Shown here: positions 1 to 64,000 of the stretch, one piece after another
Layout: each line of letters opens with the position of its first letter
Numbering within the stretch: the first letter of the stretch is position 1
Virus record (IMG/VR): IMGVR_UViG_3300009709_000001
Location: 1-64,000 of that record
Direction: 5' to 3' (one strand)
Length of the DNA: 64,000 nucleotides
DNA from: a virus
Lineage: Duplodnaviria; Heunggongvirae; Uroviricota; Caudoviricetes
The notes under the pieces: model-generated
Databases searched by the model: none
Seen by the model: the letters and a program-made list of their open reading frames with translations, nothing else
What the model was told of the DNA's origin: nothing
Position numbers and translations under genes: made by a program

Positions 1-834
1 ATTAGCGACAGCCAATGTACCGGCTAATGTAATAGTCCCAGTTGTTGTAATTGGACTTCCCGAAACAGTTAATCCTGTTGTTCCACCTGATAACGCAACT
101 GAGGTAACAGTGCCTGAACCGCCTGTCGAAATTGCAACGTTGGTTACATTCGAAATTCGCCCTTTAGAATCAACAGTAAATACCGGAACTTGAGTTGAGC
201 TACCATAGGTATTAGCCGAAACACCTGTCGTTGATAATGCAGTCGCAAATGAGCCTGTTCCTGATCCAGTGACATCTCCGGTTAATGTAATTGTTTGATC
301 GCCGGTGTTAGTTCCAGAAAGATTAGAACCTGTGATAGTTCCCGATGCTTGAACACTCGATGGCACAATGGCACCTAAAGATAGTGTAATAGCAGGCGTG
401 GTTGTAGCATTGGCAACAGACCCACTAATTCCATTTGCCGTAACTACAGAGACTGTACTTACAGATCCGCCGCCTGAGGCACCATTGGAAACAGAGGTAA
501 TTTGCCCCTTAGCATTTACGGTTAAATTTGCATTTGTATATGAACCAGGTGCCACAGCAGTATCAGATAATCCGACAGTAATGGTTCCTGAACTTGTAAT
601 TGGCGAACCACTAACAGTAATACCGTTTGTTCCTGTTACTGCTACCGAAGTTACAGTTCCCGAACCACCGCTTCCTCCGGCAGCGTAAGGTAAAGAATTC
701 CAAGACGTAGTACCATTTCCGTATTTAATCTTAAATGTGTCAATTTCGACACCGGCCTCACCTGCTGCCAAAATCGGATCGGCGATTGCCCATTCAGCAG
801 CAGTTCCTCTTCTTAATTGTATTTGTTGAGCCAT
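1..834 (-). CDS. Tail fibre-like protein, partial (runs off the left window end); Mtd_N/hyaluronidase-type N-terminus
   Basis: Manual translation from ATG at 834 (GGAGA upstream): MAQQIQLRRGTAAEWAIADPILAAGEAGVEIDTFKIKYGNGTTSWNSLPY, then G/S/T-rich GSGTVTSVA and VDSKGRI repeats typical of phage fibres. Absent from the ORF track because it has no stop inside the window. Confidence 0.8.
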   Translation of the reverse strand, partial: MAQQIQLRRGTAAEWAIADPILAAGEAGVEIDTFKIKYGNGTTSWNSLPYAAGGSGGSGTVTSVAVTGTNGITVSGSPITSSGTITVGLSDTAVAPGSYTNANLTVNAKGQITSVSNGASGGGSVSTVSVVTANGISGSVANATTTPAITLSLGAIVPSSVQASGTITGSNLSGTNTGDQTITLTGDVTGSGTGSFATALSTTGVSANTYGSSTQVPVFTVDSKGRISNVTNVAISTGGSGTVTSVALSGGTTGLTVSGSPITTTGTITLAGTLAVAN

Positions 835-890
835 TCACATCTCTCCATATTATATCTATTATTTATTAAAATAAGGCCATTTCAGATATC

Positions 891-3800
891 TTAACCAGTC
901 TTAATGAAATATAAATTCGAATTTGCATCAGGCAGGCAAACAAAACCACGTAATAACGGAACATATTTGAGTTTATTAACAATCGGTGCTCCATTAGTCG
1001 GAAATGCTGTACCTGGTGCATTTAAAAAATCAATATCCCAAGTTGTTGTTGAATTAGGTGTAATTACATAAACCGGTCCATTATTTCTCGATGAATAAAA
1101 AAGAAAGTTATTATTTACTGGATCATAATCCATCCCTGCATAAGATGGTTGATCTATTAAAATTTGATTATATGCACTACTTGGATTAAACACAATCTGA
1201 TATTCGGTTGTTCCTTGAACTAACACTGATCTTAACCCAGTACCTGATTCTTCACCGTCACCAAAAGAAAGTCCAAAAAGACTTCCATCTCTGGTATTAC
1301 ATGCCCAAGGATATCTTACATTCGGTGAAACTTTTGTTGTCATATTCTGGCTACTCCAGGAATTTGTCTTTACCGTATATTTAACTGCTGATCCATCGCC
1401 ATGGCTGAACCACCACATATTTCCATCCATGTCCCTAACACTCGGAAAAGTTCCTGATGGATCAGCATATCCACTACCTGCTGCCCCGGGATTTCCTGGA
1501 ACAATTCCATCCCATTGCCATATAGAAGGATCGATACCATCGACCTTATTGAATTGATTTTGATCAATATCGTATCTATAACCTAAGAGCATCATACGAG
1601 AAATGTAAGGTGCATAAATTGTCGATGAATAAGTATGCCTTCCCTTTGGTAACCCATCATTATTATATGCCGACACACCAAAATTTATATTTGTAGAAGG
1701 TGGGATTCTTACTGTCCATGCTGGCACATTATCCAGAACATTAATACTTACAACTCTATTATCAAAACTTCCAGTGCCGTGGCCGCCAGCAGCCCCGGCA
1801 ATTAATTCACCGTTAGGTGTCAACCCAAAACCACTGTATGCATTAAGAAGTGATCCACCTGCACCCGATGTATTTGGAATAGTAAACCATGTTCTCGAAG
1901 TTTTATTTATTAACCATTGTGGATCAGTTCCACTGGCCGGTCGTTGAAACCATAACGGATAATCCTGAAATCCAGGTCGATAATAATCGAAATTTAATGC
2001 TGTAATTAGTCTATTGTAGGCATCGAGCGCACCGGCTATACCATGTCTCACAGCATAACTAATAGCCGGTAATCCGTTGGCCAAAAATCCTCTTGCTCCA
2101 TCGCCTGGACTTGGAAATTCTAGTGCAATTGTTCCTTCAGATGACCCCAACCAAGATGGAGGTGTGCTGAATGTTACATTGTAGGCTTCTTTAAAATTAG
2201 AAAACCATGGCCCTGTTCCATTTTTCCAATCTGGAACATAAACTGGACAGATGGACATCTGATAAATGAAGGCATTAATCCACCACCAGCCTTCATTATT
2301 ATTAATACCCAACCTTCCTATAATATTTCTTGCTGAATAATCTAACACTCCGTGTAATTTATTCGTATATGCTGTAGAGAGAGGTAATCCCAATGACAAC
2401 ATCATGCCGAACACTGAGCACATAAAATCAATTTGCCAAGGTGCAACTTCTCCCGATCCCTGTGGACCTGGATCCCAATCAATAAACCCTCCCAATGGAT
2501 TATTTGGTTGTGCAACATATTGGTTATGGTAATGGTCAATATTAGATTGAATACAATTTATAAAATTAGTTCTTAATCCAGTGACATCGTCGTCGGGTAT
2601 AATTGCCAATGTATGAGCGAGAGTCCTTAGCGCCCATGCACAAGAACGGACCTGCCAGGCACCATAATCTGGTTGTTGCAACCCCAATATTCCTGTTCTT
2701 TGCGTTGGACCAGCATCTGATCCAAGAAAGTTTATGGTACCTGCAAAGAGACATTCATCAATGAAATAAGGACGACCAGTTAGTATGTATGGTAAGAATC
2801 CAGCTGCTGGACTATGTGCGGTATCCCAAAGATTGGTTCCGGAAGCATCAAGAATAGCTGGTGTATATGAACTTCCGGAACCCTGGGATGCAAATCCACT
2901 ACCATTATTTCTCGGATCATATAATGCCATGGTTGGATATTGTGAAAATAATATCGGCACATTTGTAGTTTCGTCTCTATAATGAATCGGATATCTTCCA
3001 AGACTAAACCCATTTCTAAGCACCGCACTATATGCCGGTTCATTTAAATTGCTGGTGCAATTTAAATATTTTGCTTCCCATCCAGGTAAAAGTCCAATGG
3101 GTTCACCATATCCGGAATTAGCCATATTATCAGTTTGATCTGGCCCGAATTTATAATCACCTTGCTGTAATGGTTGATAAGAAGTGGCAGCCTTTACAGA
3201 ATATCCAGAAGTCAAACTTGTAACTTTTATGTCATATGTCGGCACCAATTCAGTAGATTGAATATATGTTTTATCATGTAATGGAATAGTCGAAGAATCA
3301 GTTGTCATCCAATATGATAATTGTGCGCCATTAATTAATGGAGTTCTAGTGTGATGTGGTAAAGATACGGAAGCGTTAAATCTAGTTGTATTTCCAAAAT
3401 TAAAGGTAAATGTACCAGTCTTTAATGTCGGTCCAACCACATTTAGATATCCATTTTCTATCCATGGAAATATCTCAACATTTCCATTAGAATAAAGACG
3501 AACATCAATCCATGCTACCAAATGCGGATCCGATCCTATAGGCTTCCTGAATATCCAATTAGACATATATGGCCCACTAATCCATGTCTGAAATGGAGTT
3601 AACCAATCAGTGCTAGACCAAGATGCATTTCCGAATTCTACGGAGGTTACAGATACCGGAGCTGTAACAGAATTCTGTAAATCAATAGTTGTTAGAGATG
3701 GAGTTTGTGGTGGTGTTCCTGGAACTATAGTAACAAAACCAGTAGTATTGGCAGTAAGATTTGTAATTCCGGAGACAATGGCAAACTTTAATGATCCATC

Positions 3801-4334
3801 AGGCCAATAATTTTTTGGAATAATTTGCCCACTTGCCGGGGACTGTAACACCAAACTTTGTCCAGCAGGCACATTGCCTTGCCTAAATGGTTGTCCAACG
3901 GTAAAGGGAGTATTATTCGTAGTGCTAGATGTCAGCCCTATGCTAATGCTAATACTTTGTGTGTCATTAATAACCACCTGATTACTTGTGGAAATAGCAG
4001 GAGAACCTATTCCGTTGTCCGCAGTTTGTCTGACAGATAGTAATTTACCCAAATCACCCGACACTGGCGTATATGTAATACCAGTTGCTCCGCTAATTAT
4101 TACATTATTCAATAACCATTGTACTGAAACAGTCGGTGTCGGATTTCCAATAACTGTTCCTGAAATAAAGGATATAGGAATTCCTACAGTAGGAGAACCA
4201 TTAATTACAGGTGCTGATGTAAACTGTGGCGGAGTTGTTACAGGACCTGATGATCCGGAACCAGCTACGCCCTTTTTAGATAGAACAACCGAAGATATTA
4301 AATTCTGTAAATTCATATTACGGAGTTCCACCAT
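891..4334 (-). CDS. Large virion-associated protein: Ig-like N-domain, PcRGLX/YetA-like (PL26-type) region and C-terminal beta-propeller; putative depolymerase or receptor-binding protein
   Basis: 1147 aa. Ig-like PTPTVSVQW...GATGITYT...DLGKLLSV; FTVGQPF..G..P and WPDGSLKFA motif of the YetA/PcRGLX N-terminal barrel; Trp/Gly-rich propeller-like C-terminus; lies next to the fibre gene. Confidence 0.55.
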   Translation of the reverse strand: MVELRNMNLQNLISSVVLSKKGVAGSGSSGPVTTPPQFTSAPVINGSPTVGIPISFISGTVIGNPTPTVSVQWLLNNVIISGATGITYTPVSGDLGKLLSVRQTADNGIGSPAISTSNQVVINDTQSISISIGLTSSTTNNTPFTVGQPFRQGNVPAGQSLVLQSPASGQIIPKNYWPDGSLKFAIVSGITNLTANTTGFVTIVPGTPPQTPSLTTIDLQNSVTAPVSVTSVEFGNASWSSTDWLTPFQTWISGPYMSNWIFRKPIGSDPHLVAWIDVRLYSNGNVEIFPWIENGYLNVVGPTLKTGTFTFNFGNTTRFNASVSLPHHTRTPLINGAQLSYWMTTDSSTIPLHDKTYIQSTELVPTYDIKVTSLTSGYSVKAATSYQPLQQGDYKFGPDQTDNMANSGYGEPIGLLPGWEAKYLNCTSNLNEPAYSAVLRNGFSLGRYPIHYRDETTNVPILFSQYPTMALYDPRNNGSGFASQGSGSSYTPAILDASGTNLWDTAHSPAAGFLPYILTGRPYFIDECLFAGTINFLGSDAGPTQRTGILGLQQPDYGAWQVRSCAWALRTLAHTLAIIPDDDVTGLRTNFINCIQSNIDHYHNQYVAQPNNPLGGFIDWDPGPQGSGEVAPWQIDFMCSVFGMMLSLGLPLSTAYTNKLHGVLDYSARNIIGRLGINNNEGWWWINAFIYQMSICPVYVPDWKNGTGPWFSNFKEAYNVTFSTPPSWLGSSEGTIALEFPSPGDGARGFLANGLPAISYAVRHGIAGALDAYNRLITALNFDYYRPGFQDYPLWFQRPASGTDPQWLINKTSRTWFTIPNTSGAGGSLLNAYSGFGLTPNGELIAGAAGGHGTGSFDNRVVSINVLDNVPAWTVRIPPSTNINFGVSAYNNDGLPKGRHTYSSTIYAPYISRMMLLGYRYDIDQNQFNKVDGIDPSIWQWDGIVPGNPGAAGSGYADPSGTFPSVRDMDGNMWWFSHGDGSAVKYTVKTNSWSSQNMTTKVSPNVRYPWACNTRDGSLFGLSFGDGEESGTGLRSVLVQGTTEYQIVFNPSSAYNQILIDQPSYAGMDYDPVNNNFLFYSSRNNGPVYVITPNSTTTWDIDFLNAPGTAFPTNGAPIVNKLKYVPLLRGFVCLPDANSNLYFIKTG

Positions 4335-4548
4335 TAATTGGTTCTATTCCACCATAATTGGAATCTGGAGTACCACCATCGATAGCTGTATCAGTGCCAG
4401 CGCCACCGGCCAATGGCTTTTCAATACCCGATGAATCCATTTGATAAAAAATATTATCATTCTTAGCATATAACAAGATTTTTCCTACCGTAGGTGGCTG
4501 CGGACTTGTGTTTCCGGTTTGAAATAAAATATCAGCTGGATTACTCAT
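4318..4548 (-). CDS. Small virion/tail-associated hypothetical protein
   Basis: 76-aa ORF overlapping both neighbours; P.P..GK..LYAK.D...Y..DS.G.E and IDGG motifs are common in phage tail proteins. Confidence 0.6.
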   Translation of the reverse strand: MSNPADILFQTGNTSPQPPTVGKILLYAKNDNIFYQMDSSGIEKPLAGGAGTDTAIDGGTPDSNYGGIEPINGGTP

Positions 4549-4814
4549 AATATTGCAATTCTCCCTTCATTATTTACATGGCCAATAATCTCTAGACGAC
4601 TTGTAACTAGGTATTGGTTTCTAGGCTTAACGTATAATTCATATTCAATAAAATCAGTAACTGTACCGACAGTAGTGGATATTAAATTCGATATATCCAC
4701 ATTAATAAATGCTTTTCTTGTAGAGTCGTAGATCAATGCATTTCCATTTCTTATGTCTTTTATAAAAAATGCCGGAACATATTGATTTAAAATACTATTT
4801 TGGCCAACTATCAT
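4545..4814 (-). CDS. Hypothetical protein (likely structural)
   Basis: 89-aa ORF; ATGA overlap with the next gene. Confidence 0.6.
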   Translation of the reverse strand: MIVGQNSILNQYVPAFFIKDIRNGNALIYDSTRKAFINVDISNLISTTVGTVTDFIEYELYVKPRNQYLVTSRLEIIGHVNNEGRIAIL

Positions 4815-4843
4815 TTTTCAGTTATCCTATTCTTATGTTTAAT

Positions 4844-5284
4844 TTATAGAGAAAGTAAAACCTTATCAATCTGCCCCCATTGCCATGTTTGCCATGCAAG
4901 ATCTGGTGCAGGTGTGGGTTGAATATATTCTCTTGTAACGACTGCTCGTAGAAATACGAAATTCCCAACAAATGTGGTTGCCATTGATCCGGTATCACCA
5001 CCATTAGCACCTGTCGGTGCGTATGGATCAATCGGGAATGGAATAAATGGTGTGTTGACATCACCGTTTGGATTAAGTTTAATCCAAAACCAATCTTCTG
5101 GTTTAGGATGAAGTGCTAACGTGCCTTGCAGGCCAAAGCCACCTACAAAGTTCTGATAGATAACTTGAACGGTATGAATACCATCCGTATAGCCATAATA
5201 AGCATCAGCCCTGACTGGCTCGCCAATAACATTCCACTGTGTTCCGGTGTTTGTCATCATTAGAACGCTTTTTCTGATTGCCAT
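4844..5284 (-). CDS. Hypothetical virion protein
   Basis: Start moved to MAIRKS (AAGGA SD, TAAATA promoter at 5307-5312); YYGYTDGIHTV...F.G...LQGTLA..P...DWF pattern. Confidence 0.7.
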   Translation of the reverse strand: MAIRKSVLMMTNTGTQWNVIGEPVRADAYYGYTDGIHTVQVIYQNFVGGFGLQGTLALHPKPEDWFWIKLNPNGDVNTPFIPFPIDPYAPTGANGGDTGSMATTFVGNFVFLRAVVTREYIQPTPAPDLAWQTWQWGQIDKVLLSL

Positions 5285-5341
5285 AGTATTCCTTTTTCTA
5301 CTCGTGTATTTATCATAAACCGAGGCGGAATATATGGCCAT

Positions 5342-5371
5342 AAAAAAAGCACCGATAAACGGTGCTTTTTT
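5342..5371. terminator. Rho-independent terminator, bidirectional form
   Basis: A7-GCACCG-ATAAA-CGGTGC-T6. Confidence 0.85.
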
Positions 5372-5388
5372 GTTAGTCGAGTTAAAAC

Positions 5389-5709
5389 TTATGCTTCGGC
5401 AAAGACAGTAATTTCCTTGTCGTCGAACCGAATACCAATGCCTTCTGCTACATGGATTTCAAATCCCTTGTATTTCACAGAAAATGCAGGTTTTGGAATC
5501 TTGACAGTGGTTGCTTTAGGCCTAGCTTTCGCATCAGACTCCTTGGCTACTTTTTTCAGGTATGGCTTGTAGAGCTGAACGTAATATCGAGCATCAGCAA
5601 GGTTAAATTTATTCATCAATCCATAAGACTTATGGTTGAGAACATAATATCCCTTATCTTTCTTAGTGATGTATTCATCACTAGGATGATTTCCGAATGC
5701 TTGTGTCAT
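5389..5709 (-). CDS. Hypothetical protein
   Basis: 106-aa ORF in the clpA operon. Confidence 0.65.
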   Translation of the reverse strand: MTQAFGNHPSDEYITKKDKGYYVLNHKSYGLMNKFNLADARYYVQLYKPYLKKVAKESDAKARPKATTVKIPKPAFSVKYKGFEIHVAEGIGIRFDDKEITVFAEA

Positions 5710-5712
5710 GTA

Positions 5713-6186
5713 TTAACCTTTTTTGATTTTGATGTGCAATGGACCAACATACTCGATTTTGAGTCCAGGTTCCAACTCGATTCGTACGCCATTAACCATT
5801 GCCTGTTCGTATGCAGGTTTTACTGCGACAGGAAAGGGCCAAGTGCCGGCCGGCAGGGGACTACGTGGCCAAGGTTGAGCTACCGGAGTCGGTTTAGCTG
5901 CAACAGGTTTTGGCTTAGCCACACCCTTCTTCGGAACGTATTCCTTTGCAGCAGCCTTTGCAGGCGGACGTGGTTGATTCGGGTGAACCTTCTCGGTACG
6001 TCCGATATCAGCAGCTAGGCGCCAATTGCTGGGTTCGTAGCTAACCAGTTCACGAGCTTCCTTGATGGTTGCTACTTCGTAACGCGAACCCAACGAACCC
6101 TTGCGCTGCGCTTCGTATTTCTTGCCGACAGTACCAGTAGTACCGATAAACCTGTCAAGGGAATGTTCCCCAAATTTCTTAGTCAT
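5713..6186 (-). CDS. Hypothetical basic protein with K/P/A-rich linker
   Basis: 157-aa ORF; AGGAGA SD directly after the clpA stop. Confidence 0.7.
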   Translation of the reverse strand: MTKKFGEHSLDRFIGTTGTVGKKYEAQRKGSLGSRYEVATIKEARELVSYEPSNWRLAADIGRTEKVHPNQPRPPAKAAAKEYVPKKGVAKPKPVAAKPTPVAQPWPRSPLPAGTWPFPVAVKPAYEQAMVNGVRIELEPGLKIEYVGPLHIKIKKG

Positions 6187-6195
6187 GATGTCTCC

Positions 6196-8427
6196 TTATT
6201 GCAGAATGATCGGTGCTTCGAGCGGAATAACCGACGGTTCGAAGGACAGCACCTGCAGTTCATCGTTGACAAAGTCAACATTGACACGGCCGCCATTCAC
6301 AAGCTTACCGAACAGCAGTTCCACAGACAACGGTTTCTTAACCAATTCCTGGAACAAGCGCTTGAACGGACGAGCACCCATCTTCGGATCGTAACCCTTC
6401 ACTGCAAGATGGTCACGAGCTTGTTGTGTCACATTCAAAGTAACATTCTTGCCGTTCAACACAGATTCCAAGATCTCGACTTCAGCGTTGACAATCAGAT
6501 TCATCTCGGCAGAAGTGAGCTTGTTGTACTTCACGGTTGCATCCAAACGGTTGCGGAATTCAGGGCTGAAGAACTTCTTCACTGCCTCTTCCACAGCATG
6601 GCTGTTATCCTGATCACCGAAACCAATGCGTGCCTTTTCAGCATCGGCAGCACCCAAGTTTGCAGACATGATCATGATCACGTTGTTGAAATGTACGGTC
6701 TTGCCCTTGCTCGATGTCAGACGTGCGTCGTCCATCACCTGGAGCAGAACTTGCATCACACGCGGGTGGGCCTTTTCCACTTCGTCGAGCAGCAACACGC
6801 AATTCGGATTGCTTTCGATTTCTTGGATCAGCTGACCTTCGCCCATCTTGCCTTCGCCGTGGCCAACATAGCCCGGAGGAGCACCAATGAGCTTGGAAAC
6901 AGTGTGTTCTTCCATGTACTCCGACATATCGAAACGCACCAGCTTAATGCCCAAGGCGGTGGCCAGCTTCTTCGCAGTGAAGGTCTTACCCGTACCAGTC
7001 GGTCCGGTGAACAGGAACACACCCATCGGCTTGTCAGCTTCGCGCAGACCCGACTTGGACATATAGATTGCCGAAGTCAATTGATCGATGGCACCATCTT
7101 GACCAAACACCTCATTCTTAAGGCGGGGACCCAGATTGGACAGAGTGTCAGTTTCCTTGACGTCGATCATGTCCAGCGAAATCTTCGCCAGCTTGGCAGC
7201 CTGTTGCATGACAATGTCGACAGTGACTGCGGGAGCTTCAGTGAGCTTCGCATAGGCACCAGCAGCGTCCATGATGTCCAGAGCCTTGTCCGGGAAGAAC
7301 TTCTGCTTCATGTAGCGATCGGCCATTTCCACGCACAAGTCAGTAACCTCGGTGGTATACGTGACCTTGTGGAAGTCCTGGTAGTGTTTGATCACACCAG
7401 CCAGAATCTGCTTGGTTTGTTCAGCAGTAGGTTGGTTGATGTCGTACTTCTGGAAGCGACGCACCAGCGCCTTGTCCTTCTCAAAGTGTTCGTGATACTC
7501 GTCGTAGGTCGTAGCACCAACGCACATGAGTTGACCCTTGGCCAGCATCGGCTTGAGCAAGTTGCCCGCATCCATCTGGGAACCAGTAGTGGAACCTGCG
7601 CCCAACACCATGTGAATCTCGTCGATAAACATGATCACGTTGCCCAGCTTCTTGACTTGGTCGAGCACGCCCTTCAGGCGCTCCTCGAAATCGCCGCGGA
7701 ACTTGGTACCTGCCAACAGTGCGCCAAGATCGAGGCTGTAAACAACCTTTTCTTGCAACGCCTTCGGCACTTCCTTGTTGTGAATCTTCAGTGCCAGGCC
7801 TTCTGCCAACGCAGTCTTACCCACACCAGGTTCACCAACGTAGATAACGTTGTTCTTCTTGCGACGTGCAAGAATCTCGATCGTGTCCGCCACTTCCTTC
7901 TCACGGCCGATCACAGGATCGATAGTGCCGTCAGCAGCTTCCTTGTTCAGGTTGCGTGCATAAAGGTCGAGCGGAGTTTCTTGTGCATCGCTTGCCTTTT
8001 CCTCTGCCTTGCGCAGTTCAGCGATGATCTTTTCACGGGTGACACCGTGCTTGCCGAGGAAGTAGTAAGCGTGGCTGGTATCTTCGCTCAGGATGCTGAG
8101 CAGAACAGCCTCGTTACTGAGTTGATCACGACCACTGAAGATGATCTGTGTCAATGCACGTTGGAACGTGCGGTTGAGAACTGCGGTGCGCTTTGCAGGC
8201 ACGTCCTTCAGTGTCTCGGGCTTCTTCAGATCCGGGCTGGAAAGCCACTGGATTGTGTCGGCCTTAATTTTGGACGGCGTTACGCCGATAGCGAGCAGTA
8301 GTTCGTTGATTTCCTTCTCGTGCAACAGTGACAACAGGATGTGTTCCAAAGTGATGTACTCATGGTTGTTGTCGTTGGCTGATTGCACAGCGCGCTCAAT
8401 CATCTTTTCAACTTTCTTAGTGCTCAT
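6196..8427 (-). CDS. clpA: ATP-dependent Clp protease ATP-binding subunit ClpA
   Basis: Clp N-domain (HEYITLEHILL); two AAA+ modules (GEPGVGKT, FIDEIH; GPTGTGKT, LLDEVEKAH); KFRGDFEER, RFDMSEY, GAPPGYVG; ClpP-docking IGF loop; no ClpB M-domain. Confidence 0.93.
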   Translation of the reverse strand: MSTKKVEKMIERAVQSANDNNHEYITLEHILLSLLHEKEINELLLAIGVTPSKIKADTIQWLSSPDLKKPETLKDVPAKRTAVLNRTFQRALTQIIFSGRDQLSNEAVLLSILSEDTSHAYYFLGKHGVTREKIIAELRKAEEKASDAQETPLDLYARNLNKEAADGTIDPVIGREKEVADTIEILARRKKNNVIYVGEPGVGKTALAEGLALKIHNKEVPKALQEKVVYSLDLGALLAGTKFRGDFEERLKGVLDQVKKLGNVIMFIDEIHMVLGAGSTTGSQMDAGNLLKPMLAKGQLMCVGATTYDEYHEHFEKDKALVRRFQKYDINQPTAEQTKQILAGVIKHYQDFHKVTYTTEVTDLCVEMADRYMKQKFFPDKALDIMDAAGAYAKLTEAPAVTVDIVMQQAAKLAKISLDMIDVKETDTLSNLGPRLKNEVFGQDGAIDQLTSAIYMSKSGLREADKPMGVFLFTGPTGTGKTFTAKKLATALGIKLVRFDMSEYMEEHTVSKLIGAPPGYVGHGEGKMGEGQLIQEIESNPNCVLLLDEVEKAHPRVMQVLLQVMDDARLTSSKGKTVHFNNVIMIMSANLGAADAEKARIGFGDQDNSHAVEEAVKKFFSPEFRNRLDATVKYNKLTSAEMNLIVNAEVEILESVLNGKNVTLNVTQQARDHLAVKGYDPKMGARPFKRLFQELVKKPLSVELLFGKLVNGGRVNVDFVNDELQVLSFEPSVIPLEAPIILQ

Positions 8428-8435
8428 CGTTTTCC

Positions 8436-9257
8436 TTAAATGTTGATGGAGTCTCGGTGATTAACCGTCTTTAGTGCAAGTCTTTCTGCCTCAGTAAGTA
8501 CCCTAGGTACCGTCATACTAACACGTATAAGCAAGTCACCTGTTTTATCAGTTTCGGGATTTTGCATACCCTTGCCTGCTAACTTGATAACCTGCCCGGG
8601 CTGTATTCCAGCTGGGACACTAAATTGTAGTTTAGCATCATCTAAGTGCGTTAGTACAGCATCCAAGCCCAGGGCTGCTTCAATAACACTGATTTCAATT
8701 TCAATCAGTAGGTCATCATTCGAGCGCTTGAACTTTGGATGTTGGGAGACGTCGACCCTGAAGATGCGACTTCCGCTGTAAAATTTGGATCCAGACCTTG
8801 CACCCTTGGGAATCTGGATTGTTGTGGTTGCATCAATCTTCACTGCCCTGCCGGTATAGGCATCTTTCAGCGAAATATTGATAATGTGTGTTGTGGGTTG
8901 ATTTGTGTTCGTTTGTGTACGTGCGAACCCGCCGTCGGCGAAATTCTTGAATGATTGTTCTCTGAACAAGTCTTTGAACATCTGTTCAAATTCTTGTGCA
9001 TCAAAATCATTTCTATATGTTTGTGACGTTGTGCCGGAATGACCGTAATTGTCATAATTGGCACGCTTCTGACCGTCGGTGAGAAACTCGTAGGCTTCTT
9101 TAGCTTCTTTGAATTTTTCTTCAGTTTCCTTAGCACCGTCCCCCGGATTGCGGTCGGGGTGATATTTCATTGCTAGTTTTCGGTAAGCTTTTTTGATATC
9201 GTCTTCCGACGCATCTTTTGCAACACCAAGGATTTCGTAGTAATCCCGTTTGCTCAT
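8436..9257 (-). CDS. dnaJ: DnaJ-class co-chaperone (class II/CbpA-like, no Zn finger)
   Basis: DYYEILGV...[18 protein letters not shown]-domain plus DnaJ_C (LAGKGM, GDLL). Confidence 0.9.
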
Positions 9258-9272
9258 GATTTAACTTTCTGC

Positions 9273-9494
9273 TTAAAAGCGATAGGTAATACGTCCAAGA
9301 GTTAAATCATATGGACTCATTTCAACCTGAACAACATCATCAAGAAGAATCTGGATGTTGTTCTTTCGAATTCTACCACTGATAACGGCGTTCAGGACAT
9401 GCCCATTTTCTAGTTGTACTTTAAATCGGGCACCAGGGGATGCATCAATTACCTTCCCCTTTGTTTCAATCATATCACCTTTGTCTTTAGCCAA
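9273..9494 (-). CDS. infA: Translation initiation factor IF-1
   Basis: FKVQLENGH...[31 protein letters not shown]. Confidence 0.95.
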
Positions 9495-9498
9495 GTTA

Positions 9499-10251
9499 TC
9501 AGTTCCTGTAATCTAGTTCTGCGTTCTTCAATAACATTACCTGGTCTTCCATACTGACACACAGGTATTTTCCGAGTGGCAAAATCTGGCAATTTCCCAA
9601 AATGCTCTCTAATATAGTAGCTTCAATGGGTTTGTTGCTTACGCCGAATGCGGATTCTGCCAAAAAGTTACGGCCGATTACTGTGTCGTAGTTACCCACA
9701 TCCACAACTTCAGCTACAACTTTCCTTCTATTGCCACTTAGTATAACAACATTGCCCTGGATTGTCAAGCCCGTAACATAGGTAGATTGAAGAAATTTCT
9801 CAATATTTTCGCTAATTTCTTTCATCTTGAATTCATCCTTTGGTACGTATGATTCCGGGTCAGTAATCACATAGTTGTATAGTTCGGGGTCATTAAATTC
9901 AAATTCCCTATCATCTGTTAGATAGGTTTTGATTTTCCAGTCCATGTCGCCAGTGACATTTTCAATGTCTTGGAGCAAAGCCTGAAATTTATTCGGGAAT
10001 GTATCATTACGTTCCATTTCAACAAAGACAAGATAGTTTCCATCTTCGTCTGTGCTTGGACTAACATCCACATCAAGTGTATCGATAAATCCACGCTGAA
10101 TAAATGTATTCAAGTCTTGTGCAGGATCTTCATCGGTCAAATAAAAGGCGACAACAATAACATCTTTTGTTTCGCCAGCCTTTGGCTCGAATTCATCGAT
10201 AGAAACGGAATTTTGAATAGTACCCTTGAGATCACCATTCTTTAAGCTCAT
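9499..10251 (-). CDS. Hypothetical protein
   Basis: 250-aa acidic ORF; ATGA overlap with the upstream gene. Confidence 0.7.
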
Positions 10252-10829
10252 AGTCCCATCCCGCCTTGCATGCCCATGTCTTGTCCGGCACCCTGATCCA
10301 TCCCGCCCTGATCTGGGATTACTGGTTCTTCAGGCTCCGCTGGCATATCTTCTTCAAATGCATCGGCAAGCTCGGCATTTGTATCATCGATGTCCTTTTG
10401 GATGATATCATCATTTTGTGTCATACCACGTTGGATATACTTTAGTGGTAGATCAATTGTTACCAACCAAACTTCATGTTCGACCATCTTTGCACGTTTG
10501 GATTGTGGATCTACCCAATCCTGTGGTCCTTCGACCTTAACTGGCTTCTTGAAAACTCCTTTACGGAAATTAACCTTAGCACCAAGCTTGGTCAAACGCA
10601 GCCCGCCATTTGGATCTGGCATCATTGCATATGGATACATCCATGTAGTCTTATACCAATATCTACCAATTTCTGGGCCTTCTACCAATTCTCCAAGAAT
10701 CCAATTCTTGTAGGCAAAGATTTCAGCATTATCTAGAGTACGCTCAAACTCTAACAACGTGTCGAGAATATTTTCTCCACGCGAAATATTCACAAGCGTT
10801 TGCTTAATACTATCAAGATCTGTAGTCAT
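10248..10829 (-). CDS. Hypothetical protein
   Basis: 193-aa ORF; AAGGA SD; M/G/Q-rich tail. Confidence 0.7.
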   Translation of the reverse strand: MTTDLDSIKQTLVNISRGENILDTLLEFERTLDNAEIFAYKNWILGELVEGPEIGRYWYKTTWMYPYAMMPDPNGGLRLTKLGAKVNFRKGVFKKPVKVEGPQDWVDPQSKRAKMVEHEVWLVTIDLPLKYIQRGMTQNDDIIQKDIDDTNAELADAFEEDMPAEPEEPVIPDQGGMDQGAGQDMGMQGGMGL

Positions 10830-11415
10830 TTAATTCCTTGCAATTTTCAAAATGATAACGCTTCATCGAGCCTCCGGCACCTTCTTTTGAACAATGCGGA
10901 CATTTTACTACAGGCAAGATCTGTCCCTTAAAAGGGCTTTTCCTTCCACGGTTAGCATCACCAATTTTTTTCTTCTTTTCTTCACTGCACGGTCTCATAC
11001 CTGCTATGGAGATTTTATTCTTAGATTCGTCAGAATGCTTCAAACCTTGCGCATTCTTGTTACCTATATTGGCAATAGAAATCTTGTTTTTTGTAGCTTC
11101 TGTTACAACTCTCTGTTTCATTGCTTCAGAAAATCTTTTTCTTAACCAACCAAACATCTTATTATTTCGTATTACAGTATCGGATGATACTGTCATTATC
11201 TTTACTGCTAATACCAAATCTCTATTTTCCGGATACATCTTCATTAACAATTGATGTGCAAGAAAATGTTCCTTAGGAGTCAGAATAGCTATGTTAGATC
11301 TACTATTTGTTCCACCCATGCATTTAGGTACAATATGGTGTCGTTCAGTATAGCCAGAGAGATCACGACTTTTCGATCTTTCAATCAACAAATCATAATG
11401 TTTTCTGTAGTTCAT
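10813..11415 (-). CDS. HNH homing endonuclease with NUMOD3 DNA-binding repeats
   Basis: ERHHIVPKCMGG.N...N...LT.KEHFLAH; HSDESKNKIS and SEEKKKKIG repeats; C-terminal CPHC..HFENCK. Confidence 0.88.
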   Translation of the reverse strand: MNYRKHYDLLIERSKSRDLSGYTERHHIVPKCMGGTNSRSNIAILTPKEHFLAHQLLMKMYPENRDLVLAVKIMTVSSDTVIRNNKMFGWLRKRFSEAMKQRVVTEATKNKISIANIGNKNAQGLKHSDESKNKISIAGMRPCSEEKKKKIGDANRGRKSPFKGQILPVVKCPHCSKEGAGGSMKRYHFENCKELNDYRS

Positions 11416-11622
11416 CGTTACCTCTGTTTTGATTATTTATCTGAAATCTAGGAGTTTCCTAAACTTTCGAAAAAGGTTGGTATTGTAGAGCCTCATTTGC
11501 TCGCTATCGATAAATATCTGTGTATGAAGAATACATTCGATAACTTAATCGATTTCCCCCAAGATGGGCAATACTTGTCCAGTCCACCCTCCAACTCCAA
11601 AAATTCATTAAGGAGCAAAACC

Positions 11623-12366
11623 TTGAGCAAAAACCGCAGAATGGCTTCTAAGCCAACTTCGTTACGTCCTTCTCGTCAGCAAGAAGAACAATCCGCAACC
11701 AACGTTGTCAAGCTCGGCAACAGAAACTATAAAAGAGTTGAGTTGCTCCCAAGAAATATCGCCCAAGAAACTTATGTTGAGGAACTTCTCGACAAGCGCA
11801 TGGTCTTCGCAGTAGGCCCAGCTGGTACAGGTAAAACATTGCTTGCAGTGCTTCGTGCTATCAAGGCATTACGCGAAGGCGAAATTACAAAAATTATCAT
11901 TACACGCCCGGCAGTTAGCGTTGATGAAAAACACGGCTTTTTGCCAGGAGATTTGAATGCAAAAATGGAGCCTTGGACACGCCCAATTTTCGACGTCTTT
12001 GAAGAATACTATGGTTTGCTCACAACTAAGGCAATGCTAGAGGATGGTACAATTGAAATCGCTCCACTAGGATTTATGCGCGGTCGTACATTCAAGAATG
12101 CTTATGTGATTGCAGATGAAATGCAGAATGCAACTCCAGAACAAATGAAAATGCTACTCACACGTATTGGTGAAGGTTCTAGCATGGTTATTACTGGTGA
12201 CCTATTGCAGCACGATCGTGGCTTTGAGAAAAATGGCTTGAAGGATTTCATCGAGCGCTTCCAGAAAGCTAGAAAAGAAACAATGTCAATCTGCTACTTT
12301 GGTAAGCAACACGTTGAACGTGATCCATTAGTTTCCGAAGTCTTAGACATTTACGGCGAAGATTAA
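11623..12366 (+). CDS. phoH: PhoH-family ATPase
   Basis: GPAGTGKT, ITRP.V, GFLPGD, FMRGRTF, DEMQN, TRIG, TGD..QHD. TTG start after AGGAG preferred; ATG at 11524 is an alternative. Confidence 0.93.
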   Translation: MSKNRRMASKPTSLRPSRQQEEQSATNVVKLGNRNYKRVELLPRNIAQETYVEELLDKRMVFAVGPAGTGKTLLAVLRAIKALREGEITKIIITRPAVSVDEKHGFLPGDLNAKMEPWTRPIFDVFEEYYGLLTTKAMLEDGTIEIAPLGFMRGRTFKNAYVIADEMQNATPEQMKMLLTRIGEGSSMVITGDLLQHDRGFEKNGLKDFIERFQKARKETMSICYFGKQHVERDPLVSEVLDIYGED

Positions 12367-12388
12367 AACGCTAAAATAGCACAAACGC

Positions 12389-12413
12389 AAAAGGGCCTAC
12401 ATGGCCCTTTTTT
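12389..12413. terminator. Bidirectional Rho-independent terminator
   Basis: AAAA-GGGCC-TACAT-GGCCC-T6 between convergent genes. Confidence 0.85.
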
Positions 12414-12429
12414 GTTGTAAGATTCGCGT

Positions 12430-12786
12430 TTATTTGCTGTTTTTTTCTGCTGCCACAGCGGTTACACGCTCTACAGTAGTAATGTCTCTAAGCTGTCGCT
12501 CATAACGCTCTTTCATTGCAGCTTCGACAGGCGGGAGTCTGCCATTCTTTGTGGCTGCTTGTTTCGCGTCTAATTCAAAGAGCTTGTCCTCGAGCATTTG
12601 TTTGCGAAGGGTTTGCGATGTTTCTTGAATAATTCTCTGCGTTTGGACTTTGTCTTTTTCTACGTCAGCCGCATGTGCATACCTAGCGTCAAGAGTGAAC
12701 AAAGTACCTACAATCGTGATAATTGTACCTGCAGATCCGAATGCAACTTTACCGAGATTATTCTTGCATGTTTCTATAAATGACAT
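12430..12786 (-). CDS. Membrane-anchored coiled-coil protein (possibly lysis-related)
   Basis: N-terminal hydrophobic segment then coiled coil; own TAAATA motif at 12808-12813. Confidence 0.6.
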   Translation of the reverse strand: MSFIETCKNNLGKVAFGSAGTIITIVGTLFTLDARYAHAADVEKDKVQTQRIIQETSQTLRKQMLEDKLFELDAKQAATKNGRLPPVEAAMKERYERQLRDITTVERVTAVAAEKNSK

Positions 12787-12914
12787 ATCAATATCTCCGA
12801 GATATTGTATTTACCGATAAAAGTGAATAATTAACTGAGTATAGTCAGAGCTATGCTTAGAAGAATGTGAACAAAGTGATAAAAGATAAAGCTTTAGTGA
12901 TAAAACCGCTTGTA

Positions 12915-13410
12915 GAACGTGACTGATGGTGGAGTCACAGAAAGGGTATCGTCAAAACAACCACAAAAAAATTTATGGGTTTCGACCCCTCTCTGAATGC
13001 CTGAAAGCATCGCACAGACTGAACATGACCTTAGATAGTGTTGGATTGATTATGTCAACTATATCCCTTCCCAGGGATGTCATGGACGGGCCAGCCGTAG
13101 CTGGTCATTGCATGCCGCTTATTTCAGTCTTTCGCGGCGCAACCTATCGGGCATACCTTTCAATTACATACCGATAGCAAACTTGAATTTTATTGTAATA
13201 CCTACTTCACTCCATTGGGAGGTGTTGTCAACAATCTTGCATTGTTGGGGATATCACAACCATTAGCAGCCTAATGGACATTCCATTGCAGGAATTTTGG
13301 GCAGAGGCAAACCTTCGCGTTTACTTAACCCGGCGAAATATCTATTAGGCTCGCTAACCTTGTATCTGCAGCCAAGAGAAAAGGAGACTGATAGCCTCCT
13401 TGTTTTCTCT
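12915..13410 (-). ncRNA. Candidate large structured non-coding RNA (family not recognised)
   Basis: More than 12 helices found by eye, nested multiloops, cUACGg and GGGA tetraloops on the minus strand, an 8-bp pseudoknot, and no credible ORF. Confidence 0.7.
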
Positions 13411-13412
13411 AA

Positions 13413-13847
13413 TTAAGAAACTGTTGCACTAGTGATGGCAAGGGCAATAGAAGCTGCCCATTTCTTAGAGTCTTTTTCCGTAACTCGGAAATCCCAATTT
13501 GTCGGAGGCACAAAGATACTATCAGTGTCTTTAAATTCACTGCTCTTTTCTGTGTCCATCCAGACAACCCAGTTTGCGTCGACAGTGCCGCGCATTTCTG
13601 GCAAGGGAGCGATAAAATCATAGATGACAAAATCTGTTGCTACATCGGCTGACAAGTCTTTCATCCTTGTTGCTTGACGTAACCTACCCTCTGCTGTGAA
13701 ATCCCAATCATTAGCTGCTCGACGAACATCGTCACCATTGAGCCATGTGGATGTATGACCGGCATTATACAACTGAGTCATCAACTCAGCTGCCAGCATT
13801 GTCTTACCTGTTCCAGACAGGCCCATAATCAAAATACTGATTGTCAT
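13413..13847 (-). CDS. Adenylyl-sulfate kinase-like P-loop kinase
   Basis: GLSGTGKT, WLNGDDVR, DFT.EGR..Q..R, F.PP; start at MTISIL overlaps the upstream stop (TAATG). Confidence 0.8.
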   Translation of the reverse strand: MTISILIMGLSGTGKTMLAAELMTQLYNAGHTSTWLNGDDVRRAANDWDFTAEGRLRQATRMKDLSADVATDFVIYDFIAPLPEMRGTVDANWVVWMDTEKSSEFKDTDSIFVPPTNWDFRVTEKDSKKWAASIALAITSATVS

Positions 13848-14458
13848 TAAGCCTCCACTAGGCCGTATTCTCTGCAGACCATTTCGTAAATTTCTTTCCA
13901 AGGAGTATCGTGACTAACTCTAGGGAACAAATCTGTTTGGAAATGTTCATTATAAGGATGGCTAATAAGAACTGTCTTTAGACCAGCTTCATGACCTGCT
14001 TCGGCTTGACGTGTATGATCTTCAATCCAGAACAAATCGCTACCGCCCCAATTCTCTGCCAGAATGTGAGCTTTACTTTCACCCATCTTTAGGCAATGAA
14101 CTTCTTCGAACACATCACCAAAACGCATCTCGAGATTTTCAGTTCTGTTAATCTTAGCCTGCGGTTCATCACTAATGCTTGTCACAGCGATAAATCGGAA
14201 ACCAAGGGCTGCAATTTTCGGTACATAAATTTCTGCATCAGCAAATGTATCGAGACGCTTCATATAATCGCTATGATTATATTCTTCGATAAATTGACCA
14301 CCTTGTTCGAATGTTATTCCATGGCGTACACCAATGCTGTATTCGTGCATTGTGTTCGGCAACTGTGGATAACCTTTTTCGATCATAAACTCACAGAAGC
14401 CTTCATTCCAGTTAAGTAGACAACCATCTACGTCGGTTAGGATAATTCGTTTTTTCAT
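13847..14458 (-). CDS. HAD-superfamily phosphatase (5'-nucleotidase-like)
   Basis: ILTDVDGCL motif I, VTS motif II, K and WIEDH motifs. Confidence 0.85.
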   Translation of the reverse strand: MKKRIILTDVDGCLLNWNEGFCEFMIEKGYPQLPNTMHEYSIGVRHGITFEQGGQFIEEYNHSDYMKRLDTFADAEIYVPKIAALGFRFIAVTSISDEPQAKINRTENLEMRFGDVFEEVHCLKMGESKAHILAENWGGSDLFWIEDHTRQAEAGHEAGLKTVLISHPYNEHFQTDLFPRVSHDTPWKEIYEMVCREYGLVEA

Positions 14459-14466
14459 AGTTTTCC

Positions 14467-14820
14467 TTATACTGCGTCGAAGACAGTTCGTGGACGCAAG
14501 TTACCAAATTGATCGGTAATAAGTGCCGGACCTGTGTCTTCGACTACTTCTTCCGGATATGCGGCATCAAGTTGTGCCATTTGTTTTGCATACTTCTTTC
14601 GAACGTATGCTTCGAAGTATTCCCAATCACCCATGCCCACCTTGGCACCAGTCATCATCTTCTTATTAAGGAAGTCACCGACAGCGCTCGACATGCTGAT
14701 GTGCTTATTGCGTAACTGGTTGACAAACTCAACAGTCTCTGCAACTTCCCATTCGGTCTTTGAACCGCGCTTCAGGCTGTGCTTGTGTGAAAGGACGATG
14801 TATACTTTTTCTTTTGCCAT
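14467..14820 (-). CDS. Hypothetical protein
   Basis: 117-aa ORF; AAGGA SD. Confidence 0.7.
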   Translation of the reverse strand: MAKEKVYIVLSHKHSLKRGSKTEWEVAETVEFVNQLRNKHISMSSAVGDFLNKKMMTGAKVGMGDWEYFEAYVRKKYAKQMAQLDAAYPEEVVEDTGPALITDQFGNLRPRTVFDAV

Positions 14821-14829
14821 TTCTTTTCC

Positions 14830-15009
14830 TTAAAATATATTTCTAACAAATGTGTTAAGAATTTCTCTTTGCTTTTCTGCTTCTACAGACGGCATCAAAG
14901 AAGTTGCACTTTTAAATAATGCTCTACACTCATTCGGATATACATATGCCTGCAACTTATTGATTGAATTATTTGTTGGTCTCCGAATTAAAAATTCTAA
15001 TAGCTTCAT
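14830..15009 (-). CDS. Small hypothetical protein
   Basis: 59-aa ORF (MKLLEFLIRR...) filling the gap, with GGA upstream; below the ORF-track cutoff. Confidence 0.45.
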   Translation of the reverse strand: MKLLEFLIRRPTNNSINKLQAYVYPNECRALFKSATSLMPSVEAEKQREILNTFVRNIF

Positions 15010-15017
15010 GTTCTTTC

Positions 15018-15755
15018 CTAATTAAATTTATTTTTACCATCATATTTCTTGACATTATCTAACCAAGGTAACATCTGTAAATTTTCCTTGGCACTTATAT
15101 CTTCGATTGATATACCTTGTTCAAAACCTTGCCTCACAGATAATATATGATCAATTTGATATGCATTATCCGTACCGCATTTTCCTAAAGGAAAATTATT
15201 CGGATTTATCTCGCCCTTAAATTGTTCATATATTTTCTTAGTTCTTACGGAGACTCGATTTCTATATTTTCTAAAATTAGAATATACTGGGTCATCCCTT
15301 GATATAATTTCTAAAGATTCTTGTTTCTTCTTGCCTTTGTTCTTATTAGGATGACTTCTTGCAGGGCAAGATATATCTTTCTGTTTTAATGAGTAACTTA
15401 ATATTCGATCATCTGTCTCAGCAGTTAAGCCTGAATTCCACGACGTCTCCCCAAACATAGGATTTTTATCGCCAATTTTCGAATCACTTAACTTTTTTCT
15501 TGTTGAATCATCGACGATACGTCCGGTTAATGATTCTCCGATCTTCCTTCTCCAATCTTCGTTAAGTATTCGGCCACGAGATGAATTTCCTATATTTTCT
15601 TTTGTCTCTTCCGAATGCCAGGGTCCGTTTGCTTTTCGTGATTCAATTCTCCTTGCAATTATAGCAGAGCATTGATCGCTTCTTTCAGAGCAACATAATT
15701 TACCATTTTGAAAAGTCTTAATAGATTCTTTACCACAACCATAACTGCATAACAT
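15018..15755 (-). CDS. NUMOD3 plus C-terminal HNH homing endonuclease
   Basis: C.YGCG N-terminus; HSEETKENIG and G.KNPMFG repeats; YQIDHILSV..GF...NLQMLPW.DN..K. Confidence 0.8.
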   Translation of the reverse strand: MLCSYGCGKESIKTFQNGKLCCSERSDQCSAIIARRIESRKANGPWHSEETKENIGNSSRGRILNEDWRRKIGESLTGRIVDDSTRKKLSDSKIGDKNPMFGETSWNSGLTAETDDRILSYSLKQKDISCPARSHPNKNKGKKKQESLEIISRDDPVYSNFRKYRNRVSVRTKKIYEQFKGEINPNNFPLGKCGTDNAYQIDHILSVRQGFEQGISIEDISAKENLQMLPWLDNVKKYDGKNKFN

Positions 15756-15802
15756 AAATTACCTCCTATGTTATTTAGCTAAACTTACCTGCTGTGCGGA
15801 TA

Positions 15803-16738
15803 TTATAGAACACCTTTTGCAATCATCTCGAGTTCGGTGAGAGTTGCGCTAAGATTCAATTCCGAATCAGCACAACTCGTGTGCTTGACAAGTCCGTCTC
15901 TGATGACAAGAATACATTTATTCTGTTTGTCATCATTATCACCCCATATTTCTAAATTCTGATACATGAAACGGTAAATGTCTTCGTATTCTTCTTGGCT
16001 AACCTGTGAGCAGATTAGTTGACGCGCTTCCTTGTATTTCCCTGCCTTGAACAGAGCAATCATATCAATCTTGTAATCACTTACAGATTCGCTGCTCTCG
16101 GGCAAGTGCAATTTTCCATCAAAGGAATTCGCCTGAATAATGCTAATCCCGCGCCTTAAGTCGGGGTATGTAGATTGGACCATGGTATCTACAACGCCCA
16201 TGTCAAAATCAATGCCTTCAGCGACCAGAATGTTTACAATTCGCAATGTAAACTCATCCATATTGAGCTTATCAATATGCATACGACCTGTTTCGGTCCT
16301 GGATTGAATTGCTGGGATAATTTTATGAGGATAGTTACAGGTAAGAATAAAGCGAACAGTGCTCGCATATCTTTCCATAGTATTACGCAATACGGCCTGG
16401 GCATTCACAGTCAAATAATCAGCTTCGTCTAAGAGAACATATTTAATTTCTCCATAGCCCATCGTCTCTGCAAATCTGGTAATTTTTTCTCGAATAAAAT
16501 CGACGTTGTTATCTTTCGATGCATTTACTTCCATAATATCGAATGGATCGATATTAAGTTCATTCAGCAACACTTTCGAAAGTGTAGTTTTGCCAGTGCC
16601 CGGAGCACCAGAAAGAAGCATGTGCGGCAATGCACCATCCTTCAACCACTTATCAATTTGTTTCTTTTGCTTTTCGTCTTTAAAGACGTAGTCTTTTATA
16701 CCTGTTGGTCGGTATTTCTCAGTCCATAATTCTTTCAT
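15803..16738 (-). CDS. Clamp loader, RFC small-subunit/gp44-like
   Basis: LWTEKYRP, GAPGTGKTT, EVNAS, LLDEADYL, AQAVLR..ME, RFILTCNY, IQSR. Confidence 0.92.
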   Translation of the reverse strand: MKELWTEKYRPTGIKDYVFKDEKQKKQIDKWLKDGALPHMLLSGAPGTGKTTLSKVLLNELNIDPFDIMEVNASKDNNVDFIREKITRFAETMGYGEIKYVLLDEADYLTVNAQAVLRNTMERYASTVRFILTCNYPHKIIPAIQSRTETGRMHIDKLNMDEFTLRIVNILVAEGIDFDMGVVDTMVQSTYPDLRRGISIIQANSFDGKLHLPESSESVSDYKIDMIALFKAGKYKEARQLICSQVSQEEYEDIYRFMYQNLEIWGDNDDKQNKCILVIRDGLVKHTSCADSELNLSATLTELEMIAKGVL

Positions 16739-16818
16739 GTGTTCCTAAAATAAGAAAGGGAAGCTTTTAAACTTCCCTATACTTTAACAGAAACTTTGTA
16801 TGTTCTGCAATGTTGAAT

Positions 16819-17148
16819 TTAAGTCCACTGAGAGAAAATACTTGTCTCCGGCTTTTCATCAGAACTCATTAGAACTGCTGCTGGCCAATCTACACCCCAC
16901 AGTCTAATTTCGTCGCCATTGTCTTCTTTAACGACAAGCATACGAGTCCAACGTAAATGTTCGACTAAGATCCATTCGCCTTCTTTAACTTCGTCCACAC
17001 CTTCGCCAACGGAATATACTCGGCACCAACGCGGACGAATACCCTCGCTCTTTCCATCATCGTCAGGAAGGATAATTCCGTTAACGACGCGCTGTCCTTT
17101 TTCCAGATTGGTTACTAGAACCTTATTCGGTAATGCTTTTACTTTCAT
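16819..17148 (-). CDS. groES: Co-chaperonin GroES-like
   Basis: KAL.NKVLV, GIILP, V.SVGEG..EVKEGE.ILV. Confidence 0.8.
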   Translation of the reverse strand: MKVKALPNKVLVTNLEKGQRVVNGIILPDDDGKSEGIRPRWCRVYSVGEGVDEVKEGEWILVEHLRWTRMLVVKEDNGDEIRLWGVDWPAAVLMSSDEKPETSIFSQWT

Positions 17149-17474
17149 TTATCTTCTTCAATAATGATGTCACCAGAAGGTAGTTCTGTTTCTTTCTTCT
17201 TAGTTTCCTTAACCGGTACAGGATTAGTTTTGACCTGTGGTTTAATCTCGGGTGTTGCTGGAACTGGACCCTTTAGGCCAGTGTTTACAATTGCCGATTT
17301 AATACGATGATTTTCACGTGCAATTTCGTCAGCAGTTTTTGTAACCATTCCGCGATTAATTTGGTCACCCTTTGCGTTTACCTTCATGTTGCCGATAGCA
17401 ACTGTTTTTTCGTTTTCACGGCGTAGTGAATCCATGTCAATTGTTACGCCACGATATGTTACATGCTTAGCCAT
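17145..17474 (-). CDS. Hypothetical protein
   Basis: 109-aa ORF with GGAGGAG SD. Confidence 0.7.
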   Translation of the reverse strand: MAKHVTYRGVTIDMDSLRRENEKTVAIGNMKVNAKGDQINRGMVTKTADEIARENHRIKSAIVNTGLKGPVPATPEIKPQVKTNPVPVKETKKKETELPSGDIIIEEDK

Positions 17475-17488
17475 TTTTCTCCTCCGGA

Positions 17489-18022
17489 TTATCTTAAGAA
17501 TTCTGATGCAGATAATCCATATTTTAAACTATCAACTCTGTGTACACCGATCAGAAACAAAATGTACGAACTAACTGAGCTGCCTCGACCGACACCCCAC
17601 ACAATATTGTTCTTTCTCATATGTTCAACTAAGAAAATAAACAAACGGAGGAGCATAATCAAATCACGTTCTTCATAGAGAACGTATTCTTCATCAACGC
17701 GAACGTGTTCTACTTGAGTTTTGCATCTTTCGTGCAACCAAGCTTTAACATCGATTTGTTGGTAAATGGCTGGGAAAATCCATTCCTTAGCACATTTTAA
17801 ATGAAACTCATCAAAGGACAAATCTTCAGCTGGTGCTTCAAGAAACGTAATTGTTTCTGGAATCAGAGTAGATTGAAACTTCTCAAAAAGTTCAATCTCT
17901 TCATCTCTGACCACATTTAGGTGGTTAATGTGTCTTCCCTGTAGAAGTAAGTCTCTAAGATTTTCACTGGACAAGATTGCTTGCCCATATGAATTTGTCT
18001 TTATACCTTTTTTGGTTTCCAT
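17489..18022 (-). CDS. DNA polymerase III alpha (DnaE)-like fragment
   Basis: RV.EE..L...R...GVGRGSSVSS..L..IGVH.VDSLKYGL matches the DnaE GRGS region; only 177 aa. Confidence 0.8.
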   Translation of the reverse strand: METKKGIKTNSYGQAILSSENLRDLLLQGRHINHLNVVRDEEIELFEKFQSTLIPETITFLEAPAEDLSFDEFHLKCAKEWIFPAIYQQIDVKAWLHERCKTQVEHVRVDEEYVLYEERDLIMLLRLFIFLVEHMRKNNIVWGVGRGSSVSSYILFLIGVHRVDSLKYGLSASEFLR

Positions 18023-18723
18023 TTTTCGATTTGTACAATTCTTGCCGGCTCTCTAACAATGCCGAGACTAGAATCTTTAATCTCTCCAATTACACGATAG
18101 AATTCGTCTAATGGATCAATTCTTGTTCTTAGTGCTTCCTTTTCTTCTTCCGGAATATCTAGCTCGTCTGGGCTTAGAAATTCGAAGCAGAAGCCATCGG
18201 CACGATCCCACCATGGAATTTCATCGAGTGTTGGGCCGTCTGTGAAATATTCTGTAATGACTTCCGGTAGATCATATCCTGCTCGACTATCGCAGTCGAA
18301 AGTGTATCTAATCGAAGTGTCACTTCCCTTGAGTGTAATCTCACCTACAATTAAGTCATCGGAACTTAACTTGGTTAGTTTCGCATGCAAGAGTTTGATT
18401 AACATATCGTCACCGGGATTTCCGGGACAATACATCATGATGTTTGATGACAGATTAGCAATATACATATCATCTTCGTTAGTGGTATTCACTACGACGA
18501 TATTATGCATGTTTGCTTCTAACCAGAATAAGATTTTTTGGTAGATTACACCGGCATCGTATTCTGTCTCGTCTTTTGTCTTACCTTTTTTCTCTTGAGC
18601 AATTAGGTCGATAGACATTGCCCAATCTACCGGTGTTAGAGAACCATTTTGAATACGAATTCCGGTGAAATTGTATTCCATCGACATATGATTAGTGATC
18701 AAATGTTTGTTCTTCTTAGTCAT
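18001..18723 (-). CDS. Hypothetical protein
   Basis: 240-aa ORF; GAGGAG SD. Confidence 0.7.
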   Translation of the reverse strand: MTKKNKHLITNHMSMEYNFTGIRIQNGSLTPVDWAMSIDLIAQEKKGKTKDETEYDAGVIYQKILFWLEANMHNIVVVNTTNEDDMYIANLSSNIMMYCPGNPGDDMLIKLLHAKLTKLSSDDLIVGEITLKGSDTSIRYTFDCDSRAGYDLPEVITEYFTDGPTLDEIPWWDRADGFCFEFLSPDELDIPEEEKEALRTRIDPLDEFYRVIGEIKDSSLGIVREPARIVQIEKWKPKKV

Positions 18724-18733
18724 ATCAGTCTCC

Positions 18734-18982
18734 TCAATCTTCGAGCTTTCCTAATTCAATCGGTGCATTGGCATTAGGAAATTTCCGACTAAATTCATCA
18801 TCGGCATTTTTTATCATTCTTTTTGTGCGCTCGTCTTCGAGAGACTGAATAACTTCTTTGATGCTGTGGACGGTAGGATTATGACCTAATGCCACTTGTG
18901 CATTCATATACTGATAAGCTTTACCTAGCCTTTCCGTAATTTGTTCGTCTGATAGTTTGGATACATCTAAAAATGGATGCAT
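18734..18982 (-). CDS. Hypothetical protein
   Basis: 82-aa ORF; GAGGAG SD and TAAATA motif. Confidence 0.7.
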   Translation of the reverse strand: MHPFLDVSKLSDEQITERLGKAYQYMNAQVALGHNPTVHSIKEVIQSLEDERTKRMIKNADDEFSRKFPNANAPIELGKLED

Positions 18983-19017
18983 AGGACTCCTCTGAATATC
19001 CTATATTTATATCCATT

Positions 19018-19641
19018 TTATGGCATGTTCAACATTGCTGAAATAGTATCGTGATTCTTTCGCATGTAGTCCATGATCGCGTCACAATATAGTTCTGCCT
19101 CTGCACGATTAAAGAATATTGCAGTATAACGATAAAATACAGTGGGAATCAATGAAATTCTATTAAGATTAAAGATGCGCGTGCCTTGGGCGGTGACATC
19201 TCTATCTTCTTCGAACCAGGCTGCACTACACAGAAAAAATCTTGCTTCGACTTTTGGATCGTCTTCGATGATGCGTATATCGTCTCGTGTGATCTCCCGA
19301 CCAGTAAATGGATTTACAGGATGCCCTTCATAAATGACGGGATTCTGTAAACAAGAAACTCTGCCATCTTCATAACGGTAGTGAGTTGTTTCCCTGATTA
19401 TATCAAAATCTTTTACAATATCACCAGGCTCAACAATGAAAATTTCACTGTCTCGGTGATCCATAATTTGTTCGATAAATTCAATGCGAGAACGCCAAGA
19501 AAACATTGTGTTGTCTTCTTGGCCAGGTGGTCTAACTTTATCGATTTGAGATTTATTTCTTTTAATCCACTCAATGAATGTGTGTGAACCTTGAAGATAC
19601 TTGAAATCCCTGAATTCTGGTAGATATAGTTCAGGTGTCAT
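19018..19641 (-). CDS. Hypothetical protein
   Basis: 207-aa ORF in a tightly packed operon. Confidence 0.65.
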   Translation of the reverse strand: MTPELYLPEFRDFKYLQGSHTFIEWIKRNKSQIDKVRPPGQEDNTMFSWRSRIEFIEQIMDHRDSEIFIVEPGDIVKDFDIIRETTHYRYEDGRVSCLQNPVIYEGHPVNPFTGREITRDDIRIIEDDPKVEARFFLCSAAWFEEDRDVTAQGTRIFNLNRISLIPTVFYRYTAIFFNRAEAELYCDAIMDYMRKNHDTISAMLNMP

Positions 19642-19999
19642 CTTCTATCACTTCATGGACTTGAAATCTTAATCCTGTCGGCCACACAAGTGCGGTTTTA
19701 AGTTTTGTTTCGAATCTGAGTTTAACTTGAAGTACATCCTGGGAATCTGCAAAGAACAAATATCCACGGAATCTAGAATACTCAGCATAATTATTCGGAT
19801 TATATTTTCCGATAGTGGTCTCAGCCAGCTTTGTATAGCCCCAGGTGCCGTGAATTGTTTTGTAGATTTCCTTAATGAGTTCCCGGTATTCCTTGTCAGC
19901 ACCCGAATACATAAAATGGCCGTCTGGCACATAATCTACCGATAACACATGAGCATTGGGAGGTATAGGTTGATTAATGAGTAGACGGCGAACAGACAT
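19631..19999 (-). CDS. Hypothetical protein
   Basis: 122-aa ORF abutting neighbours. Confidence 0.6.
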   Translation of the reverse strand: MSVRRLLINQPIPPNAHVLSVDYVPDGHFMYSGADKEYRELIKEIYKTIHGTWGYTKLAETTIGKYNPNNYAEYSRFRGYLFFADSQDVLQVKLRFETKLKTALVWPTGLRFQVHEVIEDDT

Positions 20000-20281
20000 T
20001 TAGATATATTCGTGATGTTGACGGTGAAATGCTGTTACGTCATCCTTTTCGGCAAAACGAATAACAACGAATTGACCAAGATCTAATTCGGCATACAGGC
20101 CTTTGGTTTTATCCAACGCTGCCTGGAATTGATCATGGCGACGATAAAATGTCGCGGGATGAAGACGTACAGACATCCAGTCGGCAGTAAATGCATCGAC
20201 GCGAATCGGATCACCGGTAAGACACTTGCCCTTTTGCTTCATACAACTCCGCTTAGTTAAAAATTCGAACCCATTTGTCAT
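20000..20281 (-). CDS. Hypothetical protein
   Basis: 93-aa ORF; start uncertain (MKQK at 20242 is an alternative). Confidence 0.55.
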   Translation of the reverse strand: MTNGFEFLTKRSCMKQKGKCLTGDPIRVDAFTADWMSVRLHPATFYRRHDQFQAALDKTKGLYAELDLGQFVVIRFAEKDDVTAFHRQHHEYI

Positions 20282-20525
20282 AGATTGCAGAACTTAACTC
20301 TTCGGGGTCACCTCTTACATCACCCGAAAAAGTCTTGAGCTGCATTTCCATGGAAATTAGAAATCTTTGTCCCGATAGGGTAACAACGTTGATGGCACAG
20401 TCATCTCTCAGCTTATCTACTACAGCATCTTCATCGTCGCGGATGAAGTTCATTGTTTCAATATGCATGAGAGGTATGACTGTGCCATCGTCAGCCACTA
20501 CCACATTCTTGTGGTAGATGGCCAT
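20253..20525 (-). CDS. Hypothetical protein
   Basis: 90-aa ORF; TAAATG junction with the upstream gene. Confidence 0.65.
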   Translation of the reverse strand: MAIYHKNVVVADDGTVIPLMHIETMNFIRDDEDAVVDKLRDDCAINVVTLSGQRFLISMEMQLKTFSGDVRGDPEELSSAIYDKWVRIFN

Positions 20526-20804
20526 TTACAGCAGGTTCAGATACAGGGCCGACTGCGGATCGAAGTCCTGACGGAAGATGTAGATAGACCGAGTGATCGG
20601 TTTACCGCTCTTCAGATGCTTCAGAATACGGCCTTCGGAAGTCCAGCGATCCTTGCCCTTGCCGACGTTGGTGTTCAGCCAGTTGATGATCTTGTAGAAA
20701 TGTTCGCGATCGCGAATCGTGACTTTGAAGGTATGAGCCGCGTCCTGCTCCTTCAGGTTCACAGGCGTGTCCTTGGGGGTAGTTTGCTTGTTCATGTTAC
20801 GCAC
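20526..20804 (-). CDS. Hypothetical protein with GC-rich (high-expression-type) codons
   Basis: 92-aa ORF directly downstream of a sigma70-type promoter. Confidence 0.65.
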   Translation of the reverse strand: MRNMNKQTTPKDTPVNLKEQDAAHTFKVTIRDREHFYKIINWLNTNVGKGKDRWTSEGRILKHLKSGKPITRSIYIFRQDFDPQSALYLNLL

Positions 20805-20832
20805 TTTCTCTAGGTTAAGGTGTTGAGTCTAT

Positions 20833-20861
20833 ATTTTACAACATCCGTTTAGCTTTGTCAA
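20833..20861 (-). promoter_or_regulatory. Sigma70-type promoter
   Basis: TTGACA-17-TAAAAT on the minus strand. Confidence 0.7.
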
Positions 20862-21002
20862 TAGGATTGCCAAACACCACAAAGGTCGCATGTATAGACC
20901 ACGGTGTCACTATATCCATTGAGGTATGTCCAACCTTTTTCATGAGCACATTTGCCCTGTAACTTGAGAAAGGTCTTTTGTTCGTCGGATAATCACGACA
21001 AA

Positions 21003-21464
21003 TCAGTCGTCTGCTCGACCAACAATGTATTGGACTCCTGCTTCTTTGAGCATTTCGTATCCGACATCCATATCCTCCCGCCAACGAGCTGGAACATTAT
21101 TGATTGATCCAGGTTCGTCGACAACTACTGTACTAATTTTTCGTTGTATAATGCCTTGCGCACAAGTTGAACATGGTGAAAGTGTTACGAACATGACGCA
21201 GCCTGAAAGATCATTTACTGGCGAAAGATCCATAGCATTTCTTTCAGCATGACAAACCCATTTATACTTCAACGGTCGTTCATGACGTTCGGGAATATCG
21301 TCGTCGGTTCCCATTGGAAAGCCATTAAAACCCCATGAAACAGGTCGCCCATTCATCGTGGTAATAACAGCACCGACTTTTGTCGATTGATCTTTAGACC
21401 AGTCCCCGACTTCCTTCGCAAATTTCAGAATTCTACCGATCCATTTGATATCGGTAATTTTCAT
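21003..21464 (-). CDS. dCMP deaminase
   Basis: SKD.STKVGAVI, GFNGFP.G, HAERNA, TLSPCSTCA zinc motifs. Confidence 0.92.
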   Translation of the reverse strand: MKITDIKWIGRILKFAKEVGDWSKDQSTKVGAVITTMNGRPVSWGFNGFPMGTDDDIPERHERPLKYKWVCHAERNAMDLSPVNDLSGCVMFVTLSPCSTCAQGIIQRKISTVVVDEPGSINNVPARWREDMDVGYEMLKEAGVQYIVGRADD

Positions 21465-21787
21465 GCAGTCAGACGTTCCCTTGTAATGATCATTGCCAAT
21501 TCTTCACCAAGATCCATTTCATCTGTAATAATGTGAAGGCGACGATTTATATTGCCGGTACGATTATCATAGTATGAAGTCTGCACAACCTTCCCGCCAG
21601 TTGCCGCATATAAGGTAAAATTCAACCCATCCATGTCAGTAATAGAACTCGACACTGAGGCCGATTTACTGCTCATCACAGGCATAGGAGAATTTTCAAA
21701 CTTACTGCCGGCATAATTGCTATTCTCTTCGCGCTTGTCAAGCCAACGGCCAACATTGATAAGCAAATTTCTAATTAAATTGATCAT
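21461..21787 (-). CDS. Hypothetical protein
   Basis: 108-aa ORF with ATGA overlaps. Confidence 0.65.
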   Translation of the reverse strand: MINLIRNLLINVGRWLDKREENSNYAGSKFENSPMPVMSSKSASVSSSITDMDGLNFTLYAATGGKVVQTSYYDNRTGNINRRLHIITDEMDLGEELAMIITRERLTA

Positions 21788-22035
21788 TTTAGGTTACCCC
21801 ATTTTAATTTAAAGACTAGCAACGTATCCGTATCCTTGAATGCATACGTTCTAGTGTCTCGGTCTGTTGTATAGCTGTACCAGGCTCTAAATCTCATACC
21901 AATGTTATCTTTACACCATTTTTCGGCCTCCTTACTCTTCTTTTCACTCAGAGTAATGGTGTAGGGCCAGATTTCGTGTTTCAATCTTCTCATGATAACT
22001 TTCAAAAGTAATCTAAACTTTGGCAGAGGTTGCAT
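21784..22035 (-). CDS. Small hypothetical protein (WC...F.D...FKL.W family)
   Basis: 83 aa; KWCKDNIG...YAFKD...VFKLKW. Confidence 0.6.
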   Translation of the reverse strand: MQPLPKFRLLLKVIMRRLKHEIWPYTITLSEKKSKEAEKWCKDNIGMRFRAWYSYTTDRDTRTYAFKDTDTLLVFKLKWGNLK

Positions 22036-22159
22036 CGGTATACACTATCATTGTGAGAAAAGCCGACAAACTGCCAACCATCATTATGTGGACATAATCC
22101 ACTAAGGACGCGGGCAGTTTGTTCTTCCGGTAACGGTGTTAAAGCTAACTCTTCAAAGC

Positions 22160-22441
22160 TTAAATGCCTAGGAGTTTTCTTATCGTCATGTACTCTTCCC
22201 ATGATGCCTTTAACGCCGGATATTTTTGTAGTTCTTCACTTGTCGGGATTAAGCTTTTCGGAGATATTGATGGGCCCGGACCAGACATCAGCATCCATTT
22301 AATACCATCGAATACATAAACATGATCGTTATTCACATCAAGATATGCATCACCAGGTATTGGTGTGGCCGGCTTAGCCGAACGATAGTTTATTCCCGAC
22401 ACCGCTATATCGACGTAACTTTTAGTTACGGCTGTGGTCAT
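22160..22441 (-). CDS. Hypothetical protein
   Basis: 93 aa; P.PGD.Y.D....YVFDG..W and KYPALK..WE.Y motifs. Confidence 0.6.
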   Translation of the reverse strand: MTTAVTKSYVDIAVSGINYRSAKPATPIPGDAYLDVNNDHVYVFDGIKWMLMSGPGPSISPKSLIPTSEELQKYPALKASWEEYMTIRKLLGI

Positions 22442-22848
22442 AGATCGTTTTCTTTACGATTCTCGGAATGCCATGGATCGAACTTACCACCGGGATAACG
22501 AGATTCCAATTTGGTTACGTTTTCAGCAATGACATCATCAGGATTTAGATCAAGCGCTTTGCAGGCCTGAATCCAATACCAAATAATGTCGCCAAGTTCG
22601 CGCTTCATATGAAACACATTCTCGGGGCTGTAATCCTTACCTTGGAAAACAATCTTCTTTACAATTTCGTTAAATTCACCACCTTCACTTGCGAGACCGA
22701 TACCGGCTGTAAGTAAACGTGGTACATCTGCACCGTGTGCATCTAGCTCATTTAGGCGAGCGATAAATGCATTGTGGTTTTTACTTGGTTGACTTGTAAC
22801 ACCGTTAACGAAGCCGGTGTATTTGTTAAGGTCAATCTTCTTTTCCAT
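22438..22848 (-). CDS. MazG-like nucleotide pyrophosphohydrolase
   Basis: GL.SE.GEF.EIVKK, ELGDIIWY, N..KL..RYP. Confidence 0.88.
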   Translation of the reverse strand: MEKKIDLNKYTGFVNGVTSQPSKNHNAFIARLNELDAHGADVPRLLTAGIGLASEGGEFNEIVKKIVFQGKDYSPENVFHMKRELGDIIWYWIQACKALDLNPDDVIAENVTKLESRYPGGKFDPWHSENRKENDL

Positions 22849-22860
22849 TCTATTCCTTAG

Positions 22861-24012
22861 TTAAACGTATGAATCAGTTTTCACATGCTTCACTATTTTA
22901 TAGAATTTTACAAAATCGTCAAGTTTTCGCTTAGTTACCTTCGATCCGTAATTGTTAAATCTAGATCTACCCCTTGACAGAATTACATTCTCACTTGTGG
23001 GATCAATACCCGACAATGGTTCTGGTAAGAATTCAGCAGGTACAGTCGCTGCACCAGATCCACGATATGGCATATCGATTAGGAACATTGATCTATAAGA
23101 ATCTTCGACTACTAACTGATATCTATCGCCGGCCTTATAGGCCCGTTGATAAATGGCAGCAGCCTCAGTGGCATCAATTTCTTCAAATGACAAGGCTGGT
23201 TTTACTCCATACGAAGATACCATTTTAACTCGTCCAGGGCGAGACCAACCCACGGTACCATCGTCTGATGCATCTTTAGAAAAATATGCACCGACAGCAA
23301 TCTGCTCATTCATGTACTTAAGGGCCTCAGCTCGTGTCATTGGCTTTTCAGCAGCTTCTACGATCTTGAGAATCTTAATGTTCGTTCCAAAGAAGAACAG
23401 ACCTGTCTTAACCTCAATAATTTGACGTCTGCACCATGACTTTGGTACACCAGCGTTGCCACTGTAATAGGAATATGTATATTCGGCAGGTCCATACAAG
23501 GATTCTGTGCCCATATACCTACCTGTAAGTCCATTCTGCAATAAGACAGTATCACCGTACTTAATATCGGACTTACTTACACGATTATCAATCAGATCAG
23601 TGTTTTCCACTGCCTCTTGATATTCTGGAGCATTGACTGGAATAAGCGATAACTTTGTTTCGCTATCATTTCTGGCCCAAACACACTTTTCTTGAATTAG
23701 ACCTTCTGTAATACCAGTTACAGCGAGTAGATTAGTTAAATTGTCCGATGTTATGCGACAAATAAAGCCTCTCGGATCAATAACTAACCAATCTGTCTCT
23801 CGGGAACTCCAACCACGCGACTGCGATTCGATTAAAGTAAAACCCGGCAATGGATCATTGGAATATTCTTTTGTATTTGTGAATTTAGTGGCAAGCTTCT
23901 TTACCTTATTCTTTTCATTAGTGGCAGTTCCTACCGGTGTAATCTCTACATCCGGTAGAGTATGAACTTCTGTTGACCAGCCTACATAAATCTGTTTCGA
24001 AATATTAAGCAT
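22861..24012 (-). CDS. Hypothetical protein
   Basis: 383-aa ORF; N.PL.GF and DPRGF...I...NL motifs. Confidence 0.7.
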   Translation of the reverse strand: MLNISKQIYVGWSTEVHTLPDVEITPVGTATNEKNKVKKLATKFTNTKEYSNDPLPGFTLIESQSRGWSSRETDWLVIDPRGFICRITSDNLTNLLAVTGITEGLIQEKCVWARNDSETKLSLIPVNAPEYQEAVENTDLIDNRVSKSDIKYGDTVLLQNGLTGRYMGTESLYGPAEYTYSYYSGNAGVPKSWCRRQIIEVKTGLFFFGTNIKILKIVEAAEKPMTRAEALKYMNEQIAVGAYFSKDASDDGTVGWSRPGRVKMVSSYGVKPALSFEEIDATEAAAIYQRAYKAGDRYQLVVEDSYRSMFLIDMPYRGSGAATVPAEFLPEPLSGIDPTSENVILSRGRSRFNNYGSKVTKRKLDDFVKFYKIVKHVKTDSYV

Positions 24013-24022
24013 CTACTGTTGT

Positions 24023-24217
24023 TTACCTCGATTTCTGTGTTAATTGGTTGATACGGACCAGGGTATTGTTTCTCAGTAACCGATACTGCTTACGCTCTTC
24101 GTCATTATAACTTGCCGACAAGAGCTTTCCGTATTTTTCATTCAGAATTTCAGCATCGCCAAGGGATGCATTCTGAATAATGGTAAAACGATCATTCAAA
24201 TCAGTTTCTGTAAACAT
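24023..24217 (-). CDS. Hypothetical protein
   Basis: 64-aa ORF; AAGGA SD. Confidence 0.55.
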   Translation of the reverse strand: MFTETDLNDRFTIIQNASLGDAEILNEKYGKLLSASYNDEERKQYRLLRNNTLVRINQLTQKSR

Positions 24218-24226
24218 GGGTTTTCC

Positions 24227-24460
24227 TTAAGCGCCGAATCCAAAACGAATTTTAAACATTGCTGCATCTGTCGAGTCTTCAAATCCAAACTTGTTGCCGC
24301 CGAGCATTGTCCAACGACCTTCCAGATTCTCAAGACACCACAGGATAATTCCCTTTTTTGCAATATCTGTAAAAGGGATATGAATGTTTGTGAATGTCCA
24401 AGTTTTCTCCTTGTCCAAGATTAACTTATTCATTGGCACATACATATCTTCTTTTGCCAT
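24227..24460 (-). CDS. Small hypothetical protein (WC...F.D..DA.MFK family)
   Basis: 77 aa; GGAGG SD; LWCLENLEGRW...FEDSTDAAMFKIRF. Confidence 0.65.
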   Translation of the reverse strand: MAKEDMYVPMNKLILDKEKTWTFTNIHIPFTDIAKKGIILWCLENLEGRWTMLGGNKFGFEDSTDAAMFKIRFGFGA

Positions 24461-24556
24461 AGATTCCTCCTAAATACTTTAGTAAATTATAGCTTTTTTA
24501 AATTGGAGTAACAACTGTGGGCGCAAAACAACGAACCGGGCATTTGCCCGGCTTTG

Positions 24557-25306
24557 TTATTTCTTATATGGTGTCCAACTTTCTTTTGTTTGCATTAACC
24601 TATCTGAAATGATATACATTGTGACTGGATTGTGTCCAAGTCCTAGATGACTTGCCCCCACAACCTCGATGTTTTCGGCTTGTGGACCTTCTTCCTCAAT
24701 CGAAGTGGTCCAATGCACTACGCCGTCTGTCTTGCTAAAAATAGACGTAAAGGGAACAGGCGGAACCTGTTTTATTTGTGCTAAAACCGTAGAATCCTTG
24801 TAGGATACATCCCCGCTTAAATACTCGTACACTTTACTAGCGTTCGTTGAGTCAGATTCGCCCTTAAAGGGAGTTCCCAAAGTGATTACCTGGCGGATTT
24901 TATCCGGAAGCCTCTTAGCAATCTCTCTTGCATAGATACCACCCAAGCTCCATCCGATAATGCTAACCTCTTTGCCACCGGACATTTGATAGATTTCTTC
25001 AATCCTAGTGGCAATATCTTCTAGCATAGAATCTAGGCCTTCTTGTGGACCTAAATTTCTTCCAAGCCCCCATGAATATGCATTATATCCAATGCTATTA
25101 AGGAAGCTTCGAATGTATGCAGTCGACCCATCGGAACCTGCAAGTCCCGGAATAACCATTACCGGATGCCCGTCACCCTCATTTATAAGGTGTTGCAGTG
25201 GTTGCTTAAGAGCAATACCGAGGCCATATTCCCATATGCCGCGGACGACTTCGAGTGCTAGAAGTGCTTTTGATGGAGCCATTTTGTTATCCTTTATCGA
25301 TAACAA
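24557..25306 (-). CDS. Alpha/beta hydrolase (lipase/esterase-like)
   Basis: PV.VIPGL, GWSLGG nucleophile elbow, ITLGTP, SKTDGVV, SHLGL; real start may be 25283 (MAPSK). Confidence 0.88.
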   Translation of the reverse strand: MLSIKDNKMAPSKALLALEVVRGIWEYGLGIALKQPLQHLINEGDGHPVMVIPGLAGSDGSTAYIRSFLNSIGYNAYSWGLGRNLGPQEGLDSMLEDIATRIEEIYQMSGGKEVSIIGWSLGGIYAREIAKRLPDKIRQVITLGTPFKGESDSTNASKVYEYLSGDVSYKDSTVLAQIKQVPPVPFTSIFSKTDGVVHWTTSIEEEGPQAENIEVVGASHLGLGHNPVTMYIISDRLMQTKESWTPYKK

Positions 25307-25312
25307 TATTTA

Positions 25313-25633
25313 TTAGAAACCCACGGAAGAACCGCATCCGCAATGAGTTGTAGCATTCGGGTTATTGAAGACGAAGCTTTCGCCCATCAAATCTTTCTTA
25401 TAATCGATTTCTGCATCAGTTAGATACATCATGCTCATTGAATCGACAAGGAGCATATGTGTATCGTCGAGCACGATGCTAAGATCGTCTTCCTGCTGTT
25501 CTGTTTCGACTGCAAAGTAATAGGTAAAGCCATTGCAGCCACCGCCTTGTAGACCAAAGCGGAGAAAAGATGATTTCTCATCGATTAGGACGGAAATCAT
25601 CTTTTCTTTGGCTCTGTCGGTGACAGAGATCAT
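25313..25633 (-). CDS. Fe-S cluster carrier, IscA/ErpA (HesB) family
   Basis: [18 protein letters not shown]...CGCGSS; start MISVTD overlaps the clpP stop (ATGA). Confidence 0.9.
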
Positions 25634-26226
25634 GGACGCTTGGAGATGATTTGGTCTGCCAGGCCCAAATCCAGTGCTTGCGGGGCAGTCAGCCAACGGT
25701 CACGGTCCATCAGCTCGGTAAAGCGTTCGAACGTAACGCCCTTGGTGTTGTGGGCGACGTACAGCTCGGTCATTTCCTTCTTGATGCGAAGGGATTCTTC
25801 CAGATCGATCTGCATGTCCGAGATCTTGCCTCGTGTGCCAGACGACGGCTGGTGAATCATGGTAATGGAACGGGGCAGCAAATAGCGATGACCCGGTTCG
25901 CCAGCCTGCGCAATGAACGAACCCATGGAGGCTGCCATGCCAGTCACATAGGTATAGACCGGGCACTTGATGTATTGCATCACATCGTAGACGCCACAGC
26001 CGTCATAGACGCTGCCGCCTGGCGAGTTGATGTACATATGGATGGGAAGTTCGGCATTTTCAGCTTCGAGGAACAGCATTTGCGCCACAGCCACGTTGCA
26101 CATATTTTGCTCGACTTCACCGGTAAAGAAAATGACACGTTCCTTCATCAAGCGCGAGTACAGGTCGTAAGAACGTTCACCGCGGGCAGTTTGTTCAACA
26201 ACGACAGGGATCAGGGCGTTTTGCAT
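25630..26226 (-). CDS. clpP: ATP-dependent Clp protease proteolytic subunit
   Basis: [26 protein letters not shown] (Ser), MIHQP (His), DRDRWL. Confidence 0.95.
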
Positions 26227-26253
26227 TTAGGGTTTCCTATGATAAATAGTTTC

Positions 26254-26643
26254 ATGAAGATCAAAGACATTCTTACCGAAAGTTCGACCGATGTAGTCGC
26301 ACGCTTTTATAAAGAGGCGGGCGAAGCCTACGACAAATATTATAATCCCGAGGACGTAAAATATAAAGAGAAGTCTGCTGGGTATTATGAAGAATTTTTC
26401 AAAAGCTGGTTCAACGAAGGGATCACTCCAATCTTTACTAAGCCTGTAACCAAGGCACAACCAGAATATACCAATATTCCTAAAGAAGGTAAGCTACAAT
26501 CACCGGGATATCGTGGTTTACAATATTCCTTGGCTGCTGCAGGCTTACCTTACAATCACGAAGTTCAACGTTATGAACCGAACGCATCTAAAATGGTCGC
26601 TACTCAGACTATGGATGGTGCCCGAAACAATAACGGTCAATAA
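26254..26643 (+). CDS. Hypothetical late protein (possible internal virion protein)
   Basis: C-terminal 129 aa of track ORF 25651-26643; starts MKIKDILTES 5 nt after TAAATA. Confidence 0.7.
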   Translation: MKIKDILTESSTDVVARFYKEAGEAYDKYYNPEDVKYKEKSAGYYEEFFKSWFNEGITPIFTKPVTKAQPEYTNIPKEGKLQSPGYRGLQYSLAAAGLPYNHEVQRYEPNASKMVATQTMDGARNNNGQ

Positions 26644-26915
26644 TTGCGAAGGTAAAGGAAAATTAATTCTTCCTTTACTGTTTCAGTTAGTTCGACAATT
26701 TCTACTTTTGCGTGTTCTCTCCACACAAAATTTGATTTGAAAAGAGTCTGCCTGGCCGCAATTTTGGCTTTCTGACGTGTGGGGAATTTCTTAACAAAAT
26801 CCAGCTCAAACCAATTTACTGTTATGTTGTCACGAACGTCGTTTCTGACGGAATAGACTATGTCTTCGCGAGTTCCACTAACCCAAGCCGGCAAAGTGAT
26901 TTTTGCAATAAACAT
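26637..26915 (-). CDS. Hypothetical protein
   Basis: 92-aa ORF. Confidence 0.55.
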   Translation of the reverse strand: MFIAKITLPAWVSGTREDIVYSVRNDVRDNITVNWFELDFVKKFPTRQKAKIAARQTLFKSNFVWREHAKVEIVELTETVKEELIFLYLRNY

Positions 26916-26927
26916 TCCCGATCTTTC

Positions 26928-27698
26928 TTAAAGGGCTGCGTTGATACTCGCTGCTAAGTCCGGGTCATAGTTATCAGCAGTTTCATCGAACCATTGGGTA
27001 TTCTTCATTGCCCAGTTCCAATAGCTGTGAGGGACGTCTTTCATTAGTTCCCCTTTGTGTTTCCCGAACGGCATACGCTTGTAAATTATAGGCTCTGCAG
27101 TCCATTTTGCAATCTGGGGGCCGTAATCTTCCTCAACATTAAGAATACCCATTTCTTCCATCATATCGACAAAGTATTCAAGCAAACGACCGGTGATGAA
27201 TGAGTCATTGCCTGCACGGTGACAATACATATCGATAGGAACATCGAGCTTTAATGCGAAACGCAGATAAGGTAGATTAGTTTCTTCAATTTCTGGCACT
27301 TCCGAAAACAACTTCTTAGCCATTCTCCAAGTACAAATCCATGTATTGGAGTTAGTATCAACTCCATGATTTCCTAGAACACGCATATCAAAGAAATGAT
27401 TATGTGCAACTAGGTATCCACCTTGATAACTGTTTACTAGATCTTGGAAAGTTTGCCTACCATCAATGAATGGTGCCTTCCCCTCAATCATTTCATTTGT
27501 GATGTAGCAAATTGACTCAACCTTAGGTGGAATTGGTCGATCGAGTGTGCTATGTAACTCGCTAAAAATTGTCCAGTCGCCATTATCACGCAATACAAAA
27601 CCGGATTCTACGATTTCTGCAATCTTATAATCGTCCGAATTAGTTTCTGTATCGAGAACCATGCAGGCTGCAAGGAATTCTTCTTTTTTTGTGGCCAT
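26928..27698 (-). CDS. DEDDh 3'-5' exonuclease (ExoX-like) with C-terminal MPFGKHKG domain
   Basis: VLDTET, VAHN..FD, HRA..D, MPFGKHKG....VP..Y..W. Confidence 0.88.
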   Translation of the reverse strand: MATKKEEFLAACMVLDTETNSDDYKIAEIVESGFVLRDNGDWTIFSELHSTLDRPIPPKVESICYITNEMIEGKAPFIDGRQTFQDLVNSYQGGYLVAHNHFFDMRVLGNHGVDTNSNTWICTWRMAKKLFSEVPEIEETNLPYLRFALKLDVPIDMYCHRAGNDSFITGRLLEYFVDMMEEMGILNVEEDYGPQIAKWTAEPIIYKRMPFGKHKGELMKDVPHSYWNWAMKNTQWFDETADNYDPDLAASINAAL

Positions 27699-27718
27699 AA
27701 AAATCTCCGTTATTCTGT

Positions 27719-27747
27719 AATATAACAGAAACAACGGAGAATGTCAA
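27719..27747 (-). promoter_or_regulatory. Sigma70-type promoter
   Basis: TTGACA-17-TATATT with a TG extension. Confidence 0.7.
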
Positions 27748-27754
27748 TATTTCT

Positions 27755-28804
27755 TTATTGCTGTTGAGCGACGTTGGTGAGAATCTTTCTCATCGAATCA
27801 AGAACTGGCTTCAGTGCATGCGAATTACCTTGAGCAGCATCATTTGCCCACTCGTTAAACTCGTCTGTATTTCTCTTTGCACCAGATGCATGTTCAATTG
27901 CTTGAATAATTGTCTGTTCGACTACATCATTTGAGTCCATTGTAGAAACAAATTGCTTTAGTTTCGTACCGGCAGCGTTAAGAGCTGCGCCAGCATCAAA
28001 GTTACCATCTCTTGCAGCAGCTTTAATCGATGCACTAATTTGTCTTTCGGCTTGATCAGCAAGTTTCGATACAACAGGCTTAATTCTCTTAATGATTTTA
28101 CCTATGGCTTCATCAGGTGGAAGTACCACAGGTGCTTTTCTTGCACCACGAGTAGCCATCTTATCTCTCTCAATCGAACCAACTGCAGGCTTAACAGAAT
28201 CTGGATCACCACGGTAGCCGGAGAAGCCAGTAATCCAAACTGTCTTCAATCTACCGATTTGATCGGCAAGTAGGTTGAAAACGTTATTAGGATTCTGCAT
28301 TTCACGACCAGTATGCTTACCCATTCTGGCTTTAGAAACTGTCGGATCTTGTGCATCACGGTAATCGTCATCTTCTCCCTGTGGACGGAGCAATTCAGGA
28401 TCAACCTGTTGACCATCATCAGTAAACGCGATAACTTGATATGGAACAGTTGCATCGTTTGCAGGATTGTAGGTCTTACCTTTCTTTGCAAACTCTGCAG
28501 TTCTATTCTTGATGAACTTTTCATCAGGTTTAATACCTGCAACACCGTGTTCAGCAGAAACGATGACAAAATCATCTGGATTACTCTTGAATTGCTTCCA
28601 GAGTAATTCCTTATTGAACGGTGCTGGTTCAAATTCGGCATCATTGCTCAATTTATGGCGACGATGCATCCAACGAACTAGGTTTTGTCCACCTTTTTCT
28701 TTACCGAGAAGCTTACTAAGGGAACTTTCTTCGATAAATGCTTCATCGAGTTCTTCGTCCCACATAAGGCTCTCAAATAATGTTGGTTTAAGGATCGGAA
28801 ACAT
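27755..28804 (-). CDS. Hypothetical late/virion protein
   Basis: 349-aa ORF co-transcribed from the TAAATA at 30661. Confidence 0.65.
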   Translation of the reverse strand: MFPILKPTLFESLMWDEELDEAFIEESSLSKLLGKEKGGQNLVRWMHRRHKLSNDAEFEPAPFNKELLWKQFKSNPDDFVIVSAEHGVAGIKPDEKFIKNRTAEFAKKGKTYNPANDATVPYQVIAFTDDGQQVDPELLRPQGEDDDYRDAQDPTVSKARMGKHTGREMQNPNNVFNLLADQIGRLKTVWITGFSGYRGDPDSVKPAVGSIERDKMATRGARKAPVVLPPDEAIGKIIKRIKPVVSKLADQAERQISASIKAAARDGNFDAGAALNAAGTKLKQFVSTMDSNDVVEQTIIQAIEHASGAKRNTDEFNEWANDAAQGNSHALKPVLDSMRKILTNVAQQQ

Positions 28805-28806
28805 TA

Positions 28807-30633
28807 TTAGCTCATCTTTCCTAGTTTATCAAAGCGCTTCATCCAGGAAAGGACTTCTGGATCAACTTCAGATTCTTCAAGCTTACCGGCCTTAGCCATC
28901 TTAGCATGAACTGCACCAGCGACTTTTTCACCGGCTTCTTTACTACCGTATTCAGCAGCAGCCTTCTTAGCCACTGCTTTGAAGCCAGTTGTCTTACCAT
29001 TGTTATGCTTACCTTCGTCCTTCTCGTCAATCTTGTCTTTCTTACCATCACGATTGCTCTTAAAGACATCAGCACCAACCTTGTCATTGCGCTCGTCGTT
29101 GGCCTTCTTATCGTCAGACTTGCCTTTCTTCAAGAATGCAGGCACTTCCTTCTTTTCTTCGACAAGTGCGTCATATTCCTTGAATCTGTTCAGCCAAACT
29201 TGAACATCATTATCAATACCTTCTGCCATAACATCGGTTCCCATTGCTGTTGGTGAATTTCCTACCACTTCTTGGTAGCATTGTTTCATTTGTGCTGGAT
29301 TCATGGATGCAAAATCCGCTTCTGTATAAGGACGGTCAGATTTGCTGAGACCCATTTGCTGAATATACATGATTTGAGAAGCCATTTCTTCCATTTGCTC
29401 GATATCAGCATCGGAAGGATTACCAAAACTCATGGCTTGATCGTGTTCTTCCCACGATGGCATTCCACTCTCGTCATCAAATTTCGGTGTATCTGAACTG
29501 CGATCCATATCATCACCAACAATTTCAGAAAGATTATCCTCTCCGTATGTCAACGGCGAATCTTCACCAGCTGCATTACCACCAGTTGGTACAAATTTCT
29601 GAACAATATTGCCGAGTTTAACACCCTTACCATCTTTGCCGCGTTCGACTGGTTGTTCAAAGTCCATATCTTCTTCGTCAACTAGGCCATCTACACCTTC
29701 GTTGTCGATCATCGGAACTTCTTCCATCGGTTCTTCCATGCCGCCCATATCCATACCATCCATCGGTGCCTGGACAATGCCGATACCACCAACATCCGGA
29801 CCCTGGTCATGCCCACCGGCACATAGTGCACCACACATTGGGCAAGCTTCTTCATGACCGTGCATATCTGGGCCGCCCATCATGCCTGGTTGTTCACCAC
29901 CTGCTTGATCAGGGAAGCAAGTTTGGCAATCCCATTCTTGGCAACCACAAAGGCCGGAAGATTGAGGAAGCATATTTACATCGATTCCGCCACCGTTAAG
30001 GGCTTCCTCGACAGTTCCTAACCATTTTGAAAATTCATCTCTGTGATCCATTGCTGGCTCCTGTTCTACTTTTACGTTTTGTGATGCGAGTGACATAGGC
30101 GATAGATTGCCATCATTGTCCATCTCGTCAAAATTATTCTTTGCATCTTGCTCGAGCATTGCACCAACATTTGCTGTTGGAACGAGCATTTCTTTATCAT
30201 CGAAACTAACGATGCATTCTTTTCCAGTGGTACTGTAAGCGATAAAGACGCCGACGCCGGGACCAATTACCGATCCGTATACATCTTCTATTTGTACCAT
30301 GTCGCCAGGTCGAAATTCTGGCTTATCATTCATTCTGCCAACAGTTGCTGGCTCCTGTGTTGCATGGAACCATTCGTTGCCGCTCTGATATGGGTCCTGA
30401 TAATCACGTTCTGGAAGGGAAAATTCGCCATCTGGTAATTCTACAGCAACACCTTTAATGTCGACTTGTGCTCCACTAGGAATATAGTCCATAAATCTGC
30501 CAGTTCCACCACCTGATCCAGGGTTAACCATAACAGTGGCATCTCGTTTGATTCTCATGGATTGGTCGGTGTTGCTTGCCAGGACTGGCGGAACACTCTC
30601 CATTAGTTTAATCCATTTTTTCATATCCGACAT
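28807..30633 (-). CDS. Acidic low-complexity late protein (possible head internal/core protein)
   Basis: MSDMKKWIKLMES start; repeated W...(F/M) helices; Cys cluster; AAAEYGSKEAGEKVAGA motif. Confidence 0.65.
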   Translation of the reverse strand: MSDMKKWIKLMESVPPVLASNTDQSMRIKRDATVMVNPGSGGGTGRFMDYIPSGAQVDIKGVAVELPDGEFSLPERDYQDPYQSGNEWFHATQEPATVGRMNDKPEFRPGDMVQIEDVYGSVIGPGVGVFIAYSTTGKECIVSFDDKEMLVPTANVGAMLEQDAKNNFDEMDNDGNLSPMSLASQNVKVEQEPAMDHRDEFSKWLGTVEEALNGGGIDVNMLPQSSGLCGCQEWDCQTCFPDQAGGEQPGMMGGPDMHGHEEACPMCGALCAGGHDQGPDVGGIGIVQAPMDGMDMGGMEEPMEEVPMIDNEGVDGLVDEEDMDFEQPVERGKDGKGVKLGNIVQKFVPTGGNAAGEDSPLTYGEDNLSEIVGDDMDRSSDTPKFDDESGMPSWEEHDQAMSFGNPSDADIEQMEEMASQIMYIQQMGLSKSDRPYTEADFASMNPAQMKQCYQEVVGNSPTAMGTDVMAEGIDNDVQVWLNRFKEYDALVEEKKEVPAFLKKGKSDDKKANDERNDKVGADVFKSNRDGKKDKIDEKDEGKHNNGKTTGFKAVAKKAAAEYGSKEAGEKVAGAVHAKMAKAGKLEESEVDPEVLSWMKRFDKLGKMS

Positions 30634-30693
30634 AGGGCCTCTGGGGTTATTCAATGTACTTATTTATCACACCTTGTGGTGATTACGGCCATT

Positions 30694-30717
30694 AAAAAAG
30701 GCACCCCGGAGGGTGCC
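30694..30717 (-). terminator. Rho-independent terminator
   Basis: GGCACCC-TCCG-GGGTGCC-T6 on the minus strand. Confidence 0.85.
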
Positions 30718-30745
30718 CTGAATCCTTACGGAGTGGTTCGTAGTT

Positions 30746-31204
30746 TTACGCTAGAAGTTCTTTCACAAGAATTCCAGCAGCCTTGCCGTCGTAGCAGCCG
30801 GCGTGATTGGCCGTGAGAAAGGCCATAGTGGCTTGCATTGTGGCACCCGGTGTGCTTGCAATGAAAGTGGATACAACCAATCGCAACTCTGCCTCAGTGA
30901 GTTGAACTGGTGTAGGAGGAAGGAAGGTTTCTACAAGGGCGAGTTCGCCATTGAGAATATTCTTCTTCTGCAATGCCTGGATATTGTCCTGGCTTGCATA
31001 AATGTCTCGAGTTTGACGAATATTATCCGCATATTTGCGAACAATCTTAACAACCTTGTCTTCGGGAAGTGCAGAACCGGCATTCTTCTCCGCAAAGGTA
31101 ATTTCGCCGATAAGAGTAGTCAGCGAGTCCGCCAGAACAGTATTTCTGTCCTTGCGAAGTGCAATCTGCTTTGTCTTCAAATTTTCAAGAATAGTTGTCA
31201 TCAC
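30746..31204 (-). CDS. GatB/YqeY domain protein
   Basis: LTTLIGEI, ELALVETFLP..QLTEAEL, M..L.....G.YDGK. Confidence 0.8.
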   Translation of the reverse strand: MMTTILENLKTKQIALRKDRNTVLADSLTTLIGEITFAEKNAGSALPEDKVVKIVRKYADNIRQTRDIYASQDNIQALQKKNILNGELALVETFLPPTPVQLTEAELRLVVSTFIASTPGATMQATMAFLTANHAGCYDGKAAGILVKELLA

Positions 31205-32556
31205 TTAATCTCCGCGCTGCTATTCGCAACAGTCTTGTCAGTTCTAAATTCTGCAAAACGTGGCAGGAACAGACTATCTGCCACATTCTGTTGGCTGCTG
31301 ATACGCTCGTTATAGATCACCGTAATGATCGTACCAATCAGCTCGTTAATATCCTTGGTGATCTGCAAACGCAATGCGTCCGAGAAGCCACTAATCGACA
31401 CAATAACCTTACGGTCACTGGATGCACAGATTAGACTACCGACTTGACCCAGGAATTTGCCTTCACCAGGGTTCCAACCAATGATCTCGAGATCGCAATC
31501 CTCCTCAGCCTTAAGCTTGACCAGATGCTTACTACGAGTATCTTCCCACAGACCACAGAAGTTCTTCAGAATAGTGCCTTCTTCACCGGATGCAAGCAGT
31601 TCGTTGAAGTGAGCAATAGCTTCATCCAAACTTTTCACAATCTTGCCTGGGATCAACCAGAACAAAGTTGCGGGCTTGCCGGCAAGTTTCGCCACAGTTT
31701 GATCTTCTTCCGGGGGAGTGATGGCCTTGATAGCTACTTCCAGTGCAGTAAGACGATCGGAATACTTCTTCTTGGAAATACCAGCCTTGAATTCAGACAG
31801 GGGAATAACGTCCCAGATCTGAGCACGAACCATCTTGGCTTCTTCTCGGGAAATTGTACCCTTGATAGCCTTATTGATGATGCCGTTACCGATCTTACGG
31901 GGCAATACCTTGCCATTCGCATCTACCACAACGAGTTCACCGTCAATCACAACGGGAACATCAAATTGTTGGCCTAGCTTGATCCATTCGGCGTCCATGA
32001 CATCGAACAAGTCAATATCTCTACCAGATCGGCCACATATCGAGATAGCGGTGCCATTAATCTGAACGTTTACTCGGAGGCCGTCAGCTTTGAGCTGACT
32101 ATAAGCCGGAAATTCAATGTTCTTGATGTTCTTCGCTTCGTAAGGACGAGCGAGTAGACACGGATATGTGGGGATCAGGCCGGGACTTACGGCGTTAACG
32201 AGACCATCCGCCACACCGCAGCGCAAATCTTTACCAATAATGCGGCTAATAACAGTAGCATCATCAGCGGAAAGGCTAGAAAGAATAGTGCGAAGATGCT
32301 CAATGCCAGCGTAACCAGTGAGTTCGCGGCTCGAAAGCTTTTCAAGTTGAGCCATTGCCCAGTCGATGGTCTGGGTGGGCGTTGTAGAGGTGGCATATTC
32401 AGGGATTTTCCTGATATAGAAGTTGAGATAAGGATCCAACGCCATTCTCACTACAGAAATGAACTGTGTGTTCGCCTTGTGCTTCTCAAGCACAGAAGTT
32501 TTCCAGGTCTTTGTAGTATTCGAACCGAGTTCTTCGAGAATTTTCAGGATGCTCAT
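31201..32556 (-). CDS. ATP-dependent DNA ligase (T4 gp30-like)
   Basis: KDLRCG, motif I QLKADGLR, IDGEL, WDVI, GEEGTILK, VKLK, SLFLPRF.EFR.DK. Confidence 0.93.
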   Translation of the reverse strand: MSILKILEELGSNTTKTWKTSVLEKHKANTQFISVVRMALDPYLNFYIRKIPEYATSTTPTQTIDWAMAQLEKLSSRELTGYAGIEHLRTILSSLSADDATVISRIIGKDLRCGVADGLVNAVSPGLIPTYPCLLARPYEAKNIKNIEFPAYSQLKADGLRVNVQINGTAISICGRSGRDIDLFDVMDAEWIKLGQQFDVPVVIDGELVVVDANGKVLPRKIGNGIINKAIKGTISREEAKMVRAQIWDVIPLSEFKAGISKKKYSDRLTALEVAIKAITPPEEDQTVAKLAGKPATLFWLIPGKIVKSLDEAIAHFNELLASGEEGTILKNFCGLWEDTRSKHLVKLKAEEDCDLEIIGWNPGEGKFLGQVGSLICASSDRKVIVSISGFSDALRLQITKDINELIGTIITVIYNERISSQQNVADSLFLPRFAEFRTDKTVANSSAEIK

Positions 32557-32590
32557 TGTTTACCTTTGCCAAAGTCGCTTAACTGTGACA

Positions 32591-32619
32591 ATTATATGTT
32601 GATCTTAATGGTTAGTCAA
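32591..32619 (-). promoter_or_regulatory. Sigma70-type promoter
   Basis: TTGACT-17-TATAAT upstream of the ligase. Confidence 0.7.
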
Positions 32620-32804
32620 CTAGTCTCGTTGTCTTTTAATTCTTTATCAACGATATAGTCTGCCATTTCTGGCAAACAGACTAGATAAATCCTATCGTGG
32701 TGAACTGCACAATAGGATTTCTTAGGAAGAGATGATTGGGGACAGCCTTCGCCCTCCCCAATCCATTTGCATGTCGGTTTTAGTTCACTTTCTTTACTTG
32801 TCAT
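32616..32804 (-). CDS. Small Zn-finger-like protein (GcrA C-terminal-like)
   Basis: TCKWIG...GC......SYC..H...Y. Confidence 0.55.
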   Translation of the reverse strand: MTSKESELKPTCKWIGEGEGCPQSSLPKKSYCAVHHDRIYLVCLPEMADYIVDKELKDNETS

Positions 32805-33969
32805 AGTAGCAAGTCATACCAAACGGCGACACAATATTCCGTTGCGGATTACTGTGGATAACGTACACCGTATCGCAGTAGATCGGATCACCAAATCCGA
32901 GACCACAATCGTAGCCGTCGGTGAAGTGAATAAACTTCTCCGGTACGATGTTGTTCTCTTTCATGTAATCCCAATTACAGTTGAAGTCATTACCGCCACG
33001 GCCCTTCACTTCATATTCGTCGATATCGGAAAGGTTATCCGGGGTGTAAATCTGTTCGTTATACACCTTGGTGTCAGAACACCACAGGCGCACTTCGAAG
33101 TCAGTAAATTCTTCCATGATGCCCTTAACTTCACCAAGGAAGTCGCGAATCATCTCATCGGAAATAGATCCCGAACTATCGATACCGATTGCAACGCTGA
33201 CGCGCCCTTCCTCTTTCATCGACGGCAGATAAATGCCACTCGATTGGGACTTACGAGAGCATCGTTGCCACGTAAAGTCACCTTTGAGGATGGACTTGAG
33301 ATTAGTTTGCAGAATCTCGCGCCAGTCCATCTGCGGCGAAGTCAATTCCTTGACAAGTCGCTTGATGCCCAACGGGCAGTTACCAGTGTTCGATTTAACT
33401 GCCTGATAGACCGCAGCCTTGATTTCGTCACCAAGAACGCGGCGCTCTTCCTCTGTCATCGGCTCACCCTTGCCATCGCCTGGCTCCAAGTGGATGTCGA
33501 ATTCGGGGAACTTCTGGCTCGGGTCCTTCATCAACTGTTCGTACACCTCTTCCGTAAACATACCACGGAATTTAGCGTCGAAACAGGCAGTGACACCGGA
33601 GGTCTTGGGGTTAGGCAACTTGCCAACGTTGTGTTCGTGGAGTTCCCAGTTGATGACGTAGTCGGCAGCAGCGTTCCATGCCTTTGCATTACGGCTACCA
33701 CGACGACCCATGTGGTCATAGACGCAGTGTTCCACTTCATGGGCAACCAGGAAGACTGTTTCTTCCTTGGTCAGCTTCGCAATGAAGTCTCGGTTATAAT
33801 AGAAATAGCGGCCATCAGTTGCCGCAGTTTTGCACCATTCCTCGTCGGTATAGTCTTTGAGGATCAGGCGAGTTGCCAGGGTTCCCCAGAATGGTTGACG
33901 AAGCAGGAGGGAGATTCGTGCTCGTGTGAGTTTCTCGAGAATAACATCGGGGTCGTTAGCTGCTGCCAT
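32794..33969 (-). CDS. Metallopeptidase-like plus VWA domain protein (DUF2201 type)
   Basis: TAATDG, AHEVEH (HExxH), WN.AADY.IN, IDSSGSI (MIDAS), GRGGNDF, FTDGY. Confidence 0.88.
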   Translation of the reverse strand: MAAANDPDVILEKLTRARISLLLRQPFWGTLATRLILKDYTDEEWCKTAATDGRYFYYNRDFIAKLTKEETVFLVAHEVEHCVYDHMGRRGSRNAKAWNAAADYVINWELHEHNVGKLPNPKTSGVTACFDAKFRGMFTEEVYEQLMKDPSQKFPEFDIHLEPGDGKGEPMTEEERRVLGDEIKAAVYQAVKSNTGNCPLGIKRLVKELTSPQMDWREILQTNLKSILKGDFTWQRCSRKSQSSGIYLPSMKEEGRVSVAIGIDSSGSISDEMIRDFLGEVKGIMEEFTDFEVRLWCSDTKVYNEQIYTPDNLSDIDEYEVKGRGGNDFNCNWDYMKENNIVPEKFIHFTDGYDCGLGFGDPIYCDTVYVIHSNPQRNIVSPFGMTCYYDK

Positions 33970-34022
33970 GTGTGTCTTTCAGTTATGTGTATATTGTAAG
34001 CGATGCGCATACAAAAAGCAAT

Positions 34023-34169
34023 TGGTGCCCCGGCACGGAACCCACACCGAACCGCAGTCCTACCGGTTAAGAGCCGGTTGCTCTATCGAAGGGACAATTA
34101 AATTCACATTAGGTGCCGGCAGGCCTGCGGCGCCCTTATTGGCGAATCGTTTTTCTGAGCTATCAGGGC
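34023..34169 (-). tRNA. tRNA-Lys(CTT)-like gene with a ~65-nt D-loop insertion and a 13-nt T-loop
   Basis: GCCCTGA/CCGGGGC-A-CCA acceptor; TA; GCTC/GAGC D-stem; ACCGG-CTCTTAA-CCGGT anticodon arm; TGCGG-TTCG..-CCGTG T-arm; encoded CCA. Confidence 0.8.
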
Positions 34170-34187
34170 CTGCTTATTTTATAGGGC

Positions 34188-34535
34188 TTATTGAAGAAGG
34201 TCAAGCACATCAACGTCTTCGAGATGCTCGAGAATGATTTTGCTATAACCATGTTTTACTGCATATTCAATGACTTCAGAAATAGCTACTTCTTCGTCTA
34301 CTGTCGAATACCAGAGAACTCTGTTTAGTTCAACTTCGTCAAAACCAGAAAGAACTGCAATTGACTTTTGCAGATAATCGGAATAGCTATCGAAACTATC
34401 TTCCGAGTATGGACCCAACGCTGCGTCCAAAATATCTAGAGCTGTTACAACTTGAACGGTCTTGATAATGTTTCCATTGCGATCTGCAACAGTATAATCA
34501 GTACCTAGTGATTGAATATCGGTAATTTTATACAT
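34188..34535 (-). CDS. Hypothetical protein
   Basis: 115-aa ORF between sod and the tRNA. Confidence 0.6.
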   Translation of the reverse strand: MYKITDIQSLGTDYTVADRNGNIIKTVQVVTALDILDAALGPYSEDSFDSYSDYLQKSIAVLSGFDEVELNRVLWYSTVDEEVAISEVIEYAVKHGYSKIILEHLEDVDVLDLLQ

Positions 34536-34536
34536 C

Positions 34537-35085
34537 TTAGTTAATCCTTGCGTTGACGATTTGCCAATTTATAATCTTCCAAATGTCCTTAAGATATTTC
34601 TTCTTGTCAGCGCCGTAGTCCAATATATACGAATGTTCCCACATATCGACAATGACTGCAACATTGCTAATCAGTTTGTGATTGGAGATCGTTTTTATTG
34701 CTCCGGATTTATCCAAGTAGACCCAACCAGATCCATGGATATCAAGTGCGGCTTCCGCAAAGGAATTTTTGAAGTTTTCGTAGTTACCAAATTTCTCATC
34801 AATGAGAATTTTTATGGCTCCTGTGGGTGTGTTCGAAGCTGCCGATGCTTGCATCTGTTCGAAAAACAGAGTATGCAATTTGGCACCAGCTGTCTGAAAT
34901 TCTCCCTCGCCTGCAAGGGACTTTTTCACATAGTTATTGTATAATATTCCATAGTGCAGGTCAATTGTTTCTTTGGAGAAAACAGGGGCCAGGTCCTTTT
35001 CAGGTACAGGTAATGGAACTTTGTATACTTCTAATTCGGCTTTTACTTTTTCGAGTAATACTCTAAAGGATGCAGGATCATTCAT
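34537..35085 (-). CDS. sod: Fe/Mn superoxide dismutase
   Basis: L.P..S.ETI.LH, LH..FF, FG..E.FK..F, GSGWV.L, DMWEHSY.LDY, INW; all four metal ligands present. Confidence 0.9.
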   Translation of the reverse strand: MNDPASFRVLLEKVKAELEVYKVPLPVPEKDLAPVFSKETIDLHYGILYNNYVKKSLAGEGEFQTAGAKLHTLFFEQMQASAASNTPTGAIKILIDEKFGNYENFKNSFAEAALDIHGSGWVYLDKSGAIKTISNHKLISNVAVIVDMWEHSYILDYGADKKKYLKDIWKIINWQIVNARIN

Positions 35086-35093
35086 ACTTGTAT

Positions 35094-36131
35094 TTATGGA
35101 AAATGCATGAACTTGGTTTTATTATCGTAAAACCTCTTTACTCCTACCATTCTCTCTAAAATAGCTCTACCCACAATATCAGAAGTGTAATTTTTCACTT
35201 CTCTTTCGGCATCTCCCACGGGCAATTCTTCCAGCACCACATTAGTTACTGAAATGGTTGCTTCCTTTTCCGTTGTAATCTGACCGATAATTGTCGGAAA
35301 GAATGTTACATTAGATTTGCCCGACAGGACACCCCTATAGTCAACATCGATCTTAAACTTCGGTGATTGTGGTTCAACAGTTAGAATAGAGTGGAAGTTC
35401 TTTCCTTCAGAGTGAATTACTCCCAGAAACTCCGATGTTGAGCTTTCATAAGGAAAGATTTTGTTTTCGTCAACGATATTAGACGAACCTTTACCAAGAA
35501 CGATATGATTAAAATTCGCACCGTCTTGAGTAATAATGTTTCTGTAGAAACAAGAAATTGCCGAAACCTTGTTCTGGTAGAATGTTGTCAACTTTAGATC
35601 TGCACCGGGATGCAATAAATAGTTCACTACCGAGTTTAAGGCACAGCAGCTTTCGACTTCTTCAATGATCTCTACTTCGATATCGTTAGATACATCGAAG
35701 ATCATTACAGAATTATAGAATGTTTCGAATTCGGATTTGTATCGAACATAGATAGGTTCATCAATTTCACCCACAATTTGAATTGTGCTATGATTTTGAC
35801 AAACTAGATATGCGATAGTGGAGAACGTCTCTGGATTGTAAAGGCTTCTCGGATTAACGAGTTGATTGCCTTCGAGAGAGTTTGTGACAATAACGTTCGG
35901 ATGATCGTATAGGTCTTTTGAAATGTGAATTTCGTTACCAAGTACGATTAGCGACAACCCAGGCATGGCTGGGTCTACGACCATCTGAACTTTATTTGCT
36001 TGGATGTTGAAACGCTGCTCGAATATTGCATCGAGACTGGTGTCTTTATATTTGTCCTGTGCTGCCGAATAGAGCAGTTCTGGATAATACTTTCCGAGAT
36101 ATGATTTTACTGAGATTAGATTTGTCGACAT
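35094..36131 (-). CDS. SufB/SufD-like beta-helix protein
   Basis: 345 aa; strand pattern EVEIIEE...LHPGADLKL...Q; TQDGANF..IVLG; RGVLSGKS resembles the SufD core; divergent. Confidence 0.5.
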   Translation of the reverse strand: MSTNLISVKSYLGKYYPELLYSAAQDKYKDTSLDAIFEQRFNIQANKVQMVVDPAMPGLSLIVLGNEIHISKDLYDHPNVIVTNSLEGNQLVNPRSLYNPETFSTIAYLVCQNHSTIQIVGEIDEPIYVRYKSEFETFYNSVMIFDVSNDIEVEIIEEVESCCALNSVVNYLLHPGADLKLTTFYQNKVSAISCFYRNIITQDGANFNHIVLGKGSSNIVDENKIFPYESSTSEFLGVIHSEGKNFHSILTVEPQSPKFKIDVDYRGVLSGKSNVTFFPTIIGQITTEKEATISVTNVVLEELPVGDAEREVKNYTSDIVGRAILERMVGVKRFYDNKTKFMHFP

Positions 36132-36163
36132 AAATTTCTCGTATCGCTACGAGATATTTATGT

Positions 36164-36469
36164 TCACAGTTCTTCGAATGTGGCTGTTAGCGGAAAACCG
36201 TTTGCACGAGAGAAGTTAATAACTTCGTTGGTCTTTTCTTCAGCAATTTCCCTGGTGTAAGGCGAACCCGCGATACCTTGACCGCTTTCATGGATTGCCA
36301 TTGTGACTTCGGCAGCTTCTTCGAAAGTGCGATGGAAGATGCGAGTCAGGACCAGGATGACGAAGTCAAAGGTAGTCGTGTCATCATTGTGAAGGAGCAC
36401 CTTATACATGCTCGGTAACTTCACTTTGGTAGCTTCCTCGACTTTTTCAACAACTTCGGTGTGTGCCAT
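36164..36469 (-). CDS. clpS: Clp protease adaptor ClpS
   Basis: PSMYKVLLHNDDTTTFDFVI.VL..IF, IH..G, IAEEK, FPL...E. Confidence 0.93.
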   Translation of the reverse strand: MAHTEVVEKVEEATKVKLPSMYKVLLHNDDTTTFDFVILVLTRIFHRTFEEAAEVTMAIHESGQGIAGSPYTREIAEEKTNEVINFSRANGFPLTATFEEL

Positions 36470-36496
36470 GTTTTATCCCAGGTTAAGTAAGTCTAA

Positions 36497-36526
36497 ATTA
36501 TACAGTCACCTGGGCCTTTACGTCAA
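36497..36526 (-). promoter_or_regulatory. Sigma70-type promoter
   Basis: TTGACG-18-TATAAT upstream of clpS. Confidence 0.65.
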
Positions 36527-36541
36527 TAGGAATAAACTTCC

Positions 36542-37523
36542 TTATCCAAAAATAACTATAATCGCAATAATCAATGCGATAATGCATCCGGCAAGGATAA
36601 GGCCAGATTCTGTCTTTTCAGCTTGTGGATCAACCACATCTGTGACAACTGGTGGTTCATTTGGTTCTGGTACTTGAGCAGCCGCATCGGCCCAGGATTC
36701 CAGGAACTTTCGTCCATACAAGGATGGAGCACCATCGAGTTCGGGATGCTGACTAAAATCATTGACAGCCATGAAATTGGCCATACTATCAAGAATTCCC
36801 TGATATGTAATATCCGGATTTGATTTTACGGCTGCAATCAATGATGCGGTTGCCGCGCCCTGAGGAACACCACCAGTAGTTGCATCAGCTGATGTTTCAT
36901 TTGCATGACAGCCGGCAATTAACAATACGATCTGATTAATGTCACGGCTTGTTGACCATTCTCTCAACTGCATACCTTTATCGGCAATGTTTTGAAGAAC
37001 TTCTGCAGGTGGTGCAAGATAACGCTTCTTAATCGATTTCTTGGTAATCTTTACCTTTGGCAATCCTTTATCGGATATGACAGTAGTGACGGCAGTTTCT
37101 TTCTGATCGAGTGCGGTACCACTGTGGCAGCAATCAAGAACTACGGTAATGTTAACACCATTCGGTACCGCATTGAATATTTCCTTCAATTCATTATCGG
37201 TAATTACGTTCTTATCCCAATCCAGATCAACTGGGCAAATAATCTCGTCGAGCATATCGTCTTCGAGCTTACTGTAGATTTGAGAACCATGGCCACTGTA
37301 ATGGAATACCAATACATCGCCTGGCTCAGCGCCTGCTGTTAAACGCTGCAAAGCCGCTAAAATCCCCTTGGTAGTTGCGTCTTTTTCCAGCAATAATTCA
37401 ATGTCAGTAAAGCCCTTGTCCTCTAACAGAGCCTTGACGTTGTTAACGTCATTAATGCAGCCTTTTAATTGGTAGCTTGTGCCGACATAGTTAATACCCG
37501 ACTAACAATGCACGTTGTTTCAT
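36542..37523 (-). pseudogene. Metacaspase (peptidase C14) with C-terminal TM anchor; one extra base near 37498 breaks the N-terminus (pseudogene, programmed frameshift or sequence error)
   Basis: MKQRALLVG then frame change to INY..LKGCIND; HYSGHGSQ, ICPVD, LDCCHSGT catalytic dyad; hydrophobic C-terminus. Confidence 0.8.
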
Positions 37524-37556
37524 TGGGGAAATCTCCTGTGTTCCCCATATTTATCA

Positions 37557-37919
37557 CTATTCGATGACCACTTTATGGTTAGAACAACAATCGACTAGCT
37601 TTTGATAAACTTCCGGCATCACATTGATACAACCGGAACTGATAAAACGATCTTCAATTTTTGTACTTTTCAATCTCTCAAGTCTCTTTTGTTCAGGCTT
37701 GAGTAGCCATACACGGTGAATAGCATACACCAGATTAGCATCTTCATGGAATTGAAGTACGTCGCCGCCGTATCCGGGATCTTGCGTAAATCTTCTACGT
37801 AAGATAAAATCTCCTTTTGGTGTAGGAATCTTCTTACCTAGAAGAACAGGATGACATTCTTCTGCACCATTATAGGTGAAACAGATAGTTGCTAAGGCAA
37901 TTGATACGATGACGCTCAT
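37557..37919 (-). CDS. Minimal L,D-transpeptidase (YkuD)-like protein
   Basis: PV..G...TPKG.F, YAIH, SSGCINV catalytic His/Cys motif. Confidence 0.72.
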   Translation of the reverse strand: MSVIVSIALATICFTYNGAEECHPVLLGKKIPTPKGDFILRRRFTQDPGYGGDVLQFHEDANLVYAIHRVWLLKPEQKRLERLKSTKIEDRFISSGCINVMPEVYQKLVDCCSNHKVVIE

Positions 37920-37934
37920 AATGTTTATTCGTAG

Positions 37935-37959
37935 GTAAACCGGGACAAGCCCGGTTTAC
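37935..37959 (-). terminator. Intergenic hairpin or terminator
   Basis: GTAAACCGGG-CTTGT-CCCGGTTTAC; no clear U-tract. Confidence 0.55.
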
Positions 37960-37974
37960 GTTGTTTAAGCGAAA

Positions 37975-38382
37975 TTACTCGCCTTTCTTCGCTGGAACTT
38001 CAACCAAGATCGGTACTGCCACTTCACGGATAACCGTGTTAGTGATAACTACCGGCTTAGTGTCTTCCTTTACTACCGGACGAAGCATCAGATATTCACC
38101 GCGACCCATTTCTGGAACCCAGTTATATCCGGCGCATTCGAGTCGTGCCCCACGGCGTGTGCATTGTACATCGACAACGCGGGGCCAGAGTGTAGCCGCA
38201 GTCGGGAATCCGGGCAGATATTGAGGAGCATGATAGATATCATTATCCCATTTCTGCGCATTTTCCAAACCTGTGACACCTTGCTGGCCGGAGCCAAGTG
38301 GTGTACGACCTACACTCACATCCTGTGCAAATGCAGTGGATGCAAGCATAGCCATACCTAGTGCCAAGAGTGCTTTCTTCAT
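37975..38382 (-). CDS. Secreted protein (Sec signal peptide)
   Basis: MKKALLALGMAMLASTAFA|Q; one Cys pair; AGGAGA SD. Confidence 0.75.
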   Translation of the reverse strand: MKKALLALGMAMLASTAFAQDVSVGRTPLGSGQQGVTGLENAQKWDNDIYHAPQYLPGFPTAATLWPRVVDVQCTRRGARLECAGYNWVPEMGRGEYLMLRPVVKEDTKPVVITNTVIREVAVPILVEVPAKKGE

Positions 38383-38406
38383 ATAAGTCTCCTTTGACTA
38401 GTCGAC

Positions 38407-39075
38407 TTACTTCTTGTCAGACTCGAGGGGTGGCAGGCCTAGACGTGAGCGGACGATCGGGTCGGTGTACTGAGCTTGAGTGGCTTGAGCATGCTGTTGA
38501 ACAGCCATGTTGCCATTTCGAGCCTTGGTAGTCTGCGGACATTCGAAGCCCGTGAGCTCGAGAGCTTCACGATTTTCCGAATCATTGCACATCAGCGCCA
38601 AAGCAGCAGCCTTCATGCCCATGTTCCACAGTTCACGGCTGTTCTTCAACCTCACGCAGTTTGTATCGGTATAAGTCTTGCCAAACGACAGACCAATACC
38701 AGGCGCATTTGCCGAACCCGATGCCGAACCCATACAGTTATCGTTCGAGCTAACGAGCGGAGGGCCGTTCACGCTAGGCGTGTTACGGATACCCTTGCCG
38801 GCAATTTCCTTGGCTGCTTCGGCATTGATCGCAGCGATGTCCTTTGCGGCACCGGCATTGATCTGAGCAGCAGTTACGGTAGCACCAGCCAAATCCTTGG
38901 AACCTTGATCGGCACTTGCACAATTCACCAAGCAACCGATGGTAGTAGTACCACCTTGTGCTTGAGAAACGGCAGACGAAGTCGAATCGGACTTGGTACC
39001 CTGACCTTGTGTCTGATCAGCCAGTGCAAGACCGGTAGCAGCCACCAGGGCGAGTGCGATTGCAAATTTCTTCAT
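38407..39075 (-). CDS. Secreted Cys-containing protein (Sec signal peptide)
   Basis: MKKFAIALALVAATGLALA|D; NTP..PP...ND.CMGS.S...G.SFG.T..D.NC.RLK....L..MGMK.AA..LMC. Confidence 0.75.
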   Translation of the reverse strand: MKKFAIALALVAATGLALADQTQGQGTKSDSTSSAVSQAQGGTTTIGCLVNCASADQGSKDLAGATVTAAQINAGAAKDIAAINAEAAKEIAGKGIRNTPSVNGPPLVSSNDNCMGSASGSANAPGIGLSFGKTYTDTNCVRLKNSRELWNMGMKAAALALMCNDSENREALELTGFECPQTTKARNGNMAVQQHAQATQAQYTDPIVRSRLGLPPLESDKK

Positions 39076-39131
39076 GTTTTTCCTTTCTAGAAAGATAAGG
39101 GGAGAATTCCCCTTATCTTGTTGCTTGCGGA

Positions 39132-39881
39132 TTAGTTACCGCAGCCAGTGCCGGAGCACAGGTTGCCAGCCTTGGCGTTCGAAGCAGAACCTGCACCACC
39201 GGAAGTACCGGAGTACACGTTACCCGAACCAAGGGAAGCACCAGCGTTGCCGACAGCGCCAACAACCGGAGCGGAAGTGGTCGAGGTCGAACCAGCGGTT
39301 GCACCGGAGGTAACGGTGTTCAATGCAGCACCTGCACGAACGGAACCGGCATCAGCTGCGAAGCTAGAAGTGGTCGATCCACCGATAGCAGCAACGGCAG
39401 CACCGCCGCCAACACCAGCACCGGTGGAAGCCGAGAAGCCAGTGGTCGAACCAGCGCTACCAGAAGCGGAACCGCTGATCGGGTTGGTACCAGTTACCTT
39501 ATAGCTTGCCGATTCGGCAACCTGAGCGCAAGCATCGGCAACAGCGGAACCACCTGCGACAGCGTTACCGCTGGTCACGGACAAGCTTGCAACGCCACCG
39601 TTAGTCGATGCAACGCCACCAACAGCGGCGCTGCCGACGCTAATCGGGGTCTTGGTAACGGTAGAACCGGAAGTGCCAACAGCGGAACCACCAGCAGTTG
39701 CGGTGTTCAGCGAAAAGGCGCTACCATTGCCAGCGGACGAAGCGCTAGCGGTAGTACCGGTTTGTGCACCAGCAACGGTCGAGCCCGTGCTGGTCTTGGA
39801 TGCGCTGGCCGAGCAAGTATTGCAAGCCATTGCGGAGCCAGCTGCCAGAGCAACGGCCAATGCGAGAATTGTCTTCTTCAT
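39132..39881 (-). CDS. Secreted Ala/Gly/Ser/Thr-rich protein with terminal Cys pairs
   Basis: MKKTILALAVALAAGSAMA|CNTC...CSGTGCGN; 249 aa; AAGGA SD. Confidence 0.78.
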   Translation of the reverse strand: MKKTILALAVALAAGSAMACNTCSASASKTSTGSTVAGAQTGTTASASSAGNGSAFSLNTATAGGSAVGTSGSTVTKTPISVGSAAVGGVASTNGGVASLSVTSGNAVAGGSAVADACAQVAESASYKVTGTNPISGSASGSAGSTTGFSASTGAGVGGGAAVAAIGGSTTSSFAADAGSVRAGAALNTVTSGATAGSTSTTSAPVVGAVGNAGASLGSGNVYSGTSGGAGSASNAKAGNLCSGTGCGN

Positions 39882-39934
39882 ATTTTTCCTTAAGTTGTTT
39901 GATATCAAATCACTGAATGTGATGTGACTAACGA

Positions 39935-39966
39935 ACTTTGTAGTTTGGTGCACCAAACTACAAAGT
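39935..39966. repeat. Perfect 32-bp palindrome
   Basis: ACTTTGTAGTTTGGTG|CACCAAACTACAAAGT. Confidence 0.95.
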
Positions 39967-39987
39967 CTGGGTTAGTGCATGTCCTGC

Positions 39988-40016
39988 ATTGTAAAATAAC
40001 AAAAGGGCCCTGTCAA
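39988..40016 (-). promoter_or_regulatory. Strong sigma70-type promoter overlapping the rpsU terminator
   Basis: TTGACA-17-TACAAT; the -35 lies in the loop of AAAAAGGGC..GCCCTTTT. Confidence 0.75.
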
Positions 40017-40050
40017 GCCCTTTTTGTTTTGATTTTACTTTTTAGAAGAA

Positions 40051-40311
40051 TCAGTATTTCTTATCTTTATGCCAATGTCCGCTCTGGATCATATCCTCAA
40101 CTTGGCGTTCCCAACGTTTACGAGCTTGTTTCTTCATACGTTGTCGTTCGACTGCAGGCTTTTCATAGGCCATTCTATCCTTAACTTCTTTAAGGATACC
40201 AGAGTCTTGGACTTTCTTGCTAAATGTACGGAGCGCGCGGCCAAAGTCGTCGTTTCTAACTTCGACTGTCATCCCTCTGTGCTTTTTACCGTCTCTATTC
40301 TTGTTACTCAT
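40051..40311 (-). CDS. rpsU: Ribosomal protein bS21
   Basis: V.VR...F.RALR.F.KKV...GIL.EVK.R..YEKP...R...K..ARKR. Confidence 0.9.
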   Translation of the reverse strand: MSNKNRDGKKHRGMTVEVRNDDFGRALRTFSKKVQDSGILKEVKDRMAYEKPAVERQRMKKQARKRWERQVEDMIQSGHWHKDKKY

Positions 40312-41524
40312 TATTTGCTCGTTTTGCTTTATATACATATTTGGTTGTTCCAGTTGCGTCAACGAAAATCTTGCTCACGCCTTCTTTAGCTAATCGTGGC
40401 AGAATGAATTGTATAGCTTGAAGATCTCTTTCAAGTACCGAACGTAATCCTCGAGCACCAATCTTCTGTTTGATGCATTCACCTGCAACATTCAGTAGGT
40501 ATTTATCATCAAACTCCAATGTAATGCCTTCGTATTTGAACAATGCTTGGAATTGGCTAACAATGCTATTCTTTGGTTCTTTGAGGATGCGCACCAACAT
40601 ATCGTTAGTTAGATCATCAAACACTACCGTTACTGGATGACGACCTACAAATTCCGGAATTAGACCGTATTTGATAAAGTCCTCAGAATTGGCTGTTTTA
40701 ACTGTTTCGGAAAAGGATTTATTTGCTTGAATAGAAGCACCTAGTCCGATACTTGTCTTGTTACGTGTCTTCCTGATAATTTCATCGAGCCCAACAAACG
40801 CACCACTCGAAATGAATAATACATCCTTTGTATCGAAGGTAACATCATTGTATCCGTCTTCGATTTTAACAACTGTACCTTCGATGAGTTTTAGAAGTGC
40901 TTGCTGAACACCTTCCCCGGATACATCTCGGGAGACTGTCGAAGACTCGTTCTTCTTGCTCTTCTTATCGATTTCGTCGATAAAGATGATTCCGTGTTGC
41001 GCACGTTCAATATCGTCGTCAGCATTTTCGATTAGACGCTTAATCAAATTTTCTACGTCTTCACCGACATACCCGGATTCGGTTAATGATGTCGCATCAG
41101 CAATCACAAAAGGTAAATCGAATAGCTTTGCAATTGTTCTAACAGTTAGTGTCTTACCACTACCACTAGAACCTACCATAAGCATATTCGATTTATCGAT
41201 TTCGGTTTTAGATTTGTTATGAATTCTCTTATAGTGATTATATACCGCAACAGAGATGGCAACTTTTGCACTATCTTGTCCGATAATATGTTCGTCAAGA
41301 TGTGCTTTGATTTGTTCCGGAGTTAAGATCTTTTCTTTCTTTTTCTTAACCGTTTTAGTTTCTTCGTCAGTGTGAATGATTTTGTGTGTTACATCGACAC
41401 ATTCATTGCAGATATAAATGTTCTGACCATTTATTACGGGACCCTCAATCATTTGTTCAACTTGATGGCGACCCTTCTCGCAGAATGAGCAACTGATTAT
41501 CTTCTTGATTTCTTTTTCTTCCAT
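40304..41524 (-). CDS. clpX: ATP-dependent Clp protease ATP-binding subunit ClpX
   Basis: CSFC..YICNEC Zn finger, VAVYNHYKR, GSSGSGKT, GYVGEDVE, IDEIDK, RDVSGEGVQQALLK, IGL loop, GARGLRS. Confidence 0.95.
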   Translation of the reverse strand: MEEKEIKKIISCSFCEKGRHQVEQMIEGPVINGQNIYICNECVDVTHKIIHTDEETKTVKKKKEKILTPEQIKAHLDEHIIGQDSAKVAISVAVYNHYKRIHNKSKTEIDKSNMLMVGSSGSGKTLTVRTIAKLFDLPFVIADATSLTESGYVGEDVENLIKRLIENADDDIERAQHGIIFIDEIDKKSKKNESSTVSRDVSGEGVQQALLKLIEGTVVKIEDGYNDVTFDTKDVLFISSGAFVGLDEIIRKTRNKTSIGLGASIQANKSFSETVKTANSEDFIKYGLIPEFVGRHPVTVVFDDLTNDMLVRILKEPKNSIVSQFQALFKYEGITLEFDDKYLLNVAGECIKQKIGARGLRSVLERDLQAIQFILPRLAKEGVSKIFVDATGTTKYVYKAKRANNE

Positions 41525-41526
41525 TT

Positions 41527-42990
41527 TCAGTCCCTCTTAAATTCTTGTAGCCAGCTTAGAGGCAGTCTACTATTTACAGCTCGTTTAGGATTTTGCGAAA
41601 AGTCTTGATCTTCTCTCGTTGTCTCGGTGTGAATTTCGGCTTCGGTCTGTTCATCTTCTCCAATGTTGCCAGGAAGTCGTCCCATGTCCGATCCATTCGT
41701 CGGAATCTTACTGTTTTCTTTGACATTTACTTTCACCGGTACAAAGTGTTGACCAAGTAGTTCTCTAAGGACACTATCCTGTTGCGCCCACGGACTTGTC
41801 GATTTTGGTTCAATAACATCGGCTGGATGCTCCTGAACAGGTAATTCCCAAGATGGTTTGAGTTCTAATATGAAATCTTCTTCCGGTTCATCGGTATCCG
41901 ATACTTCCCTTCTATCGATGTTTTCTTCCATCGCGTGGACATCTTGATTCTCTTCGACGACGGTGCCCAAAACATCTTCCATGATTGTCTCCGGAGACAC
42001 CTCGCTAATCCCGGGTGTCCGATCTCCGCCATTGCTGTCATAATCTTGTGTACTCGGCAACGTAATATTTTTTTCTTCTTCATGGATTAGATCCGGCCAT
42101 AATATGGTTTGGACGACAGGAACTTCTTCTCGTATGGTTTCGGTGGGAGCGACAGTCGGAACTCCGACGAGTATGCTTTCAGAATGGACCTCTCTACTCT
42201 CCACATTATCTTCTTCATCTTCGAATATTTTCGACTCATCTTCTTTCTTTCGTAATGCCAGAGAATGGTTAGCTGCAATGAGCAACACAATGGCTAATGG
42301 ATCGAGTGTCGATACGAGCAGCAAAGTAAACATTCGGACTGCTGCTTCGACATTCTTAGCAGAATCTTCTTGAACACCATAGACAAGTTCGGCAATATAT
42401 CTGATAGGACCGACCTCGAGTTGCATCTTTCTAACTTCGGATTCGTATTTCATCTTCTCAGTTGAAAGATCATCGATACGTCTTTGGGATGCGTCGATTT
42501 CTTCTCTGAGTTGCTTACGCTGTGGTGCCTGACTTTTACGCACAGCCAACGAACGATCTGTTCTATCCTTACCTAAGAAGGAATCGACAGTCGCATCGAG
42601 CTGAGTAATAATCTTCTGATTATCAGCAATGTTAGACTTTTCTCTTTCGATTTGCTGATTTAATCGTTCAATACGTGGACCATTATCGATTGTAGCTGCA
42701 CCTTGTTCGAGGTGAGCCTTAGATAAAAAGCCAAAAACCCCGATACTGGTTGCAGTCATCAGGGCTATTGTGAAATATAGGAGCGGTCCCTTTATTTTCC
42801 AAGATGCTGTCTTAGAATTTCGATAAAGCCAGCTTGTGGTGACTAACTTGGCGGCTTCGACAACAACACCCATGATAAGTGCATACATCGGTGCACCTGC
42901 ATAGATTGCCATAAAACCTACAATCGAGAACCAACCAGAAACTGCTGCTAAAGAAAGGGCCGCAAGAAATGTTAATAAAATAAATATCAT
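41527..42990 (-). CDS. Multi-pass membrane protein with coiled coil and acidic tail
   Basis: Three N-terminal TM segments, GVFGFLSKAH, coiled coil, EVGPI.YIA, TM (DPLA). Confidence 0.75.
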   Translation of the reverse strand: MIFILLTFLAALSLAAVSGWFSIVGFMAIYAGAPMYALIMGVVVEAAKLVTTSWLYRNSKTASWKIKGPLLYFTIALMTATSIGVFGFLSKAHLEQGAATIDNGPRIERLNQQIEREKSNIADNQKIITQLDATVDSFLGKDRTDRSLAVRKSQAPQRKQLREEIDASQRRIDDLSTEKMKYESEVRKMQLEVGPIRYIAELVYGVQEDSAKNVEAAVRMFTLLLVSTLDPLAIVLLIAANHSLALRKKEDESKIFEDEEDNVESREVHSESILVGVPTVAPTETIREEVPVVQTILWPDLIHEEEKNITLPSTQDYDSNGGDRTPGISEVSPETIMEDVLGTVVEENQDVHAMEENIDRREVSDTDEPEEDFILELKPSWELPVQEHPADVIEPKSTSPWAQQDSVLRELLGQHFVPVKVNVKENSKIPTNGSDMGRLPGNIGEDEQTEAEIHTETTREDQDFSQNPKRAVNSRLPLSWLQEFKRD

Positions 42991-43019
42991 CTAATATTTA
43001 TCGTGGTTTTTGTCCACGT

Positions 43020-43256
43020 TTACTCGCTGATTAACCCTCGCAACTTCAAAGCAAGAACATCGATGCCTCTAATCTCAAAGAGGTTTACATCAGATCCGAT
43101 TACATACGCTTTTCGACCGGGCGGAAGTGCGCCCTCCATATCTTTGCATATTCCGCTAATATACGACGAGCTAAGTTGATTAGTCTCGCGTGGAACCTGA
43201 ATTACAAGAATGCTATCGGGATCGCTAAATTTGATTTCGTTAATCGGATCATTCAT
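43020..43256 (-). CDS. Hypothetical protein
   Basis: Start MNDP after GGGGAG. Confidence 0.55.
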   Translation of the reverse strand: MNDPINEIKFSDPDSILVIQVPRETNQLSSSYISGICKDMEGALPPGRKAYVIGSDVNLFEIRGIDVLALKLRGLISE

Positions 43257-43458
43257 TAATTTCTCCCCTCTCAATCTTTAAGAGATGTTCAGATAAGGCT
43301 TCTTCAGTCCATCCAAGCTTTTCAATTGCAGCGACTCCGGCAGCAATTTGTTCTTCCTCGGTAACAAAGGCAGTACCGATTCGGGCAAGAGTATAGGCGG
43401 TACAGGCTTCTCGCCAATGTGCCCGCCTAAGTTTCCAATAAGTGTCGTTTTCATCCAT
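43249..43458 (-). CDS. Hypothetical protein
   Basis: 69-aa ORF; GAGGA SD. Confidence 0.55.
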   Translation of the reverse strand: MDENDTYWKLRRAHWREACTAYTLARIGTAFVTEEEQIAAGVAAIEKLGWTEEALSEHLLKIERGEINE

Positions 43459-43488
43459 AATAAGATCCTCAACACTATTTTAACACAT

Positions 43489-43938
43489 TTATCCCTCGTA
43501 CCACGCTGAGTTTGCAGGTGTTTCCGCTACTTTGACGAGTCTACAATGAATGCCTTTGTAACCGTTATCCGGCAACCAAATCTCGTTGACATAGTCGTAC
43601 AAGAATTTGCTTAGACCTTCGCAACCAGTTCTTTCGACAACAACCATCTTGCAAAGTTTCTTTTCGTGGAGCATCTCGAATGTTTTAAATTCGGGATCGT
43701 CTTGTGCAACCAACATTGTGTGATCGAATGTATCGTCTAAGAAATCCTTGAATGTTTTCAATGATCCAAAATCGACAACCCAATTACGAACGTCAACAGT
43801 CTCAGATTCAAACTCGAGATAGAAGCTTAGTGAATAGCCGTGGATTAGATTGCAATGGCTATCAGCTCTCCATTGGCGATATGCAACTGCATAACCGCGT
43901 TCATGACCATAGGTCTTTGTACTTACGAATTTTCCCAT
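43489..43938 (-). CDS. queD: 6-carboxy-tetrahydropterin synthase (QueD/PTPS family)
   Basis: SHCNLIHGY, WVVDFG.LK, FDHT.L, V.ET..NSA.Y. Confidence 0.88.
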   Translation of the reverse strand: MGKFVSTKTYGHERGYAVAYRQWRADSHCNLIHGYSLSFYLEFESETVDVRNWVVDFGSLKTFKDFLDDTFDHTMLVAQDDPEFKTFEMLHEKKLCKMVVVERTGCEGLSKFLYDYVNEIWLPDNGYKGIHCRLVKVAETPANSAWYEG

Positions 43939-43943
43939 TTTCT

Positions 43944-44300
43944 TTATTCCAATTCAATTTTAGCAGGTGTGAATTTAATGTTAGGAAAATACTTTCTAGC
44001 ATGATCGATAATGCCCGAAGGAAACTCAATGGAATCATTATACGCATGAATATGATTCATAATAGTAACCTTCTCCATTTCTTCTAAAAACTCTTCGTAA
44101 CCCCAACCGTTCTCTTCAAGAATCATAATAAAATGATGATTCCTCATCATTTGTATATAGAAGGATGATTGTTCAATCATAATTCCGTTAATGTGAATTA
44201 CTGGACGTGGGACTATTGGAGATGGTTGATTTTGTAATATAGTCATCATCTCATGATAGGGAGTTCTTTTCAATACATTGAAAGTATTTTCCTCGGACAT
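43944..44300 (-). CDS. Hypothetical protein
   Basis: 118-aa ORF between folE and queD. Confidence 0.55.
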   Translation of the reverse strand: MSEENTFNVLKRTPYHEMMTILQNQPSPIVPRPVIHINGIMIEQSSFYIQMMRNHHFIMILEENGWGYEEFLEEMEKVTIMNHIHAYNDSIEFPSGIIDHARKYFPNIKFTPAKIELE

Positions 44301-44301
44301 A

Positions 44302-44994
44302 TTATTCCTTACCTACTGGTACAAATTTCATGAATTCAGTTCTGACGTTATTGTCGGACTTGAATACGCCGCCGAGCTTGCTTGTAATAGTCGAAGAACC
44401 AGTGTCTTCAACACCACGACTCTTCACACAGAAATGTTGGGCATTGATTACAACCGCAATGTTATCTGTATCAAGGATATACTGCAAGGCATGATAGATC
44501 TGCTCAGTTAGGCGTTCTTGGATTTGCGGACGCTTCGCAAAGTATTCGACAATGCGATTAATCTTGCTAAGACCAAGAACCTTCTGATTCGGAATATAGG
44601 CAACTGTTGCCAAACCATCGATAATGACAAAGTGATGTTCGCAATTTGATTGGACGTTGACATTTCGTTCAACAACCATTTCGTCGTACTTCATTTTGTT
44701 ATCGACAGTGGTACATTTTGGGAATGCATCATAATCGAGCCCCCAAAAGATTTCGGTTACATACATTTTAGCAACACGCCTTGGAGTATCAATAAGACTA
44801 TCATCAGTTAAGTCTAATCCAAGTATCTTCATAATGTCAGCAAACTTCTGTTGAATTGCATCAATCTTTTCAGTTGTAGACAATCTGCTACCTAGATAAT
44901 TATTGTCAATAGGGGTTTCTACTCCGCACTCGATTAAATGATCCCTTACTTTCTTACCTAATTCTGGATCGCATTTTGTTTTATTGAAGCTCAT
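44302..44994 (-). CDS. folE: GTP cyclohydrolase I
   Basis: DDSL.DTP.RVAKMY..EIF.GL, SNCEHHF, GLSK.NRIV...RPQIQERLT, HFCV.SRG. Confidence 0.95.
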   Translation of the reverse strand: MSFNKTKCDPELGKKVRDHLIECGVETPIDNNYLGSRLSTTEKIDAIQQKFADIMKILGLDLTDDSLIDTPRRVAKMYVTEIFWGLDYDAFPKCTTVDNKMKYDEMVVERNVNVQSNCEHHFVIIDGLATVAYIPNQKVLGLSKINRIVEYFAKRPQIQERLTEQIYHALQYILDTDNIAVVINAQHFCVKSRGVEDTGSSTITSKLGGVFKSDNNVRTEFMKFVPVGKE

Positions 44995-45658
44995 TTTCTA
45001 TCCTTTTAATGTGTTGGGTATAATTACCTATATCTAAATTCTTATGGCAGCATAGACAGGACACTCGTCTTCCTGTAAATCGTTGCCCGTTATTATTCAT
45101 TATAGCACTGCTTGACATTTTCTGTCGAGTTTCATCAGATTTGGGCTTGCTATTTGCATTTGAAATAATTTGTTTTGTTTCACTGGTATGGACTAATCCT
45201 TCAGCAAATTTGTTACCAATCATCTTTGTTGCCTGTCTCAATTTACCGGCATGATTAGATTTATTTCGGCCTGCAATAGTTATGTTTCTTTTAGAGATTG
45301 CTGATTGCTTCTCTTCACTTGTTTTCTTAGAGAACGTTTCTCGTCTTTTACGATTTACTTCTTCGCCCAGGTTACCACCGTAACCTCCTTTAGCAACATT
45401 ATAACCGTGTTGAGTTATTCTTGATTGAAATTTTTCTATTGTAGGATCTTCGAGGGAAGAAATTTCTAAACGATCTAGAGATTCCTTCAAAATCTCTATA
45501 GTGAAATTTTCTTTCCCGTATTTTTGAATAGCTCTATGCAATGGGGAATTTGCATCAAGTAAATGCTTGTTCCATCTCTCACTGACTTCGAGCTTTGTAA
45601 TACCGATGTAAATCTTTTGATTTACTAAATTGACAACTTTATAAAGTTTGTATGACAT
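44981..45658 (-). CDS. GIY-YIG homing endonuclease with NUMOD3 repeats
   Basis: LYKVVN.VN.KIYIGIT, RW.KH, AIQKYG.ENF, GYN..KGG, HTSETKQIIS. Confidence 0.88.
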   Translation of the reverse strand: MSYKLYKVVNLVNQKIYIGITKLEVSERWNKHLLDANSPLHRAIQKYGKENFTIEILKESLDRLEISSLEDPTIEKFQSRITQHGYNVAKGGYGGNLGEEVNRKRRETFSKKTSEEKQSAISKRNITIAGRNKSNHAGKLRQATKMIGNKFAEGLVHTSETKQIISNANSKPKSDETRQKMSSSAIMNNNGQRFTGRRVSCLCCHKNLDIGNYTQHIKRIENELQ

Positions 45659-45746
45659 GTTACCCTCCGTGGTAATTAGGATCTTTCGTTTATCCTTAAC
45701 GCGAAATATTATTTCGATGTGCTACCGCGTGTAGCACATTTATTTA
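45659..45746 (-). promoter_or_regulatory. Late promoter plus structured leader (riboswitch-like candidate)
   Basis: TAAATA followed by four hairpins, a possible pseudoknot and an SD-containing stem. Confidence 0.55.
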
Positions 45747-45771
45747 TCACAGAGTGCAACTGTTTCACAAT

Positions 45772-46104
45772 TTAATTGTAGATGCCGTGTTTTGATTTTA
45801 GCGTCTGAAGATCAGTCGAATACGTAGGTTTATGTAAATCGTTGATTGCCCTGACCAAACCAGAAATATCCGATTTTACTCCCCATAGCTCGGTTCCGAG
45901 ACGTTGGCATTCTGTGGAAAGAGTATTGTGGGCTTCGATTAATCCGAGTATCGGACCAGTCTTAATTTCAGGAGTACCTTTAAGCCTTTGAACAATCTTT
46001 TCAGCTTCAATTAGCTTGTCGAGTGCTTCAGATCCATTTGCAAGCATCGAATCGATGACTTTAAGTCTTTCTTTCTCTTCGTAACTCAGCATATAAAAAG
46101 TCAT
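45772..46104 (-). CDS. Hypothetical coiled-coil protein
   Basis: 110-aa ORF overlapping the thyA stop. Confidence 0.6.
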   Translation of the reverse strand: MTFYMLSYEEKERLKVIDSMLANGSEALDKLIEAEKIVQRLKGTPEIKTGPILGLIEAHNTLSTECQRLGTELWGVKSDISGLVRAINDLHKPTYSTDLQTLKSKHGIYN

Positions 46105-46997
46105 ACTGCCATCCCTGGTTTGTTTTTAATATCTGGATGTGGATCATACCCAATAAGTTCAATATCTTCCCATTGCAAGTCCAGAATATCTTGCAATGTA
46201 GGTAAATCCTTCTTAATAATCAATTGTGGCAATGCCTTAGGTGATCTTTGAAGCTGTTCTTTAACCATATCCATTTGATTATTGTAGATATGAACATCCC
46301 AGCCCATATAAACCAACTCTCCCGGAACTAATCCAAGATGTTTTGCAAAGATATGGTTAATGAGTGCATAAGACATGATGTTATATGGTAGACCATACGG
46401 GACATCATTGCTTCTCATCACAAAGCTGTTGTGAAGCTTACCTTCGTCGGAGTTAAGTTGAAATTCGCCCTCAACTGAGTACATATGGAGCATGTGGCAT
46501 GGTGGTAAAGCCATCTGACTTAGTTCACCTGGGTTCCAGCCTGTAACGACATGTCGTCTTCCCGACGGATCTCGTTTCAGTCCCTCAAGTAGATCTTTGA
46601 TCTGATCAGTTTTGTCTACCATGTGGACTCCGAGTCTATCAATCTTTCTCGGTGACTGCCAATCTCTCCATTGTACGCCATAGCCTCTACCCATGTCTCC
46701 TTCGGGTAGATGAGTTAATCCACGATTGTCAAGGAACTCTCTGGAAGTGTTTCCTTTCCAGATATTAATCTTCTTTTCCTCGAGCAGCTTAGTATTACTC
46801 TGGCCGCGAAGAAAGAACATTGTCTCTTCAAAGGCAATGCGAAGGCTTACTTTTCTTGTGGTGATTATCGGAAATCCCTGCCTAAGATCAAATCTTAGCA
46901 TCCTTCCCAGGACTTTACGGGAACCGACTCCGGTTCTATCTGGAGAATCAAAACCGTTCTCCAGAACGTCTTTCATTAGGTCGATATAGTTCTGCAT
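46101..46997 (-). CDS. thyA: Thymidylate synthase
   Basis: DRTGVG, FDL..GFP..TT, YG.QWR, RRH...WNP, LPPCH, RSND...G.P.N, HIY.N. Confidence 0.95.
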   Translation of the reverse strand: MQNYIDLMKDVLENGFDSPDRTGVGSRKVLGRMLRFDLRQGFPIITTRKVSLRIAFEETMFFLRGQSNTKLLEEKKINIWKGNTSREFLDNRGLTHLPEGDMGRGYGVQWRDWQSPRKIDRLGVHMVDKTDQIKDLLEGLKRDPSGRRHVVTGWNPGELSQMALPPCHMLHMYSVEGEFQLNSDEGKLHNSFVMRSNDVPYGLPYNIMSYALINHIFAKHLGLVPGELVYMGWDVHIYNNQMDMVKEQLQRSPKALPQLIIKKDLPTLQDILDLQWEDIELIGYDPHPDIKNKPGMAV

Positions 46998-47033
46998 GTA
47001 GCATCCTCACTTGAATGCTATGTTACAGAATTT

Positions 47034-47273
47034 CTATACTTGTGTCAACTTGAAAATCAAATAATCTGGTTCTTCAAGATAGAGTGTCTCTGCCAATGTC
47101 TCTCGTTCCCTTGGAGGATAGTATGCATTGGATCTTACAACTCGATAATATGGTTTCCAGAAGATCCAACCAGTTCTCGTTTTCTTTGGGAAATAAGAAA
47201 AACATCGATGAATTATTGTATAATCCCCGATTTCATGGGGAGATCGAGCAAAATAAGAATCACTCAGTATCAT
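47034..47273 (-). CDS. Small hypothetical protein (paralog of 47270-47470)
   Basis: FSYFPKKTRTGWIF...YLIFKL. Confidence 0.55.
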   Translation of the reverse strand: MILSDSYFARSPHEIGDYTIIHRCFSYFPKKTRTGWIFWKPYYRVVRSNAYYPPRERETLAETLYLEEPDYLIFKLTQV

Positions 47274-47470
47274 TTTATATCACCACGAAGTTTTAAAATT
47301 AGATATTCATCTGTTTCGTAATAGATATCTTCCCATTCACCATTGCGATGATAAATCACTCGATGATAGAATTCTTCTAACCAGATCCATCCGGTTGTTG
47401 TTTTAGTTGGAAGATAGGCAAATATCTTATACACCTTTTCTGGATGAGGCCAGGTGACTGTTCTTACCAT
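47270..47470 (-). CDS. Small hypothetical protein (paralog of 47034-47273)
   Basis: FAYLPTKTTTGWIW...YLILKL. Confidence 0.55.
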   Translation of the reverse strand: MVRTVTWPHPEKVYKIFAYLPTKTTTGWIWLEEFYHRVIYHRNGEWEDIYYETDEYLILKLRGDIK

Positions 47471-47484
47471 AAATTTCTTTCGTG

Positions 47485-47507
47485 AAAAAGGGACCGAAGT
47501 CCCTTTT
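47485..47507 (-). terminator. Rho-independent terminator
   Basis: GGGAC-TTCG-GTCCC-T5 on the minus strand. Confidence 0.85.
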
Positions 47508-48045
47508 AATCCTTTACCGGCGGCAACTTATAGAAATCGTGATTTCCCATCGTTGCTGTCTTTTTCAGCTCATATTTCCAAGGTGGATTACTTGCGTTCG
47601 GGTTATGGAAGTGTGTTGCACCCTTCGTGTTGTCCTCGACGTTGCCGGACAGCACTGTAATCGCTACAATACTGGCGACTTGGAATTGATCAACAATCTG
47701 TTGATTAATCGTTCCGTCTTTGTTCTTTACTGGGATTTCTTTACCCTTCCTGTCATTGTCGCAGTACCACGAAAATGCGCAGATTACCTTTTTACTAACC
47801 CGCGATACGGCAGTCTGTTTAACCACCCCGCAAATAGTATTCGGGAACCGTGAATCATTCATTCGGTTGAGGGTAACAGAAGCAACCGCAAATTGACCTC
47901 TAATATCTTCGTTTCTTGCCTCATAGTAGATATTCTCTGCTAGGCAATAAGCCTCGTCTGGATTGATCTTGGTTGTATCAACATCTAATCCGACTATGTT
48001 GGCTGTCTGTAGAAGATATGCGAGGAGAAGCTTTGCTGTTATCAT
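47506..48045 (-). CDS. Cell wall hydrolase (SleB/CwlJ, Hydrolase_2)
   Basis: CLAENIYYEARNE...GQ.AVA.V.LNR...FP.TICGVV.Q, FSW, TKGATHFH, GNHDFY. Confidence 0.9.
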   Translation of the reverse strand: MITAKLLLAYLLQTANIVGLDVDTTKINPDEAYCLAENIYYEARNEDIRGQFAVASVTLNRMNDSRFPNTICGVVKQTAVSRVSKKVICAFSWYCDNDRKGKEIPVKNKDGTINQQIVDQFQVASIVAITVLSGNVEDNTKGATHFHNPNASNPPWKYELKKTATMGNHDFYKLPPVKD

Positions 48046-48112
48046 CTTACTTTCTCCTAAATTCTCATTCTTGGAAATACCAAGAGCTAATATTTAGCCA
48101 ATGAGTACACCC

Positions 48113-48141
48113 ATTATATACAATGTAAAACGGATTGTCAA
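48113..48141 (-). promoter_or_regulatory. Sigma70-type promoter
   Basis: TTGACA-17-TATAAT. Confidence 0.75.
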
Positions 48142-48179
48142 ATTTTGGATAAATAACACATTCCAGAAAGGATCCTTAT

Positions 48180-50009
48180 ATGAAGCTGAAACACATTAAT
48201 GAGAATTCGAGCATGCATCCCGATGACATTTATGCATCGGTTAAACAGACAATTGCCGATCTAAAAGCAAAGCAGCGACCATCTGCACCAAATCCAAATG
48301 CTGTTTATCCTGCAACAGGTGATGCACAATCTCAGGAAGATGCAAGATTCAGAAGAGAATGGCACGCCAATCAAGATGAACGCGAAGCCCGTAGAGGCCA
48401 TGGTCGCCTCGAGGAAGAGCCAGACGAGCTCGCAGGCCGTCATACTCGTACACCTGAACCACATCCTTACCGTAAGCACGGTACTCCATTGAATCGTCCT
48501 CCGGTTAATCCTGATTATCCGACAAAGCCATTCGATAAGAAGGAATGGGTTAAGTCATACATGAAGGAAGAAGATGACGAGCAGTTAAACGAAATCTCGA
48601 ATGAGGTGCTTGCCAAGTATAAGACCGCTGCCGGCAACGATGCAAGAAAGTCTGATGCCGCAGGCGACACAGCTCGTGGTAATAAGAGATTCAGTGGTAT
48701 CGTCAAGGCAACTAATAAGCAGTTCGATAACGATGCTAAAAAGCGTGCACCGGTAAAGACTTCTGAAGGATCGATGGGCGGCATTAACCGTTCTGCTCCT
48801 GCTGTCGATGTTAGCTACGAAAAGGTATTAGACAATCAAGGCGATGCAGTACAAGAAGAAATCATGACTGCATATGAAAATGTAGATCAGATTCAAAAAC
48901 CGATTGGATATGTTCTTGTTGACGGACAATCACAGGGAGTTATCGGCAAGTATGGTCCTGCACAGCGTGGCCGTGCTAATGCTCGTCGTGACAAACTTGA
49001 TAATGAACATGGTGCATATCGTTACAGAGTAACACCTGTATATGCTGGTGAGAAATACTCAGAGCTGTTCCAACAGACCGCACCAGTCAGCGAAAATAAG
49101 CATCGTACCAGAACTGCTGCAACCCAAGCAGGTCAGCCAAATTTTACCGATATCCTGAATAAGCAGAATCAGGATAAGACAGCCGCACAGCCTGCTAAGA
49201 GAGAAACGGTTACAATTCCATATCACGGCTGGGATATCAAGTATCGTCCAGCTGCCGAAGGTCAGAAGACTTCGTGGGTTGTAATTAAGGGTGAAAAGAT
49301 TGCTCAGAAGGGAGAATCAGATTCCGATGAATCTGCAGTTCGTGATGCTGAGGCTTGGATCAAGAAAGGTGCAGGACAAAATCAGACCATGAGCAAGAAT
49401 GCAACAATCGACTTTAATTCAAAGTTTGTGTCGACATTTGCTCCTAATGGTGAACAATTCTATTCGACATTTGTGTCACAGAACGGTCAACCTTATTTTG
49501 TTATTTCAAGCGAGCCACATGAAGGTCTAACCAAGAGCTCAATCAGAAGTGGTGCTAATTTCCCTTCTATTCATATCGGGCCAAGAATTGCAACTCCTGT
49601 AGGTTTGCAACCGCATGGCAGATATGTCATTGACTTGCAGGGTAAAGAGGAACTTGAGGATGGTGGAGTCTTTATGTATCCGCTTATTTTCCAAGGAATT
49701 ATACAGGACAAAAATGAGCGCGAGCATTTGGGCGGCCCAGGATTTACTGTCGCTTATTCGCGTGGAGTAGACGAAGCACTCGACCCTTGGCATGGTTATA
49801 CAAAAGACGATAAAAAGGCGAATGCACAGGCGAGAGCACCTAAGTATGCGAAGCAGGGTTCTGTAGAAGTTCCGTTCAGCGAACTCGTATGTGATACTAT
49901 TCGTAAGCACGGTATTCGTTGGGCATTTCAATTCTATGTTGTGAAACATGGATTGCCACCAAGACAGTTCAAGATATTTGCGAAAGACGCTCTGGAAAAC
50001 AGAGAATAG
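48180..50009 (+). CDS. Late, modular hydrophilic protein (possible processed internal head protein)
   Basis: 609 aa; TAAATA at 48150; MKLKHINE start; LNEIS..L..YK..A module; modules separated by xxE sites. Confidence 0.65.
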   Translation: MKLKHINENSSMHPDDIYASVKQTIADLKAKQRPSAPNPNAVYPATGDAQSQEDARFRREWHANQDEREARRGHGRLEEEPDELAGRHTRTPEPHPYRKHGTPLNRPPVNPDYPTKPFDKKEWVKSYMKEEDDEQLNEISNEVLAKYKTAAGNDARKSDAAGDTARGNKRFSGIVKATNKQFDNDAKKRAPVKTSEGSMGGINRSAPAVDVSYEKVLDNQGDAVQEEIMTAYENVDQIQKPIGYVLVDGQSQGVIGKYGPAQRGRANARRDKLDNEHGAYRYRVTPVYAGEKYSELFQQTAPVSENKHRTRTAATQAGQPNFTDILNKQNQDKTAAQPAKRETVTIPYHGWDIKYRPAAEGQKTSWVVIKGEKIAQKGESDSDESAVRDAEAWIKKGAGQNQTMSKNATIDFNSKFVSTFAPNGEQFYSTFVSQNGQPYFVISSEPHEGLTKSSIRSGANFPSIHIGPRIATPVGLQPHGRYVIDLQGKEELEDGGVFMYPLIFQGIIQDKNEREHLGGPGFTVAYSRGVDEALDPWHGYTKDDKKANAQARAPKYAKQGSVEVPFSELVCDTIRKHGIRWAFQFYVVKHGLPPRQFKIFAKDALENRE

Positions 50010-50034
50010 AAAAAGGCCCTTCAGGGCCCTTTTT
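50010..50034. terminator. Bidirectional terminator
   Basis: A5-GGCCCT-TC-AGGGCC-C-T5 between convergent genes. Confidence 0.8.
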
Positions 50035-50047
50035 GTTGACCGACTGT

Positions 50048-51430
50048 TTAACGAGCCGGTTGCTTTGCGCGTTCACGCATCTCAGTGAAGTTGGTCTCGT
50101 TCATGACTGCACCATTCAGGTAGCGAGTCTTCAACAAATCTTCACCCTTCGACTCTTCCAGACGATTGGTCTGATACTCGCCATTGACGAGGTTGAGTGC
50201 TAGGCGACCCTTCTTGCTCTTCTTCATCTTCGAAGTCACAGGTTCCTTGAACACGTCGACCCACTTGCCGTTGATAAATGCTGCCGAGCACTTCATCGCA
50301 AACTCGAGCGTATCGCGATTGATCTGTTGCAGCAATGCACCACCTTGACCGAATGCAACATTGTCGGCCGAATAGCCGTTCAATTCCATCACAGTCAGGA
50401 TAGCACGGATCATCGAATGGTCGATACCGTCACCTTGGATAATGCGAACATTGTTCAGCACACGGAAGCCCTTCGAGTTGATGGTATGTCCATAGTGCTT
50501 ATCCAGGATGCGCAGGCAGTCATTCACCACTTGCACAGGATCACCGGAGTCAGGGCGCACCACAACGACTGCACCGCTGTCGATGACTTCTTGCTTCAAC
50601 TCGGTACCCCACTTTTCGCAAGCGGCGTAGATGTCGTAGCTGTCCGACACACAAGCCAGCAATGCGCCCGGCTTACCGTAGAGCTTCAGCATGTTGCGAT
50701 ACGACTCGACTTCGTTTTCGCGTCCCCAGCTGGTGACGGTGCTGTGTTCCATTGCCGGAATACTGAAGCCAACAACGTCGGCATCGTAGTATTCCATGGC
50801 AGCCATCAGGCCGGAAACAGTGTCAGTGCCCATGAAGTTGAGCAAGTGTGCCATACCGCCGAGTGCAGCACTTTCCAGGCTGGACACACCGCGTGCACCG
50901 AAGTCGTGGAGCTTGAAGTCAATCAGCAACGGGTCGCCATTGCGTTCCAGGAATTCAGCGATGATAGTCTTGCTGTGATGGCTGTTGCTGGCAACCGTAG
51001 TCGGATACCAAATTGCGCGGAGCAATGCAGTTTCCAAGAAGCTTGTCAACCACCAGCACTTCGGATCAGTATTTACGATCGTGACCAGAACTTGCTTCAG
51101 GCGCATCACGCTGCCTTCGTCCACGGACTTGATTTCGACAGGCAGAATGCCGCCGAGTTCATTGACGATGTAGTCCCAGCCTTCGCGATAGAACGGTTCA
51201 CCGTGTGCGGTGATGATCTTCTCGGCTTGGTCGACCATTTCCTTGGTCACAGGGGTGGAAAGATATTCGCGGATGAACGCTTGGACCCCGACGAACACGA
51301 GTTGGTCGTAGATCTTGCTACCGCGAGATTCGATATACGAATAGACGTATTCGGTGCCAGCCGGATATTGTGCGAATTGGCTGTACTTGTACGAGTCCGT
51401 ATTGAGGATGATGTTCTTTGCAAATTTCAT
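50048..51430 (-). CDS. nadV: Nicotinamide phosphoribosyltransferase
   Basis: TDSYK, WYPTTVA, LHDFGARG, SIPAMEHS, VSDSYD, VRPDSGDP, IQGDG, FG.GG.LLQ..RDT..FA.K, KKSKKG. Confidence 0.95.
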   Translation of the reverse strand: MKFAKNIILNTDSYKYSQFAQYPAGTEYVYSYIESRGSKIYDQLVFVGVQAFIREYLSTPVTKEMVDQAEKIITAHGEPFYREGWDYIVNELGGILPVEIKSVDEGSVMRLKQVLVTIVNTDPKCWWLTSFLETALLRAIWYPTTVASNSHHSKTIIAEFLERNGDPLLIDFKLHDFGARGVSSLESAALGGMAHLLNFMGTDTVSGLMAAMEYYDADVVGFSIPAMEHSTVTSWGRENEVESYRNMLKLYGKPGALLACVSDSYDIYAACEKWGTELKQEVIDSGAVVVVRPDSGDPVQVVNDCLRILDKHYGHTINSKGFRVLNNVRIIQGDGIDHSMIRAILTVMELNGYSADNVAFGQGGALLQQINRDTLEFAMKCSAAFINGKWVDVFKEPVTSKMKKSKKGRLALNLVNGEYQTNRLEESKGEDLLKTRYLNGAVMNETNFTEMRERAKQPAR

Positions 51431-51483
51431 TTTGATAAACTCCTTATCATTGATGCCTAACTCTGTGCTAGGACTTGTGTTAA

Positions 51484-51512
51484 AGTGTAAGACAAATTCG
51501 TTTTGTTGTCAA
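51484..51512 (-). promoter_or_regulatory. Sigma70-type promoter
   Basis: TTGACA-17-TACACT upstream of nadV. Confidence 0.7.
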
Positions 51513-51745
51513 CTTGCCTCTAATTGGCGCACTATCACTCGATCTTTGTGAATCTTCAATTTCAGTATAAGAACACAACTCTCGTCGCCCAATGCTGCAT
51601 ATCTGATTGCCCTCTTATCGTCTTCAAGTGGGCCGGAGCTAGCCATATAATTGAAATCTTTGAAACCACAGCTTTCGAGAATTTCTTCGAATTTTTCGAA
51701 CCATTTCGGTGGATCAAGTTCGGCTGTAATTACATACCTTTTCAT
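51509..51745 (-). CDS. Hypothetical protein
   Basis: 78-aa ORF. Confidence 0.55.
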   Translation of the reverse strand: MKRYVITAELDPPKWFEKFEEILESCGFKDFNYMASSGPLEDDKRAIRYAALGDESCVLILKLKIHKDRVIVRQLEAS

Positions 51746-52068
51746 TTAATGCCAAGCGCTGCTCTTTCTGCAGGAGAAAGTTTGGCAAGACCTGCTTGCC
51801 TGAGTTCCTCCTTCTCCCTTTGTTCTTTTTCCCTCTTTCGGCGCGCATAATCTTTCGCTTCGTGCGCCTCACGCCAATTGAACAATTCGTGCTTGGTAAT
51901 GTCGGCCTCAACATAATCGAGCTGTTCGAGTGCTCCGGGACGACCACGCGCCCCTTTCGGAATCGGCTGTGCATCGAGTGCCCTTAACGAAGCACACAGG
52001 GCTGCTTCGAGGAAGGCAAACTGTTTATATAGATGATCCGATGGATCTTCATCTGTTCTGCAAGGCAT
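51742..52068 (-). CDS. Hypothetical protein
   Basis: MPCR start after AAGGAG; LC...W...H...D..R and L.KLS..ER.ALG motifs. Confidence 0.65.
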   Translation of the reverse strand: MPCRTDEDPSDHLYKQFAFLEAALCASLRALDAQPIPKGARGRPGALEQLDYVEADITKHELFNWREAHEAKDYARRKREKEQREKEELRQAGLAKLSPAERAALGIK

Positions 52069-52078
52069 ATTCTTCTCC

Positions 52079-53125
52079 TTATTTGGCGCGACCAATCATC
52101 GTCTGGATGATACTACGATGATCCTCGAACATCACTTCGCTCATTGCGAGTGCTTCGGAAATCGTAAACCACTTGGCCTCGATCGCGTCATCTCGTGGCT
52201 TCACCTTCGGCAGCTCGGCTTCACCAGTGTTCAGCTCAATCAAATAAGCTTGGGTCAGCGTGCGACCACGAAGCGAACGATCGGGCTTGTCGAACAATTG
52301 CGTATGGGTGATACTACCTTGCAGAACTTGCGGAGGAACCTTGATGCGAGTTTCTTCGCGCAGTTCGCGCAGCATGCCTTGAATGGCAGTTTCGGTCTGA
52401 TTCAGGAAGCCACCGGGAAGTGCCCACAGACCCTTGCCGGGTGCATTCTTGCGCTTGATGAGCAGAATATGACCACCCTGGATCACGACTGCATCAGTGG
52501 TAAAGAAAGTGGGTGCATACGGTGCCGATGCCCAACGTTCCTTGTAATCCTTGATGAAATTGTATTCCTCGACCAGGAGACTATAGTCTGCGGTCTTGGC
52601 AAAATCAGTCATGAACTCAAGGGTAGTCTTCGGAATGGCGCCCAGCAGGAAGTCTGCATGCCCTTCGAAATACAGTTCGCGAATCTTGGTTGCATCGATC
52701 GGATGCGATCCGTGTTCGACAAAACCGTCCAACGGAACAAATTTCCAGGTCGGGAATGCACGCAAATACCAGCTCGACTCGTCCTTTTCGTGACCGATGA
52801 TAACAATTTCGTCATCACGGATATTCGGATAAGCAGCCTTCACGGTTGCTTGAACTTCTTGAATCCACAGATTATCGTTGTACGAGTAATCGCGAATTGG
52901 AGAAACTTGGTAGTTGGTGGGAAGATATTGCATCATCTGTTCGATAAGGAACTTGCGTTCCACGAACGTGAACGGATTCTTGATGGTGCGTGGCTGGAAA
53001 GAACTGCCAACAAGAACATGCACATTTTCGGCAAGCGCGGCGGCCTGCTTAAAGATGGACAGATGCCCGTTGTGTGCCGGTTCATAACGGCCGATGAGGA
53101 CTGCGAGTTTGTAACGCTTGGACAT
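52079..53125 (-). CDS. nadM: Bifunctional NMN adenylyltransferase / Nudix ADP-ribose pyrophosphatase
   Basis: IGRYEPAHNGH, GS....KNPF, GH.KD.SS.YL..FP, ATKIR, Nudix box ALPGGF...E......RELREET. Confidence 0.93.
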   Translation of the reverse strand: MSKRYKLAVLIGRYEPAHNGHLSIFKQAAALAENVHVLVGSSFQPRTIKNPFTFVERKFLIEQMMQYLPTNYQVSPIRDYSYNDNLWIQEVQATVKAAYPNIRDDEIVIIGHEKDESSWYLRAFPTWKFVPLDGFVEHGSHPIDATKIRELYFEGHADFLLGAIPKTTLEFMTDFAKTADYSLLVEEYNFIKDYKERWASAPYAPTFFTTDAVVIQGGHILLIKRKNAPGKGLWALPGGFLNQTETAIQGMLRELREETRIKVPPQVLQGSITHTQLFDKPDRSLRGRTLTQAYLIELNTGEAELPKVKPRDDAIEAKWFTISEALAMSEVMFEDHRSIIQTMIGRAK

Positions 53126-53217
53126 AATTGGCTCCCAATTAAGTTGATGAAGTATAGAGATCGTTTCCCTATACACTATTTAGCCTTTAGTTTAAGATAA
53201 GGCTCGCTTTTGTCAAA

Positions 53218-53502
53218 TTACCAATTAGATTTGTTAGAAAGGCGCCTAACAATTTCGTCGGCTTCCCGTTGCTTCTCGTCAGTGAATCGACCCCACTGTT
53301 CGTATGCATATACACCGACAGTGTAGAGAAGACTGATTATTCCTACAGAAATCAGGAGCAAGAACACGTACAAGAGGCCTACAAGGCCAAAAATTGCACA
53401 TGCCGGTGCACATAGCAGAATGGAAAAGAAACAGATCGCAACCATGCAATCCGGTGCATCGTGCTTGTCCCACCACCATTTAATGAATTGAAAAAGTTTC
53501 AT
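53218..53502 (-). CDS. Small two-TM membrane protein (tandem family, copy 3)
   Basis: FIKWW, two hydrophobic segments, W..F...READEIVRRL. Confidence 0.65.
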   Translation of the reverse strand: MKLFQFIKWWWDKHDAPDCMVAICFFSILLCAPACAIFGLVGLLYVFLLLISVGIISLLYTVGVYAYEQWGRFTDEKQREADEIVRRLSNKSNW

Positions 53503-53744
53503 ACGCCCTTCAACTTTCTGATAATTCGTTCAGCTTCACGATCTTTATAGTCGAGAAAATGTCCCCAACTTTCATACCATGCAAATCCGAGGAGCATAGC
53601 TAGTCCGACCGCACCAAGGGTTGCAATTCCTGCATTTATGGCGAATGCTGAGCAGACAATTAGCGATAGGAATATACAGATGATACTTCCTACAGTTGCC
53701 ACACGACCTTCGATCCACCATTTCAGAAACTGGATGAATATCAT
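53499..53744 (-). CDS. Small two-TM membrane protein (tandem family, copy 2)
   Basis: FLKWW, two hydrophobic segments, W..F...REAERIIRKL. Confidence 0.65.
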   Translation of the reverse strand: MIFIQFLKWWIEGRVATVGSIICIFLSLIVCSAFAINAGIATLGAVGLAMLLGFAWYESWGHFLDYKDREAERIIRKLKGV

Positions 53745-53992
53745 TTATCGCCTTTCAGTATATTCACAAGCCTCTGTTCCTCGAATGCTTGATTACGTTT
53801 AAAATCAGGCCATTCCATTAACTGGAAAGCACCGACAAAGAACAGAATTATTCCTGCCATTCCGAGCATGACAACGAATCCGGCAAAATATGCACATAGC
53901 ACCAGGTACGGAATCAAGAAATACAAGAGGATATGTATAAACTCTTTACCCTTTTGGTAAAACCAGTTCTGGAATTTGAAAAAGGTTCTCAT
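53741..53992 (-). CDS. Small two-TM membrane protein (tandem family, copy 1)
   Basis: FQNWF, two hydrophobic segments, W..F...EEQRLVNIL. Confidence 0.6.
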   Translation of the reverse strand: MRTFFKFQNWFYQKGKEFIHILLYFLIPYLVLCAYFAGFVVMLGMAGIILFFVGAFQLMEWPDFKRNQAFEEQRLVNILKGDK

Positions 53993-54099
53993 TTCTCATC
54001 TTTCTGCTTAGCCAGCTCGTTAAATGCTTCCTCTTCCTCCGGAGTCCAATCCGGCTCTGGTGGAGGAAGTGGAAGCGGTTGCTTATCGTCGGGTGTCAT
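53989..54099 (-). CDS. Very small Pro/acidic protein
   Basis: 36 aa MTPDDKQPLPLPPPEPDWTPEEEEAFNELAKQKDEK, overlapping both neighbours. Confidence 0.45.
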   Translation of the reverse strand: MTPDDKQPLPLPPPEPDWTPEEEEAFNELAKQKDEK

Positions 54100-54860
54100 T
54101 TAAATTCCACATGGGTAGAAACTTCAAACTTGCCGTGGTTCAGAGACAAGATTAGACCTGTCAAGAAACCACCTTTACCACAACCAGTATCGATAAAAAT
54201 GGCACGGCCACCGTTGCTGTTTCGACGTTCCAACGGAGCATACAGAGGTTTGTTAAACACAGGAGTACGATCGTGTCCAACAATGATCGTCTTTCCCATG
54301 GGGACCTCGTTTACCCAGTTGTACAACCGAACAGGATAACCGTCTTCATCTTTCTCGCCGTTGACTTCGCCAAACAATGCTCGCGACTTGGCTTCGCTGC
54401 CAAACTTCAACGTAGAATCCCACATTGCAGGATGACTTGCAGCGTGAGCAATGGCAATGTCGTCAAGTTTATGATACATGTCCGAAACAACAGGCATATC
54501 GATAATTTCTGTATACATCGACAGGAACTTTGCTTCGCGTTCTGCACCGACGTCGGCTAATGTCTTTTTTGCGTCGCGACTGAAGCTAACTTTTGCACTG
54601 GCAGCATAGCGATAGAACTTATCGTCATGGTTGCCACGAATAAACCCGCCGGTGCCGGCTTGCATACGCGCATGCATTAATTCTACGACCTCATAGGGGT
54701 TGTCACCACGGTCAACCAAGTCGCCAGCAGACAAGAAGAACAAGTTGTGTTCCGTTGCGTAATCGGATGCAGCCTTGAACTTCTGGAAATCGCCGTGCGT
54801 GTCCCCGACGACTAATGCGCCGCTAAAACTTGCTCGGATGACGTTTGCGATTGTAGACAT
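54096..54860 (-). CDS. Metallophosphoesterase (calcineurin-like; Pnkp phosphatase-type)
   Basis: GDTHG, GDLVDRG, RGNHD, AHA, VGH, IDTGC. Confidence 0.9.
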   Translation of the reverse strand: MSTIANVIRASFSGALVVGDTHGDFQKFKAASDYATEHNLFFLSAGDLVDRGDNPYEVVELMHARMQAGTGGFIRGNHDDKFYRYAASAKVSFSRDAKKTLADVGAEREAKFLSMYTEIIDMPVVSDMYHKLDDIAIAHAASHPAMWDSTLKFGSEAKSRALFGEVNGEKDEDGYPVRLYNWVNEVPMGKTIIVGHDRTPVFNKPLYAPLERRNSNGGRAIFIDTGCGKGGFLTGLILSLNHGKFEVSTHVEFK

Positions 54861-54943
54861 AACTTTCTCTCTGCCAACATTATATTATTGTCAGCAAAAA
54901 CTTGCAACTGGATGTGGAAATCCGGCACATGGCCGGATATAAC

Positions 54944-55141
54944 TTAATGAGGAACGTTAGCTTTCGAGATGAATATGTTCATCTTTTCTGCTTCGGCAAT
55001 GACCTCCTCAGTGGTCGGGGAACTTACTTGGTTATCTGCATTTCTAACACCGGCCGCTTTGTGTTTTGCAGCGCATACCTCGAAAGATAACTGCAAAAGT
55101 TCAAGTCTGATCTCGTACGGCGTCTTGCTTGTGGGCTTCAT
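54944..55141 (-). CDS. Small hypothetical protein
   Basis: KTPYEIRLELL...PT.EEVIA.A..M..FI. Confidence 0.65.
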   Translation of the reverse strand: MKPTSKTPYEIRLELLQLSFEVCAAKHKAAGVRNADNQVSSPTTEEVIAEAEKMNIFISKANVPH

Positions 55142-55150
55142 CTATTTTCC

Positions 55151-55465
55151 TTAGTTTGTGATAATCGAGCTCTTCTGAGGAAGAGCAATTCCTGTGGTTA
55201 GGCTTTCATATTGGCTTTCGAATTCCGGGACAGCTTCGCCACTGCACAAGATCAATGATGCACTAAGCTTCATTGCCTTGTCGGTGTCGGCCAACATAAC
55301 GAAAGGTGCAAATTGCAATCCCTTCGGTCCCATTGCCAGCGTCAAAGGCTTGGTAATCAAGAAACCATCAGATAGTTCATCTTTTACCGTAGCGATAATT
55401 TCTTCGCCGCTAGATAGTTTGAATGTGTAGATATATGGTGTTTGTTTTGGTTTTTGTAATAGCAT
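55151..55465 (-). CDS. Hypothetical protein (Sm-like fold possible)
   Basis: FKLSSGEEIIA, KPL.L...G..F.P, Y...TTGI. Confidence 0.65.
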   Translation of the reverse strand: MLLQKPKQTPYIYTFKLSSGEEIIATVKDELSDGFLITKPLTLAMGPKGLQFAPFVMLADTDKAMKLSASLILCSGEAVPEFESQYESLTTGIALPQKSSIITN

Positions 55466-56481
55466 TAGAAATCATCCCATCCGTCAACTGCTTCTGAACG
55501 ACTATATTCAGTTACCTTAGTTTCGAAGAAATTCTCACGTTTCTGAGCATTCAGATATTCGTAAGGATTCTTAGTGAAACCCTTGTAAACCACACCGAGT
55601 CCAAGAAGCTTGGTACGTTGATTGGTTAGATACTTGATGTATCCTTCGGTGCTTTCCTGGGAGATACCAAGGATACGATCGCCGTAGATTTCCTTGCCCC
55701 ATTCAATTTCTTGTTCCGCTGCTTGCAAAATGTTATCGAGCAGAATCTTTCTGTCGGCTTCGTTATCGAGATCGAAAATCTCACGAATAATGCTTGCGAA
55801 AAGGTTTACATGAGTTACTTCGTCGTTCTCAATGTATTTTATCATTTTAGCAACATTCGCTACTTTATTGCGAGCCGCCAACTGATAGAAAAACTGGAAA
55901 CCATTATAGAAATAAATTCCTTCCAATGCAAAGTCCGCAGCAATAGCGATCTTGAAATTTTCTAATGTCTTATCATTATTAAATTTCTCGTACTGACCTG
56001 CAATGAATTTATTACGTTTCAGCAGAAGTGGGTTACTTCTCCAATGGTTGTAAATTTCTTCTCTATCAATACTTGGAAACAATTCTTGTAACAAATATTG
56101 ATACGATTGCGAATGGATAAGTTCCTGGAAGGCCTGTACTGTGAATAAACCACTAACTTCTGGTGCAGTGATATAATCTGCAATGTTGGGAAGATTATTC
56201 ACCTGCATACTATCCAGAGCAATCAAGAATGAAAGTGTATTCTTGAATGCTTCCATTTCGTCTTTAGTGAGTTCCCTAATTGTAACCTTGTCATCGACTA
56301 GAGAAACTTTTTCTGGAATCCAGAAATTGTTTACCATAATTCGGTAAAGCTTTGGTGCCCACGAATACTTAACGCTATTCAGGTTTAGAATACCTGTAGC
56401 ATTACCATTGACAAGGCTACGTGCGGTAGCCGAGTCATCTCCAAATTCATCGAAAATTTTCTTCGGTGTTAATTGTGTCAT
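55465..56481 (-). CDS. nrdB: Ribonucleotide reductase class I beta subunit
   Basis: NFWIPE, LDS.Q, QE.IHSQSY (radical Tyr), LEGIYFY.GF, DE.TH, NFFE..V.EY. Confidence 0.93.
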   Translation of the reverse strand: MTQLTPKKIFDEFGDDSATARSLVNGNATGILNLNSVKYSWAPKLYRIMVNNFWIPEKVSLVDDKVTIRELTKDEMEAFKNTLSFLIALDSMQVNNLPNIADYITAPEVSGLFTVQAFQELIHSQSYQYLLQELFPSIDREEIYNHWRSNPLLLKRNKFIAGQYEKFNNDKTLENFKIAIAADFALEGIYFYNGFQFFYQLAARNKVANVAKMIKYIENDEVTHVNLFASIIREIFDLDNEADRKILLDNILQAAEQEIEWGKEIYGDRILGISQESTEGYIKYLTNQRTKLLGLGVVYKGFTKNPYEYLNAQKRENFFETKVTEYSRSEAVDGWDDF

Positions 56482-56688
56482 TTATCTTGTCCACTTTACA
56501 AATCGAGGAATATTACCTTTATTATCGACATAGAAAAAGTTATCTAAAAGATATAGCAGCTCATCCATTTTTGTAATATCATGTCTTTCTATTACGTTAT
56601 ACGAATCTTCCATTAGCATAAACCAGCATTTATCAACACCTAATTTAATTTGATCTTCAAAAATAAATTCTAAATCTTCTTTTATCAT
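56482..56688 (-). CDS. Small hypothetical protein co-inserted with the HNH gene
   Basis: 68-aa AT-rich ORF between the HNH gene and nrdB. Confidence 0.5.
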   Translation of the reverse strand: MIKEDLEFIFEDQIKLGVDKCWFMLMEDSYNVIERHDITKMDELLYLLDNFFYVDNKGNIPRFVKWTR

Positions 56689-57338
56689 GTAACATCCTTT
56701 TTCTTTCCGTATCCGAACCCGATCGGCATTTCGGCACCGTCTTTTAATCTTTTTACTTCTTTACCGTTCGTTATCCATTTCCCGCGATCTGGGAACGGTG
56801 CCATGCCTTTTTTCCAGCCTGCTGGAATAACTTCGTCGGACTTAAAGTATCTGCTATTTGTGCCGTCTGTAAACCATTTAGCACCATCCATGCTGGGAGT
56901 TCTTCCACCGTTAAGAATGTGATTTCTTTCAGGAAATCTACGCATCGGATTATTGTCACCCTTCATGTTTTCCGAAATCTTTTTCTTTGCGGAATCATGT
57001 TGCATAGGGTTTCCGACAGATTTCATCCTTGATGCACAATTTGCTGCCATTGCAATTTTTGCAGTTTCGTATTGTTTTCCAGAAATTTTTCTATCATTTT
57101 TCTTATTTTCGGTAGCCATCCAAAAGAATGCATTCGATATTTTCCAATTTGCAGGATACATCTTGTATAACAACCAATGAGCTATGTAATGCTCCCTGGC
57201 TGTTAATTTTGATAAATTTGCCGGCAAATCATTGCCTCCTAAGCATTTTGGAATGATGTGATGCTTTTCATAATATTCCAAATCTCTTTCTAATTTACCC
57301 CTCTCACACAAATTTTCGTATGCTTTTTTATAATTCAT
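56685..57338 (-). CDS. HNH homing endonuclease between nrdA and nrdB
   Basis: MNYKK.Y; EKHHIIPKCLGG.D...N...LTAREHYIAH; NPM repeats; W.T.G...P.GW repeats. Confidence 0.88.
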   Translation of the reverse strand: MNYKKAYENLCERGKLERDLEYYEKHHIIPKCLGGNDLPANLSKLTAREHYIAHWLLYKMYPANWKISNAFFWMATENKKNDRKISGKQYETAKIAMAANCASRMKSVGNPMQHDSAKKKISENMKGDNNPMRRFPERNHILNGGRTPSMDGAKWFTDGTNSRYFKSDEVIPAGWKKGMAPFPDRGKWITNGKEVKRLKDGAEMPIGFGYGKKKDVT

Positions 57339-57382
57339 ATTACCCCGCACAATGACATTATTTATCATTGTGCGCAGGATAA

Positions 57383-59593
57383 CTACCCGGCACAGGCCAC
57401 GCAATCGGCTTCCGCCTTGACTACATCTACAGATGCATTCTTCTTAATTGTTCGAATGTAGTAGATAGCCTTGATGCCTTGTTCCCAGGCATAGTGAATT
57501 GCATCGTAAAGTTCCTTTGCATTAAAGTTTTCTTTGCGTTGGTCAAATATTAACTCCATCGAGCACCCTGTGTCAATGAATTTCTGCAATTCAGCAACAA
57601 CATCAATAATTTCTGTGGCGGAATGCTTAGAGAAAGTCTTGCCATAACCAAGTGGATTTTCCTTAAGGAACTTGGCAACTACAACGAGTTTACCGTTTTT
57701 GTTATCTTCAGAGAAGAATGCATCATAGATAGGCAATACACTAGCACTCGAATCCATATAAATGGATGTACTTGTATTAGGTGCCGGACTGGTAAGTTGG
57801 CTATTTCTCATGCCGTATTGATCGATAAGGGCTTGTGCATTATCCCAATCGTAATTACCAGATGCATGTTCCTTGAACTTAGCAATTCGATTACCGTTCT
57901 TCCATTCAGACTTCTCGAATGCATCGAAAGATCCAAATCTCTTAGCCAATTCTGCACTAGCGATAACTGCATTGTATTCGATACATTCTGCCAATTCACG
58001 AATGTAATCTAGATCACGGAAATTCAAGAATTCCCTTGCCAAATGGTCATGCAAACCTTGCATACCGATACCGATAGTTCGATAACGATTATTGTGTGCA
58101 GCCGTAATCTTATCCGGTGCATTTGTTAGGCTAATACCGTAATCCAAGATTTTGGTTGTCAACTGTGAAATCTTCGCCAATTCCTTGAAGTCTCTGATAT
58201 TACCGAGCACAATAGAGGCTAGGTTACAAACGTGTCCGAGCTCATCCGGCTTGACATTAGAGAAGGATTCAGTGCAAAGGTTTACACAAGGAATACCTAC
58301 GTGATCGTTGTCATCGCCCTGATTAGGATTGAATTCATTAAGACGGTCACTAAACGAAAGATATGGTAAACCTGTATCAAAGTGTGTCTTCATGACAGTT
58401 TTGATAAGATCACGTGCATTAGGATAGGTACGTGTAATTGCGAGCTTACCTTCTTCTGCAGCCTTTTCAATCTTTAGATAAGCTTCGGTGAATGCATCGC
58501 CATATAGGCCACGAACATTAATGCCGAGTTTCTTCTTAACTTCGAATGGGCAGAATGTTGTCCATGGACCACGTTCCTGATCACGACGCATGAAGATATC
58601 CGGAATACATACCTGTGGAAACACATCATATGCCTTCAGACGTGGGTCACCATGTTCAGCCTGCATATCCAAGAAGTCTAGGATGTCATTGTGCCAGATC
58701 GGTAATGCAACTGTACCTGCACCTGCTCTCTTACCACCCTGGTTAACCGCAACCAATGTATCGTTCAGAATTTTAATCCATTGAACTACTGTACCGGCAG
58801 CATTTTCATAACCATTAACATCGGAACCTTTAGCACGAAGATAACCGAGGAAAACACCGAGTCCACCGCCATTCTTAGAAATAAGTGCGACACGCTTGAT
58901 ATTATCAAAGATACTATCGATGTCATCTTCAACGGCGATAATGAAGCAGGATGCTACATTACCTCCTTTTCGTAGATTAGAAAGGAAAGGAGTGGCAAGA
59001 GAAATCTTACGTTGTGAAAGAGCATTGTATACTTCTTTCACGAATTTAATTCTAGTTTCGGCAGGTTCATTCTGTCCAAATCTCATGGCGTTAACCATGT
59101 GCATATGCTGATTTAGTTCGAATTTACCAAGGTACTTCTTCTTGGCTGTGATCAGACTAGCATAACTGTAATCCAAATCACGGCTCATTTTTACGGCTGC
59201 ACCGAGCTCATCAAGTTGAGCATCGGTATAGTGTTCTGTTAGGTCTGCGGTGTATAGATTCTTCGAAATATTGTAGTGAACAATTTCACGAAAGGATTTT
59301 CCACGCAATGGAAAGTTTGCCCATTCGTCCATGGCCAGCGCGCGGCCAGCAACATTAACCCAATCTGGACTTTCCGGAGTAGCAAGCTGAATAGCATGCT
59401 GAATAACGTTTAGTTGAATATCTTTTGTTCTAATTCCGGGACGTAAGAACTGATCAAGCTTTGATTCGAGTTCGAGCGGATTTACATCCTGCCCCTCGGC
59501 CGCCATTTGAATAGACTTTTTAATTTTCGAGACATCATATGGTTCCTTTGTACCGTCCCTTTTTTCAACCATAATCTCTCTTACTGATGCCAT
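57383..59593 (-). CDS. nrdA: Ribonucleotide reductase class Ia alpha subunit with ATP cone
   Basis: VEKRDG ATP cone, ATP..N, SCF, GGG.G, VNQGGKR.GA, NLCTE, CNL.S, APN.STS, YY.R, C-terminal CVAC. Confidence 0.95.
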   Translation of the reverse strand: MASVREIMVEKRDGTKEPYDVSKIKKSIQMAAEGQDVNPLELESKLDQFLRPGIRTKDIQLNVIQHAIQLATPESPDWVNVAGRALAMDEWANFPLRGKSFREIVHYNISKNLYTADLTEHYTDAQLDELGAAVKMSRDLDYSYASLITAKKKYLGKFELNQHMHMVNAMRFGQNEPAETRIKFVKEVYNALSQRKISLATPFLSNLRKGGNVASCFIIAVEDDIDSIFDNIKRVALISKNGGGLGVFLGYLRAKGSDVNGYENAAGTVVQWIKILNDTLVAVNQGGKRAGAGTVALPIWHNDILDFLDMQAEHGDPRLKAYDVFPQVCIPDIFMRRDQERGPWTTFCPFEVKKKLGINVRGLYGDAFTEAYLKIEKAAEEGKLAITRTYPNARDLIKTVMKTHFDTGLPYLSFSDRLNEFNPNQGDDNDHVGIPCVNLCTESFSNVKPDELGHVCNLASIVLGNIRDFKELAKISQLTTKILDYGISLTNAPDKITAAHNNRYRTIGIGMQGLHDHLAREFLNFRDLDYIRELAECIEYNAVIASAELAKRFGSFDAFEKSEWKNGNRIAKFKEHASGNYDWDNAQALIDQYGMRNSQLTSPAPNTSTSIYMDSSASVLPIYDAFFSEDNKNGKLVVVAKFLKENPLGYGKTFSKHSATEIIDVVAELQKFIDTGCSMELIFDQRKENFNAKELYDAIHYAWEQGIKAIYYIRTIKKNASVDVVKAEADCVACAG

Positions 59594-59612
59594 ATTTCCT
59601 TTCTCTCTTTGT

Positions 59613-60050
59613 TTAAGTCAATTTTCTGATATCTTCACTTTTATAGATCTTGACGATCTGAAATTCCTTTTCAATTTCCGGTAGGGTATTTACACTACCG
59701 AGATGGTAATTCAAAATAAAGTGATCTTCGATAACAGGGAGCATATAGATGTCGCCGCCTTCATCTACAAGGTAAAGTTCTACCTTGGTCTCAGGCGAAA
59801 CAAGCTCTATCGTGTATGCCATAAAGAGGCTGATAGAGCTTGTGCAGAATAAGCCGTGTACTAGAATTTCCCACGGCGTTGGCCAGTTGGCCGGTGTATA
59901 GTAATCTATTGTTCTTGTGCCAATAGGCATTTTCGAACAGAATTTCGAAACTTCCTTGAGCTGATCCAGGAGAGTTTGATCCTTCAAATCGTCTCTTAGC
60001 GATTTCCAGAGGCGAAGGCGTTCCTCGTTCGGAATTGTATTCCAAAGCAT
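59613..60050 (-). CDS. Hypothetical protein
   Basis: ERL..W..LR, WPTPWE...G.FC motifs. Confidence 0.65.
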   Translation of the reverse strand: MLWNTIPNEERLRLWKSLRDDLKDQTLLDQLKEVSKFCSKMPIGTRTIDYYTPANWPTPWEILVHGLFCTSSISLFMAYTIELVSPETKVELYLVDEGGDIYMLPVIEDHFILNYHLGSVNTLPEIEKEFQIVKIYKSEDIRKLT

Positions 60051-60067
60051 AAATTACTCTCTTATTC

Positions 60068-60892
60068 TTAAAATGGTAGCCAGTGTACGGAACCTGTGCT
60101 AAAAGTCAGGTCGTACGGAAAATCGTGCCTATACGAAATTTCGATGTTTGGACCAACTAGGTCGGCCTTAAAGCTAATGTCCGCCGGCAACGAGTTATTT
60201 AGCTCGGTACCAGTGTCGGATAAAGTGGCAAGTGAACTGAGTGCTGTAATCTCAAGCTTTCCATTCTTAGCAAAATCTGTACCCGGTGTATCCCAATTAG
60301 GATTAGCCGAATTAGTCAAGTCATAAAGGATGCTGTAGAATGGAGTCACAGGAAACGAGATTATCGAAGTCCATGATGGTGCATTAGCTGGTAATGTGTA
60401 AACAACCGGTAAAAGTTGTAAATCATTAGTCGGTAATGCTAGGGACATTTCAACATAACCGCCATTAAGGTTTCCTACAAATACTCTTCTTGAATCGGTG
60501 CACAAAGCGAGTTCACCTGCAAGAAGAACATTAGGGAATGATGTCGAATTATATGTAGGATAAAGTGTGCCTGTAACGGTGATTGCACCCGTGGCAGTAC
60601 CTGCAAAGGTAATCTGCGTCGGGGATGTCGATGCAACAATGTATGTTCCATTGTATGCATTCGGTGTTACACCAGCAATTGTGATATTAGTTCCAACAGG
60701 ATATCTAGTACCATCGCACAAAACAGTGATGGTTACACCATCACCAGATGTGTTCGAATTTGTAATGATTGTTTGATTGAAAATACCATTGTAACCACTG
60801 GTTCCATCAAAACCTGGTGGATAGAGATTATCAAACTGATCTTGTGTTCCTCGACGATTTTGTATTCTAGAAACTACTACCGGATTTGCCAT
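60068..60892 (-). CDS. Virion structural/tail-associated protein
   Basis: SRIQNRRG...L.GEL..CTD.RR.F.GN motif interrupted by a G/T-rich beta insert. Confidence 0.65.
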   Translation of the reverse strand: MANPVVVSRIQNRRGTQDQFDNLYPPGFDGTSGYNGIFNQTIITNSNTSGDGVTITVLCDGTRYPVGTNITIAGVTPNAYNGTYIVASTSPTQITFAGTATGAITVTGTLYPTYNSTSFPNVLLAGELALCTDSRRVFVGNLNGGYVEMSLALPTNDLQLLPVVYTLPANAPSWTSIISFPVTPFYSILYDLTNSANPNWDTPGTDFAKNGKLEITALSSLATLSDTGTELNNSLPADISFKADLVGPNIEISYRHDFPYDLTFSTGSVHWLPF

Positions 60893-60914
60893 TGTTTTTT
60901 CCTCTGTTCTTTAT

Positions 60915-61580
60915 TTATTCGAATCCATACTTATCATAATAGGCGCATAGTTTGTTCGCCCACATGGTCTGATAATGCGTGAACTCGTCGCCTTCGATAA
61001 TGAATTCCTGATATTTTGCATCCCGAGTAGCAATCATAACAACACCGCGCTGGATTGTTGTTCCGAACATTTCATTATGCGCCATCGCATAAGCGGCAAG
61101 CTGCATGAAATAGTCTTCGATCCATTCTTTCTTCTTATCTTTGAGACTATTCTTAAAGTCCATGATAGATGGAACACCTTCGTGCAATCCTACAAGGTCG
61201 GTTGTACCTGCGTACAAACCTTTTGCAAAGACGGCAACTTCAGTTCCCCATACTTCGTCGACCTTACTTAGTCCATTCTTGATGATAACATCTGCAAGTG
61301 TCCTTGCCATAAATGAACCTTCGGAATATTGCCCAAGAATGTGATTTTCTAAAATCTTGTGCATTCCTTGTCCAATATTACTCGCCTCAACTTTGATTCG
61401 TTCAGCTTCTTTTTCGCCAACACGAGCAACCCACGCCTTTAGGTGGGTCATATCTTTAGTTTTGGAAAGGATTGTGGTTACACTGGGAAGAGGTCGATCT
61501 TCGCCAACGATATACCGACGACCATGTTTGCCGTCGGTACGTTCAAGTGGTTTGTAGTCGTAGAGTTTCTGTATAAGCAT
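60915..61580 (-). CDS. PD-(D/E)XK exonuclease
   Basis: LPSVTTIL, G..MH..LE, E......YAGTTDLV, IMDFK, QLAAYA.A. Confidence 0.88.
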   Translation of the reverse strand: MLIQKLYDYKPLERTDGKHGRRYIVGEDRPLPSVTTILSKTKDMTHLKAWVARVGEKEAERIKVEASNIGQGMHKILENHILGQYSEGSFMARTLADVIIKNGLSKVDEVWGTEVAVFAKGLYAGTTDLVGLHEGVPSIMDFKNSLKDKKKEWIEDYFMQLAAYAMAHNEMFGTTIQRGVVMIATRDAKYQEFIIEGDEFTHYQTMWANKLCAYYDKYGFE

Positions 61581-61618
61581 GCATGAATTGTAACATCAAA
61601 TGTTTCAAAACGCAATGC

Positions 61619-62788
61619 TTACCAACAGATTTTCCATTGAATTGTTGATCCGGTTTGTGGATTCGACTGAATCTTAATGGTATAACCTAGACCACCAAAG
61701 TAAGAAAGTACAGCATTCAATTGAGATTGAATTGGCTTGTTGGTTGTTGTACCTGCCCATACCTGCCAGTAAAGATGCGGATCTGTCCCGAATGTATTTT
61801 GGTTAGTATTGATGGTAACCACTGCTGGAGAAGCAGGTGGATTTGGAAGAGCTGCGGTAGGTGGATTATAAATCGTACCGGTTGCAGCAGGAGTATAATT
61901 CGATCCCGACGTAAGAACATCGACAGACGAAACTGCCGTACCGGTTAGGTTTACCTTAGTGGTTGCACCTGTTCCCGGATCGGTAATCACCAAATATGGA
62001 TTAAAATTAGAATAACCAGCGCCGATATTATCAACTAGGACATCTGTAATTGTTCCAGCATTATCGGTAATAACAGAACCCTGGAAGCCTGCACCTAATG
62101 GATAATCCAACAGTGGATTCAATGTAGAAACAATCTTAACTGTAGTGACACTATCTTCGTAACCAGAACCTGGATTTGTAATCGCAATATGTACGATCTC
62201 GCCTGTTACGCTAACCGCTGTGATTTTGAATACTGCATCAACATAGAAAATATTCGGTAATACTGCACGAGTTGCGGTGATTGTGTCATTAATTGTGTAA
62301 CCGGAACCAGCTGAAACAATATTGACATTCACAATTTGACCAGATGCATTTACCAATGGTTGAAGATTTGCACCTGTACCAAGAAGCGAACTTACTGCCA
62401 AAGTCGATGAAATTGGTTGATATCCCGAACTACCGTTGGTCATGTTAACGGCAAGGATATTGCTACCGTTGGTGGTTAGAGTTGCTGTTGCGCCAGTCGC
62501 TGCGGAGCCATTTGGTGGAATGAATGCAATTGCTGGCTTATCAACGAAATAACCGCTACCGCCATTATTTACGGTAACAGAACTTACTCCGCTAACAAAT
62601 GTCATCGGTGTATCACCACCGACAGTAACACACATCTGGCCGCCACCCGGCTGGCATTGACTTGCAGCCGCAAGGATAGCTTGCTGAAGTTTGCAAATTT
62701 CTTCCCAAACTACAGGAAGGTTTAAAGACAATTGGGCCATCTGTGGCCCTGTTGGAAAACCCGTACCAGGTGTGCAGCAATCTGCCAT
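61619..62788 (-). CDS. Virion structural (baseplate/tail-like) protein with GSGY repeats
   Basis: Repeated V..V.V.N.GSGY units. Confidence 0.65.
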   Translation of the reverse strand: MADCCTPGTGFPTGPQMAQLSLNLPVVWEEICKLQQAILAAASQCQPGGGQMCVTVGGDTPMTFVSGVSSVTVNNGGSGYFVDKPAIAFIPPNGSAATGATATLTTNGSNILAVNMTNGSSGYQPISSTLAVSSLLGTGANLQPLVNASGQIVNVNIVSAGSGYTINDTITATRAVLPNIFYVDAVFKITAVSVTGEIVHIAITNPGSGYEDSVTTVKIVSTLNPLLDYPLGAGFQGSVITDNAGTITDVLVDNIGAGYSNFNPYLVITDPGTGATTKVNLTGTAVSSVDVLTSGSNYTPAATGTIYNPPTAALPNPPASPAVVTINTNQNTFGTDPHLYWQVWAGTTTNKPIQSQLNAVLSYFGGLGYTIKIQSNPQTGSTIQWKICW

Positions 62789-62797
62789 TTCTAATCC

Positions 62798-63115
62798 TTA
62801 AAGCGAAGTCGCTTTCTGTGCCATGTCAGATACCTGACCGGCGCTATCTTTACCACTTGAGCCACCAGGGTTTGCTTGGTTTTCTGGACTAGTCAGTGTA
62901 ACCGATGTTGGGGTAGCATTCAAAACATTAGGATTTCTGCTCAATAGAAGCATCAATGAATTTGGGCTAACTGAATAGCCCATTTGTTGAAGCTGAGCAA
63001 CGAGATCATTCATGTTGACTTCCGCGGCACCATTACCTTTGGCACCGATCAACAAGTTATTAAGATCTGCATCCAGTTGCTGGTTGTAATCTTCTCTTAG
63101 TTCTCTTGCTCTCAT
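62798..63115 (-). CDS. Hypothetical late/virion protein
   Basis: MRARELRED start; 105 aa. Confidence 0.65.
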   Translation of the reverse strand: MRARELREDYNQQLDADLNNLLIGAKGNGAAEVNMNDLVAQLQQMGYSVSPNSLMLLLSRNPNVLNATPTSVTLTSPENQANPGGSSGKDSAGQVSDMAQKATSL

Positions 63116-63118
63116 GAA

Positions 63119-64000
63119 TTACTTCTTTGCTTCTCTAAGTTTACGTGCCTTGGCAACAAGTCTTTGCATTTCCATGACCTTCTTTTCGAGGTGCTTAACG
63201 GATTCTGCCTTCATAGAACGTCCGAGTGGATCTTCTTCATCGGCACTTCCGAATTCATCTTCTGCATCAAGGTCGCCTGCAATGTTATCGAGGTCAGCAT
63301 CCATGCCTGCTTCGGCATCCATACCACCCATACCATCATCCATGCCATCTAACGACGGATCGAGATCCATATCATTCGATGCACCAACCTGGCCAGTCAT
63401 GGCCATATTAGAAACTGCATCATCGACTTGACCTTTCGCTGCATACAACGAATCCATAACACTCTGAAGAGCACCATAGATTTGGGTCTGGAAAGCAGAT
63501 GCAGATTCAGTACCGTATGTCTCGCGCATTTGATCTGTAACAGGTGGAAGATCTTCGTTCTGCAAACGACCGATCTTTTCAATCATTTCTTGCAACTCTT
63601 GAGCAAAGCCCTTCGCTGCCATCATAACTTCGGCCTGGCTAACTTCTGTTTCAAGAAGACGGCGAAGATTTTTTACTAGGTGTTCTTTCATTACTTTTCC
63701 TTCATTCATTTCTGATGTTTCTTCTACGGATTCTTTGTGCAGAATTCCTTGCTTACGGGCTGCGGCCTGGGCGGCAAACGGGTCCGGCATCATACGACCG
63801 TTTGGGCCTCTAACCATCGGTACAGTCTCATCGTGCTGTGCATTGAAATCAAAATCGCCACCGGCCGCACGGCTTGCACCTGCGGTAGACAATCTTGGGT
63901 CCATTTGTGCATTCGAACTGCGAACATGCTCATCTTGTCCAGACCATGGAATTTCGGCGCCACGATCATAACCACCAGTTTCGTCGATTTCTTCCTCTTC
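63119..64000 (-). CDS. Acidic head scaffold/core-like protein, partial (5' end beyond the window)
   Basis: Frame stays open from 63904 to the window end; LLE.EV.QAEV..AAK.....Q.M.E....Q..LP; acidic tail ending LGR..K.ES. Confidence 0.65.
   Translation of the reverse strand, partial: EEEEIDETGGYDRGAEIPWSGQDEHVRSSNAQMDPRLSTAGASRAAGGDFDFNAQHDETVPMVRGPNGRMMPDPFAAQAAARKQGILHKESVEETSEMNEGKVMKEHLVKNLRRLLETEVSQAEVMMAAKGFAQELQEMIEKIGRLQNEDLPPVTDQMRETYGTESASAFQTQIYGALQSVMDSLYAAKGQVDDAVSNMAMTGQVGASNDMDLDPSLDGMDDGMGGMDAEAGMDADLDNIAGDLDAEDEFGSADEEDPLGRSMKAESVKHLEKKVMEMQRLVAKARKLREAKK

What the first reader, a model, noticed from the sequence alone, without database searches (positions are those of the whole stretch)
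12915..13410. ~500-nt ornate non-coding RNA candidate with multiloops and a pseudoknot
Seen: this is the only long gene-free stretch in an otherwise packed genome, and its minus strand is almost fully pairable. Helices read 5' to 3': AGAGAAAA..AGGAG/CTCCT..TTTCTCT; TTGG-GCAGA/TCTGC-CCAA enclosing GTTAG/CTAAT and TTCGC/GCGAA; TTCC/GGAA; CCATTAG/CTAATGG; a 10-bp TTGTGATATC/GGTATTACAA helix (two G-U pairs) enclosing CAACAAT/ATTGTTG and CTCC/GGAG; CTATCGG/CCGATAG; GCCGC/GCGGC; CCAGC-UACG-GCTGG (cUNCGg, 13091-13104); CATGAC/GTCATG enclosing ATCCCT-GGGA-AGGGAT (GNRA, 13063-13078); GTGACT/AGTCAC. The GCCGC loop AGACTGAA (13123-13130) is perfectly complementary to TTCAGTCT (13016-13023), giving an 8-bp pseudoknot. 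The G-U pairs and both tetraloops favour the minus strand. Known: phages carry large ncRNAs of unknown function such as ROOL and GOLLD. I see no RNase P, tmRNA or group I/II intron signature. Inference: a possibly undescribed large phage RNA (scaffold, decoy, ribozyme or replication-primer RNA).
Basis: partly seen in the sequence, partly recalled or inferred. Interest (0 to 1): 0.85.

Follow-up and report, generated by a model that had tools for sequence, protein, structure and literature searches.

The report
New large folded RNA, jumbo phages
The gap between the kinase gene and a small membrane-protein gene of this 385-kb phage encodes a roughly 445-base, intricately folded, pseudoknotted non-coding RNA; it belongs to an undescribed family found only in uncultivated giant phages, it has a second old copy in the same genome, and its job is unknown.

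Summary
The minus strand of 12919-13361 folds far better than shuffles (z -5.15; plus strand -2.1). It belongs to a family of about 45 distinct sequences from IMG/VR and JGI metagenome contigs. On 31 aligned members, 92 proposed pairs are 89% paired (29-40% when slid) and 64 pairs change on both sides. G-U cells outnumber A-C cells 266 to 70, which fixes the minus strand.

No Rfam 15 family matches. The family was not found in 50,697 GenBank phage records, and its most conserved 22-mer is absent from 185,579 bacterial and archaeal species genomes. A covariance model found nothing in seven cultured jumbo phages.

The genome holds exactly two copies. "Type 1" (this one) follows the kinase gene. 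"Type 2" lies at about 195.0-195.5 kb after the endolysin gene, with an extra 5' domain and a promoter-like motif.

Corrections:
- Two 5' helices are really an H-type pseudoknot.
- The 3' hairpin and both tetraloops are not conserved.

New and unexplained: two ~20-nt modules in the 3' domain stay identical, not complementary, through at least seven lineage-specific changes.

This scan had already flagged the same family in another 365-kb phage.

The parts
12919..13361 (-). Conserved core of the type-1 RNA (about 443 nt), from the 5' pseudoknot to twin module B
   Evidence: Profile nhmmer hit 12910-13381. CM hit 13017-13183 at 123.7 bits. Alignments A1 and A2. Pair counts.
13374..13410 (-). Terminator-like hairpin after the kinase gene (stem 13381-13401, then TTCTCTT). 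Not part of the conserved RNA.
   Evidence: Absent from all homologues.
13333..13360 (-). H-type pseudoknot: S1 13357-13360 with 13347-13350; S2 13351-13354 with 13333-13336
   Evidence: helices 1 and 2: 3 of 4 and 4 of 4 pairs change on both sides. S2 variants GUGC/GCAC, GUAC/GUAC and ACAA/UUGU.
13299..13331 (-). Helix Hb: outer GGG/CCC, inner AAAC/GTTT hairpin with GCGAAG loop
   Evidence: helices 3 and 4 (95-99% paired). Sequence read.
13281..13294 (-). Type-1-specific hairpin TTCC/GGAA
   Evidence: L063 and L066 have ATACC/GGTAT instead.
13260..13277 (-). Hairpin Hc, CCATTAG/CTAATGG
   Evidence: helix 5: 13 sequences with two-sided changes at two pairs.
13193..13259 (-). Hd domain: 10-bp outer helix enclosing two hairpins (three-way junction in type 1, a single hairpin in type 2). 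Conserved AAGTARG strand before the 3' arm.
   Evidence: helices 7-9.
13144..13177 (-). He: 7-bp stem with a nearly invariant 19-21-nt loop (two GGTATG repeats)
   Evidence: helix 10: 100% paired, 7 of 7 pairs change on both sides.
13107..13143 (-). Hf: outer and inner stem. Its loop (13123-13130) is the 5' strand of pseudoknot PK1.
   Evidence: helices 11-13.
13091..13104 (-). Hg: hairpin of variable length (here CCAGC-TACG-GCTGG)
   Evidence: helix 14: 100% paired, 3 of 3 pairs change on both sides.
13024..13084 (-). Three-way junction Hh (13079-13084 with 13024-29) enclosing Hi and Hj. Holds the near-invariant 24-mer at 13037-13060.
   Evidence: helices 15-18. The 24-mer is shared exactly by both copies, and its 22-nt core matches 28 viral contigs exactly.
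13016..13023 (-). 3' strand of pseudoknot PK1
   Evidence: helix 13: 4 of 5 pairs change on both sides.
12996..13018 (-). Twin module A: TCTGTG, then weak hairpin P_A (13007-13011 with 12996-13000) carrying word A (13000-13007) at its tip
12942..12950 (-). Near-invariant GATACCCTT
   Evidence: ATACCCT invariant in 31 sequences.
12919..12940 (-). Twin module B: TCTGTG... word B (12922-12929). The local hairpin 12933-12938 with 12919-12924 is specific to this copy.
   Evidence: (helix 22).
13413..13901 (-). Upstream gene: P-loop kinase (APS-kinase-like), complete
12430..12786 (-). Downstream 118-aa ORF (N-terminal hydrophobic segment, then a charged helical stretch). Conserved after type-1 copies in L061 and L079.

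Best explanation
The minus strand of 12919-13361 is a gene for a large non-coding RNA that acts through its fold. It is the founding 'type 1' member, in this genome, of an undescribed RNA family restricted so far to uncultivated freshwater-type jumbo phages.

Shown:
- About 20 helices and two pseudoknots are kept by compensatory changes: an H-type knot at the 5' end, and a loop-to-strand knot (PK1) spanning the central junction.
- Long single-stranded stretches are nearly invariant.
- This genome holds two diverged paralogues. Another complete 369-kb genome also holds two. A third complete genome holds only type 2.
- Type 1 is transcriptionally joined to the upstream gene. Type 2 has a conserved TGnTAAAAT (extended -10-like) motif after the endolysin terminator, and a convergent gene follows it, so the shared core cannot be a leader for one particular gene.

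Inferred mechanism, about 40% of my belief: the RNA folds into a compact particle that works in trans as an architectural RNA. This would be either an RNA-only assembly or the scaffold of a ribonucleoprotein, as in ROOL and GOLLD. PK1 may be a bridge between molecules. The two identical 'twin modules' may serve as two docking sites for one co-evolving partner.

My belief that it is a real, novel, functional RNA is about 0.9.
For: - Fold energy: z -5.15 on the minus strand, -2.14 on the plus strand.
- A second copy in the same genome was found by nhmmer (E 2e-11) with visible compensatory changes.
- Exactly two copies by profile and by covariance model.
- Family size: 28 viral and 31 metagenome contigs share the core word, about 45 distinct sequences.
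- RNAalifold: 46 of 79 pairs have two-sided changes.
- Curated structure: 89.0% of cells paired against 77.0% in shuffles and 29-40% when slid. 64 of 92 pairs change on both sides. Covariation score 0.385 against 0.163. 0 of 500 shuffles reach any of these measures.
- G-U 266 against A-C 70.
- No consistent ORF: the longest ORFs in the core range from 25 to 105 aa.
- No Rfam family.
- Context of the two types.
- Twin modules: 21 shared non-consensus cells against 4.2 +/- 1.8 in shuffles, 0 of 5000.
- In ROOL and GOLLD, 'pseudoknots' inferred from covariation turned out to be kissing loops between molecules. GOLLD has a conserved 3' region and a variable 5' region, as this family does (PMC12286853).
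- PK1 differs between the two paralogues of one genome. Here it is GACTGAA/TTCAGTC against CGTTGAA/TTCAACG. In G002 it is GACTGAA against ATCTGAA.
Against:
- No partner is known.
- There is no tRNA island beside it, unlike most ROOL and GOLLD loci.
- Orthogonal PK1 sequences in two genomes is a weak argument for pairing between molecules.
- Type 1 has no promoter of its own that I can see, so it could be a processed or unprocessed 3' UTR.
- The family was collected through an exact 20-22-nt word, so the 'invariance' of that word is partly ascertainment. L079, found by similarity, has three changes in it.
- The shuffle control does not remove relatedness of the sequences.
Confidence: 0.6

Rival explanations
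1. It is a ribozyme. The invariant junction strands and pseudoknots would form an active site that cleaves, ligates or otherwise processes RNA, either itself or the many unusual tRNA-like RNAs of this phage. The twin modules would be substrate-like or product-like sites.
For: Large size, several pseudoknots, and near-invariant unpaired stretches (the 24-mer, the He loop, GATACCCTT) are typical of large ribozymes. Earlier first-reader notes list many odd tRNA-framed RNAs in the same genome (I did not check them).
Against: No match to any ribozyme family in Rfam. No complementary guide for the twin words was found in cis. Nothing was tested biochemically. ROOL, GOLLD and OLE share these features without known catalysis.
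Confidence: 0.15
2. It is a decoy or sponge. The folded RNA would display two copies of one word to titrate a host or phage factor, such as an RNA-binding protein, a small RNA or a defence sensor.
For: The two modules are kept identical through at least seven independent changes with no cis partner. One word sits at a hairpin tip and the other appears unpaired.
Against: A sponge does not need about 400 nt of conserved, knotted architecture. The words differ between close relatives, so a conserved host target is unlikely.
Confidence: 0.1
3. It is a cis-acting part of an mRNA: a structured 3' UTR of the kinase transcript, or a leader of the 118-aa gene, that controls stability, processing or translation.
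For: Type-1 cores start 3-45 nt after the upstream stop codon with no visible promoter. The 118-aa gene follows in own1, L061 and L079.
Against: The same core occurs in type 2 behind a terminator and a promoter-like motif, with a convergent gene downstream. L063 and L066 have different neighbours. In own1 a terminator-like hairpin separates it from the kinase gene. About 130 nt of unconserved sequence lie between the RNA and the 118-aa start.
Confidence: 0.08
4. It is a DNA-level element, such as a replication origin, a packaging site, or iteron-like repeats bound by a protein. The hairpins would be incidental or cruciform.
For: The twin direct repeats behave like iterons that co-evolve with a binding protein. 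Other first readers suggested an origin for the second copy.
Against: G-U pairs outnumber A-C 266 to 70, so pairing is maintained on one strand only. The pseudoknots covary. The plus strand folds no better than about 2 sd from shuffles.
Confidence: 0.04
5. It is a degenerate or unusual self-splicing intron or other mobile element, given the homing-endonuclease genes nearby.
For: GIY-YIG/NUMOD3 endonuclease genes lie at 10813-11415 and 15018-15755. Two copies exist per genome.
Against: No group I or II match even at E up to 10. The kinase aligns to homologues to its end, and the downstream ORF is complete and conserved. Each type keeps its own syntenic place in different phages. The core word is absent from 185,579 bacterial and archaeal species genomes.
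Confidence: 0.02

Closest known systems
[quoted passage not shown]
   Same: Large phage-encoded ncRNA of unknown function, found largely in lake metagenomes. It has many helices and pseudoknots, and a universally conserved 3' region with a less conserved or optional 5' region (PMC12286853). Here type 2 has a 5' domain and an A-rich, poorly conserved linker that type 1 lacks.
   Different: No sequence or structure match to the Rfam model. Our RNA is about 445-650 nt, against more than 800 nt for many GOLLD members. It is not next to tRNAs. It occurs as two paralogues per genome. Assembly into a 14-mer cage is untested.
ROOL RNA (Rumen-Originating, Ornate, Large)
   Same: Similar size class (about 500-600 nt), phage-borne, several pseudoknots, no protein partner known. 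ROOL has a covarying loop-strand contact first read as a pseudoknot and later shown to be a kissing loop between chains. PK1 here is of that type.
   Different: No match to the Rfam model. Found in lytic-looking jumbo phages only, and its core word is absent from bacterial genomes, so no prophage copy turned up. Not near tRNA islands. The twin identical modules have no counterpart that I know of.
OLE RNA
   Same: A large ornate RNA with long invariant stretches that works as the scaffold of an RNP.
   Different: OLE is bacterial, membrane-associated through OapA/B/C, and is not found in phages. No Rfam match here, and no Oap-like neighbours.
Large multi-copy RNA of Rak2-like jumbo phages
   Same: An undescribed 0.5-0.7-kb structured RNA present in several old copies per jumbo-phage genome.
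   Different: The covariance model of our central domain finds nothing significant in GAP32, CBB or Munch (best E 0.4). The families are therefore unrelated or beyond detection.

Membership tests
Any Rfam 15 family (4227 models, including ROOL, GOLLD, OLE, HEARO, raiA, RNase P, tmRNA, group I/II introns, 6S) | Score at or above the family's gathering threshold | tested here: not met
   0 matches in the 64-kb window. Only four chance-level hits with E 2-6 in 12700-13600. 0 matches in the second copy and six homologous loci.
Group I / group II intron | Interrupts a host gene whose exons join to a continuous reading frame | tested here: not met
   The kinase is complete relative to homologues. 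The downstream 118-aa ORF has its own start and is conserved.
tmRNA / tRNA-like RNAs | tRNA-like acceptor/T-arm domain (and a tag ORF for tmRNA) | tested here: not met
   ARAGORN finds no tRNA or tmRNA in the window. The CTCCACCA string in own1 is a hairpin loop that varies in homologues.
ROOL / GOLLD (as a functional kind: phage ornate RNAs) | Encoded by phages or prophages | tested here: met
   All members lie on viral or metagenome contigs with phage genes. Own record is a 385-kb phage with terminal repeats.
ROOL / GOLLD (as a functional kind) | Usually adjacent to tRNA islands | tested here: not met
   No tRNA in the 64-kb window. Neighbours are the kinase and 118-aa ORF, or endolysin and baseplate-like genes.
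ROOL / GOLLD (as a functional kind) | Extensive covarying secondary structure with pseudoknots and conserved unpaired nucleotides | tested here: met
   92 pairs, 64 with two-sided changes, two pseudoknots.
ROOL / GOLLD (as a functional kind) | Homo-oligomeric RNA-only nanocage | not testable with these tools
   Needs native gels, mass photometry or cryo-EM of the transcript.
Reverse-transcriptase template RNAs (retron, DRT2-type) with short repeats flanking a template | A reverse transcriptase encoded by the same element | tested here: not met
   No RVT_1 match in the whole 385-kb genome, while controls were positive.

The most novel reading that the evidence does not exclude
This would be a new class of self-organising phage RNA.

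PK1 would be a bridge between molecules that builds a homo-oligomer. Each paralogue would carry its own bridge sequence so that the two do not mix.

The twin modules, which stay identical rather than complementary, would either form an unprecedented parallel, homo-base-paired contact or bind two copies of a co-evolving partner. Identity covariation of this kind is, to my knowledge, not described for any natural RNA.

Alternatively, the fold is a new large ribozyme.
Probability: 0.25. Interest if true: 0.92.

Novelty: categorically new. Interest (0 to 1): 0.8.

Why it matters
Only a handful of large, intricately folded bacterial and phage RNAs are known: rRNAs, RNase P, group I/II introns, tmRNA, OLE, GOLLD, ROOL and raiA. 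Each has opened a field, either in catalysis or, recently, in RNA-only cages.

This family adds a well-supported member with three unusual traits:
- it is confined to uncultivated jumbo phages;
- it is kept as two ancient paralogues in different gene neighbourhoods;
- it carries a pair of modules that co-vary by identity.

With about 45 diverse sequences and a defined 445-nt construct, it is ready for in-vitro transcription, chemical probing and cryo-EM. These would show directly whether quaternary RNA assembly is a general habit of large phage RNAs.

Because the same scan found the family independently in another genome, the sequence-level finding is reproducible.

Tried and rejected
- **GenBank phages.** blastn of own1 and of a type-2 member against 50,697 GenBank phage records gave no match.
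- **Downstream ORF.** tblastn of the 118-aa ORF against the same phage records gave no match.
- **Kinase synteny.** Kinase-anchored search found 14 viral loci with a related kinase. None carries the RNA by single-sequence or profile nhmmer, so the RNA is not tied to the kinase.
- **Bacterial genomes.** The exact core word is absent from genome contigs.
- **Cultured jumbo phages.** Covariance model R1 (184 positions) found nothing in PA5oct, Phosso, Atu_ph07 or RsoM2USA. In GAP32, CBB and Munch the best E was 0.4.
- **Reverse transcriptase.** I searched for one to explain the flanking repeats as a template-jumping signal. None is present.
- **Cis partner for the twin words.** No alignment column is complementary to them. 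The CTGACG loop of the type-2 5' hairpin looked complementary, but it does not change where the words change (L031, L035, L043; read), and type 1 lacks that hairpin.
- **Other readings of the twin modules considered and dropped:** K-turn or C/D-box reading; antisense to 16S rRNA (the target is universally conserved but the words vary); gene-60-type ribosome hop or a 17-codon repeat unit (repeat spacing varies by 1-2 nt and there is no ORF).
- **TAAAATAGT as a general promoter of this phage.** It occurs 12 times against 13.8 expected, so it is not a genome-wide consensus.
- **Literature.** Searches found no description of this RNA or of its 14-nt core word.

Full report
**Setting.** The window is the first 64 kb of a 385,394-bp IMG/VR phage record with direct terminal repeats, judged complete. 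Its clamp loader is 54% identical to that of Pseudomonas jumbo phage PA5oct and 37-45% identical to those of other jumbo phages. Genes around the finding run on the minus strand. A P-loop, APS-kinase-like kinase lies at 13413-13901. A 118-aa ORF lies at 12430-12786. A convergent phoH lies at 11497-12366. GIY-YIG/NUMOD3 homing-endonuclease genes lie at 10813-11415 and 15018-15755. The 626 nt between the kinase stop and the 118-aa start hold only short mechanical ORFs.

- The minus strand of 12915-13410 folds to -168.5 kcal/mol, against -132.9 +/- 6.9 for dinucleotide shuffles (z -5.15). The plus strand reaches only z -2.14.
- Rfam 15 has no match at gathering score anywhere in the window. In 12700-13600 it gives only four chance-level hits at E 2-6.
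- ARAGORN finds no tRNA or tmRNA.

**Relatives.**
- nhmmer of the gap against the whole genome found a second, diverged copy at about 195,060-195,395 on the minus strand (E 2e-11). It shares an exact 24-mer, AGTTGACATAATCAATCCAACACT.
- Compensatory changes were already visible by eye. CTATCGG/CCGATAG becomes CTGTGGG/CCCACAG.
- An exact 22-mer from the shared word matched 28 IMG/VR contigs. A second conserved word added three more. A 20-mer matched 31 JGI metagenome contigs.
- After removing duplicates there are about 45 distinct sequences.
- The word is absent from one genome each of 185,579 bacterial and archaeal species.
- blastn of either type finds nothing in 50,697 GenBank phage records.
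- A covariance model of the central 184 positions finds exactly two copies in this genome and two in a second complete 369-kb genome. It finds one in a third complete 362-kb genome. It finds nothing in PA5oct, Phosso, Atu_ph07, RsoM2USA, GAP32, CBB or Munch.
- Profile nhmmer also gives exactly two hits in this genome.

**Two types.**
- *Type 1* comprises this copy, L061, L063 (which also covers L028), L066, L072, and L079 in the 369-kb genome. It starts 3-45 nt after the stop codon of the upstream gene. In L061 the kinase stop is 3 nt before the core. In own1, L061 and L079 it is followed by a homologue of the 118-aa ORF.
- *Type 2* comprises the second copy here and about 35 others. It always lies after a GH108/PG_binding_3 endolysin gene that ends in a strong hairpin terminator. 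It is followed by convergent baseplate-region genes.
- Type 2 has a further 5' part of about 250 nt. This contains a conserved TGnTAAAAT motif (extended -10-like; this is an inference), two small covarying hairpins, and an A-rich, poorly conserved linker.
- The same core therefore sits in two unrelated neighbourhoods. That argues against a leader or UTR function tied to one gene.

**Structure.** RNAalifold on 19 sequences predicted 79 pairs, 46 of them with two-sided changes. I then wrote a structure by hand on a 31-sequence alignment (A2) and counted pairs.
- It has 92 pairs in 22 helices.
- 89.0% of cells are paired, against 77.0 +/- 0.4% in shuffles and 29-40% when partners are slid by 1-3 columns.
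- 64 pairs change on both sides, against 36.0 +/- 3.3 in shuffles.
- The covariation score is 0.385, against 0.163 in shuffles and 0.06-0.09 when slid.
- 0 of 500 shuffles reach any of these measures.
- The shuffle control ignores relatedness of the sequences, but the slid control does not, and the gap there is large.
- G-U cells outnumber A-C cells 266 to 70, so the pairing is kept on the minus strand only.

*Order of elements, 5' to 3', in window coordinates:*
1. H-type pseudoknot: S1 13357-60 with 13347-50; S2 13351-54 with 13333-36.
2. Hb, 13299-13331.
3. A type-1 hairpin, 13281-94.
4. Hc, 13260-77.
5. The Hd domain, 13193-13259.
6. He, 13144-77. All 7 pairs covary, and its loop of about 20 nt is nearly invariant.
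7. Hf, 13107-43. Its loop pairs with 13016-23 to form PK1.
8. Hg, 13091-104.
9. A three-way junction of Hh, Hi and Hj at 13024-84, holding the 24-mer.
10. A 3' domain with the near-invariant GATACCCTT at 12942-50.

- The first helix (13374-13410) is a terminator-like hairpin with a T-run and has no counterpart in any homologue.
- GTTAG/CTAAT and TTCGC/GCGAA are superseded by the S1/S2 knot.
- The terminal hairpin GTGACT/AGTCAC shows no two-sided change (helix 22) and is missing in L061, the closest relative.
- The GNRA and UNCG loops are confined to own1 and L061.

**An unexplained feature.** The 3' domain contains two modules of about 20 nt in the same orientation, 51-78 nt apart.
- Module A reads TCTGG-YGANRC-YGTCANG. 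Module B reads TCTGAC-TCCNCC-GTCANG.
- Their end pieces stay identical to each other while differing between phages.
- The word GTCA becomes GGTG (L031), CCCA (L035/L052), GGCA (L043/L059), GTGA (L078), GTCG (L055, and independently L063) and GTCC (L027), in both modules each time.
- The 5' piece is TCTGTG twice in own1 and L061, TCTATGG twice in L079, and TCTATAT twice in L066/L072.
- Shared non-consensus cells number 21, against 4.2 +/- 1.8 in 5000 shuffles.
- No alignment column is complementary to the variable positions.
- Word A sits at the tip of a weak hairpin whose stem shows compensatory variants: AAAC/GTTT, ATGC/GCAT, ATAC/GTAT, ATGT/ACAT and AATC/GATT. Its energy is barely better than shuffles. 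Word B appears unpaired.
- Identity covariation implies either one common partner for both sites, or a contact between like bases.
- A second small case supports the like-base idea. The first and last purines of the Hb hexaloop are G..G in 15 sequences and A..A in 11, and never mixed.

**How it most likely works.**
- *Shown:* it is a conserved fold, on one strand, in two paralogues, in phages only.
- *Inferred:* it acts in trans as a folded particle.
- I put about 40% on an architectural role, either an RNA-only assembly or an RNP scaffold. The reasons are these. The closest analogues, ROOL and GOLLD, are phage RNAs whose covariation-defined 'pseudoknots' proved to be kissing loops between chains of a cage. 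GOLLD shares the conserved-3', variable-5' layout (PMC12286853). PK1 has different extended sequences in the two paralogues of each of the two genomes that carry both, as expected if mixed assemblies must be avoided. The twin modules look like two docking sites.
- The remaining belief is about 15% ribozyme, 10% decoy, 8% cis-acting mRNA element, 4% DNA element and 2% intron-like.
- A template-jumping reverse-transcription model for the flanking repeats fails, because the genome has no reverse transcriptase.

**Novelty.** No Rfam family, no published description and no occurrence of the core word in the searchable literature were found. Earlier notes of this same scan reported both types in another 365-kb phage and reached the same verdict (e1-5367134 and e1-5374376). 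First readers also flagged the second copy of this genome (e1-5711635 and e1-5711634). My analysis was done before I read those notes and agrees with them. The two-type anatomy, the S1/S2 knot, the strand test, the absence from cultured relatives and the twin modules are added here. A different multi-copy RNA reported by the scan in Rak2-like phages is not detectably related.

**Limits.**
- There is no expression evidence.
- The family was seeded by exact words, which inflates apparent invariance. L079 shows three changes in the 24-mer.
- The RNA ends are not mapped.
- The 3' domain alignment is the least reliable part.

Noticed in passing
G000:C1:195022-195535 (minus strand), outside the window; L002:1347-1843: Second, 'type 2' copy of the RNA, between the endolysin gene and convergent baseplate-region genes. 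It has an extra 5' domain, an A-rich linker and a conserved TGnTAAAAT motif just after the endolysin terminator.
   Followed up: yes
window 12430-12786 (-): 118-aa ORF with an N-terminal hydrophobic segment and a long charged helical part. It has no Pfam or PHROG family and no match in GenBank phages, yet it is conserved directly downstream of type-1 RNAs in L061 (78% identity) and L079 (60%).
   Followed up: partly
A2 columns for the Hb hexaloop; own2-type sequences (t2 alignment columns 573/578): The first and last purines of the Hb hexaloop co-vary by identity: G..G in 15 sequences, A..A in 11, never mixed. This suggests a homopurine contact.
   Followed up: no
window 13847-13901: The listed kinase ORF (TTG start at 13901) overlaps the upstream 203-aa ORF by 55 nt. 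Homologues align only from about residue 19-23, so the real start is probably further downstream.
   Followed up: no
window 10813-11415 and 15018-15755 (-): Two free-standing homing-endonuclease genes (PHROG 655 / NUMOD3) flank the phoH-RNA-kinase region within 5 kb.
   Followed up: no
type-2 loci, 35-60 nt after module B (e.g. L030, L073, L047; own copy L002 about 1350-1400): A small conserved hairpin with a GAA or GCA triloop (NNNC-GAA-GNNN), followed by conserved ACGAA repeats, lies between the RNA and the convergent gene. It is not a classical terminator.
   Followed up: no
L068 and L032: These two divergent type-2 members replace the 5' pseudoknot sequence wholesale (CATTA/TAATG, ACAC/GTGT with a shared CTTCAG loop). 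In L068 the ATACCC element pairs within a 15-bp perfect hairpin.
   Followed up: no
whole genome (notes of other first readers): The same phage is reported to carry a DUF2828/Ro60-like gene and many tRNA-framed or 'handle plus payload' RNAs. I did not examine these. They could be relevant if the large RNA acts on other RNAs.
   Followed up: no
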